From the NCBI GenBank assembly GCA_001642005.1, contig LWCA01000058.1, positions 1-64,000 of the forward strand: a DNA stretch of 64,000 bases, given 5' to 3'. The DNA is from Intoshia linei. Lineage: Eukaryota; Animalia; Orthonectida. This document shows, piece after piece, positions 1-64,000 of the stretch (the first letter of the stretch is position 1; every line of letters begins with the position of its first letter). A model generated the notes under the pieces. It saw only the letters and a list, made by a program, of their open reading frames with translations. It had not been told where the DNA came from and searched no databases. A program made the position numbers and the translations under genes.

Positions 1-646
1 TTTTCATAAGATTTCGTAAAATCGGATTTTTGAAAAGAATATCGGTGTAAGTCATTTTTCCATGAGGGCTTGAAATGGTATTTTTGATTAAATTTTATAA
101 GTGGTAGGATTTTTGAAATGGTAAATTTTAAATATTATAATATAATCATATTTTCATAGTAGTAACAAACATAAATCAAATACAGGTGTATCTCAATTTT
201 TTTCGGGAAATCGTAAAAATCTCGGGAATTTTGTCCCGGCACAATCACTAATACCGAATCATAGTTCAACATAGAACAAATGATATTTCTAGATATATTA
301 ATTGATATCAATAAATCTCGTTAATTCTGTTTTTTTTCTATGGGTATGGATGAAACCACTGATTGAAAAGATCCTGATTAACTACTAATTTTTATAAAAA
401 GTATTGATAAAAATTTTTTAATTATAGAAGAACTAACTGGATTTAGTTATGAATGTAATCAGGAGTATAAAAACATTGATTACAATCAATTCATCAATAA
501 CAAATGATAAGGTGGGGAAAATTCCAAAATAATCAAGTTCTGATCCATGGCTACTCATTAAGCACTACCAAACAAAATTTTTTTTAATATGCCATTAAAG
601 TTATATAAATTATGTATCAAAAAAGAAAGTAATTAAAGTAAGTAAG

Positions 647-1844
647 TTACCGTCTATTGAAACTGCTATCACGGGATGGTGATCTTGATGGTGTATATCT
701 CCTGCGATATCTACGACTTTCACTTCGCGAATCTCTGCGTTTGTGTCTACATTAACAATTTAAATAAAACACATCAAAACTACATACCTACGATGACTTC
801 TGGAACGACTTCTAGAATAACTCCTAGAGTTACTATCCCTTGAATGGTGATGTCTGGAAGACCTTGAACTAAAAAAATAAAAATCAACTAAACGAAATTA
901 CTCTCCACTCCGATTTTTCATTTCTCTGGGAGCTAGAAAGAAAATTAAAACATGATACAATAAAATTACTTTTTCTATCACTTCTAGCAAAATCAATCTC
1001 CAATTCGTTACCAAAAAGTCGATAATTGTTCATTTCATGTCTCGCATCTTTAGCATCTCTACGGTCGTCAAACGTGGTTAATTAAGGAAAAAATGTTTTA
1101 ACAATAATAATGTAAAATAATATATATAAAGGATATTGTTTAATCTTTAATCTTTTAAAAAAAATCTTTAAAAAATCTTTTAGATTCAAATATCTTTATA
1201 GAATCTTTTAGAAAAAATCTCTATAAAATCTTTTATATTCAATAATCTTTCAGAAAGAATCTTTATAAAATCTTTTCGATTCATACATCTTTAAGATGAA
1301 ATCATTTATGAATGTAAGGATATTGGACGTAGGCAAAACCACGTGGAACTTTGGTAAAATAATCGGTCGGAACATATACCTAAAATGATAATACTTAATT
1401 TGTAAATTTACGTTTGGTTACATCTGATATTTTTCCAAATTTTCTAAATAATTCTCGTAGATCATCAGATCTAAAAATTTAATAAAAAATTGCGCCAAAA
1501 CATACAAATCATATTGAATAAATGAAGTTTGTGTGCATGAAAATACATAAAACAATGAAAATGTTTATGGAACACAGAATAATTAACTAGTATGCAAAAC
1601 AAAAGATTAAATGTTAAAAATTAACATAAAGACAAAAATTCTGGCTAGTCGTTCACTGTTTAATTGATAATTTCACTCTTTGTTGAAAAAATATTGAAAA
1701 ATGCAAAATATAAATGAAAAATGAAACTTGATTAAACTCATAATTTGGGGGAAATTACAATTGATAATAAAATTACACGCATTCATTAGGTATATTTTTG
1801 ATATAAAGTGAAGAACAAGATCTTGGACCAGATCTGTACGGCAT
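647..1844 (-). CDS. SRSF10: SR splicing factor, SRSF10/SRSF12-like (RRM + RS domain), about 162 aa, 7 exons
   Basis: Exons (-): 1844-1777, 1470-1422, 1379-1324, 1073-970, 932-902, 868-788, 746-647 give 489 nt. Translation: [98 protein letters not shown], then an RS-rich tail. It resembles SRSF10 motifs [23 protein letters not shown] and GDRKTP. The final CGG|TAA could alternatively be a donor to a further exon. Confidence 0.9.
1074..1323 (-). other. U12-type (minor spliceosome) AT-AC intron, 250 nt
   Basis: 5' splice site ATATCCTTAC at 1323, branch site TTCCTTAAT at 1089-1081, 3' end TAACCAC at 1074. Removing it joins CA|G and restores RNP1 GFAYVQF in frame. Confidence 0.93.
1139..1295 (-). 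repeat. Array of 11 AAAGAT motifs (ATCTTT on + strand) inside the U12 intron
   Basis: Eleven exact ATCTTT plus variants (ATCTCT, ATCATT), all in one orientation. The array is bounded by a 10-bp direct repeat AAGGATATTG at 1129-1138 and 1316-1325, which are the two U12 donors. Confidence 0.85.
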
Positions 1845-2021
1845 TTTCGATAATGTAAAAAAAATTATATTCAATACAAACAGTTTATTGACAACCGATA
1901 AATTAAAATAAGTAGTTATGGAAATTATCATTATTTTTTGTAGCGATATTACATCTTGCGACACACATTTTTGCAATATTGAATAAAACTAATTTGAAAT
2001 AATTAAAAATACAAATTTGTA
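1845..2021. promoter_or_regulatory. Bidirectional promoter region between SRSF10-like and eIF3a
   Basis: Head-to-head ATGs at 1844 (-) and 2022 (+), 177 nt apart. Confidence 0.6.
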
Positions 2022-5000
2022 ATGTCTCACTTTCTACATCTGAAGCACGAGTCAATTTATAACAGAGCATGCGGTAAAGTTATTGAATTTATAAATATCA
2101 ACAATTTTTAGAACTTATTGAAATTGGCGATAAAGACCGAGCTCTCAATTTGCTATACGATTGTTTTCGTGTCAAAAAATACCGACTATGGAACAAAACT
2201 ATGGAATCTATGGCTGATTTAACACTTTCCCTATGTGTTGAAATGAGAAAAAGCTTATACGCTAAACAAACTTTACACCAATATAGATACCTTTCCCAAA
2301 ATGCAAGTTTTTTTATTGTACAGTCTTAATTGTATCATGATGGTTTTGATAAAATTTTGCATTTTATTGTTGAATTAAAATTAATCATCTTTTAGATTAG
2401 CACAAATACATTTGATAATGTCGCTATTAAATTTCTCAAGTTATGTGAAGATCGAGTTCACAATTTACACAATTCTTTTTTAAAAAAAATTAATGCTCAG
2501 TCCGCTAATGATATTGAATGTATCGAAACTCCAGAGAGGTTTAGTTTTATTTTTCAATGTCTAATTTTCTTTAGTTTATTGTCAAGTTATGATGATTCTC
2601 AAAAATTGACTGAAAGGTCTTGTCGCGATAATTATATGCCGTGGGCCAAATTTTTATGGGAAGCTTATCGAAATGTCTTGGAAAACATTAAAAATAACAA
2701 ACATTACGAAAATTTATATTGTGAAATTTGTGTGAGATGTAATTTTATGTTTATTTAAACTTTTATATTTAAATATTTGAGTATAAAATTTGGCAACAAA
2801 CTTTTTATAATTCACCCGACCTTCTCAAGAGTCACTTTTTTTTTGAAAACTGAGTTTCGCTTGGTGTCGTCATTAAGAACGTCGGCTATATAGGTTTAAT
2901 TCATTATTTATTTTGTATTTTAGCTCTCAAATATTGTTTGAAATATGGTCGAAAAACCGATTTTAAAAAACTTATTGATTACGTAATTTTGATTTAAATG
3001 TTTTATAATTTTAGAATTAGTTCCGAAATCATCTAAAGTACATTAGAAAGGCAGTTATTAAACCTTATTCTGTGAATATGAATATACCGGATACTCAACA
3101 ATTGTTTATTGAAATTCGAAAGGAGATGGTTAACACTTCTCTTCAAATGCATTTGTTTCAAGTAACTTTAATGAATTATTTTATATTGTAATTAAACACA
3201 ACTTTCGCTTTATGTGATTATTAAGTACCTTTAAAGCACCCCTCTATTGTTTTTGGTTGAAAAGAGATTGATATTTATTTTCAAGGTTTCAAATTTTAAG
3301 CTTTTTCTAGGGTTAACTTTATTTGACGGTTTTATTAAACATTGATGGATTTTACAATCTGTAATGGAAAATTAATACCCTCAGTCTTTTAGTTTTAATG
3401 TTAATTTAGGATGCTTTCAAGAGTCTCGAAGAATTAAACTCAATTATTATCTCAATGCGAACTATACCTAAAGCTTCATTATTATCTAGTTACTTCAAAT
3501 CTTTGTCAATTATTTTCTGGCAATCTGAGCATTATTTGTATTATGCTGCAACAATTAAAAAACTTTATCAATTATACTGTGAAAAAAGAAAATCGCCAAC
3601 TCGAAATGAGGTTACCAGGTTCAATATTATTTTGATTGTTTAATCAATTAAAAATTTAGATTATCCGTCTTACTTACTTGTTCAGCATTAATTATACCGC
3701 TAATTGAACAAGATATTTGTGTCGATCAGTCTTTAACGTCCGAAGAATTGAGAGTAGCTAAATCGGAGAAATTGTCTGGTTTGCTCATATCAGGTGGAAT
3801 TCCGACAAGAGAGTCTATTAAGAAATATATTGTAATTTTTAAAAGCCTTTTGATCGGTGGTTTCCGATTAAAATAGTGTGCAACCCCAAAATATTTATTT
3901 TTTAAAGTTTTTTTTCATAAGATTTAGTAAAATTGGATTTTTATTTTGGGGTTGGATTAAGAAGTTTTTTTGATAAGATTCGATAAAATAGTGTTTTTCA
4001 TAAAAATATCGGTAAAAGTCGATTTTGCTCTGAGGGTTTAAAATTGTATTTTTTATAAAATGTTATTAATGATGGGATAAAAGTGAAATTTTTGAAATAA
4101 TTTACCCGTCGTCTAAACTTTGAGATAAATTATTAAGATCTGTCTATTTTGTAATAAATTTAAAAATTCTTTTATAAAAATAAACAAAAATTGATAAATT
4201 TTTTTTATATTTTATTTAAATTTCACTGTCTCAAGAAAATAGTTTTGGACCCCAATCGAGAACCACTGCTTTAGGTGTATAAAATTCTGTTTGGGTTGTC
4301 TGTTCAGTTTATTTAAAAAACTAAGAAACCTTCAATTTAAAGAAATATTAACATTATTATTCGCACTTGATATCGAGAAATAATTATAACTTTAGAAATT
4401 TGCGCCTTCCCGGTTAAAACCGCATTTTATCATTGAATATTGCATATTTTTGAATTCATTGAAAAATGAGAAGATTATTATTTTTTATTGAAAATTAAAT
4501 TTACTTCTTTCCATTTTACAAATATATATTGTAAATAATTAATATATTAATTAATAAATAAAATAAATATATTGTATTTATTGTAACAATTCAGCTGACT
4601 TGTAAATTTTTGCATTATAATATGAGTTAATGTGTTACATTTTGAAATATAAATTATGCAAATTTATAACTTGTCATTTTAAGTGATATTTTGTTTAATT
4701 TTACGGGCATGAATTGAAAATTTATACCGATATCTAATAGATAGATTTGTGTTTATTGTAATACAATGAACCAAAAAATTGAAACTAAATATAAACTTAT
4801 TATCGTGGATATGGATATGAAACTAATACCTAAAATCGGCCCATATGCATACCAGTTTCGGTATATTTACGTAATTTGATGATTCAAAATATAATAATAC
4901 TTTCCAGATTAAAAAGTAAACGGTAAATTTTTTTTTTCACCGTGAAGGTGTAACTTTGTAAGATGTTTAGTGGAAGTAGCCGTGATTTTCTTAATATTCT

Positions 5001-7063
5001 GTAACTTTATTCATTTTTCGAAATTATGTGTGATATGTGTTTTACTGTGAAGATTGATTATTTATTTTAACTGCAACAATGTAGCAATATATGATAATAC
5101 TCATGATTTAAAAACTTTTTCGGAATTTTTTTTTTAAAAATAGGTCATTTTTGTAATTGATATTCTAATTTCTGCCGCAAAAAAACTGACAGTTAATTTT
5201 TGTTTTCAAAATTTCTGAGGCCAAGTTATATAAATAAACAGTTACATTTTTTAACCAACTTTTACTTTAATAGTTAAATTTTAATGAACATAATGGACCG
5301 TAGTTTAACGATATACTGATTGACAAATTTTTAAAAATGTTTATTTTTCGATACTTTAGGATCGGTTAAATATACTGGATAATGTTCCAATCTGCTTAAA
5401 AAACACTTATTACGCTTTGGAATTGTCCAATAAACCTTTAAAAATGTTGGATAATGTTTCCGAAACATTGGAATATTTCGAAAAGAATAATGACGTCAAA
5501 AAATTTTTAGAACCTTTGATTGAGGTGATATGTATTCGACTTATACTTCAGGTAATTCACGAATGATTTGTTTATTTGAAACCTTAATTTAGCTATCAAA
5601 TTTGTACGAAGTGTTTAGTTTCTCAAAATTATTTAAATTGTTGCCAAAGACTGTAGATAAGTTTTATTTGGAACGTATAATTATTATCATGAATCGTTCA
5701 AAATATGTACCGATAAGAATAAACCACCAAGACGACACCATTATATTTAACCCTTCAAAAAGCTGCGATAATTCAATTGATTATAAATATTGTTCAAATG
5801 TAAAGGAGTCTGCAGTTTATCAGGCTGTAGCGAACATGTCTATTCAGTCTGAAAAAATTAAAGATATTTTGATTGACTTGAAAAGTGTAATTTTTGAGTG
5901 AAATTTTTTATATTTTCATTTTTGTAACTAGAAAACAGATGATAATTGGATGCATGAATGGCACAATTACAGAATCGATTCTGAGAATAATAATTATAGT
6001 GAGAGATTGGAATTGCTCAAAAAAACATTTGAAGACACGACAAAGACCACGCTTACTAATAAATGTACAGTAAAAATTAAAACTTCAACAGTGGACACTA
6101 GTTTGCAAAATAAAATTAAACAAATGACGAGTAATTTGACGAAATCTGAAAAAAAAGTGACATTTGATGAACCAATAGTAAATACCGTGTTAATGTATTA
6201 TATATTTATTTAGGTTGAACCAGTAATTTCCGTACTAGATGCTGCTCTAAGTAAAAAACGTAAAATAATGCAATCAATTATATTGATGGATAAAAAGGTA
6301 AATATTTATTTTAATTATATTTATGAATAAATAGGTTTCTTATGCGACAAAAGCTAAATACAATGTTGATATTAAAATTTATATGGAAGTTATGGAGGCT
6401 CAGAAGGAAGCCTACAAGTTAGTGTGGGATCAAACAGAAAAGAAAATTATGAATAATTACGAAAAACTACTCGCCGAACGAAATACTATAGTGGCCAGAT
6501 TAGTGCGTATGAGAGGACAGGGAAACCAGTTTTTCGAACGTGTTCTCAACGACAGACGGCCTTTGTTTACTATTAATTTGGAGAAATACAACAAAGCAAT
6601 GTATTTGGAAAAAGCAAATTATTTGGAAAAATGCAAAGCAGAATTTGTCAAACGAAAAATTGACGAAGCGGAACGAAAAGAGGAATTGAGAATTAAAAAA
6701 GAAAAATTAGAACAACAAGAAAAAGAAAGAATAGAAATGGAAATTAGAACAAATAAATTAGATTTGGCAGCCCTAAAGAGACGACAATTTGAAGAAGAAT
6801 GTCAAAGAAAATACAATGATAAAATACAAAATGTGACGAAAGCTATGTCACGACCCGATACTTATATGGGTCGAAAATCTGTCGACTATAATAGTCCATA
6901 TAAATATACCTCTAGGAAAAGTGAAAATTTTTCCAATAATCACAATTTTTCTAGAGGCTACAGTTCACAAATAAAAGACACCAATCAAAATGGAACAGCC
7001 AACAATCCCACCTCTGAAAATAATGCTTGGCTTCAAAAATCCTCATCAAAAAAAAAGAAATAA
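2022..7063 (+). CDS. EIF3A: Eukaryotic translation initiation factor 3 subunit A, about 13 exons, roughly 890 aa
   Basis: Spliced N-terminus ELIEIGDKDRALNLLYDCFRVKKYRLWNKTME..LCVEMRKSLYAKQTLHQYR and IIMPWAKFLWEAYRNVLENIKNN match eIF3a signatures ([40 protein letters not shown]). PCI-like ORF 5602-5901; coiled-coil C-terminal exon about 6335-7063. Confidence 0.9.
3856..4268. mobile_element. Degenerate hAT-type MITE in an eIF3a intron
   Basis: Ends CGGTGGTTTCCGATT ... ATCGAGAACCACTG with imperfect 8-bp flanks (CTTTTGAT/CTTTAGGT). The internal sequence is similar to window positions 1-130. Confidence 0.5.
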
Positions 7064-7125
7064 TTTAATTGATTAATTATTGATTTTATTAAATTTTATT
7101 CTTATATTTGTTCATTAGCAGTTAT

Positions 7126-10100
7126 ATGAAAAACAGTGTTATTATATTTTTGGTAAATTTGATTTGGTGGGTAGTTAGCCAGAATAATCAAGTGTGCGAT
7201 TTGTGTTTAATTGAAATCAATAACGGGGCATTTTCTTATGAAAGGCAAGGTAATATTATCAGTTTCGAAATACAATGCAGTTTGGGATTTGCCATGCATT
7301 TTGGAAATTTTGTTAGCAGATATAGTATGTCTGAATGCAATTGTGATTCTGGGAGTTGGACTGTTAATCCGCATCACTGCCACGGTATTTTTAATTTTTA
7401 TCTCCTGAAAAATTTAAATTTTAGAAATTGTTTGCTCAAATTTTAATATTCCCAATACTATAAAATTAGTAAATCTCATGGAGTATAATACGGTAGAAAT
7501 TGTTCATCCTCTTAAAGGGTACCAATTTGTTACAGATCAAAACAAATTTATTGACCCGATTATATTGAGATGCGATGAAGATGAGAATTGGATAGGAGAA
7601 TACTCACTTTCAGATATTTCAACGGAAAGTAAATTTTTTGTTATTAATTTATTATCATGATTCAATGGTTTCTGAAAAACTGCTAATTTATTTTTTTTAT
7701 AAGTTAAGTACATTTATAAATTAACATTACTATTTTTTTTTAAACAATAGGTATATAATTTGCAAAAAAATTAAAATATTTGATATTTTCGATTCGGATT
7801 TGTGAGTCAGATTACCCCTTGAGTAAATTAACTTATTCTTATAAAAATCTTTATCTATACACAATTTTATAGGACGAGATTGCAAATTAATTGAAGATCA
7901 TGAATTAAACGATCCACACGATACAAAATATTGTTACAAAGATGGGTATACTTACAAAAAATTGTACATGTATAACCAATTTGAAATACAATATAATTCT
8001 CTACAGTTCATTGAAAATGGTGAATCAGCTTATTTTAAATATGATGGAACGTTTGTTCCTTCTAAATGCATGACCGGATATGAGTTAATTACAAGTACTA
8101 ACCCGCAAAAATGTGAAAGTAGCATAGAATTTAATTAAATCTGATAATTTTTATTTAGTTTTACGATGTGATAGTTTAATCAATGATAATTTTAATTCTT
8201 ACAAAGCTGACGACAATATTATAGGAACTGTCGCCATAGTTGAGTGCACATCTGAGTCATCTATAGAAGGAACTAATTTGACCAGAGGACAAGTTGTGTG
8301 CATGGAAAATGAAATCATAATTTCGTATACGGGTTATTCTTTATTAGTTATAAATATAATACTAAAATGATGTTTGGTCTAAAAAAATTGAAAATGTTGT
8401 TATACGGTAGTACCTCTCAAACATAATCACTTGGAGATTTTGAATTAATTACAAAACTTAATTATGATATTATGAGTATGAACATTATACCGTTAACTTT
8501 TTAATCGACTTTTAGAAATTGATTAAATACATGACTGTGTAGTATGAGTAATATCCTATAAATCACTGAATTCATTGAACATAAACTTATAGTATAATTC
8601 ATCATTATTAATGATACATGATTTTAAATAGTTTACAATCTTTCGACCGACAGACTATTAACTTAGACTTCTAAAATATTGACAAATTAAATTCCAACTC
8701 AATTATCATAATAAAAATAAAATTTTACAAGTTTACGATTCATAAATCATATAAATTTCCAAGTATTAAATTTCATTATAATTTTTTATAATGTTTCCAT
8801 TTTTGAGCAAGGTTTCCCAACCTGTTAGTTTCAAGTTCTCTTAAATGAATAAAAAATAAATGTTGTGTAATTCCTTTTTTAATTTGCTGTGTTCTCTTTT
8901 TAGATTTTAGGTATACCATACTCAAAAAAACAAAGTGGGACGGGCACACATGCAAAGGTAATTTAATTTAAATTTTATATGATACAGTTCAGAAATTATT
9001 TGCAATCATACGGAATTTCCAAAAATTGAAAATGGAAATCTCGTTATCGATAGTGTAACAAAGTTTGGAAAAATTATTTGTTCTGAAGGATTTACATTAT
9101 ATAATGGAAAAAAAGAAATTCAAGTTCAATGTTTGGGTACTGGATGGGAATTGTTACTCGATGACTATTCTTGTTATCGTAATTTTTACAACATTATCCT
9201 TACTTATATAGTATGGTATGAAATATTTGTTTGTGTGTGTAAGTTACCGTTTAATTCAATAACTACCAGTCTTAGAATTTTATAAAGTCCACATTTCAAT
9301 TACATTTTTTTCGGGAGGGGGGNGGGGGGGGGGAGTGGGTGTTAACAAAATATATGTCAACCTCCCAAACTCACATCTTTACGGGTTTAAAAAGCCAAAT
9401 TGTCCTTTTTTCTAAAAATCACATATGAATTTCAGATTTGAATCGGACGATTTGGTATGTAAAGTTCCAACTACAATGTAATTGTATTACGATACGACTC
9501 AAATTTTTGTAAATTTGACAAATTTATTTTAAATTAGTTATAATTAGACGTTTTATCGAGTTAAAAATATGCAAAATTAAGTTGTAAAAATAAGCTCATG
9601 TCCGAAATTCTGACTCAGAATTGCTAGGGCTCTCTAAAAAAATTCATAAAAAAAAATATAGATAATAATTTTTCAAAGTTGTCACAATAAACGTACCAAA
9701 AGAGGGTATCGGTATGCTAGGTTCGACACTGATTAGAAATTATAATTAATAATTCCTGAATTTTAAAAAAAGGGATTAATTAATTTTTCAGTTTTTAATT
9801 GCTTTCTTGTCAGTAAATATATTAACTAGATCAGTATTCATCGAAAAATGTAAGTAACTCAAAAAAAGTATATAGAAATAAATACATTTTATATAATAGT
9901 ATTTTGTCAGTAAAAAAATTGAATCGTAAGTTTGATGATTTTGGAGTGTCAGTATAAAAATTCAAAATCTAGTTTTTGAAAATTTATTTTATAAAATATA
10001 ACCTTTATATATCTCTCTCTTTTCTTTATTATTATCCTTGTGAGGTTAATAATTAGGTTAATCTTATGAAATACTTTATATAATAATATTATCCACTACA

Positions 10101-12400
10101 GACCAAAGTTAAAACTGAAATATTAAGATACCATATTATACCTACAAACCGAATTGAAATATTCGATTTGAAATTGAAAAAATTTGAAATATTCTATGGT
10201 GCTCACACCAGATAATATTTTAATATGAGAACAAACTATGTCAATTATGCCAATTAATATGTTAATTTATTGTGTCAGTATTTTTTTTATTGATTTGTCA
10301 TTATTTTTAACTATTTTTCAGTATTGTAGATGGTTTGTCAGTATTTTAGGTGCCTGTACTGACAAAATAATTTTTTTTACTGCCCTTCCAATTTAAATAC
10401 TGACAATCAATTATTTATACTGACACTTTATCAATTGGGACCTGGAATACTGATAAACCTTTTACAATACTGAAAAATCAATGTTTCTAGTGACAAACCA
10501 TCACCAATACTGACAAATCAATAAGAAAAATACTGACACGATAAATGCACGCCTTTTAAATATATATCAGTTTTCTTAACATAACATAACATCAGAAATT
10601 TTTCCATTTGATTAATTTCAGAAAAATTTCCTTCTCGAAAATTTGCATCTTACGGTAAGGCTTACCGATCAAAAACGTATTTTACTATTTTATGTAATTG
10701 TATAAAACTACTCTGTAATTGTCGACGTTGCACTTTTTTTATCGATAATTCACAAATCTAGGTTTCAATCGCAAAATTGACCGCTTGGGTTGTTTATTAT
10801 CAAAAAATTGGTCTACGGAATGTGGCCACTGGCCAGTAATTCCGAATTGTTATAAAGGGTCCGCGAAAAATTTTAATTTAAGTAAAATATCAAAGAATCA
10901 CACTAAATCACGTGTGAGAATAATATAGTAAACTTTTATTACTCAACTTGCTCATTTCAAAATTTGAAATGAGTGTGACTTTGAAATTGGAGTGGTATAA
11001 ACCATTTGGATAACCCTTGATTTGAAATTTGTTAAAAATAACTGGGAAAAGCGAATATTAAATTTTTTTATAATTATCATTTTAGAACTAATCTGTTCTT
11101 ATCCCACTACAATATTTAATAGCAGATATGTTAATATTGTCCGTTTGACGGTTGGATACAAATTAGAATATGAATGCATGCCAAATTATGTTTTTTATGT
11201 CAATGATGTGCTAGTTGAATTACCACTTAAAAAATTTTACATTTCATGTGGAGAAAATTTAAAATGGTCCTCACATGAAGCATCATGTCAGTGTAATACA
11301 AAAAAAATATATTTATTTCAATTTATTGTTAAATCATTGATGAAAATAAATAATTTAGTCAAGAAATGTCCGGTGATCAAAGCTATTCCAAATTCGTCAT
11401 TAAATCGAGACATTTCAGAATATTTTGGAACAACAGTTACAATTAATTGCAATCAAAACCACGAAATAGCGCCAAAGGTAAATTTTGTAATTATAACATG
11501 CGGTGAGGATGGTCAATGGAATCATGATAATGTCAATGGAATTGAATGTAAATGTAATTTTTCCATTTTTTCAATGTAATAAAATCTTAGCTGAAAAAAA
11601 ATGCCTTCAGCCTGAAAAAATTGCAGACACTACATTATCAACAACCAACACAACATTAAACGGGATTGCTGAATATAAGTGTAAAACCGATTTTCATTTT
11701 AACAAAAAAGTGTTTTCTTTGAAAAAAAAATGCAATGAAACGTACGATTGGGAACCCTTAGAAATAGAAAAGTACGATAAAATACCAAAATGCAAACGTA
11801 AATCAAAATATTAAATGATTATAATTAATAAAAAACTTAAATGTAGCCATTTATTGTCCTATAATCAAAACATGGTTAAACATTAAAGTAAATACAACAG
11901 ATAGAAGTGTAAATACTGTGGTAAACATTACTTGTCGGAGAGGTTACCGATTTAAAAACTTTAAAGAAGATTATTTTATCAATACTTGCACCAAAGATTC
12001 GGATTGGAAGTTATTTAATGTAAGGTCTTGTGTACAAATCATTATAAACGAAGCGAGTAATTTATTCATTTAATGCTATTTGGATTCCAATGAAAAACTT
12101 AAAAATCAAAAGAAAAAAAATTCATCTGTGTGACAAAGCTGTTGAAATGCTATTGTAAAGTATCATTGGGGTCCATCATGTATATTTACATGATTAATTT
12201 ATATTTTTATAGAAACAGAGGTAACATCGAAAGAATACGCATCCCATGATATTTTCATGTACATTGTAAAATATTTCTCGATAGTTTTGGGAATTATTGT
12301 ATTTGTCATTTTAATTTTCATTATAATATGTAACATTGACAGAATTATGCTTTGTGGTAAATCAGCCAAGCCAGTACAATCGAAAAAAAATAAATTTTAA
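7126..12400 (+). CDS. Type-I membrane protein with about 8-9 Sushi/CCP-like modules
   Basis: Signal peptide MKNSVIIFLVNLIWWVVS. Successive phase-1 exons encode C..C..G(Y/F)..C...W...C modules (e.g. about 8993-9178, 11086-11292, 11359-11553, 11591-11797, 11847-12056). The last exon (about 12213-12400) encodes TM YFSIVLGIIVFVILIFIIIC and a short basic tail ending SKKNKF*. Confidence 0.8.
9197..9420 (+). mobile_element. Helitron-like element, 5' fragment
   Basis: Starts A|TCCTTACTTATATA...TTTGTTTGTGTGTGT and is the reverse complement of the termini at about 34400-34582, 40180-40232 and 52800-52935. Confidence 0.6.
10261..10550. mobile_element. Foldback/MITE with long inverted arms built from TGTCAGTA subrepeats
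   Basis: Left arm ATTTATTGTGTCAGTATTTTTTTTATTGATTTGTCA is the near reverse complement of right arm TGACAAATCAATAAGAAAAATACTGACACGATAAAT. TGTCAGTA units lie on the left and TACTGACA units on the right. Confidence 0.7.
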
Positions 12401-12660
12401 TAATTAAATCTTACATTTAAAATTTTTTAATAAAGTGTTCTCATAAAAATTTGACTGAAATATATTATTAAAATCCACTTGAAAACTTGGTCAAAAATCC
12501 TAAAAACACCTTCAAAGTAAAAAGTTTTACTAAATTGTGTGAGATTACATATGTGTAAATAGTGTAAATTTTTATATGATTTTGAGATATAAATGAAATC
12601 AAAAAACCGGGACATCAGTTTCTGACATTTAAAAGTTAAACAAGTTTCTATACTATTCTA

Positions 12661-13610
12661 TACAGTGCAAGGCAAGTCTTAGGTACCCTACACATTCTCT
12701 TTACAAATCACTATAAAGTAAATAAGGCGAATCTTGAACTTGAAATTAAACATAGACTAATTAAAGAATGATCTCACCAATATATAATTATGCTGATGTC
12801 ATAAAATACCTATAAAAGATACATTTTAATACGGTTTTGTTTGCGATAGTAAAAATATTAACGACATAAGTCTTAGGCACCTTGATAATTTCAATTAAAA
12901 TATATATTTTTAATTTATACATGATTAGACATGATTAGATTAGATTACAAGAAAAATCCTTGCTTGACAGTATTAAAGGTTAAAATACACTCCAGCATTT
13001 CAAAAAAGCCTAGTTTAAAGACGGTGCAACGTGTGTTATATAGATTTGGATTATATGGAAGAATTGCAAGTCGAAAACCGTTTCTTAAAAAATTTCACAG
13101 AACAAACCGTTTTAAAAGGTGTAAGTAAAAAGTGGCATGGACGAACCAATGGAAAAATATAAGCTTCACTGATGAAAGTTGATTTGAATTATTTACAATA
13201 GGAAGAGTATACGTTCGAAAACTTAAAAACTAAAATGCTTATCAACGTACATAAGTAGAAGTATTAAAAATACCCAGTCAAATATGATTTAGGTAGTATT
13301 AGAGAAAATGGAAAAACATCATAATTAAAGTGTATAGGAGAATACCAGAGTATCCTTAGAAAAGCAAACGAATAACATTTTTGGATGGATTGAAGAAACA
13401 TCAATATTGTGAACCGTGTCAAACAGAAAATACAACCCGTCCATTTAAAAGGGGTAATTGTATAAAAAAATTAAAAGATTAACCGGTACAAAGTCCAGAT
13501 TTAAACATTATTGAAGGCATGTGAAAAATTTGAAAGATACGGTATATAAGCTACATCAGTAAACATAGAAGAACTATAGAGATATATGCACGACGAATGG
13601 GACGCGTACC
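12661..13610 (+). mobile_element. Decayed Tc1-like transposon (transposase pseudogene)
   Basis: Begins TA|CAGTG. Direct repeat AAGTCTTAGG(T/C)ACC at about 12675 and 12868 (IR-DR-like). Transposase remnants VQRVLYRFGLYGRIASRKPFL, WKNISFTDES and QSPDLNIIE carry stops and frameshifts. The 3' boundary is approximate. Confidence 0.85.
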
Positions 13611-14860
13611 TCTAAAACCTATTTAAGGGTGGTATGCCTTAAAAAAATCCCAGAATTTATTTTTAAAAACATTTTAAGATATGTTTCATTTTTAAAACAA
13701 AGGGTAATTTGAGGTTTTGACCATGAAGGTATGTGGATTTGAGGATGAGATTAACGACAATATTAACGATTTTAAAACGCGTCACAGAATGTATGTTTTA
13801 TTAAATTTTTGAGCTGATTTTTATTTAAACAAAAGGGAAAATTGGGTGTTTTACCCTGAAGGACTCAAATTCTGAAACTGAAAAATAGATAAAAACTGTA
13901 TTAGAAATTGACTTTTTCAGATCATGTCATTGTCAGTTTTTTCAATAAATGTTTACATACAGATATTGATTTTTATATACATGTATGTAAAGGAAAAGGA
14001 TATTGAAAATAATTATTCTAAATATTCAGTTCAAATTATTGTTGGTTTATTATGTGTTTTAGTTATGTGTTGTTTGAATCTTTATAAAAAAAATAAAATC
14101 CCTTCTGGTTTAATATCATCAGAAATTCTAATATATTTGTGATATATATACAATCTTTATAAAGAATGCATTGGAGTAATTGCATTTACGTTTTTATGAT
14201 CCTTTTCAACAGTATTAAAATCAAAAAATAATTGGCTTTGTTACAATTATAAAGGTATTATAATATAATTATATTATTATCTAACATGATGGTTAAATTT
14301 AACTATCATAAAACATGTACACAATAGGTAATATTTTCAGTCCAAAAACGCCCACAATATAATTAAGACTAATGAAACGTAATTAATTCCTTTATAATAA
14401 TCAATTGTGTATTCGAATCAAATTAAAAAAGCCAAAATCGCACTTATGTATAGAAATTCTAGTCATTGGGGGAAATTCTGAGATGATTTTTAATTTTTAC
14501 TCATGGGACACACGGTGTGTCACACACTAAAAGAATTAAAAATTGTGACGTTTTCACAAGAAAATGCTTCAGAACCACTCATAAAGAAGTATAAAATATG
14601 ACATAAAGTATGAAATTGTCATTTAATATTTGACAGCCCACATAAGACTAATAAATATTGCCCTACATTTTCAGAGTCTATTGAATAATACCTTCATTTT
14701 ATATTATTCACCTATTATCCTATATAATAAAAACTTGGTTTGTTTAATGATTATTGGGCTAATAGTCTATATTTAAAAACTGTTAAAAAGAATTGTCATT
14801 ATTTAATTTTATAGGTTTAAAAATTTAAATTTAACGTCAAAAAATCAAAGTACCAGAAAA

Positions 14861-17800
14861 ATGAAACAAATTATTAATTTCACAATTTTTATCGGTGTTT
14901 TATGTTCGTACTGTCATCCACGTAAAGTGAATATTGGTAATTTTATGTTTATATGATATACAATTTTATACACTATATAATTTATTATTCTTAAACTTAT
15001 ATTTAAAAATCCTCGGACCCCCATTTTAACAAATTATTTCGTTGAGTTAATTCAAAAATTTATAAATCACTTAATGGGTTAAAGATTTCATAATGGTAAA
15101 AGGGAAGAGGCCAATTTGTGAAATTGAAAAAATTATTTTGTATTTTACAAGGGGTTAGATAAAAGTTTCCTAACCGGGGTGCTAGAAAAACTATTTTTAT
15201 TTTTTACATTTTGACTTGAAAATTTCTTAAAAGAATGAAATTAATATTTTCAAATTGGAATATCATTTAAATTTGGGTGTCTACTTAATTTTTACCATTT
15301 TTTTACCAATTATGACATGCGATTCCAAAATCCGCTCTATTTTCCTTTTAGACGTTGAATTCGATTCCTTTATGTTAGGGGGTCCAACCTTTATAAACAT
15401 AATGTCTATTTATACATTTTCCAATTTTTGAAGATTTACATGTCTGGATAAGGCCGAGAACGAAAAATAAAAACAGGCCAATGGTTGTGCGAATATTTTA
15501 TTAATCATTTCACACAAAACTTGATTAATGAAGCGACTTTTACATCAAATAAATTTATTTTCTACCTTAATGACACCCCTGGCACTGAATGGATTCAACT
15601 AGTTTCTTATATTCAAAGCTGTAGCAGGTTGTTGCAATCCTCAGGCAGCTTATTAAATTGTATTCTGTCATGATGGATCTGTATTTAGATTATATTATCT
15701 TTATGTAAGAAAATACAGATGCACAATGTGCACACAGGTATATTCATCACAAGCAAGCAGTTATATAAACAGCATATTTTCTTATATTGGGATACTTTTA
15801 ATCTAATAAATACTTCCAGAACGTATAATCCCCGGTGGTTGGTCTGGATTTCATCAAAATATCATAAATATTGTTCGTCGTAAAAATTAAATTTTCCAAC
15901 GTTACCTGTTCATAAATTAAAATTGTAGATGCCTTGTGATTGTAAACACGAACGATATGACCCCTTGCCTCTCTCCACTGTCCTACATTATAGTTCCTTT
16001 ATCTCTAACAAAACTTACATGTGATAAACTTATTTACGATAAACAACCACAAAAATGTCATTAATACATACATTACATTGTTTTGTGCTTTTATGTATTT
16101 GAGAAAAGTATTGTTTTAACTGCAATCACATATAATTTAAATCTTATCAAATACAGCTTCTATGTTCGTTTTTACCATTTATTAATGTTTTTATTGATTA
16201 TTTTTGATAAAATAGTTTTTAAAAATGTCAATAAAATACGAATTTTACGTTGGTTTTGAATGTATCATTTTTTATTTGTTACAGGGGTGCTGGAAATAAT
16301 TGATCTGGCTAACTGGGGTGCTAAATTTAGAAAAAGTTAAGAAACCCTGGTTTAGATGATTATCGTTGGTTTAACCTTATTTAAACGATGTAAAATATAT
16401 ACTTTTAGTGGATATTAAAGAAACATTAATCTCAAACAAGCATCACCCGAAAAATTTACATGTAGAATTTGATGTAGACGGTCAAAAAACAAGATTAAAC
16501 TTGAAAAGAAATAATATATTTAAAAACGAATTCATTCCAATTATGATTGACGGCTATAATTTTAATGACCCTCTTCGTGTGAATAGAGTAATTTATACAA
16601 TTATTATGTATACAAGTATATTAGGGCAGTGGTTCCCCAAAAAATATATTGTTAAAAATCAAAAACTAACAGTATACAAATATTTTTAAAGAAATCAATT
16701 AGTACAAATAGTGAATATGTTTATTATATTAATATAACAGCGATTAAAAAAATGTTATCTTTTAATATTACTGGTTTTATTTTCGTTATAAATCATACTT
16801 TAATATAGTTGACACCCTAGTTACTAGGGCGTAGTATACAAAAATTGTAAATTTATGATTGTTCTTTACAGTTTATATACGTGTTATTGTCTCGTAAGGA
16901 TTAATAACATTTACATTTATTATAATCCAAAATTAATCCGAATTTCAAAAATATATTAATTAAATATCAAATACTAAATCAAATTAATGTTAACGATTCT
17001 AATTTAATTTTAAAATTTTTCTTAAATCTGCGGCCCCTCAGACTCTGTAGGCCCATTTGGGAACCACTGCACTAGGGTGTCACACAGATCTGAGAATCTA
17101 GGACGCTCCATGATAGTAGGGTGTATTTTATGAAAATAATGCCCTGTGCAAAATTTTAGCTTTAAATATTCACTATTCTAGCGGAGGGCAACAAAAATGT
17201 TTTTAAAAAAGTTTTAAAAAGTCTTAATGAAAAAAATCGCTTTTACCAATATTTTTATGAAAAATCCCATTTTATCAAATTTTTAGATCAATAATTCTTC
17301 TGACTGATTCCATAAGAAAAAACCTGATTTTAAAAAAATTTGAAAAATCTTTTTTTACTAATATTTTTTTGAAAAAACATTAATCATTAATTTTTCGGTA
17401 AATAATTAATAATAATTGTATAACCTAAAATAAAGTTCCATTAAAAACCGATTTGTTGATACATTAGAGTGGAAGACATAGAAAAATATGTAAATATTAA
17501 TAATGACACAAAAAAGGATATCAGTGACTGCCTTGATTTTGTGTACCCTTCGCTAACATTTGAGAAACTGGGGCAAAGTCAAGAATGTAACTTTTTAATT
17601 AAAATATTTTAAATAGACCTTGAATAAAATCTCATTTTAACTTTTCAATTTGAAGTAAAATAATATATTGCATTATGATCAGATGTATTGGACACGGCCG
17701 CACCTTGTGCACCCATGCTCTAGATTGATATCTTTAAAATGTTCCGATTGCTTAATTGGCACTTCACATATACTAATAGAAGATATATAATGAAACTTCG

Positions 17801-20800
17801 AAGCGAAGACATGAATATTTTTGTATTATTCGTTAATAAAATGAAAAATGTTGAAGAATAATATATAATGATGGAAAATTGGATGTCTTGGTAAAATATC
17901 ATCAAATCATAAAATTATGTGTGAAACAGTATTAAACATACAAAATGACATTTTGTATGATATTGCCAAAATAGGGACGTCCCTGTTGTAAATCATGCCC
18001 TTAGAGAGCATTACTGACATATAAAAAGCCAAAATACTCTCAAAAACCGAGAGCGAAATACAACAACTAGTTTTCACCATGAATTTGTATAAATTAATTG
18101 TTTATTATGTAACAATAGCAAAAAATTAATAAAAATATAAAAATAAAATTCAATTTTCAATAAATAATAGGCTTTTTTATTTTTTTGACCTCCACTTCGT
18201 TATTTAATATTATTAAAAAATTCTTACAGTATGAGTATATAATTCTAAAAATACATCGATTTTTTGGGGAGCGTTCAAAAAATTCGTAAATGTTTAAAAA
18301 AATTTGACACCCTAAAGTACACTGTACGTGAACAATGCTTACTGAACACTATAACAAAATAAAATTATTCCTAATTTTGAAAAAATAAAATAAAAATTAC
18401 TTATTGAATCATTCAGTCTTTAGTAAAGGCACTCCACTCACACATATAAATATTTGTAGAAAACTTAATATAATTCAAGTTTAAAGATAATACGAATATA
18501 ATAATATAAAAAATTAATTTTTAATCTGTCATTTGAAAATAATTTCTTATCTATAAATAAACATTGAGATAGATATTACCTGTTTAGATTTATTAATAAA
18601 TTCCGCCAAATAATCAACTCAAATTATACTTTAATGCTGACATCTTCATGGTATTTAATACATTTTTGAACCAATAGAAGAATACTTGGCGCAATTTTAT
18701 TTAATACTCCCAGGCAATTTCATAATCATAATGACAATTACATCATCAATAAGAGAATTATATCCATTAAAATCAGAAATATGTAGAAAAATGGGGTAAT
18801 TTATTGTTAATCTTTTACTGCGTGTAATGTTATTATTACATTTTAATCTTTTTATCATTACTACACACTATAATAGATATATATACTGTAATAGATATTT
18901 CATATTTGTGCAAAATTGGACATGCAATATATTATAAATTTAGAACCTTAATCACTATATTGATACTGAATCTCAAGCAGTGTTCAATGTAGAATCTGTA
19001 CCTCACCACAAAGGATTCAAAAGATATTTTGTATGTATTATATTTTAATCTATGATTATTTTAATTTGATTTGATATTTGTGTAATGTACAATGAATAGA
19101 CAAAAAAATTACTTACTAAACTTACTAAAATCTAATAATATTAATTAATACTAATGGTCCATTAGTAATGGAGAATCTAAAATTGAATTTTTGAGCAGAG
19201 TTTTTTTTGTTTGAAAAATAGTTGATAAAATTAAAACAATCCCATGTATAAGACTAAACTATTAATTTAAATCATAATATATTTTAGACCGGAACATTCA
19301 TTAAAGACAACAAAGTTATTCATGTTAAACCGCAACAACATGGAAATCATTTTATTAGAGAAATAAAAGATAAAAAACTTTTTCCAGGTAATTGTACCCA
19401 ATCTAATAAATCAATTTAATGGTTAATTTAATTTGTTAACAATTGTAGGTTCGTTTCACAATTATTTGTAAAATTAGATCAATTTATGTTTGAATGATAT
19501 TTTCAGGCCTCTTTTGAAATATTTTTTAAAATTTCAAAAAACCTTTTCATTTGTGTATGATATGGGTTATGGTTGTACTGATCAACATATATAATATATA
19601 ATATCTACATGATATAGTAGTTTATTTACAATTTTTTAAAAAAATAAAATTACATACCAAAATTTTTCAAACTCCTGGTTGGAAGCCTTAAAGAGGACAC
19701 TGAAACCACACCATGGTCCATAATATCTAAAATAAATCGTAACGAGTTTATCGGACTGCAATTATTTTTTAATTTTTTTTACATGTTATACAAATCAGTA
19801 TCATTTTACTTTAAGTTAAATTTATTTAAAAAAATTCAAAAATATATCGAAAATCTCAAACCTAAAGTTATGTCGCGAGTCGCGACTCAGTTTTAAAACG
19901 CCTGTGTTGCGTTATTAAAAATTAATAAATGATTTTAGGGTGAAGTGGAGGAAACTATTTTATTTAAATTTAAATTTAGATGACTATGATGTGTTTTTGG
20001 ACATTTACAATAATCTAAACAAAACGATTTTACCGGAACAACGTTTTCAAGAAAGAAATATTTACAGTGATGTGAAAACTTTTTATGTTGAAATTATATT
20101 TTTGTTGGATGATTCAATTTGGTCGTGGTATACATTTAAATTTAAATTTATGAGATGAATTCGTGTCGTTTTCTGAGAATAAGATATTCTTCAGTTCTCA
20201 TTTAGTGTCTTATTTAAACTTTAAACTATTTTGGCGTTTCAGGACGATTTAGAATCTAAATTGTACATGTTATTAGGGATTATTAAATAGACAGTTTTCT
20301 AAATTATGAATAAATCTGTTTACAAAAAAATAATATTATTAGTTGGTCATGTAAAAATTTTTTTAGGTGCTTCCTTGAGGTTGAAATTTTTTTTTAGTAT
20401 GCGGGTTTACATTAGAGAATGTTAGAATATTTACAATTTTTATAACTGGGTTGTTTTATTTATTCTCAGTACCTTAAAAAAATGGTAAAAAAAATCTTGG
20501 AAATACCTTAGATTGGCATAACCTTGTGTATAAAACATTTATAATAATAAAATGATAGGTTAAGCTCAAAAACTGGTACATCGGAAAATGAATTGGATGT
20601 AAAAATTAGAGAAATATTCGGACATATAATGAACGGAGTAATTATTTACAAAATTGTTAATTTATTATTAATGTATAAAATATTTTAATTCCAAATTAAT
20701 TTAGATTTCAATGAGTTTTGCATCTATTAATTCTCAACAATACAATATTGAAATTAAACCATTCCTAAACTCAATTGTGATACACAAGGTACATTATTAT

Positions 20801-23257
20801 AAAGTTTAATGAAAAGTTTTTAGACTGTTGAAGAATCATATTATGTACATGGAGATTCGGTAATAGAACCTGGGATAATACCACAATACACTATATTGGA
20901 CGGGATCAAAGTTTTAAATAAGTTGGGTGACTGGTCAGTAAATTTCAATGATAAAAGAAATTGGAATAGTCCGGATCACGTCATGTTGTGGACTACGTAT
21001 ACATTACATTATAAGATTTAAATACATAAACTATATAAACGTAGATACAATATTGTAGACTATGGAGTGATCGGTTATTCTTATGTTGCTGGAATCTGTA
21101 AACCAAAATATTCAATATCAATCTGCGAATACAGTGGCATACATAGCTGGAAAAATGGAGCTCATGAACTTGGTCATAAGTACATTATTTACGTTTTAAT
21201 ATATAGCTATTACATATTGTATTAACATTAAATTAGTATTCTTTTATTTTTCAATTTTTTTAGTTTAGGAGCCGATCATGATGGTATAGATAAAGCTTGT
21301 CCATCAAGTGATCAATATATTATGTCACCAACAAAAGTACCTCATATAGATTATGATGACTATTTAAATACCTACACATTTTCATCTTGCTCTGTGCAAA
21401 AAATTTACGACACGTTGATGGGAAACGTTGACAAGTTGTGTTGTTTTTTTGATATCTATATGAAACTTTTAGTTATCCAAGAGTTTGCGTTTTTGATAAA
21501 TTGTGTTCTCATGAAACAAATGAGAAGGTTGACATCTTACCTGGTGAACAATTTACAAGGGATGAGCAATGCACTCATTTAATGGAAAATACTGCAAAGT
21601 TTTGTGTATAGTTTACTATTAATAATAATTTATTTAAAAATTATACACTTTAAATCAAAAATTGTAGTTTCAGAGAATCTTAAAATTAAGAAAGATGAAC
21701 CAATAAAATTTTTATAACATTGGAACATTTTATGATGGCTCTTTAAACAGTTTCCCACATTTTCCATTACCTTTTAGTTTGCTGTTCCACCAAATTGTTA
21801 TTTTTATAATGTTGTCACTAGTTATAAATTGAATTTTTTTAACCTTGAGGGACTAGCATCTAGATTTTTTTGTATAGCAATATCGCGACTTTTAAGTCGG
21901 ATGAATCGATCCCGGTTTCAGAAGCGTTAATTAATCAGGGGTGTCAATTATGGAATGTGCGGTTATATAATTATAAATTTTTATTTTTTATCACAATTTT
22001 TTACAAATATTTCTTATTTTACAGTTTTTTCATATATTTTTCATGATTTATTTATTTATTATTACAAATTTTGCACTTATTCCATTTTTTTGTTTCATAT
22101 TTAATTTTATGAATTAATTAAATCTGTTAGTTTTAACACAATTTTTTAAATAAAGATTTTTTTTTGTTCACATTTGGCCCGCCAAGCAAATTGAGTCTGA
22201 AACCCCTGCTATAGAGTAATGTAAATTATACTAGGAAGAAGAAACAAAGGACATTTGCTATAAAATGTATTGCAAAATGAGTGGATATGCATTTTGCAGA
22301 GCAAAGGCTGGAGCAACACTAGAAGGTACAAAGTGTGGTTATAATATGGTAATTACCTTTGAATTTAAATAAATACCGACATGTAAATTAATCTTTTCGT
22401 ATTGAAAATTAAATTAGTGGTGTCGAGAAGGAGAATGTATACAAAAATATACCGTACAAATTAATGATGATTGTGAAAATATCAGTATTCCCAAAAATGT
22501 TCCAACGTGTATGTCTGAAAATTCATTAAATTAATTTATTTTAATTTTTAAAAAATATTTTAATCATGAGCAAATATATTTTAGCTTGTGAAGATTCTGA
22601 AGGTTACAATTGCGGTGTATATGTTAATGAACAACCTGAATCGTGTTTTGTGAGATCAGACATATCATATTATTGCTGTAGAACGTGCCATTTAAATGGA
22701 TTATATGAACCAACGAAAGCAGGTTTAAACTTTAATTAATGTTTATCTTATTATATTTTATATAAAAATTAATATTTTACCGATTTTATGACGAGTCATG
22801 AAAATGACATTTATATTCATTATAAGAATTTAATATAGTCATAATTACTATGACTAATAATAAACATATTGATATATTAAAATCAAATATGGCCATATTA
22901 AATAGAGAACATCTATATATAAGTCTTTTAAAACTTTTACTAAAAAACATTTTGATTTTTAAATCATAACGATACTGTAGTAATTATTCGAAAATGTCAA
23001 TCGACAGTGACCAGTCTAAAAATACTACAAATTAAAATGTTAATAAAATTGATAAATAATTTATAGAATATGATTCAATAAATCCGAATACACCTGAACC
23101 AACCACAACAACAATAAAACCGTTGGAAGATAACAATTTTATGTGCATGGATTTGTATACATATTGCGAATATTGGAAAGGTAGAGGGTATTGCACTTAT
23201 GATCTTACAAAAACAATGATGGAAGAAATATGCCCCCGAACATGCGGGGTTTGTTAA
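14861..23257 (+). CDS. Secreted reprolysin (M12B) ADAMTS-like metalloprotease with C-terminal ShKT domain(s), about 15 exons
   Basis: Signal exon MKQIINFTIFIGVLCSYCHP and prodomain exons (about 16409, 18944, 19288). Catalytic GVIGYSYVAGIC..AHELGHN|LGADHDG (about 21163-21281) and Met-turn YIMSP. ADAMTS-type Cys module LPGEQFTRDEQC..CYKMYC..LEGTKCGYNMWCREGEC. Then CEDSEGYNC..YYCCRTC, a P/T-rich linker and ShKT CMDLYTYCEYWKGRGYC..MEEICPRTCGVC*. Confidence 0.85.
15161..16349 (-). mobile_element. hAT (Buster-like) deletion derivative with transposase C-terminal remnant
   Basis: Near-identical 8-bp flanks GGTTAGAT/GTTTAGAT. The minus-strand remnant at about 15567-15800 reads KYPNIRKYAVYITAC..YLC..SVFSYIKII*SKYRSIMTEYNLISCLRIATT..YKKLVESIQCQGCH*, typical of Buster/GTF2IRD2-type C-termini. 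Confidence 0.7.
16628..17069. mobile_element. hAT/Buster-type MITE
   Basis: TIRs CAGTGGTTCCCCAAA / TTTGGGAACCACTG; degenerate 8-bp TSD TATTAGGG/CACTAGGG. Confidence 0.7.
21937..22208. mobile_element. hAT-type MITE
   Basis: Ends CAGGGGTGTCAA ... TTGAGTCTGAAACCCCTG with a subterminal TTTGGCCCGC motif; TSD not conserved. Confidence 0.5.
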
Positions 23258-23289
23258 TTGATAACATTATAGTGTATTAAAATATACAA

Positions 23290-25418
23290 TTATTTCTTTT
23301 TAGAGCGTTTAGCTTCACTAAGAATTTTTAATCCGAATGGATCGTCGTCTCTTTCAAATTGAACAGGGCCATCTCGTTTATGAGAATTTTTATCTGGTTT
23401 TGCTCCGGAAAATGCCTTATCTGGAACAAATTTGCTAGTTTTTTTGATAGAATCAACTTCATCAGCGTAAAATTCTTCGTTGAGTTTTTTGGAAGGTTTA
23501 TATATAGACGAAGCAATAGATTTTTCACTTTTCCAAGCACTATTGTAGACATTGTATGCATCGTCATCTGCAAATCCGGATGTAACTCCTTTGGTTCCAC
23601 TGTATAATCTTTGATCCATTTGAGCACCCTTGTTATCCGATGGTTTGGCCAAACCTAACGCAATTTTTTCACTAATGTCTCTTTCTGCGTCTTTTTGGAG
23701 ACGTGATCGTTTATCTGGCGCTGCTCTAGCAATATTTCTATCACGTTGACGTTCATGACGTCGATCTTTTCGAAATTGATCCCTTTCTTGAACATCTTCA
23801 TTTTTGTTTTCTTTCAATCTGGCATCACCACTTCGAAATTCACGAGCTTTTCGAGCCAGTTCTCTTAAATTCTCTTCCTTACGTTCCTTTTCTTTTTCTG
23901 ATACTCTCTTTTCAATCTGTGCACGTAGAGCTACCGCTTCACGAGCCTAAAAATAAATTAATTATTAAAATTTATTATCAATTTAAAATTACCTTTCGTC
24001 CAGCTATATACAGAGCCTCTGATAATTTTGCAAAATTTTCATTAATGTGAACAGCTTGCGTTCCCCTTCCATCGGCTGCCAGTCGTTTATCCAACGGAAT
24101 AGTGTATCCCTAATTTTAAGTGTAAACACAAATATCAAATAATTTAAATATAATTCAAATTAAAACGTAAAACTAACCTTAGCATTTTTCCAATTTGATA
24201 CACAGGGTGGAATTTTCCAATTTTGTTGTTCCTTTTGAGTAATTTTTCGGTTGGGTGAATGTAAAACTGGTGCAGGTGGTGAAGGAGGGGCTTTTGGTAT
24301 TTTTGAACTGACACGGAATCGTGGAGGTTCCATGGGGTCCTTTTGAATTTCCATAATTTTAACAATTCGTTGAGTAGCTCCTGAATTGTGGAAACCGCTT
24401 TTTGTCGAAGGAGTATAACGAATATATTTAGCTGCTCCAGCTCTTTCAGCATGCTGAACAGGCAGCGCAGAAGCCACTTTAGATTCAACAATACCTTGCA
24501 ATTTTTGCTTTAATTCTTGCATTTTCTAAAATTAAATATACATATGAAAATTTTAGTAATTCCACATCTTACACGTGTATATTATAAAAAAAGTAATCCT
24601 TCTAGGACCTTACTTTCCAAATTTACGTGTAAAGCATGCATGAAGCTTTTATTGAACTACTTTTCATACAGTACAGATACATTATTTTTGCTTGAAATTT
24701 TTTATTTAATGATGGAGGGGAGAATAAAATAAATAAAATCGTACTTCTTTTGTTTCTTCTTCTGTAGGTCTAATTAAATCACCGCTGTTATAATCCTGGA
24801 CTTTTGGAACTAAACTGTTAAATGTGGCATGTATTATCTAAAATCAAATTTTGTTGAAAGTGTATCATAAATATACCTTGTCTTTTGAATGACCCACACC
24901 AGCTAAAGCATGGAAAGCTACTTTACCATCCTTTCGAATTTGTAAAGGTAGGGCATTAGACTGTTTTTCTGATGACATTCCAATCCCCAATGGATATTGT
25001 GGCATAAAAATCTCTGGAAATGATCCTCCGTTTCCATAATCCTAAGTTAAAATTAAATTAAAATAATTAAAATGTATCAAACCAAAACTGAAGTTGGCTT
25101 CCAACCACCTCTTTGTCCATAAGCTGGTGCTTTACATTCAAGTGTGGCGATTGTTTTCTATAAATAGCATTATACAAAATATTTCAGTTTAAAAAATAAA
25201 CTAACACGAATATTAATTTGATACTGTGGGTTGGACAATCCACATCAAACCAAAAACTGAAAAACGGTAAAATTAACTAAAAATATACCTCAATTTTTTT
25301 TTCTGTATTGTCCTGTATTTCATGTACCGGGCTAGGTAGATGTCTAAAATCATAATTACAATGTATGATTAACTTGATAAGATATAGTTTTATAACTACA
25401 TTACAATTTATGGACCAT
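23290..25418 (-). CDS. SNW1: SNW domain-containing protein 1 (SKIP/Prp45/Bx42), about 8 exons
   Basis: MVHKL|HLPSPV, KAPAYGQRGGWKP, DYGNGGSFPEIFMPQYPLGIGM, YIRYTPS, DPMEPPRF, PPSPPAPVLHSP, WKIPPCVSNWKNAK|GYTIPLDKRLAADG, ERDISEKIALG and RDGPVQFE are all SNW1 hallmarks. Confidence 0.97.
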
Positions 25419-26710
25419 AATATTAAATAGAAAATATTAACACTCTTACTATTTAACTTTTAAGTTAATTCAATCTACTGAATACTACTACACTAATTTG
25501 TGTATTATCGTAAAACCAAAAATGTGTCTGAACAAACTTTATCTGGCCAATTAATATTAACTACTTAATATTGTCATAAAATCATTGACAAGTAAGAATT
25601 ATTTTGATAAAATAAAGATTTTGATATTTAGTTCTAAAATTACGTGGATAAGGTTGATGATGTGAACATGTCGATATTTTTTGAAATAATTACATAAAGA
25701 AAATAAATTAATTGTAGTTTATTATAATTTATTTAATATGTTGCCAAGAGAAATATATTTTACAAATTTCTGGATAACAACAAAGTTATTAGGTTGATGT
25801 AGACTTTGGAGCCTGCTGAATTTTGCATTGCACGGCGTGGTGTGCCGGTGTGCTCTTATAAATCATTTGATAACTACCAAGTTGGTAGTACCAACATTAT
25901 AACATTGTATTACTTATATTAACGCCTGTATAACCGAAATTGTTAATTAGTAAAATATCAATAATTGAAAAAATAATAAAACATCAGTTTTATACCTTGG
26001 TATTTACAAACAGTCAACCAGTAACTCATTTTAAAATATTTTTGGTCTGAATGATTCATAAATGCATATTAATTTATCGATATTTGATAAGCAAAATTTT
26101 GAATTTTATTGTGTCAGAAAATGCAAAATATTACAATATAAACAATTTCTCTATAGTATCATTACTATACAATGTACAAGAGATTCTGTAGTTGATTTTG
26201 CATTTATGTTAGGAAAATTTACATGATCAATGAGTAAAAATAATCTACAAGATATAGGTTTTTAGTACTTTTATTTATTATAAGGCTTATACTGTCGGTC
26301 TTATATGAAAATTCATTTTGAACGAACTCAGAAATTTTTCCTCTATTATCACTAATATTTATTTCACTGACATCTCATCTCACTGATCATCAGCTTTTGA
26401 TTTGACATTTTAAATTTAGCATATAAAATATCATAACTTATGATTATTATACTCAAGATTATAATTTTTTTATTGTTAAATTTGTAAAATGAGGCCACAA
26501 TTTTTGTTTTAATTTTAACACACAACTCGTCAGGGCCAAACGGACAGGGTCTCGTGTACTGTAGGTTAGTCACTGTGTGTATCCTTTCTTGGATTATTAA
26601 AAATAAAGTATAATCACCAAATGGGTTAACAAATATTTTTGCCATCTGTATTAATCATGTAAACTTTTTTTAAATTGTGTTTTTTATATTGCTGTATATG
26701 AAACATTTAG

Positions 26711-28235
26711 ATGACAAAATGAAATTAATTTGCTTGGAAAAGGACGATATTCATTTGAAAAATGAAACTAATCAGATAGACTCGTTACCATTGATTTATT
26801 CTGATAAATATTCCACTCAGTCTGAGCCTTTATGTAATGAAATTGGTTAGTATTTTATATACAGTTGTGTTTATAAAATTTTTTTGTCCACAATATCAAA
26901 AATAATATATTTAACATTTTTAATAATATCGGTTGCAGCGCCCTAAATTTTGAAAACTCTCAATGGGGCATGTTGATAACACTGCATTATTATACCATAA
27001 TAATTATACCTTCTTAATTCCAAATTTTAGATGTAAAAAATAAAGATTTTGATTTTGAAAACTTTGAACCAATAAAAAAAGAATTTTTGGAAAATAAAGA
27101 ATTGATTAATAAACTCAAAAAACAAAATGAAAATTTAAGAAGATATTACACTGTAGAAAATACCAATCTGAGAAACAAAATTTCTGATCAAAATTATATT
27201 ATTGATAAATTTAGTAATTTTTAAAAATGATTTTAATTTCTATTTCAGGGATGGGAACCCAATTCATTCATGAGAGCACAAATATGATAATAATTCAACG
27301 AATTCATTATACTTAACTTTTATTATGTTGGGTATATTTTTCGTATCCTGTCTTAGTAAAATGCAAACTACTTTTTGTGTTGATTGTTCGAATATAGATT
27401 TTTGAAAAATAATGGATTTATTTTTCCAAATAATTCATAATCGTCACTTACTCGTTGCTTTATTCATGCTTCCATTAGTTTTTTCACTAATTTTATATTT
27501 GTAAATAAATGATTTCATTTTATATTTCAATTTTAGATAGCCCCAACAATATATCTTCTTGTGAAAGCAAATCAGATGAGTAATATTAATCTACTTTTTT
27601 AATTTATAATATTGCCAAATTTTGCTTCTACTTCTATATTTTTAATTTCTTTATTACACTGGACACAAAAAATGACACTTTTTTTATCGATGAAACCATA
27701 TTCATACCATGTGGTCATCTATATGGATAAAATAATATTGCAAAATATTGAAACTTTTCATTCACGAGAATAAAAGTTATAGCCATTCGAAGATTTTGTT
27801 AGAAGCCAAAATACAGCATATTTATAATAAAATAACATTGGATACAAGTTTATTTAATCTCCAGTATGCTATTATAATATATGCGCTAATTGTTTAATAT
27901 TTATTTATTTTATAATTAATCCGTGAAGAATCTACTACAAATATAATTTAGTTAAATAATTTTGTCAATATTTAATGACATACATTAATATATATATATA
28001 TATATTTTCAAAGGTGATCTGTATGAAATATACTCTATCAATTTTTATAATAGTCAAAATCTCATTTAACGAAAATGACAATGTGCTGCTGCACACATGT
28101 CTGAAATTTATCAAAATTATATATAACATGAACAAATTATTAAACTTTTTATTATAATAATATTTTACATTGATAATTTATTATAATTTTAGATATATAA
28201 AAAGATTGCATGACTTCTTAAAAGAGATGATCTAA
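26711..28235 (+). CDS. Hypothetical small coiled-coil protein (4 phase-consistent exons; start uncertain)
   Basis: Exons at about 26711-26845, 27031-27213, 27537-27579 and 28193-28235 have GT-AG boundaries and one continuous frame: MKLICLEKDD..KELINKLKKQNENLRRYY..EYIKRLHDFLKEMI*. Possible untranslated exons lie near 25520-25720. No family recognised. Confidence 0.45.
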
Positions 28236-28680
28236 TATTTAAAGCCATAAACCATAAGAATATTTAAAAAAACTACTAAAAAAATAAAATAATATTGAAT
28301 TTACGCGTTCGTTAATCAAAAATTTGTTAAATGAAATATTTGTTAAACAAAACATTCGTTAAATGAGATTTTGACTGTATTTCATCTTTCTATGTAAAAT
28401 TATATGCTCTATCGTTTAGTCATAATTAAAATCATTGATATCTGCCCACTGTTATCAATTTATTTTTAATAATATTAATTTTTAAGACGATCAAAATTTA
28501 TGATGGTTTGGAAATGACTAAATTCAAAATGTTTTTGTCATTTTATCACAAATCCTAAAAAAATATAGGAACTGTATGATTAATTAATTAACATTTTAAA
28601 TTTATTATTTAATATAAGTATAAATACATAAATAAAAATTACTACAATTTCAATTTTTTCTTTTGATAGTAATGAAAATA

Positions 28681-28811
28681 TTACCTGTACAAAAAATTGC
28701 GCCTTATTTTTTAATTTCATTTATTACATTATTTTTCATTTTGTTTTTTTGTTGTATCGTCAACAATTTTTAATCAAGACGGCGCAATTTTTTTATATTT
28801 TAATAGGCAAT
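28681..28811. repeat. Short palindromic MITE-like element upstream of the Rabaptin gene
   Basis: AAAAAATTGCGCC ... GGCGCAATTTTTT inverted repeat. Confidence 0.5.
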
Positions 28812-28895
28812 TTGTTATCGTTAAAATTTATTTAGCATTTTAGAAATTTTACATGTTAGTTTAGATTAATTAAAAAGGATAATGTATTTTCAAAA

Positions 28896-30668
28896 ATGGC
28901 ACGGAATATATTTAAATTAAAATCAGATTTTCCTACACCTTCAAAGTTTAACGTATTTAAGCCTTCAAAATCTGATGACCAAGATTCAATTTCAGTATCC
29001 CAGTCACATGTAGAACTACCTCAAGTGGATGTACCGATGAATGAAAACATTTTTGTCAAAGACGTGGAAAGTATAATGAATCAAGTTAAACAAACATCTT
29101 TTATCTTGGAATATGTTGCTAACATTATGAATGACATGTACGATTCTAAAGATGGAATAATTAGTGAATTGAGTAAAAAGAAGTTTGAAAATTTGAAAAA
29201 AGTTGTAAATAGTGTTATTGATTCAAATTTAGAAATTTCAGTATTATTAGAAGGCAATGTAGACGTTTATCATCATATAGAGTATCTAATAACTCATTTA
29301 CTGAGCTTACCATTATTTAGTGGTAAAATTGATTTTAGTGAAAAAGTTGAACCAAAAAAATTAAACTATGATTCGGATAGCAATGCAACCGACGATGCGT
29401 TTGAAAATGACACAAAACAGTCCATGAAGTGGTATCCTAGAGATTCTGAATCTGGCAGATTTACCGAACCGGTTCCAATATTGTCACATTCGTTTTCTAA
29501 ATTAAAAAACTTATCTACAAATGAAATTGAGGTTAAATTAAAACAACGTCAACTTGAAAACAAGGAATTGAACAAGGAATTAATATCACAAAAAAAGTAC
29601 ATTGATAATTTGGAAAAAATTGTCAAAACGCGTTCACATAATGTTGAAAAAATGTTACAAAATGTCGAATTAAAAGTAGAATGTTTGGAAGACAATTTTG
29701 CAAAAATGGATAAAAAAATTAAAGAACAAATGACCAAGGAGGATAAAGCAATGAAAAATTTAAAAGAACGGTGTAATAATATAATGAATGTTGCCAATAC
29801 TGAACACGAAAAATTACGGAGAATGAAAAGTATTAAGTCTGAACATGAAAAGGAATTGAATATAAAATTTGATAAATACTATAATATCAAACCCGATGAA
29901 ATTTCGCAGGCTGATGTTAAAAATATACAAAGTTTGTTACATGATTATAGAGATTATGTGATTAGTTCTCATTTAGCATATGAAGATATGAATCAAGTAA
30001 TTAAAGAAAATGATAAAATTTACCGACAAAGTTTAAATAGTGAAAATGAAAAGTATAAAAAAATGAAAACTACATATGAACATGAACTGGAAAAACTTTC
30101 CCTTTCTGTCGGAGCCAACAATTCAATTTGCTCAGAAATGGAACGTCAAACTTCAATTATTCACTCTCTCGAAGATTCTAAAATGTCTTTAAATAAGGAA
30201 ATTAACACTCTAAAATCGAAGTATAGTAATAATATGGAATCTATGAAATCCGATATTAATGATAGAAAATCTGACAATACGTATCTTATTGACAAAAATT
30301 ATCACCTCGAAAAACAAGTCATTTTGTTAAAGAATGAATTGAATGCTGGAGAAATTGTTCAAAAGGATTTTGTTAGATTATCGCAAAAATTACAAATTGA
30401 TTTAGAATCTATTCGAAAAGAGAAAAATACGCTTAGGTGGGAATTTGCTGAAGAAATTGACATGTGCAAAATGTGTAAAATTGGGTTAAATAAGAATAAA
30501 GATAAAAGAAATTGTTTACATTGTGGTAAAATTCACTGCTTCTCTTGCACTACTAAATTATTTCGACCATCCAACCTTCTCAAGAAAAAGCGTGTTTGTG
30601 ATTTATGTTATACTTTACTCGAAAATTCTACTCCACCTCATTATTTTGTATCTACTTCGAAAAAATAA
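28896..30668 (+). CDS. RABEP1: Rabaptin-5-like Rab effector with C-terminal FYVE-like zinc finger; intronless, 590 aa
   Basis: Long coiled coil; motif GEIVQKDFVRLSQKLQIDLESIR matches the Rabaptin Rab5-binding region (SEQVQRDFVKLSQ.LQ). It is followed by RW..CKMC..CLHCGKIHCFSC..RVCDLC (FYVE-type), as in invertebrate rabaptins. Confidence 0.85.
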   Translation: MARNIFKLKSDFPTPSKFNVFKPSKSDDQDSISVSQSHVELPQVDVPMNENIFVKDVESIMNQVKQTSFILEYVANIMNDMYDSKDGIISELSKKKFENLKKVVNSVIDSNLEISVLLEGNVDVYHHIEYLITHLLSLPLFSGKIDFSEKVEPKKLNYDSDSNATDDAFENDTKQSMKWYPRDSESGRFTEPVPILSHSFSKLKNLSTNEIEVKLKQRQLENKELNKELISQKKYIDNLEKIVKTRSHNVEKMLQNVELKVECLEDNFAKMDKKIKEQMTKEDKAMKNLKERCNNIMNVANTEHEKLRRMKSIKSEHEKELNIKFDKYYNIKPDEISQADVKNIQSLLHDYRDYVISSHLAYEDMNQVIKENDKIYRQSLNSENEKYKKMKTTYEHELEKLSLSVGANNSICSEMERQTSIIHSLEDSKMSLNKEINTLKSKYSNNMESMKSDINDRKSDNTYLIDKNYHLEKQVILLKNELNAGEIVQKDFVRLSQKLQIDLESIRKEKNTLRWEFAEEIDMCKMCKIGLNKNKDKRNCLHCGKIHCFSCTTKLFRPSNLLKKKRVCDLCYTLLENSTPPHYFVSTSKK

Positions 30669-30764
30669 GTTGTACAATTCATGTTGTACATTTGTAATAA
30701 ATAGTAAATTTTCTAATATGGCATTATCCTTCATTTTACTTACTAGGTTGACATAGATTAAAGT

Positions 30765-33205
30765 TTACAAAACCCAAGCTAAAACAAGAAAAAAAATTAA
30801 TATTAGACAGCACACGAAATATTTCTTTACATTTGGAATAAAAAAGGAGTCAAAATGTCTTGCATATCTTTGAGAATTGTTATTTGTTTTAGAACCACGT
30901 GTAATATTATTTTGAGTCGTATTCGTATGTTTATTTCCTGATTTCTGGGACATGATATAACCCAATTTATCAGAAAATGAAAATTGCTTTTCCACATCCA
31001 TTTTTTCGTAACGTTGAATTTTTTATGATGATTGATTTGAAAAACAATATTTTTGATAAAATTCTGTATTGTAAATTTTAAAATATCCAATTGGACCTTT
31101 TTTTGTTTAATAATACGGTAAAAATTGTTATACATCTTAATTTTGTCGTATTTACAAAAATCGTTATTTGGATTTTTATGGTAACCAACTTTACATGAAA
31201 AAAAATCTGGGCGACAGTGTCCAACATTAGTTTGATTAGTTTTAATTTGATTTAATGTAGTGTAACATAGTTGAGATGTCCGAGAAGACTTTTTTTGAAC
31301 ATAAACCTTTAATCCAGTTTTTGTTATATGGTAATTTTCCATATTTGATGAGCAATTATTAATAATATTATGGTGCAATGTATATATAATATCATGTGAC
31401 ACAATCCATATTTTTAAAATATTGTTGCTGGTATCTGCATATATACTAATCTCACCAAAAAATTTGGGACTGTTATTATTGGTTAAAATGAACCAACTTC
31501 TACATCCATCGAGAGACGTAAAGTATGAGTATTTAATATTTGCTATAAGTATTGGTATTTTTCGATAATCAAAATTCTGAACTTCAATGATATTATTAAA
31601 ATTTGTAACGTGCCAGTGAGTTGCATCCAAATTGTATGCAACTGTGGTTCTGCTCGTCTGATTTTTGAGGGTATTGATCCAAATCAAGGCAAGTCCTAAA
31701 TTAAATATTTTCCTTGATGATTCAATGTACACGGCTTTATTGTCAATTTTAAATATATTAAATGATTCTCCATTATCGTAACTTATATAGCTGTCCCGTG
31801 ATTTGAAACTTATAATCAAATACATCCAGTATTCAAAAACAGCATACGAAATGATGTAGTCACTGTCACTTTTTGGTATATTAATTTTTTTATATTTGGC
31901 AAAATTATCATCGCTCATATAAAATATCACGTTGTTTTGACGTTTGTTTAAAAATTTCTTTATTATTTCAATCAACCCAAATAATCCAGATATTCTACTT
32001 GGAGTATACTAAAATTTAATACTTACTCATCAAGGTAAATCATCAAGTAAATGTATATTTTTATGTAACAATTTATTTAAAAAACTTATAATCTTAAAAT
32101 ATTAATAAAGACAAAGTCTAAGACTATTTTTTTCTTCCATTATTAAATTTATAATGCAGTTACACGCGTGGGGTAGAAAACTACCCCAGCTATTAAATTT
32201 GTATAGAAAGTAAGATTTAGTTATACGTTTAGTATGTTACTACAAAAAACTGTCACGATGCAATAATTACTATCAAAAAAAATATTATTATTAATATTAT
32301 ACATTGTATTATTGGTAAAAATAACTCATAATAAATTATTAAATAATTTATTAATTAACAATCAATAATTAAGTCCTTCAAGATTAAAAGCCCAATTTAT
32401 CTTTTTTAAACATACTATAAAATCAGTCCTAGAATTTTCAAAAACATACGTATTCCCGTCAAAAATAATATTAACTTTTAATCAGCCAATATTTTTAAAA
32501 TTTTTGGATTAAAATTAAAAATTAAATAGACGCATTGTAAATTAAAAAATTGGTCTTAAAATTAAAAAGTCTACGCTAGCTGCTGTTTATACAAAGTACA
32601 CAACTGCCAAGATATTGTATTATAAAGTCTAAAAATTGTATGCATTTGAGTAATAAAAATAAAACAAACCAATATATCTAAGAAAAGTCGATTTCTCAGT
32701 TTCACTATTGATTGTATGTCAAATCTATAATATTCCAAATTTTTTTTATCCTGAAGCATGATTATTTCAATATTTTTTGATGTTTGATAAATGTAATGTA
32801 TACCGCTATAAGAAAAAATGAACACATTTTTACCATAAACAATAAAACTGAACACATCAACATTTGACAATTTAGTAATAATTTGTGTATTTATGTTACA
32901 TTTTGATAATTCATTGAAAGTTTGTATGATAATATAGTTATCAATTACATGTATATTAAATATTATATCAGAAACATATTTAATGAAATAATTTTTTTGG
33001 TTCTCGATATAATATACATTTAACCAGTCTTTACATACTATGAATGTAATCATATGTTTACACAAGATGTTTTGGGATGTATTAATTTTAATTGTTTCAA
33101 ATTTACCCCTAAAAAAATCATTTAAAGGTGTATTAAAATATTGAAAATATATTATTAATGTAACTATTTCATCGTTTTTCTTTAAATAAATTGTTTTTAC
33201 TGTGT
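30765..33205 (-). pseudogene. Highly divergent or decaying VPS10-domain (sortilin/SorCS-like, Asp-box) gene
   Basis: ORF 31975-30827 has Asp-boxes YISYDNGESF and FTSLDGCRSW and a Cys-rich 10CC-like stretch (HCRPDFFSCKVGYHKNPNNDFC). The hydrophobic C-terminus (YFVCCLILIFFLVLAWVL) is in a different frame (31001-30765). Upstream beta-rich ORF 33065-32571; no clean start found. It could be a functional gene with assembly errors. Confidence 0.5.
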
Positions 33206-33719
33206 CTAAAGTTTATTCAAGTGTAAACTCGTAAAACTCATGTCGATCAATCAATTTTAAATATGGTTCTATGAATCGATTTTCGTATATTGATAAAAGT
33301 TTATGCGTGTAATCTGCTTAAAGTCCAAGTCTACCTCCAGCCATATAATTGATCGTAACATTTTCTCTTTTTAATTTTTTTATTACACCTTCAAATTTTG
33401 TTGAATATATTAGTATAGTGTTTATCAATATTATTAAGATGGTTTGTAATATTTTTAACATATTTTAATTTTTTAAAAGCAGTATTGTGTATAAATGTAC
33501 ATAATAACAAACTTAGTTCGTAATGACTAATACTAATCACGCATTTTTCTATCAATGTAAGTAATTGTATCAATATTTATTATAGAATTTTGCTGGTACC
33601 AGTACCATCAATATAAAACTTTTTAAAAAACTACAACATTAGGGTATATAGTGAACTATAACCCAAAAACTATATATACAGTTTATTATAATAATTATCA
33701 ACTCAAAATGAATTTCGTA

Positions 33720-34582
33720 AAAATATAAATTTAAATTTTTAACAAAATGTTTTGGAAATAAGAATTTGAGATTTAAAAATTGCGTAAAAATGAAAAAAAT
33801 TCCGAAGAAATGAATTATATAAATTTTAACCCATATTTCTTTATTGGAAATGTGTAGACGTTCAATGCACATTTTTTTTGAATTGTAGATTTACATTTTC
33901 ATTTTTGATTTTTACATACTATTAAATTAACAGTTAATCGAAATACTTGAAAAATTTGGTTGATAATATATTAAAAATTATTTTTCACCGAAATGCGTAG
34001 ATTTCTGGTGTTGAAATTTTGTATTTATATCAACTGGAATAAGCTCTATCAGATTAATCTTTTTTTTAATTTTCGGACCGTTAATTATTTCACATTTTTT
34101 GTTTTAATAAAATATTTCAAAAAAAAAATATATGAATATTAAAATGCTTTTTTGACCGTGAAGTCGTCACTTATTCCAATGGAAATTTTTTGTGTGTGTT
34201 AACAGGATACAACTGTACCACCTGTAAATTTTTTGAAAATTTAGGGCTGTTTTCATTAAAAAAAGAAGGGTAATTTGTGGTTTGGGCCCTGAAGATATAA
34301 TTTTTTTAAATTTAAATTTATGATAATATTTATGATTTTAAAATCAGTATCAGAGTATATATTTTTTTAAATTCTTCGACTCGTTTGACTTTCAAAAAAA
34401 AGGACAATTGAGCTTTTTAACCCGTAAGATGTGAGTTTGGGAAATTGAAATATATTTTGCTAACACCCTGGAAAAAACTGTAATTGAAATGTAGACTTTA
34501 TAAAATTCTAAGAATTATAGTTCTTGAAATAAACGGTAACACACATAAACAAATATTTCATATCATATTATATAAGTAAGGA
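33720..34582 (-). mobile_element. Helitron-like element, 5' part (same family as 51533-52935)
   Basis: Colinear similarity with about 52150-52935 (e.g. AAATGCGTAGATTTCTGG.GTTGAAATTTTG, TTTTTGACCGTGAAGTCGTCACTTA). Terminus ...TTATATAAGTAAGGA|T. Confidence 0.75.
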
Positions 34583-36034
34583 TGTTCAGTGTACACTTAA
34601 AAATTCAGTTGCTATTTAGAAATAAAAATACTATAAAAATTGAGATTTAAAAAGCAAATAAAATAAAACTACTCAAAATATCAACTTGATTAAGTTAGTT
34701 AAAAATGTTTATCTGTTTGTCTATCTAATTTTATTTAGGAAAGTGTTAGAAGTCGAGTTTTAAAAATTGCATATTTCTATTACGATTTCTCGTGAGTTAG
34801 TTTTGATTTTATAGCAAATTTTACTTTCAGAAATTGAGTCCTTCAAGGCCAAAAACCGCAATTATCTTTTTTTTAAATTCAAACCAATCCTAGAATTATA
34901 CACAAATATAAAAAATACACAATCTGATAAAGAATTTAAAATTATCAATATAATTGTACTACTGAAAAAATGATCAAATAAAAGTAGTTAAAATATTTAT
35001 ACTAAATTCCAATAAATTCATGTTTTTTTTAAAAATTTTATAATTGTATAAAAATCATTAAAATATAATAACCAATATTATATTTTACTATTTTTTTAAC
35101 TAGCATAATTAGTATCATGTTGTCTATGTTATAGGGCTGATGACATATGCAAATTTTAGGAAAAATGGATGAATGAGAAAAAATTTTAATAAAACAGAAA
35201 AAAATAAAGACGCATGGATTTTTTGAACAACAATGAAAAACATTTATATAATTCTGCGGCCAAATTAAAGGGGATCATTACCTATACATGTTTTTTTTAC
35301 ATTTCAAAAAACTCAAAAATGAAATAGACCTGATATTCTACTTTACTATATTACATAATTGGCCTAAGGTAAATAAATATAATTGATATACCAAAAAAAT
35401 GTAAAAGGAATATTTTAAGCTCAATTTACAATTAAATACAATATTAAGTACTAAAAATGGTTTATTGGAATAGTTAACAAGATCAATGATACATACATCT
35501 GAAACCTATAAAATTAAATCATTAAATAATGCTTATACCATTAAATTCGTTCTTCATTTAACACGTGCAATTAAAACGTGATAAAAAGACGAATTTGAGT
35601 CAAAATTTTATATTCTGAGCACAAAACAAATGCCATAAAAATAATTAAAAACGAAAATTATTTATTGATAAAAAAGTTAAATCAGATTAATCAGTACATT
35701 ATTGACATTTAGAGTGGATAATTTAAATATGAAATGATTTACGTGACACGATTATATATTCAGTGATATTATAATATACATTTTGTAAATTTTAGGTTTC
35801 CAACACTTGGAAATACGTTGGAAAATATTGACCCAGATAACAGAAATTGAATTGATTATTGTGAGTAACACTATTCCCGCAATATTTATGCCAAATAGAC
35901 TATAATTTAAAAAAATATTGAAATATTCTATTGATATATTCAATTTTAATAGATTTGGCAGATGTTGTAATTAAAATCGGTATATTAGGATAAGTGTATC
36001 ATTTTATGTACCATTTAAACAAATTTGGTTTATT

Positions 36035-39000
36035 ATGAAGTATTTAATTTATATTGGAAACTTGTTGGTCTTGCTCATTTTGGTAAGTTTTAATGTTCTT
36101 GTAATGTAATGTATCTTTATAATTTAGTTTGCAAGTATACAAATAATTAAAAGTGATTTTGCGAAAGAAATTTATGTAAATTCTAGTATTCTAAGTAGAG
36201 CGGGTCATTCAAGCGTCATTAATAATGGTTTTATGTACATATACGGAGGTTACAATTCAAATCAACTGCTGCCCGATAATCAGCTATTTTTAAAGTAATT
36301 GCAAAAATTTTTAATTTGCTCTACACTGACTTAATAATTTTATAATTGATCTAAATTAAGGTACAACATTGAAGAAAAATTATGGTTCAGTTTGCCTATT
36401 CCACAAAATTGTGCTTCCTGTCAATTGACATTCCATACTATGAATGTTTTAAAGGTAATTTAATTTTTTAACTTTACTCATGTCACTTGAGTCATGACTC
36501 ACGAGTAGAGCCGTTTAAGCCACTTCGTGGCTTTGGGCTAAGCAAAGGGCCGGAGGCCCCTTAAAGTTTTGAACGAAGCGATAAAAAAAATTTAGGGCCT
36601 TTTTTTAGAAGACAGGGCGTACTGTTGGTTGGAGACTTGGGTCTTATTTCATTAAGTATTAATAAAATCATTAAAAGATTTTATGTAGGTTTCTAGTCTA
36701 GTCTAACTTTTATTACTATTTTACAACTTGCCTAATTTCTTTTATGAATATTCACTTAATAGAAAGGTTTTAATGTTTAATATTATATGATGAACATTAT
36801 AGAATATATTCTAAATTAAATAATTACCAGAACTTTGATTCTTTAAACTATTTTTTTTCTAGCTATTTGAATTCCCACACTTTAAAACTTATAAACTGTT
36901 TCTTAAGATATACATGTAAAGTACTTTTATTAATTTGGGCTCCTTTTTTAATGAGTAGCCCTGGGCTACAGCCCATATTGCCCATGCCTTAAAACGGCTC
37001 TGCTCATGAGCAAGAGTGTTACCAGAAAAATTAAAATATTATTTGATTATTGTAAAATATATTATTGCAGAGTTGCCAGATGTTGAAATTTTATTCCAAG
37101 CCTAGATCATTTTAAAAATCCCACTTTTGATTCACTACAATTTTATTAATAAAATTTAATAATATTTACCAAAAAATCTTTTTCTAATTTTACAAAATCA
37201 TTGTGAGAAAAAACTTTTTCATCCTACCCTAAAAAAAATCCAATCTTACCAACCCTTAAGCCTTACGTTAAGGTAAAATCTTTTTTCCTACATTTGTTTG
37301 AATAGTTTTTGAAAACTAATTCTATATCTATTAAAAAATTGATTAAAAACGTAATAAATTAACTGGTAATGAGTAAAAAAAGGAAATGGGCAAATGAGTT
37401 TTTGTTTATGATAGTCATTAAAAATAGATTATAGAGATTTATGATATAAAATTTTTATTAACGATTTTTTGGTTCATACAAATTAGTTAAAAAAAATAAA
37501 TTCCGTTAACAAGGAATTTTTTCCGTTAAAATGGAATTTCCGTTAGTAAGAACGTAAACTACAACTAGTTTATTATTAATTAACTTATTTATTATTAAAT
37601 ATTTAAAACATGTTAATGGCTGTTTCCTATTAATAGTCAATTATAGAACGATTGGTTGGTTTTATTTGGCGGATTCAATGATTATCGAGCGAGCCATGTC
37701 ATTTTGTACTATTATATACCTCTAAACAAATGGGAACAATCAGAATCCTTTGACAGAATTGTTCCTGTAGCCGGACACACGAGTCATATTATCGGTTCTA
37801 CTTTATACATTCTTTTTGGGTATAACGATATTTATGGATACATGAACCTACTTCAAAAATGCAATTTGGAAAATAAGTTTTGTCAAGAAATTTCACCTCG
37901 AGGCATACCAATGCACGGATTATTTGGACATACTAGTGTGTATGATAATCAAACAGACTCAATATTCATCCATGGAGGATTAACTACCGCCTTTTATCCT
38001 AAAAAATCTTCTCCAAACATTTTCCATAACTTTTATAATCAATTTAATATAAAATCTGGAATTCAACTTGTTAGCACTAATTTAATGTATCGACTGGACG
38101 TTTCTGATTTAAAATGGTAAATTTATTTTTTTAATCCGTTAATGCTCGCGTTATTTTTAATAATATTCAAAAAAATTGTTAAAATTACCACTAAACCATG
38201 TTTTTCTCAAATACTTTGGCTTGCAGATAGTCTAATTTAATTTAATAATTTTTTTTAAATCTCAGTCCCCATGAGACACTGTAAACCCCTGTTGGTGTCA
38301 AGCCAAATTTGGGAACCACTGCTCAAGTGAATAGAGACTAGTGAATGTATTTTATCTAACACTAAACAAGATTAACTTTATGGACTTAATTTAAAATTAA
38401 TCTATAAATTAAAACCATCATATTAGATAATTCATATTATTATATTTGATCTAGATTTTTATTTAAATGATGGTTATTTACATTCATTTGAATTCAAATT
38501 AATAAAATTATGTTTCCATTATTCTTAGTAAGTATTCATTAGTTAGATAAATAACTAATAGACTTTGTCTATCTGTTAGTCTGTTGTAGCCAGGGATTGG
38601 AAATAATTGATTGCAATCAATTATTTTTTATAAACCATATAATTGTTTGGTAAATATTAATTTTTCAATTAATTGGTTTTTTCATGTAACTGAAAAAATA
38701 TAAATTAAATCCTTTTATTGACGAATAGTTGGATGAAAAAATTAATGCGATTTTTTTGATGTTGTTCAAAATTTATATGAATAATTATACACTATAATTT
38801 ATAATAATACAATGTTAAAATGTCAAGTTGACACTGTCAACACTCGTTGTAGTGTATCACAGTCCCACCATGCTTTATTTATTTTCAGAAACAATTTTAT
38901 TTCCAAATTCGAAGAAAGAAATAAAATAAGTAATATGAAAATATTTTCTAAATACTATTTTGCAAATAAAATATAATGCAACTAAAATATATTGTTATCA

Positions 39001-42000
39001 ATCTTCAATTAATTGAAATTTTTTATTATTCATTTTTCAATTAAATGAAATTAATTTCAATTATTTCATATAAATCAATTAATTAAATAATAATTTTTGA
39101 ACAAACATATAATTGATTATTTTTCAATAATTTTTACCAATTAATTCCAATCCCTGGTTGTAGCCATTTATTTTGAAAGTAATTATCCTAAAATTTAAAA
39201 AGAAAAATTTTATTAATCTAAATTTAATTTTATCAAAAAAAAAGACTAAAAAGTAAATTGTATTTTGACAGTGAAGGTTTGACTTTGTGATATTGAATTG
39301 TTTTAATTATGGAAAAAATATGTACTAAATGTGATTTTTTTGTACTAAGTGTGTGGACACCCCAATGTACATTCTTTTGTGTAAGTAAATGATAAAAATA
39401 GATAAATAAGCATTATATTTTTAATAATTATAAGATGGTTATGATTTATGTATAGTCAGTATAAAATATTTCGTGGACGTCTAGAAAATTATACGGAACT
39501 CAGAGTCCGTGAATACCATTTTCAGAAACACTGTTATATACATGGTACAGTATAATTTCCGGTAAATCCTATGGTGCGACCCAGTTTGAGTCATTGACTT
39601 ACATGGCGTAAATATAAAAGTTTCGTAGCTTCGCTCAAAATTCGAAATATTGGATTCTACTTGCCTTTTTTTTTATGATGGAAAATATTAATTGTGCAAT
39701 GTAGTAAATTTAAATTTTAGGTACACAATGAAAAGTAATGATGATATTACAAATATATATTTTCATAAAATGGTCATTATAAAAGATTATTTGTATGTTA
39801 TTGGAGGAATAAAGTATGGAAATTTTAAAGAATCTGAAGAGTGTTATGAATTACATAACTACAAAATTTATACTAACAAAGGTACATTTAGATTAGTTAT
39901 TAAATTTGAGAATACAAATGAGATTAAAAGTTAAATACAGTAAAATCTCGAAAAGTGAGCATTTGTGGCCAGGTGTTCACAAATTTCAACTAAGCTTTGA
40001 AATTACAACGTTATCATAGTTAAGATATTAATTATTCTAAGTAATTTACATTTAACAATAAAATGGATGAAATGCGTAGATTTCTGAAGTTGAAATTTTG
40101 TATTTATATCAAATGGAATAAGCTCTATCAGAATAACCTTTTTTTAATAAGATAAGACGTGTAGTTATGTAAATAAAGCGTAACACACACACACACAAAC
40201 AAATATTGCGTGGTATATTATATAAGTAAGGATATGATAAAATTTTGAAGAATGAGATTTTTTGGGTAGCTTTTGTTAACTTTACATTCTTAGTGGTAAC
40301 CTTCTAGAAGTGAAGTTAATTTATATTAGTATAGTTTTGTTATACCATCTAAAAAGTGGTCACTTTTCGAGCGTCTACTGTAACATGTTTTATTAAAATA
40401 AATGAAATGTAGATTGCGCATACTGGCAAATACAAGAAAGTATTACATCGATTTCATTGAATCGATTTGGTCATAGTTCATCAGTGTATAAGGGGTAATT
40501 ATAGTTTTTTATTTTTAATTTGTAATGAAAATTTATTTGTTTAGAAACATATACATCTTTGGAGGATATGATATTTACGCTACAAATAAATTAATAAAAA
40601 TAACTTTGGGTTTTTTATTAATTAAAAATTACGAATATCGATTTAGATAAAAAAACTGATTCCAATTTTATAAACAAATTTTGTCTAAATTTACAATCGG
40701 TTAATTGTACAGAGTTAAAAAGTTGCGAGGTATGTGTAACTGCGGCCGAACAATGTGTATGGTGCAACAAAATGTGTCAGTTGGAATCTAAATGTAATTC
40801 AACAGAATCTACGCAAGAAACTATTTCATTTTCGGTAATATTTATCGCATCAAATTTAATGCACAGTCAAAATATATGTTACTAGGTTGACTGTTATGTA
40901 CTACGTACAAACAGCACCTAGCTCTGCCGATGGCACATTTTTATTATACCAAAAAAATAAATTCACGTTGAAAATCTAACTTAAAAATCTTACTATTAAC
41001 TATTCCAAAATTTGTTTCAGGTGGAACTATATCATATCATAATCATATCACATTACATTTTACTTTAAAGTGAATTATTCCATCTTAATTTTTTGTTTCT
41101 TAATATTTACGTAAAGAATCTTAAAAACAATTGTTATTCCATTTTTTAATTTATCTTTATATTATTTATCAATCCTACAGTATGATTTGTTGTTTTTTTC
41201 CCAATTGACAAATTTAAACGCTTTTTATTGTTCATTAATAATGAATCATTATATAGGGTGGGCCGTAAGTCAACATTAAAAACAATTCTGATAATTATTT
41301 TAATTAAACGTTATTTTATTAAACCGAACTTAACACATGAACTAAGAAACACGTTGTACACGCTGGTAAAATCATGAATGCTCAAAATGCTTGCCATTTG
41401 CGTTGATGCACAATTCCAGTCGATGTTCAAAATTCCCATAAACTTTATCAAGTAAGTCGCTGTTTCCATCTATGTGATTGCACCCACGAATTATCTGCTG
41501 GTGAAGATGGTCGACATCTGAAATTCTTGTAGAGTAAACTATTTGTTTGAGGTGGCCCAAAAATAAAAATCTATTGGGGTCAAGTCAGGGGACCTTGGTG
41601 CCAATTCTACGGTGCCTCTTCGCCCAATCCAATTTTCAAAGTTGCCATTCAGCCATTTTCGCACGATCGTCGCGTAATGAGACGGGGCGCCACCTTGCAT
41701 AAACCAAAAGGGTTTTCCTTCACCGATGCGCTCCATCTGTGGCATGAGATGATTTGGTATTATTTTCAAGTACCCATCGCCGGTCACTGTCAGGTTGAAA
41801 AAGAATGGATCCAAAACAAGGAAAACTTCACCTAATTCTTTGGTGCGCAACTTATGGCCCACCCTGTTTAATATAAAAATAAAGCATAAATCATACTAAT
41901 AAATTAAAGTTACAATAGATTACACCAGTGGTTCTCAACCCGTGTTCCGCGGAACCCAGGGGTTGCGGGAAATTTAATTGGGGTTCCGTGAAATATAAAT

Positions 42001-45000
42001 TGAAAAGTTCCTAAATTAATAAAAAAAAATCATATTTTGATATGCTTTAATAATTAAGATAAATACGATCGGTCAACTTAGTTAAAATACTTTTTGTGTT
42101 TATTTTGAATTATCTTTTTTAAAAATATTTATTCTAAGCCAGTTTGTCTTATTTCCTATAATTTAATTCTGCATTTTAATATATGCAGTACTTATTTTGA
42201 TAAAAAGAAGTCATAAATGGTTTAATGTTGAGTGGTTCTTATCGTTACGTATTAACTAGGAAAGATCCAAATTATAATCTTAGTTGCATTGAAAGCAATT
42301 AAGCATAAGAAACGGGCAAAGCTGCTGTCGGTAGAAGAAGAACTTCGTGTATGTCTCTCAAAAACACGTGCAAGAATTAAAAATTTCGTTAAAAAATATC
42401 AGGCCCAAATTTCTCATTGAGAAGAAAAAATAAATTTATTTATTAAAAAATTTATGTTTTCAATATTAGAAGCGTAATTTTTTAATTAAAAATCAAATTG
42501 TTTTATATATGCAACATCGAAAAAAATTTTTTGATTTTTTGAAATTTCATAAGGGTTCCGCACAGTAAAAAAGGTTGAGAAACACTGGATTACACGAAAA
42601 TAGAATATTAATTTTATTTTGAAAAGTGTTCACCGTTCATAACCGTATTGTTCACTATAGTTTCATATAAAGTAGATTTTTTGTTTATCAAAATTAGTTT
42701 TAATGTTCGGTCTATGAAATGTATACTATCCGACTCGGATTGTGAAATTTCAAATATCTAAATATTAATTCTGAATATTCTTAAGGAGGATGTATCCCAT
42801 GTGTATACTACTAAATTTGAATGCATCTATGGTTCTATGGATCTTTCTTATTGTGTTAATATACATAATTGCAATCTTTGTTATACTAGACGTGATTGTG
42901 TTTGGAATGATGAATCAATGATCTGTCAAAGCAAATCAAGTAATATTTAAAAATTAATTACCAATTATACCTAAAAGTGTACCTTTTCATTTTGACAAGT
43001 TTTTTCAATAGTCAACGTAACAACTGAAAGGTACATATCAAATTGAAATACATTCGTACATTGTACAAATGTATCAATGAAAAATAACATGATGGTTTTG
43101 TATGAAAGTTTGGAAACTAATGTTAATAAAGATTTCAATGTTTTAGTCTAATATGTAAAATTTAGGGAGTTACATGAAGAGTATAATTGAAAAGGTTTAT
43201 GGAAATAACTATTATGATAGATGTCATACACCGTGTTCGTCATTTCAATTTGAAATACAATGTAATTCTTCTCCATATTGTCGATGGTGCCAAGATTTTC
43301 GTATATGTCTTGCAATTAATGGTATTGCAAGTGCTCTTCCATTCGGCCAATGTCCAGAAATACAAAAAGATAAATTAACATGCATGGGTAATATTATTGA
43401 ATTGCAATATATAAGAGGTGCTCACTGGTCAATAGAACATTGAAATTTAGGTAAAACCGTGGAGAGGGGCTAGGTGCCATATGACCAGGACTTATAATCA
43501 CGAGGTGTTTACTTTTTTAATATATTCATAGGTAATATTTGAAAATTTTTTAAGTACATAAATTATCTTGTATACCAAAGTTATTGTATAATAAAATATT
43601 CTATTAATAATCTTTTTTTTAAATTCTAGGACCATTACTTGTTTAATATTTTCTATTTTAATTTTAATAATTTCAAAAAAAAGTGGCGTATTGAGTAAAC
43701 TGCTTTTTTTCACCGTGAAGGTGTAACATTGCGATATTGAAATTTTTTGTGTATATTAACTTTAAAAAAATGAATTAGCTATGATTTGTTTATTAATTCA
43801 AGGACTTAGTTGTTTTTGCTTTTTTAAAATAATGGATCATTTGTGGTTTGGCTCTCAACATACAAGTTTTTGAGATTGAAATTCATTGTAATGCTCATGA
43901 TTTTGAAGAGAAAAGTGACCAATAATGTTTCTTTAATAATGTCAATGTTTGGGCCGTAGTGAATATATACCGAATTATTCGATGGGTGTTAACTGTCACC
44001 CTTAAATAATGCATAATGATGTAATAAATAAAAAATTAGGACTACAATGCAAACTAGCAAACAATTGCAGAGATTGTTTAAATATTGATTCGTGTTTATG
44101 GTGCACGGATAAATCTAATACTGGGCGCGGTAAATGTTTGATTGCTGCTTCAAACCATATTACAAATTTTTGTGTCAAGGAATTGAGCATGACCGACAAA
44201 TGTCCGCGTTTGATTACTTTACATTTTAAATGATATTATAACACTTAAATTAGTTTGTCAATGTAATGGTCACAGTGCCTGTCATAATTCTACAAACATT
44301 TGTGCAAATTGTACAGGTTATACGATAGGTAATAAAATTAATCATTTTTTATAATCAAAATATACATAAAATTAATGATAGGTTCAAACTGTCACGAATG
44401 CGTAAAATCGTATTATGGAAATCCTACTAATGGCGGACTTTGTAAAAGTAATTAATAGTCATATTTATTTTATTTTTTTTGTTTTACTTTATTTACTTGT
44501 TTTACTACGTACAAACAACACCTAGCTCTGCCGAGGGCACATTTTTATTATACTTAAAAAATAAATTCACGTTGAAAATCTAACTTAAAAATCCACTATT
44601 TTATTTATATTTTAAAAGTTTGATAGTACAAGTAAAAGTTTGTAACTATTTTTTTTGTAAAAAAATTATCGAAAAGGATATAAAAATGTATATATGGTCA
44701 ATGACCATTGGTCATAATAGACTTGATAGTCATTCATCTATTTTTATTATGTTCTATGTATGTAATTATGTTGGTACAAATGTAGTATTTATAAGTATAG
44801 GTAATTATGTATTATGTAACCTTCATTTAGAATGTGCTTGCGTGAACAATTCCCAAATGTGCGATAAACATTCTGGGCAATGTTACTGCTCTACTCGTGG
44901 TGAAATTGGAGCAAATTGCGATATGTAATTTATCTGATTAACAATTACAGTAGACACTCGAAAAGTTACCACCTACAAAAAGTTACCACTTTTTTAAATA

Positions 45001-48000
45001 CTATAACAAAACGATACTAATGTAAATTAATTTTACTGAAAAAAAGTGGTCATTTTTCAAGTTTAGTGTTGTGTAAAATAATTTTTTTATATGATAAACA
45101 AAAATTTTTTAAAATTTAGATGTGATATTTCCAGAAAGTACGTTAGAGACAACACAATAAAATCTTCGTGTTATTGTAAATTTAATATAATTATTATAAT
45201 ATTATCATCAACCCTGTATATTAAAACTGTTATATGTAATTTAGATGAAGTGATTAGTGACTACAAGTATAGTTTTCACATCGGTCCAGACGACTACTTT
45301 ATCACTCGAATCAACTTTAAAAATTACCCTAAAATGGTAATTTCAATACATTTTATGAAATCAATTATTATGATATATTATAATTATGAAAACATTTGCA
45401 TAATTAAATTCAATTTGAGATAAGTTTTATATCTTTTATATATCTTTTAGACTGAAAATGACGTTTCCGTAAAAGTCAAATGCACCATTGATGCTAAATT
45501 GAATGTTACATACGTTTCTGGTTATTATTGAATAAATAGATAAGAAATATGATTCATCAGTTCATTAAAACCGGAAAGTTTTAAGAAAATTTTATAGGGC
45601 CTATTTTTCATTTTACGATGGAATTTTTTGTTTTTTTGCCTCCAGCTCGGTAGGTTCGTCTCTGATTAATTGCATTGTATCATAATAATACTTTATTACT
45701 AAATGTATTTGTTTAGGTTTTAAAAAAACTGAAGTTGTATCAAAAGCGAAATGTTCAAATTTTATTATCAAATTGAAAGCTTCAGATATTTTTACAGAAT
45801 ATGAAAATACTACATTTTATGTTCATGTTTTTGATTTCAATGCTCCAATTAAAATAAGTGTAATTATCAATTTATAATAATTGATAAAATAATTTCGAAA
45901 TAAAAAAAATGAATACTAAAGTGATTTTTTGGTTTATGTTAAAAACGGCACACTACAAAAATGGCACATACAAAACCGACACAACTTAAATAATTATAAT
46001 TACATAATGAAAATACAATTGTAATAAGTTGATTTTTAATTAGTAAAAATTATTTAGCGGACCGGTAAAAATTTTTCTTGACTGGAGGATTTTCAATAAT
46101 ATTTCGAGCCTTACTAAGTTTACTAACCCATTCTACTATTTTGATATTTTCAATAAACTTCCTTATAGTGGGATTTGATGCTCGATTAAATGAAAAATTT
46201 GTTATTCTATTATTCACACAAATTATTCATTATAGGAAAATTATAGTCGGTACCATTAGTATTTTTAAGTACTTCGTACAATACATAAGTATGTAATTAT
46301 AATTATTTAATGTGTGCCGTTTTTAACCTAGTAATTTTATATAACTACTGATAACATCAAAACAAATTCACAAATATGGTGATGTATTTCTATCAAAATC
46401 ACAATGGGGTAATTTCGTAAGACCTGGATTAACGAGCCCTCCTATTGTGCAATTATTTATCTATTATAATTTAGGTAACCTTTAATCAATTGCCAGGAGT
46501 GGATCTTATTCAATTTTTTACTACATTCTTTGGGTAAGTTTCTATAAATATAAATTTAAATATATAGTCAGATTTGTACATAACATAAGTATAATAAATA
46601 AACAATGTAGTGAATTTTTTATTTTGTCTTAATGAAAAGTAAAATATTGGTAACATTATTAAGTATTTCATGTATATATATGGATAAACCAGATGCAGGG
46701 CCGAATCAACTGCACCGATACCCTATTGAGGCTCATTTTTCCAAATTGGTTTATTAAAGAAATTATATTTTTCAATATCGTAACTTTTTTTTTTGTCAAA
46801 TTTAAACTTCCACGTTCAGAGCAGAGAATAGATGAATTAGGGACATATGTTATGGGAAAAATTTTAGAGCCTACTTTTAGTTTTTGGTAGAGTATGATAT
46901 GTTCGGCTCTGTCCGGATGAACATTGAAAAAATAAAAAAATATTAATAAATAAATAAATAATAAATAAATGAATAAGTATAAGATACATATTAGTATATA
47001 TGTATAAATCTATTATTAACAACACTATTATACAATTCTCTAACTCTTCATTAATTTAAAATATAAACTAAAAGTTTTTTGTATCAAATTTTACAATTTG
47101 TATTACAATTTACATTTTATTGCAATTACATATTATTAATATTAATTAAATTTTTAATTTAAAAGTTTTTATCTGATGTTTCTATATTTTTAAATTCTCT
47201 ATCTCGCCAACTTTTTCTAGCTCCCAATAATGGCGAGTTATAGAGAGAATACTGTATATCAGGCATTCTCAACCCTTTTTCGCTGTGGACCCCAAAAGAA
47301 TTAATAATAATGACAATTTTCAATGAATCATTACATTTGGGTAAAACGCATGATGGTCAAAAGACATGGAGTACTCTATTTTTGCGAGGTGATAAACTTA
47401 ATAAACTATTAATATTAACCTTTAACCCGTCAATGTTCTCAAAATCGAACATGTTTTCCAGGTATTGTTTACAGTACATTATTAATTGTTTACTACATAT
47501 TTTATCAGATCAATAAAAAGTCTATATTATTTATCTTCCCTGTGAAGAATTAATATTTTATATCCCTTGGTTGATGCTTCATAGAATCATGAATATTGAC
47601 TGATTTTTTGTCCCATTTTCAATTTGAAATTTAAAGCTTTTTTTTATGACTAGAAAGTTGGCTCGGTCATACATTTTAATAAAATAATTAAATAAAACGA
47701 TGCTCTTAAAATAGAAGAATGGAGGTTTCCAATAAGTTTCTACACTTGTAAGTAATTTAATTTAATACCAAAGAATTTATTTTCACATGATTTTCACGTT
47801 TTATATTAGTATTTCTGAGCCTTTATGTTTTAAAAACGATTTTATGTTACTGAAAATGTCTATAATATGTAATAAATGTATATAATTTTCATAGACCTCG
47901 TTGAGAATGGCTGCTGTATATTATTAATTATAATGAATGATTAATATAATAAACATAAATAATATATTTTATATTAAGATGTGTCATATCCTTATTGTTA

Positions 48001-49175
48001 TTTGCTTCAATTGCTTGGAAGATGAAAAAATTTTATGACGAATTTCATCTCAATAGGGTATTTATTAATAATTATTTATTTTCTATTAAATTTTTAATAA
48101 ATGTATAAATTTTAAGCGAATGGTAATTGAACTTACACAGATGGCTAGACGGCCATATGCTAAATGTCAAATTGATAAAAACATTGCTATACATAGCAAG
48201 GAATCGGTAAATTCTGACAAAGGAAGCAAATCATCCAAAAAAAAATATGTAATCTCATCAATACATTATGTATTTTTTCCAACCATCATTTAAATAATAG
48301 ATTGAAGAAAGATCAATACTTGCTGTAGAACCTTCAGCTATAACAAACAAAGCCATATGCACGTCAATTATTCAACTACCTAATGGTGGAATCGAAAACA
48401 AAGACGATCAGCAGGCTATTTTGATTTTTGGATCCACTGTCGTTGGTAATATTTTTATAACATACATATTACATTACATGTTAGTAGTTATCAACCATAA
48501 TTGTAAAGCGGTCTCGTATTCTTACACTTAAATGGTTTTACCTCTAGTCGGTTTAAAATAAATTGTAGAAAAAATTAACAATGTTAATTAAACATTTATC
48601 AAAATTTTAAATGATCCTAGTCAATACGCAATTCACTCTGATAGAAATCCCATGTTGACTTTAGGCTGATTTAATAGGGACTATGTATGTCAATTTTATT
48701 ATATTTAGACATATATAACAATTATGTCTAAGATGTTATTAGACATTAAGATATATACAATGCATTCGTATTTTAAGATATAAAGTTAATTTGTATAATG
48801 ATATGGTAAATTATGTAGAGTCATCTTATAACTTTCAGTATAGTCAGTGACTATTAGTCACCATTAGTTCAAAATTTCAATACAAATAAAAATTAAATGT
48901 AAAATAAAATACACTTTATAACGGATGTTGTCAGATCTGCGTGTGTCAAATAAACTTCAAGGGCATCGTTCGAGTATTATTTTCATAATTGTTCGCATTA
49001 TATAACGTTCATAAAACCAAACTTGTTAATTTTAATTCAATATAAATTCTGAATCAACTAATTGTAAACTTTAGATACAGAAAAAAAAGAAAAAAACAAA
49101 TTTTTAAATTTAGTAACCAAATATAAACATCCTCACAGAAAGTCTAGAATTGGAAATGATTCGGAAAGGACATAA
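36035..49175 (+). CDS. ATRN: Attractin / attractin-like (Kelch-PSI-laminin EGF-TM), about 20 exons
   Basis: Signal exon MKYLIYIGNLLVLLIL. Kelch repeats (RAGHSSVINNGFMYIYGGY; VAGHTSHI..LYILFGY; GLFGHTSVYD..IFIHGG; RFGHSS). PSI modules (CHTPCS..CRWCQD; CRDCLNIDSCLWCTD..GRGKC) and laminin-EGF (CQCNGHSAC; CHECVKSYYGNPTNGGLC). TM VDLIQFFTTFFGCVISLLLFASIAWKMK and cytoplasmic QMARRPY, LAVEP, QLPNG. Stop at 49173-49175. Confidence 0.92.
36506..37002. mobile_element. hAT-type MITE
   Basis: TIRs TAGAGCCGTTTAA / TTAAAACGGCTCTG; TSD CTCACGAG/CTCATGAG. Confidence 0.8.
38591..39156. mobile_element. hAT-type MITE with perfect TSD
   Basis: TIRs CAGGGATTGGAA.TAATTG / CAATTAATTCCAATCCCTG; perfect 8-bp TSD GTTGTAGC (38583-38590, 39157-39164). 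Confidence 0.9.
39938..40380. mobile_element. TA-flanked pogo/Tigger-like MITE with a nested Helitron fragment (about 40070-40232)
   Basis: TA|CAGTAAAATCTCGAAAAGTGAGCA ... TGGTCACTTTTCGAGCGTCTACTG|TA; a related copy starts at about 44948. Confidence 0.75.
40882..41170 (-). mobile_element. Helitron-like 3' end fragment (other copies at about 44500-44600 and 51533-51730)
   Basis: Shared block TACTACGTACAAACAGCACCTAGCTCTGCCGA.GGCAC..TTCACGTTGAAAATCTAACTTAAAAAT; the minus-strand terminus is CTAG|T. Confidence 0.65.
41254..41866 (-). mobile_element. Internally deleted Tc1/mariner element (DD40-41D rosa-like) with transposase C-terminal remnant
   Basis: 17-bp TIRs (C/T)AGGGTGGGCC(A/G)TAAGT. Remnant WFMQGGAPSHY..WIGRRGTVELAPRSPDLTPIDFYFW then a frameshift to GHLKQIVY. 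The second catalytic Asp reads Gly, with 40 residues to the third Asp. Confidence 0.88.
41926..42587 (+). mobile_element. hAT Buster-type deletion derivative with perfect TSD
   Basis: TIRs CAGTGGTTCTCAACC / GGTTGAGAAACACTG; perfect TSD GATTACAC (nnnTAnnn). Remnant ALKAIKHKKRAKLLSVEEELRVCLSKTRARIKNFVKKYQAQISH*. A second copy of the 3' end lies at about 60690-60825. Confidence 0.92.
43455..43570. repeat. Dispersed repeat family end (copies at about 49810-49930, 56140-56230 and, inverted, 61770-61865)
   Basis: Shared GGCCATATGACC.GGAC.TATAATCATGAGGG.CTACTTTTTTAATTTATTAATAGGTAAT block. Confidence 0.6.
46696..46911. mobile_element. hAT-type MITE
   Basis: Ends CAGGGCCGAATCA / TGTTCGGCTCTG; degenerate TSD ACCAGATG/TCCGGATG. 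Confidence 0.6.
47260..47913. mobile_element. hAT/Buster-type MITE with perfect TSD
   Basis: TIRs CAGGCATTCTCAAC / GTTGAGAATGGCTG; perfect TSD CTGTATAT (47252-47259, 47914-47921). Confidence 0.88.
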
Positions 49176-50252
49176 TTGTGTATATAATATGTGTAGCATT
49201 GAATACATTTTAATTTTCTCAATTATTTTTTAATTTATATACATGTATTGTGTTTGTTTTAAAATCCTATATTATAAAATATTTAAATATATATATAAAT
49301 ACATATAACATGTATAATCAATCTACAATCTAAAAAGTAAAAAAAATAAAATTTAACCGAAAGATAATTTACACGATTGTAGTGCCTGACATCGTTGATG
49401 AAATTGTCAAATGAAAAATTAGAATTAATTAAATTCAATAAAAGTGTAAACAATCAAATACCCACTTTAAGTATCCGGCATAAGATGGATAATCCATTTG
49501 AATAGGTGTCCATTATTTGAGGTGACAATACTGGAATGTGACACTTATCGAGGATAATTGAAATGAAATGGAGTAAACTAATAGGAATTAAATTCAATGA
49601 ATCGATGAGACATTAATGTGAATTATTGCTTATTTTAGTTTTTCCTTGGGCACAATACTTTTTGTTCTTGTATTATGATTAATGTTTAGGTTTATTTTAT
49701 ATTCAACTTTTTTTCATCGTTGGTCAAAATCAAAATGTTTGACATGTTACTCTAAAATATTTTGTAATATTATAATATTGAATATCAGGTTATAACTTAT
49801 AAGCTTGTTCAAGGTCGTGGAGATAAGGCATAGGGGCCATTTGACCCGGACCTATAATCATGAGGGCCTACTTTTTTAATTTATTAATAGATAATGTTGG
49901 AAAATGTCTTAAGTATATCAAAAGTATATTATAATAAAATGTTCTGTGCGATTTCCAACGGTTATTTTTAATTTTTAGATAATAAACCATCGATTAAGCA
50001 ATGTAATTTTTAAGTCCTATTTTTGAAAAATTTTTTTTCATGTAAATTAAAATGTAAACATCTATGATATGATTATAAAATCTTGTATTAAAAATACAAT
50101 GTTTTATTATATCGAAAATTCATCTTTTCACTTTTAAAATGCTAATTTCATTAAATGAAATATTGATTTTTGGAACCCCAGTAAAAAATTTCACCGATTT
50201 TGACACTATACATGTAAATATGTTTGTATTGATATAAATCTATATTTTATAA

Positions 50253-50472
50253 CAGTGGGCACCAAACTACGGTCCGCGAACTACAAATATATTACAAAAT
50301 ACACCGGTGATAGCTTACAAATTATCATATATCATCGACTTAGATATTAAATATATACTATCGACTTCTGATTTCTAGATCATGAGAAACTTATTAATTC
50401 CATTTTCCATCTGGCCCGCCGATTTATTTTTAAGTTATTTCGGCCCCATGTCAAAAAGTTTGGTGGCCACCG
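50253..50472. mobile_element. hAT/Buster-type MITE
   Basis: TIRs CAGTGGGCACCAAACT / AGTTTGGTGGCCACCG; TSD TTTTATAA/TTTTATAG; subterminal GGCCCGC motifs. Confidence 0.8.
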
Positions 50473-51532
50473 TTTTATAGATTTAATGAAAATGTACAAT
50501 GCATAATAAATAAGTATTAAAACTATTATAATTATAATGGTTACACAATAATACATTTTTTTTTTAATTTTTCAATTTATTTGTGAAACTATTAAATATT
50601 TATTATAAATCATGGCTGAGTTAATGTACATTGAAATATGTGTGTATTAATGATGAAACTATAACTAATAGTTTAAGTAATTTTTTCAGACTTTATTTCA
50701 TTTTTTAATTTTTGAAAATTATTTTAATTGCATTTTCATCTACTTTGTTGGCCAAAATTTACTTGTTAAAATAAGACAATGATTCAATATTGTATATGCC
50801 TTGTTTTCATTTCAATAGTATATTGGTTTTTTAATCAATTTTAAATGAAATGTGTAACATTTTAATCATCTGTCATTTATTATTATGAATTTCGTGTATT
50901 CCATGACGCGTATGTGAAATGGATCAATTTATTCAATAAATTAGAATATTTTACCATATCAAGCCATATAACAGCAGTTGCGTGCAGTAAATTATTGTTT
51001 TATTGTAAAATATTGGTGTTTAATTAAAGTTATCCCGACAAATGACAAATACAAGTGCATTTGATAATCATTATAATTCAATGATGTGGAACACATTTTT
51101 AATCGAATATTTAGTGGTTTCAATTATAGTCCGAAATAAAATGATAAAATGTATATATAAAATTGAACATCGAAATGTATCCTTTTTAAAGTTTTTTAGA
51201 TTTTATGTAAGACGTATTCAATGTGGAATACGTAAGAAAAAGCGCGACGCGATTAATTGAGTTGTTCTTTTAGAAAATAATACAAAAAAATAGAAAATTT
51301 GTCATGGCTTGTACAATGAACATGGTACTTTGTTCATTAAACATATAATATGCTGTTGATATAGTTTTGGTGGTACCTCCAATAGAATTATATATATTTA
51401 TATACCAATGATGCCAACTGATACATCTACGCATCTATATCTAGGCATCCTTAAATATAGATACGATTTTTTTTCTTAAAAGGGCCATTAATTTTTTACC
51501 TGAAAACCAATGTCACCAGTTATATATAATAA

Positions 51533-52935
51533 CTAGCTTGGCAATTTTGTACTACGTAAAAACAGCACCTAGCTCTGCTGAGGGCACTGTTTTATTATAC
51601 CAAAAAAATAAATTTACGTTGAAAATCTAACTTAAAAATTCTACTATTAACTATTATCAATCCTTTGTTTTGTTAACATTTGCATAAAGAATTTAAAAAC
51701 AATTGTTATCCCATTTATTTAATTTATTAACAGAATGTGTGTATAATATTAAAAATAAAGTAAAAACAGTCCAATTCTAAAAATTGTCTTAAATCGCAAA
51801 AATTCCAAAAAAAATAAAATTATAAAAACATATTTTGTCATTTTCAATGTGATGACATATATTCAGTATCAATTTAATAAATACTTAAAAATACCAATTG
51901 TGTATAAATAATTAATTGAATCTTCACTTTATAAATATTTCAGTCGAATTTTACCATTATTGGAAAGGATTGTAATATAAAAAAATGATTGATGTTAAAA
52001 ATTTATCCATACTTTTCGCCTTTTTTCTTGTGAATGTTACTTTTCTTTTTACCATTTTAAGTTAAATTTGTAACAATTATCAATAAAAAAATCGCGTTTC
52101 AGTTAATATAAATTTAATTTAATAAATTCGTTGCTGTAGTGTTAAAATTTGATGATTATAAAAAATGTTTAAAAAATGAAAATTCGAAATTTAAAAATTG
52201 CGTAGCAATGAAAAAAATTCCCAAGAAATGAATTATATAGATTTTCACCCATATGTTTTCATTGGAAATGTGTAGACGTACAATACACATTTTTTTTTTG
52301 AAGTTGTAGGATCAATATTTACATTTTCAATTTTTGATTTTAATCGAAATATTTGAAAAATATTGGTTGATAATATATTAAAAATTATTTTTCACCGGGA
52401 ATGCGTAGATTTCTGGGGTTGAAATTTTGCATATATATCAACTGGAATAAGTTCTATCAGAATAATGCTTTTTTTAAATTTTCGGGCAGTTAATTATTTC
52501 ATATTTTTTGTTTTAATAAAATATTTCGGAAAAAAATATATGAATACTAAAATGCTTTTTTTGACCGTGAAGTCGTCACTTACTCGGATTGAAATTTTTA
52601 TGTGTGTTAAAATGATACAACTCTACCACTTGTAAATTTTTTTAAATTCTAGGGCTGTTTTCAAAAAAAAAGGAAGGGAATTTGGAGTTTTTTGCCATCA
52701 AGATATAATGTTTTTAAATTCTGCAACTCGTTTAATTTTTAAAAAAAAGGACAACAGGGGTTTTTGACCCTTAAGATGTGAAATTGGAAGGTTGAAATGT
52801 ATCTTAATATACGTTCCGAAAAAAACTGTAATTGGAATGTGGTTTTTAAAAAATTCTAAGACGCTAGTTATTTAAATAAAGCTGAACACACACACAGACA
52901 AACAAAAATCGCGTCGCATTTTATATAAGTTAGGA
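51533..52935 (-). mobile_element. Putative full-length non-autonomous Helitron (about 1.4 kb)
   Basis: On the minus strand it reads A|TCCTAACTTATAT ... CTAG|T: 5'-TC and 3'-CTAG termini inserted between A and T, no TSD. Both end blocks recur elsewhere in the window. Confidence 0.65.
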
Positions 52936-52958
52936 TGTCTAATAATATTAGCTTATAG

Positions 52959-53151
52959 GAGGGGTTCTCACACATTTTTCACGGCGGACCGTTAATAAAT
53001 TATAAAATTTATCGCAGAGAATTAAAGCGAAATTACTAGGATCATTAAAAAAATTTATACTAAAAAATAATAAATTGACTCGTAATTAGTAAGACAAATT
53101 ATTTCCCGAACCGGCAAAAAATTTTCACGGACCAGCATTTGGGAAACACTA
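52959..53151. mobile_element. hAT-type MITE (related copy at about 60056-60240)
   Basis: Ends GAGGGGTTCTCACA / TTTGGGAAACACTA; TSD GCTTATAG/GGTTATAG. Confidence 0.65.
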
Positions 53152-55288
53152 GGTTATAGTATTTACTAGTTATAATTTTATCAATGGATAAAAATCTAAT
53201 TAAGAGTCGAAAAGTATTTCACCAAACCGACATCTTGTTTCGAATTATTCATATACAATGTATTAAATATATATAGTATATAGAATGTATATTATACATA
53301 TGTATTAATTAGTGTTTATACAACACGAAAAAAATATACTGGAATAATAAGCTTTTTATAAAATTATGTTAAGATATCAATATTATTACTGAGATGAAAT
53401 ACTGTCAAAATAAGTAATAATAGCTCTGCGTGACCTAAACAATGTCCTGTGGGCCTCATATGGTCCGCTGATTTATCACATGTGACTAAATTAAGATTTG
53501 CATCTAATATAAAGAGATGCATTATATATTGTCAAACTCAATATCATTAATGTTTTATAAAAACAAAATTCGTTAGTCAACAAAAAATATCGAAAATGAA
53601 TGAAAAATATTTAGTTTTTTTATTTTATCAAATTGAAATTAAAATTTTGAAAATTGGAGATTTAAGTCGTTGGCGAATCAAGGTCGTGGATAGGAAACAC
53701 TAAAATTCAAGAACTAAAATTTTAAAAACTGAAATGATAAAATAAGAGGTCACATTAAAATTCGAGACCTACGTATACAAATTAAAAAAATGTTAGATTT
53801 CCCTATCCTCTTTTTAACTTCAGCCTTAATCCTACTGAAGTAACATTTTCACTTACTATACAAAAATTTTTTCTTAAATCATCTATTTATTTAGAATATT
53901 TATATTAATAAAATATTAATATAATAAAGCAATGACGAAGGACCTTTCCTATGACGAAATGTGGCTCAGATATGGCCCTATCATTTTTCACAGCTTAAAT
54001 TCAAGAAAAAATAAAATTGTTTTTTTTGAATGTGATGAATCACTGAATTATTATTCAGTATCTGCTTTCGATAAGTCAAAAATATTTTTTATTAATAACA
54101 TGCGCTCCACAAAAAAAACACATGTAAATAAAAATCACATCATTCAATTGGAAATAATATTTTGATTCCAATTAATATATTACCGCAACTTGAGGTCGCA
54201 TTAAAAAATAGTCTAACTTTCATAAAATTAATAAAATATTTAGATAACGGTAACATTTCAATTATAAAATGAAGTTACCATAAAGTGAACACAAGTTTTT
54301 ATATTTGTGAAATATTTTTATATGGAGTGAACGTGCGATTATTTATATTCTAATTTTTGTGGAAGTTGGTCTGATGAACATTGTGAAAAGATTTATCAAA
54401 AAATCAGCATGTTTGAAAAGCGATACACAAAACAATACTATATAAACAAAGTTGTGTGATTAATAATTACTGATTATGTTTGGTCTATAAAGTTTTTATG
54501 TTGTTAACTTATACTTTTAAAAGAGAGCTCGAGACTGGGAGCCGAACATGATTTTATGCTAATACTTATTCAATTATGTACAGAATATTATAATGTCATA
54601 TATATTATAATGTTTATGTATGTTTTTTTAGTTTACATATATACAATATATACAATACAATAATTATGTTAATAATACAATGTTAATACATGTAAAATGT
54701 TTATAATGTCATTATTAATGATTATTTAATTATTAATTAATACATAGTTTATATTAATGTAATATTATTAAATGTCGATTAATGATTCATTAATATGTTA
54801 ATAAAATCAATAAATAAACTTATCAAATGTAATATAACACGGGCTTCAACGGTGTAACCATGGATATATCATAATATATACTTTTATCCTCGAATAAAGT
54901 TCAAATTTAGTTTTTAGATAACATTTTTTATGATACATTTCAAATGTATAAACGCAACTCAAGAGCTTTAGTAAAGCTCTAGAATCTATTTTTAATGACT
55001 ATCATAGATATAAACTAATCTTTTTAATACAATGTAATTAAAAGTCAATTTATTACATTTTTTATCAAACTTCTAATACATATTAAATTAGATAGCGTTA
55101 ATTAGAAATAATTACTATCATTGCGAACATATCATTTTTAAATCTATTTTATTTCTGTAAATAATTTATAATTTAGATGATATTGGAAAAATTTTTTCGT
55201 TTTTGATGTAGCGAAATTTTGTTAGTCCAGCACGAGTAACGCTGTAAAACGTGAAATAATATTAAAATTTAAGGATTTTCATTTATAC

Positions 55289-55459
55289 TACAGTGTGTAT
55301 CATTGAAAACAGTGCACTTGAAAATAATTAATTTATTTAATTATTCGATATTATTGTTTCCCACAAATAAAAATTACATGGCTAATTCTTTATTTTGTCA
55401 ATGCACTCATAATATGAAATTTTTGAACAAATGCACTGTTCTAATTGGTACACCCTGTA
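55289..55459. mobile_element. Tc1/mariner-type MITE
   Basis: TA|CAGTGTGTATCATTGAAAACAGTGCA ... TGCACTGTTCTAATTGGTACACCCTG|TA imperfect TIRs. Confidence 0.7.
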
Positions 55460-55803
55460 CGTATTTAGTAAATAATATTTACCAACGCGTAGGACGATTT
55501 TTGGATTTATCAATATTTTTAACAAATAACATACATAATGTTCATAGTAATCATTTTTTGTCTGGTTAAGACTAACTTTCCTCAAAAATAACTAAAAAGT
55601 ATAAAATGTAAAAAATGTAATATTCACCAACCTAGGGTACAGTTATGTGTTAGGATTGCTTAAAAAAATTTGAAATACGTTTTCGAGTGTGTTAAAAAAA
55701 ATTGTGTCTAACATTCAAATTTCAACTCTATAAAATAATTAATCCTTCCCGACTACCGCTCTGTTCAATTTAGTACTAACAGACAGGCCATTGATAGGAT
55801 GGT

Positions 55804-56137
55804 TACTGTCTTTTCTCGATTATAATCAGACCCCTGAAATACAAATTTTCAGTGAAATTTTTAACTAAATAAAATTTGAATATAAGCAGTTTCTGTTTGT
55901 ATTCGAAAGAAAGATCTTTAACAAAAAAATAAATAACATCAATTTATTTCTAAAAACTAACTTCCTTCATACAATAGAATGTCTAATTTATAAGTTTACA
56001 GTAATTAGAAAAAAACTTTTAGTGTATTTTTTATATTTTTCAAGGTCTGCTTAAAAGTCTGCTTGTTTTTAATTATAAGCATTTTTCCCTCTAGTCTCGA
56101 ATATAAGAAGACTTCTTATAATCGAGAAAAGACAGTA
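55804..56137. mobile_element. TA-flanked pogo-like MITE
   Basis: Perfect 22-bp inverted repeat TACTGTCTTTTCTCGATTATAA / TTATAATCGAGAAAAGACAGTA. Confidence 0.85.
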
Positions 56138-58341
56138 GGGGTTATATGACAATCATGAGGGTCTACTTTTTAATTTATTAATAGGTAATATTGGAAAATT
56201 TTTTAAGTATACCAAAATTATCGTATAATAAAATTTTCCATGCGTTTTTGTCTGTGCCGTTTTTGTTTGACCCTTTTTGTATTTGATGTTTCCAATGATA
56301 CACTAACCTGTACTTTAAACATTTTTTTAATATATGAAAAGTCACCAATCGGATAAGATGGACCTTTCTATTACCAACAACATGCCGTCTTTCATATTTA
56401 ATAACTATCAATAATCAACAACACAATTTTTACACATTCAATTGCCCCTTTCAATATTCAATAATATTAAATTTCTGAACGGATCAAGTCTTAGCTAATT
56501 AAATTAATTTAAATCTTTGAAAATTAGTTATATGCTCTTAATTAAGCTTTAATTTAAAATTTTTTTAATTTTGAAATTAATTGAATGGTACAAGATATTC
56601 CATATCATATTCAATATTCCACAAATGTCATTTATTGAATAACAAAACTAAATTGAAATAGTAAGAAATGTTTATTAGATGCTGCACGTTATTTAAATGA
56701 TATTACTTTCAGACCTGGGGCATATTGAAGGACAAACAATGGTTACATTTATCATTAAATGATGATTGCTTGTGGTTAAATATTTTAACATGTTACTTTG
56801 AAAAATGATGTATTAAATTAAAACTTGGCATTGTTTGTCATGTATCAAGCGAATTGTGGCAAAATGAATACATTTGTAGATCCCTGGACGTTCAATAGTA
56901 TAATAACGGAAAAAAGACAATAGTATTTGGAATTGTATGCACAAAACAGAACATTACATTACACTCAAGTATTATCTAAATTCACTTTTGTCGGTATTAG
57001 ATGGAACCCTGCTACAATACTTTCTAAATAATTCTATAGATGAAAGGTTAAATGATTAAACTTCAATCTCAATTTCATAAATGTAATACATTTTACATTA
57101 TTCATATCTTGTGGCGGCAGTTTCTTCATGTTGTAATAAATTATCATTATTCGGAATGGTCAAATAACGGTAGGGTTTAATTGATTGTTGTATCATTTCA
57201 CGCGTAAATTATATATTTACAATATATAAATTTGCAATTTGATATCAAATGATATACTCACCATGTTCTCATATCTCTAATGATTCACATCAATTGTAGC
57301 ATTACATATTTTATACCCATGAATAATTTATTCTTCTTTTCATCTTTTTTTAATGGTTAATTTATTTTTTAACTGTATTTCTCATAAAATTACATTTTGA
57401 TTTACATTTTAATGAGTCGTACATTCAGTGTACCAAAATCATTTTTTGTAATAATAAAATGGTTTTAAGGGTAAAATTTAATAAAATTGTAATGCATGCA
57501 TGTTATGAATCAACATTTGATGAGATTTATTTATATTCATTAAATGGAATACATTTATTTGATTTTCTATTAAAATAATTTATTAACTTTAACAATTAAA
57601 AGTATTATAAAATGCTTTGAAATTTTGATCACCGATTGGGTTAACAACTGTGATACCGATTCAAGACAAAATAGAACCCTTCAATCAAATTAAGTGAGGT
57701 CAAACCAAAGTAACGGATATGGTAGATAGATTAATATTTAAGGTTATCGATTGACTAAATTTTGAGTCGTTACTATTTTGGATTTAGTACATCGGTGGTT
57801 CACCGATGAATATTGTTTTGACAATTACAACTTACAACGGTAGTATATTGGCACGCCCACATAATTATTAAAAAATCAGTAAAGAAAAAAGATAAATGAA
57901 TTGCGTGAGCCAATACTAATCGTTATCGATTTTTATCGACACGCATTAATGGATACATTATAGTAAGTACGATATAATCATTTTAATCAAATCAAAAAGT
58001 TTGATTACAATTTGTAAAACAATATTGAAACGTGTTTTTTTCGTTTACTATCCATTTAAATATCCAATAAAATACACAACTGTGCCATTTTAATCGAGTC
58101 ATACAATATAATAAAATTAAACAAGTGTAAACAATCAAATTGAAGCCACACACTATCAACTTATCAATATCAGTATTATCTAAAAATTTCCATTACGTTA
58201 TCGAATTTTATTGGATTTAAAAACACTTATTCTTCCAACACTTGTACTATTTACAATAATTATAAAATTTAATATCGACAATTTGTCAATTTACAAATTT
58301 ATACTCACTTAAACAAAAATCTTAGCAAATTATAAATACTT

Positions 58342-61300
58342 ATGCCTCAGATTGGTGTATCTAATATAAATTCAGAGTCAGTTTTAATCGAATCCAATAT
58401 ATTACATATTGATCCAAAAAATGTTATTTCACCGATTTCTTCACAAGTATCTAATCTCAAGTCTGATTTTAAATTGTTACAAATGAAATCTACTTGTTCT
58501 GTTACAGAATTTGAATACTTTAATCAATTTTATCAACCAAATTCTTACATTCTAAATAATATGAATCAACAATTTAAATTAAAGTAATTTTTTTATTTTA
58601 TCTTTTGTATTAGTTATCATTTTTAATTTTAGAAACTCGGATTCGTTCAAATCTACGTCAAGTGTAATATTTTATTTTTATATTGTTTAAAAGTAATAAC
58701 AATATAATTACAAATAATATAATATAATTTATTTATTAATACTTTCATGATTTAACATGAAATTAATTAAGTTGACAATCATAGATTTTCAACGAACAGT
58801 CTTCATTGTAAAGATTATGATCAGAATTGTAAATTATATTATTACCATATCTCAAGTTTGTAAAAAAAATGGATCCATTTTCAAATTTGAGATGGCTTGA
58901 CATACTGCTTTCTAAGAGGTACAAAAAGAATTAACAAATAATGAAATAATGAAAGATTACAGTAAGCATACCGAGTACAAAGTAAAGTTAAATTCAGTAA
59001 TAGTCATACCAATCATAGCCTAAGATTTACTCTAAATACACTAATATTATCATATTTTGTTTCGTCCATGGTACAATGGACTGCATCCACAGCACAGTCG
59101 AATTACTGTAATCAGAAACTATGTTCATAGGTAAACTGTATAACCTACATAATAATAGTACGGAAGTCATTCTAAATGAGTCAAACATCCCTTATATATA
59201 TTTAATTAATTTAAAAACGAGCTATCCGTTTTAAAAATAGCTAAATTTTAGGATGCAACGAAACACTATAATTACTATAATTTACTGAAATCAAAAATTT
59301 GTAAAATTGAATATATAAATACATAATGACAAAATGACTTGACTTTCAATAGTGGAATCGGAGAAAATGAATATTAAAATTATTTAATCCAGTGGTTTCC
59401 AAACTGTTTGATATGAAATTCAAAAATTACATTGCACAAAAATATAGAAAATGAATGAGATGTTAAAATTTCAACATACTTTTCTGATGGTGAAATTTAG
59501 GGTTGACCAAAGACAACAATAGGCGCGGTTCAGAGGAAAATTTGAGTCTCTTCTGTGCAGACAATAAGCATTGTGAGTATTCTACCCATTAATTAATCTT
59601 ACCGTTAAAATCGCTACGGTCTCTTTTTATTTTTAAAATAAAAATAAACAAATTGTAAATTTATATAATTTTTATACTTTTAAATCCAAATATAAAACGT
59701 TCATTCATAATTAAGAATAGTAACATCTTGATGAGCGGACCGTCATATGACTCTATATCTGATTATATGATTTGATACATAATTTGGAGGATACCCGAAA
59801 ATTTGGTGGTGGAGTTTACGTTTATTCATATAGTGATATTAATAAATGACACATGTCTAATGAATAACAAATTTAAACTAATTATTGTCATTCATGCTTG
59901 ATTTAAACACTTAAAAATCAACCAACTGATATATTTGTTTGGGTGACATAACTTGGATGTAAACCAACTTGTATGATAGTTTAAATTATAGCAATATTTG
60001 TTTAATTTTTCTATTTCATTTCATGAAATTTGTGAATTAAAATAATTTGTAAAGCAGGGACTCCCACATATTTTTTACGGTGGACCGGTATTAAATAATA
60101 TAATTTGTCGCAGACCATTAAAGCGAAATTAGAAGGCAGCATTAATAAATTTTGATAAAAAACGTAATATATAAACTTGTAATTAGTAGAACTTTTCGGG
60201 ACCGGTTCTGGTCCGTGGACTAGAATTTATAAAACGATCTTATAGAGTATTTTTCAAGTTTAGAATATAATGTGTGTCATGGTGACATGGTCACGAATCA
60301 AATCAAATTTTTTACTCAAAAAAACATACTGTAGAGACAGACTAAACGGATAACCTTTTGGAAAAGGTGTCCTTTTTAGCAACTGGCATCGTTGATTTTT
60401 TATTTTAGTAACGATGGATATACTATATCATTGAATCATTAAAATTAGTATTAAAATAGTTTGGGAACCTAAAAAATAATACTAAAAAGTAATAATAATT
60501 CAGATTATCTTTATGAGAAATATTGTAAAGAAAATGGGTTTTTACTGGCACAACTCTTTTGAAATAATTTAAATAAGTTACTTACCTCTATATAATGATA
60601 TTTAACTAAAAAGTTTTCTCTCACGGGCCTGGATGCTTCTTCGTTGTGTGAAAAAGGCAACTGGTTTTACCGGCTAAATTCCGTGTGTTATTAATTTTTT
60701 AATTAAAAATCAAATTGTTTTATATATGCGACATGCGAAAAAAAATTTTTGATCATGCTTTTAAGTGCCGCGATTATTTGAAATTTCATAAGGGTTTCGC
60801 GCAGTAAAAAAGGTTGAGAAACAGCTTTATGATACATTCACATCTGGCCACTCTAATAATAAATAAATACTAAAAATTATAAAATTAATAGAAAGTTGAT
60901 AAAATTTTATTTACATTTTATTTCAATATGACAGACTAATATATAATATATAGAATAATATGACTAAAGAATATGGTTTGAACCCCATTCGGGACCATTG
61001 GTCTAGATACTAGTAAATTTATACTGGAAATTCGTGAAATTATTAAAAATTAAAAAATTTTGAAAAAATGGTCCGCTTAATTAACCTCTATTGTATTACA
61101 TTGTAAATTTTAGTTCATTACCATAAAAACGTGAATAAAAACCTAGCATCGTAAAATTCTATAAATACAGGTATAGATAAAGTTTTTACTGTGATCGAAT
61201 AATCACAATTTCAGTATCTCAAATTGACATTTGATTTTTGATAAAATTAATTTCATAGCATTGATTCAATAAACTTTTACATCCAATAAAACTATAAACT

Positions 61301-63544
61301 AGACAAATTTTATTATTTTACGGTGATTATAAATGAGTTTATTATTGTTAATGTTACCTCAATTACATTAATTGGAGGTGAGAAACCTTTCAGTTATTTT
61401 ATTATAAATTTTTCATAGATGATTTTTTATTATGCAGTCAATTATTGTACAATTGCATTTGATATACTCATACAAGGGTTACCAAACATTTGTATAAATT
61501 AATTTTTGTAAAATTGGGGTCTGATTTTTTCTAATTGAGTTTTAAAAAAACAATATTCTCGAATATTAACTATTTTATGTGTTAAATTAAAAATTACCAG
61601 TCAAGAGTCAGCATCAGGCTGTTCAGATGGAATTTATAGTCCCTTTAATTTTTTTTTAAAAAATAGGACCTCTATACATTGCTTAATCTATTGTTCATAA
61701 TCTAAAAATTAGAAATAAGCGTATGAAATAACATGAATTTTATTATTTTATAATTTTGGTTTAATGTAAAAATTTCCAACATTACCTGTTAATAAATTAA
61801 AAAAGTAGGCCTCTCATGATTGTAGGCCCGGGCCATATGTCCCTAGCCTCTCTCCACGAATCTGGCTATATGCACTACAGATCTTTTTCTAAAAATTTTA
61901 ACTGCCTTTTTTTTAGGGTGACCTCGAGCTTGGTATGTTCGGCTCTGCCCTATGGTACATATATAATTTATGGATTATAAAAACTTGGAAAATGTAGTTA
62001 TATAAATCCATAAATCATTAATTTTATCAAAAAATTATAATTATATAGAGCATTTAACAACAAACTATTGTAATCTAGCTGATACTGATAACAAACATTG
62101 TCTATTAAAGATAAAACGAATTGACTAAAAAGATTGATAATTTATATTAAAATTAAAATGTATAGTCACGATTTCGTCTGAACAGTGATGTATCATCTTC
62201 ATTTATTAATCTAAACAGAAATGATTTAAGTACCTATTTGACCCATTGCATTGTGTGAGAATTTATGATAATTTTGCATGTCATTCAGGAGTCTACTAAT
62301 TTAAAATTTTATTAAAATTACAGTGTAAAAAAAACGTCTGTAGTTACTTTTAAAATAATTAAATTTAATGAAGATCGTGTCAATTTATAAAATATATCCG
62401 GTATTGGTTATAATTGTAATTCACAGTATTATTTGCAACTATTAACTTTAGAGGTTTTGTTTAAGCAGGGTTTGGACCCTTTTTTAACTAAAAAATGTTT
62501 TTTTAATTTTATAATTGTTTTAATGTGTATTTTTTATTTCCATATTTTGTATTTTAATTTTTATTTTCAATATAACAATTTGCATCAATTTTAATTTGAA
62601 AAATACTTGTCAATAAAATGATAGTTTACGTTTTTGACCGTGAAGATGAAAATGTCTGTAATTAAAATTTGAAGTTTGAAATTGATAAATTAAGACGGAT
62701 CATGTTTGAAAAACTATCCATGCTCTATGATTTATATTTTTAAATCATTGGGAACACACAGACATTAAACGATATATGGGCAAAACTATGTAATTTATAT
62801 AATTCCTAAAAATTATAAAAATCCAAATTACACCAAAACCTGAATTATTCAATTTAATTATAAACTACTATCCTTTTATGATAAAAGGAAAAATATAAAT
62901 ATCTATGTCCAAAAATATAAATTTATACAAATGTCAACGAATTTAACCCATGCTACCCTCAATAACAATAACAAATGTCATTTTGTAAAAAGCATTGTTC
63001 TATTCACAAACTACAATTGTATAATTTTGTCAACAAGAATTTATGGTCATTAAATTTGTGTTTGAAGATGGTCTTCAATGAAAAAGGTCATTAACCTCTA
63101 AAATAAATTGTCAATTTCAAAAAATGAAATTATAATGTTAGACAATTTAAAACGAAAATTTAGTTAAATAAAATCTATAAATAATGTATTTAAATTGATA
63201 ATAAATTTTTTATATGATAAATTTAGAACGATATGATTGTGACGCCAAATAATAATGAAATTGAACCAACAAACATGAAAAATAATGAAAAGATAACCGC
63301 CCACCCAGATAAATCCGATTGCAATAAATCAAAAAATATTAAAAATGATAGCAATATAAACAATGATAATAATGATACATTAGATATGACGGAGTGTTTT
63401 GATACTCATACCTATGATATGCTTGATAAATCAAAAGATTTTGTTAATTATGAAAATTCAAAAAACTGTTTAAACGAGTCGAATCGAGTGAAAATGTATA
63501 AATGCCATCAATGTTTCAAAACTTTTGAAAAATCTAGCGGATTG
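58342..63544 (+). CDS. C2H2 zinc-finger transcription factor, 5' partial (continues beyond window)
   Basis: Phase-consistent exons 58342-58583, about 58633-58663 and 63227-63544. A low-complexity S/N/Q-rich N-terminus is followed by KMYKCHQCFKTFEKSSGL|gt, the first half of a C2H2 finger split by an intron. Confidence 0.7.
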
Positions 63545-64000
63545 GTACGTTTAAAATGTCTTTTTAGGTTCAACTATTTATAAAAAATCTTTTATGGTTT
63601 ACATCTATATTTTTATTATTATTGTAAATCATATATTTTTATTTATTATTAGAGTTTGATAACAGTAGATATTTTTATGATAATGGATTTGTTTCTTGAC
63701 ATTATATGTAAAGTTTTTGATGACATTTAAGTGATTGGCATGGGTCATTCTATCTTACTAGTATTGTTTAGTAATACATTTAAAGTAGTTTATATGATTG
63801 TTTTTTATGAACAATTACAGGTTAAAATCCTTCGCATTTTGGCATATAATGAACTGTCAATGTGTATGGGTTCGTTTTATTTGTCTCTTGAGGTTAATAA
63901 TGTACACGACTGTAAATATTTTAATCATTTGTTAAAGTTACATTTATGTCTCAATAATATTAGAATGTCTATCGTAACATTGTCCACGGTACATTGATTA

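Follow-up and report, generated by a model that had tools for sequence, protein, structure and literature searches.

We have found that the minor-spliceosome (U12-type) intron in the SRSF10 orthologue of Intoshia linei holds, within 250 nt, a one-stranded array of AAAGAU motifs enclosed by two U12 donors that share a single branch site and acceptor. On balance, we think it probable that this intron is a miniaturised form of the old SRSF10 negative-feedback cassette known from mammals. So understood, the I. linei cassette is an extremely compact version of a known circuit, and the recurrence of its parts across phyla is the more interesting result. All coordinates below are positions in the window, i.e. 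the whole 64-kb stretch of I. linei DNA that was analysed; the gene lies on its minus strand.

The host gene is A3Q56_00866 (minus strand, 651-1844), a short gene whose product has an RRM at the N-terminus and an RS-rich tail. The query of the protein database search was the single exon 4 and then the protein that it matched. The translation of exon 4 (971-1072, minus strand), searched alone, matched at 100% identity P0001, a protein of 190 aa with the record title 'hypothetical protein A3Q56_00866, partial [Intoshia linei]'. The best relatives of P0001 are SRSF10/SRSF12-like proteins of molluscs, echinoderms, cnidarians, arthropods and vertebrates (45-58% identity over the RRM), as expected from the identification of the gene as SRSF10 in an earlier note on this DNA; no orthonectid relatives were found in the search with P0001, the next best matches being those at 45-58% identity. 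The exon structure was read from the contigs of three public runs of one study, with NMD unblocked; these are contigs rather than raw reads, and they are taken to represent RNA because they are spliced. The features of the gene and of its U12 intron are as follows.

1844-1777 (ATG at 1844), 1470-1422, 1379-1324 and 1073-970, minus strand: SRSF10 exons (RNA contigs)
932-902, 868-788, 746-651 and one more below 400, minus strand: SRSF10 exons, continued (RNA contigs)
1324..1379, minus strand: coding exon 3, which encodes RNP-1 of the RRM (RNA contigs, translation, match to P0001)
970..1073, minus strand: exon 4, 34 residues (RNA contigs, match to P0001)
1074..1323, minus strand: U12-type AT-AC intron of 250 nt, removed in the productive mRNA (RNA contigs)
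1314..1323, minus strand: U12 donor 1, used, ATATCCTTAC (sequence and RNA contigs)
1081..1089, minus strand: U12 branch-site box TTCCTTAAT, about 9-10 nt before the AC acceptor (sequence)

Exon 3 is 56 nt long. Five introns of the gene have GT..AG ends, lengths of 33-42 nt or 306 nt and acceptors that are all TAG; the cut of intron 2 is ambiguous by 3 in the contigs, and the GT..AG ends settle its position.

Each of the three RNA runs has one contig with the junction 1324^1073, at a depth of 379-534; in the productive mRNA donor 1 (1323) is used and all 250 nt are removed. The intron has an RTATCCTT donor and a TCCTTAAY branch box, the shared acceptor reads CCAC/G at 1074/1073 (minus strand), and the only occurrence of TTCCTTAAY in the 64-kb window is at 1089..1081 of the minus strand. 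The genome contains minor snRNAs: U11 (80.5 bits) and U6atac (37.6 bits) score above their Rfam cut-offs, and a U12 snRNA candidate (G000:C1433:1399-1529, L012), though below its cut-off (35.8 bits versus 53), carries the branch-site-pairing box TAAGGAAAA. The minor snRNAs of this fast-evolving lineage look strongly diverged. Since the junction is seen in RNA and the minor snRNAs are found in the genome, we conclude that the minor spliceosome is present and that 1323..1074 is a working U12 intron.

Candidate AT-AC introns elsewhere in the I. linei genome are ∼68-108 nt long. The one in C2162 (68 nt) is convincing and the one in C2345 (about 105 nt) is perhaps real; a candidate in C405 was rejected as not looking coding. 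A strict genome-wide U12 pattern yielded 10 matches versus 16 for the control and is therefore unusable as a census of U12 introns. Introns of this species have a median length of 57 bp (PMC6543705). By these measures the inner intron that would run from the second donor to the shared acceptor (1136..1074, 63 nt) is of normal size, so that the excess of 187 nt in the full intron is exactly the cassette, retained while nearly all else in this genome was reduced. The features of the cassette are the following.

1143..1292, minus strand: array of 11 AAAGAT (AAAGAU in RNA), candidate SRSF10-binding enhancer (motif scan)
1127..1136, minus strand: U12 donor 2, candidate, ATATCCTTTA (sequence)
1302..1304, minus strand: in-frame TGA, 8 codons past exon 3 if donor 1 is unused (translation)
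1289..1290, minus strand: AG of an AAG acceptor, candidate (sequence)
1281..1286, minus strand: GTATGA, candidate start of a nested U2 intron (sequence, putative)
1221..1228, minus strand: TTTTATAG, acceptor-like site within the array (sequence, putative)

All 11 copies of AAAGAT at 1292..1143 are on the sense strand, with none on the antisense strand. Shuffles of the intron give an expectation of 0.2, and the density in the window (89 per 128,000 strand-bases) corresponds to about 0.1 per 150 nt. So many copies go far beyond chance, but TRF shows a tandem repeat here, its higher-order units of 42/53 nt being 76-87% identical. When two of the 42-nt units were compared by eye, 1 of 18 core positions and 7 of 24 spacer positions differed, which is a weak contrast.

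The second donor is a less striking feature when taken alone. Minus-strand copies of ATATCCTT are at 1323..1316 and 1136..1129, and both U12 donors lie within a 10-base direct repeat, CAATATCCTT (minus strand), whose copies are spaced by 187 nt. In the AT-rich 64-kb window ATATCCTT was observed 7 times with 4.5 expected; the probability of a second copy within one given 240-nt stretch is about 1%, and an unrelated 10-mer is also repeated within the same 341 nt, which is why donor 2 by itself is merely moderately beyond chance. The last AAAGAT precedes donor 2 (1136) by 7 nt, and from this donor to the shared acceptor is a distance of 63 nt; with U at +9, donor 2 has one more predicted pair than donor 1 with the 5′ end (AAAAGGG) of the U11 candidate.

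Every isoform that retains sequence beyond donor 1 contains a stop codon. Reading through donor 1 gives VQYPYIHK followed by the stop at 1304..1302, and the segment 1288..1137, in the phase set by exon 2, gives MYESKRFYKDSF and a stop after 12 codons. The architecture described in the earlier note thus holds in its main parts: a genuine AT-AC U12 intron, two perfect U12 donors with one branch site and one acceptor, 11 same-strand AAAGAU motifs between the donors, and a downstream donor whose use would leave a 63-nt intron, extend exon 3 by 187 nt and bring in an immediate stop, with an in-frame stop in the 1288-1137 segment as well.

A further proposal of that note, that the AAG acceptor at 1289 defines an exon mutually exclusive with exon 3, did not fare so well. 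No contig supports it, the dinucleotide GT is absent from 1322..1289 (donor 1 to the AAG acceptor), and all U2 acceptors of the gene are TAG. The mutually exclusive-exon version is the least likely one because it relies on an AAG acceptor lacking an upstream intronic GT, unlike the TAG acceptors of this gene. Near the 5′ end of the intron just one GT looks like a U2 donor, that of GTATGA at 1281..1286, which resembles the GTATGT donor of the intron at 787; in turn, TTTTATAG at 1221..1228 resembles the true TTTTAG acceptors of I. linei SRSF10.

We looked in the same RNA contigs for the unproductive forms. Donor 1136, acceptor 1289 and the GT at 1286 are used by no contig in the three runs. The joints 1137^1073 and 1422^1288 are likewise missing among these contigs, which drop rare variants, and contig depth is zero over 1156-1317 in three runs of one study made without NMD block, where contigs cannot show absence. 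An intron-1 segment at 6-18% of exon depth did assemble in the runs that show zero depth over 1156-1317. In run X1 a small depth in the bin 1102-1155 was traced to a chimeric-looking contig (21- and 30-nt pieces with a non-canonical joint 1117/1921) and was set aside as noise. Of the junctions proposed for RNA mapping, therefore, only the productive one has been found in the contigs.

The 10-bp direct repeat around the donors raises the question of a mobile element. In this explanation a transposon or retroposon of 177 nt inserted itself where exon meets intron, and the donor was copied as part of the 10-bp target-site duplication: the direct repeat is perfect, it flanks 177 nt, and subtraction of one repeat copy together with these 177 nt (187 nt in all) leaves the normal 63-nt intron. 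Still, when the 179-nt insert was searched by BLAST in all 41.6 Mb of the genome, it matched only itself, and no terminal inverted repeats were found between the copies of the 10-bp direct repeat. A genome-wide pattern of three closely spaced AAAGAT gave 10 matches, 6 of which are the SRSF10 array itself, versus 15 for the reversed control, i.e. the matches elsewhere are at control level. Moreover, 150 of the 177 nt are the array, and related arrays occur in the same intron of other phyla. An insertion of this kind is thus highly improbable. The possibility that the array is a multicopy MITE or satellite, listed in the earlier note as a potential refutation, fails since the array is single-copy, has no terminal inverted repeats and is the sole such cluster in the 64-kb window (both strands scanned for AAAGAY/CAAG clusters).

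The orthologous intron was compared at eight loci: sea urchin (L015), oyster (L016), Lingula (L017), Exaiptasia (L018), Priapulus (L019), the fish Betta (L020), Trichinella (L024) and Haliotis (L025). At all eight an AT-AC intron is present at the same codon, CA/ATATCCTT after GFAY(V/I)(Q/E). We counted as a cluster any group of at least five AAAGAY or CAAG motifs in which no gap exceeds 40 nt. Such clusters are present in seven of the eight species (14 in total), all on the sense strand and within the U12 intron, which makes up 16-39% of each locus; the number of clusters outside the intron is zero, as is the number of antisense ones. The loci of Trichinella and Haliotis were examined only after the prediction of intron-confined clusters had been stated. 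The sequence RTATCC is found within 150 nt after the last cluster in four of the seven species (fish at +10, Lingula at +27, oyster at +88 and Haliotis at +115), the probability of four or more by chance being about 7e-4; in sea urchin it is located about 150 nt after the cluster, just beyond this limit, and in fish the site, 10 nt after the cluster, is GTATCCTAAG. The CAAG motif and the 150-nt limit were chosen after viewing the data, and the statistics of clusters and donors are accordingly suggestive rather than formal.

The motif AAAGA[CT], in turn, was an a-priori one. Counted alone at six loci, it occurs on the sense strand 27 times inside the U12 intron versus 34 times outside, the intron having a 24% share of the length (p=4e-4), and the ratio of sense to antisense occurrences inside the intron is 27:13. 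AAAGAT is among only seven hexamers found ≥2 times in each of five orthologous introns, where it occurs 19 times in sense and 6 times in antisense orientation with 7.2 expected. Exaiptasia, the species with no dense cluster, nevertheless has AAAGAY motifs with a 9:1 sense bias. YAAAGAY comes immediately after a strong U2 acceptor in fish, Priapulus and Lingula, and the 11-mer TTAAAGATGTA opens both the Priapulus and the I. linei arrays. The I. linei array consists of AAAGAT without any CAAG, the dominant motif in other phyla, and may have been re-invented in this lineage instead of being inherited directly. Taken together, the comparison is suggestive of an architecture conserved across phyla, with motif clusters, often followed by a donor-like site, in the U12 intron.

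Two more observations were made at these loci. The sea urchin U12 intron (L015, 3887-3960) contains a near-perfect (TTCAAG)n array after a strong U2 acceptor and then a GT donor, so that in another phylum, too, the candidate enhancer is a short-unit tandem repeat. In Lingula (L017, 1682-1700) and Priapulus (L019, 3589-3615) there are U2-type donors, CAG/GTAAAA and AGT/GTAAAT respectively, 13-20 nt downstream of the U12 donor, similar to the competing major site of mammalian exon 2; the corresponding 35 nt in I. linei contain no GT. Among the annotated mollusc and sponge isoforms that were read, no truncated isoforms hinting at exon-3 inclusion were found. A literature search found no earlier description of the SRSF10 cassette in invertebrates, which is no proof of absence.

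These data bear on the explanation that the array is a neutral intronic minisatellite, a short A/T-rich unit expanded by slippage, with a second ATATCCTT that came from local duplication or from chance and that the spliceosome passes over, and with a likeness to the SRSF10 motif that is coincidental in an AT-rich genome. Tandem repeats can expand neutrally, and the higher-order units detected by TRF fit such a history; ATATCCTT is common in the window, another 10-mer is repeated nearby by chance, the productive junction alone is seen in the RNA contigs, and the fold of the intron RNA is no better than that of shuffles (z -0.72). However, tandem arrays are rare here (two with scores ≥80 in 64 kb), and this one is in the very intron where seven of eight other animals have sense clusters of related motifs, confined to that intron within their loci. 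Its motifs are all on one strand, and it ends 7 nt from a perfect donor (10 nt in fish), and a useless insert of 187 nt with a strong competing donor would be costly in a genome with so short a median intron. We therefore consider neutral expansion unlikely, albeit an explanation to be taken seriously.

In the mammalian Srsf10 gene, use of the upstream minor 5′ splice site of exon 2 leads to exon 4 and the coding mRNA, whereas use of a downstream major site leads to exon 3, which contains a stop and a poly(A) site; through a GA-rich enhancer in exon 3 SRSF10 promotes the unproductive choice, and at the end of exon 3 there is a minor 5′ splice site that sees little use (PMC7244321, PMC8329584). 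Motifs reported for SRSF10 are AAAGACAAA and AGAGAV (PMC8522700). AAAGAU has the AAAGA core in common with AAAGACAAA, and binding of SRSF10 to the array is predicted from this likeness. The parallels with mammalian Srsf10 (Meinke et al. 2020, eLife, PMC7244321) include an AT-AC U12 intron after GFAYVQ, a sense-strand purine-rich element with SRSF10-type motifs inside this intron, a second minor 5′ splice site that closes the element, one U12 acceptor common to both donors and a premature stop once donor 1 is bypassed. The loop had been described in the earlier note as a differently built one; since a layout of two U12 donors around an SRSF10 enhancer with a shared acceptor is already published for mammals (PMC7244321, PMC8329584), this description does not hold.

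The differences are nonetheless considerable. The I. linei intron has 250 nt versus kilobases in mammalian Srsf10, and where mammals have a mixed GA-rich enhancer its element repeats one hexamer in tandem. No U2 donor separates the U12 donor from the element, the nearest GT being the one at 1286 in the array; as donor 1 and the array have no GT between them, nothing in I. linei clearly corresponds to the downstream U2 donor of mammals, nor is a strong U2 acceptor or a poly(A) site evident. Donor 2, unlike its mammalian counterpart, is perfect as an AT-type site and has the acceptor just 63 nt away, which makes a direct competition between two U12 donors possible. Finally, an unproductive isoform is known for mammalian Srsf10 and none is seen in the I. 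linei RNA contigs.

Two other systems are of use for comparison. The USSE of SNRNP48 and RNPC3 is described as providing feedback via an unproductive isoform (Verbeeren et al. 2010, as reviewed in PMC8329584). The USSE, like the I. linei cassette, has U12 5′ splice-site sequences in a non-coding position which could recruit U11 and possibly help to define the upstream segment; its sites are, however, an adjacent tandem pair, never spliced and at a fixed distance from a U2 acceptor, and the host genes encode U11/U12 proteins rather than an SR protein. The analogy with tandem U11 sites drawn previously for I. linei does not carry over, as the two I. linei donors are 187 nt apart and the first of them is the productive donor. 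In the Drosophila prospero twintron a U2 intron is nested in an AT-AC U12 intron under the control of a purine-rich element (PMC8329584). There, as proposed for I. linei, a purine-rich element in a U12 AT-AC intron decides between pairs of splice sites; prospero, though, yields two coding isoforms and its element is bound by Hrp36/38, while the I. linei alternative would be non-coding and its nested U2 intron is conjectural.

The mechanism we propose is the following. The array would correspond to the GA-rich enhancer of the mammalian 'exon 3' and, together with the second U12 donor, would act upstream of the single branch site and acceptor. Abundant SRSF10 would bind the array, and the array-bearing segment would then be kept. 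This could come about directly, by a shift of U11/U12 to the proximal donor 1136 and removal of the 63-nt intron, or by an alternative route with a small nested U2 intron, from the GT at 1286 to an AG of the array such as that at 1221, followed by the use of donor 1136. The stop-containing transcript would be non-productive or degraded, and negative feedback would result, which would depend on how active the minor spliceosome is too. By default donor 1 wins, which exon definition across the 56-nt exon 3 may explain. Diversion of splicing by an SRSF10-bound array is the best-supported reading because the same intron in other animals carries sense clusters, often followed by a U12-like donor; of the feedback loop suggested in the earlier note this part gains support, and its unproductive junctions are so far unseen in the RNA contigs.

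A functional array need not be a poison switch. It might be an intronic or exonic enhancer, bound by SRSF10 or by another purine-binding protein (Tra2-like or hnRNP A1-like), whose effect is to favour productive U12 splicing from donor 1 or to repress donor 2. Only productive splicing is observed, despite donor 2 being nearer to the branch site and matching U11 better, so something must favour donor 1, and the purine-rich element of the prospero twintron (PMC8329584) is a precedent. On the other hand, the homologous mammalian element promotes the unproductive isoform (PMC7244321), and an enhancer of this kind would leave the stop codons and the second donor without a role. We judge this alternative improbable and keep the feedback cassette as the preferred reading.

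Whether the cassette is an ancient module is a more tentative matter. It is conceivable, although we find it rather doubtful, that it is an ancient bilaterian, possibly metazoan, module which survives extreme genome reduction in an orthonectid, stripped to a minimum, i.e. to two U12 donors competing directly for one acceptor, with the outcome set by the SR protein bound between them. If true, this would be alternative splicing carried out wholly by the minor spliceosome and sensing both the level of SRSF10 and the availability of U11/U12. To our knowledge, SRSF10 is the sole SR protein gene with a minor intron, and its mammalian cassette links SR-protein levels to minor-spliceosome activity. 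If the parts are indeed shared by a brachiopod, molluscs, a priapulid, a nematode, a sea urchin, a fish and an orthonectid, the circuit would be hundreds of millions of years old, and a circuit so old could help to explain the retention of the U12 intron and of the minor spliceosome in streamlined genomes. The I. linei genome is one of the smallest animal genomes, and in it the cassette is kept in 250 nt. As exon 3 to exon 4 amounts to about 310 nt, the whole cassette fits one minigene and would make a minimal system for the choice of an SR protein between two U12 donors.

Some additional features of the transcript were noted outside the U12 intron. Intron 1 of SRSF10 (1471-1776, 306 nt) is represented by separate contigs at 6-18% of exon depth in the three runs, the low-abundance assembled segment in this region being 1441-1786 or 1441-1806. 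In run X1 one of the intron-1 contigs has a joint 1786^1941 whose ends read GT..AG on the plus strand, and an eIF3a-like gene starts at 2022 (plus strand, 2022-2111), divergent from SRSF10 with its ATG at 1844 on the minus strand. What looks like a retained intron 1 may thus belong to eIF3a, as an alternative 5′ exon upstream of it and antisense to SRSF10; this would account for the length of the intron. In the 5′ leader of SRSF10, a T/A homopolymer at 1857 is one base shorter in all RNA contigs than in the genome, which is either an assembly error or a polymorphism.

At the other end of the gene, P0001, marked as partial, ends at the SRSF10 donor at 650/651. The RNA contigs run past the donor at 650 into sequence absent from 400-650. 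Run X2 has two different continuations past this donor (agreement 0.6), which suggests alternative 3′ exons of SRSF10; vertebrate SRSF10 also has alternative 3′ exons.
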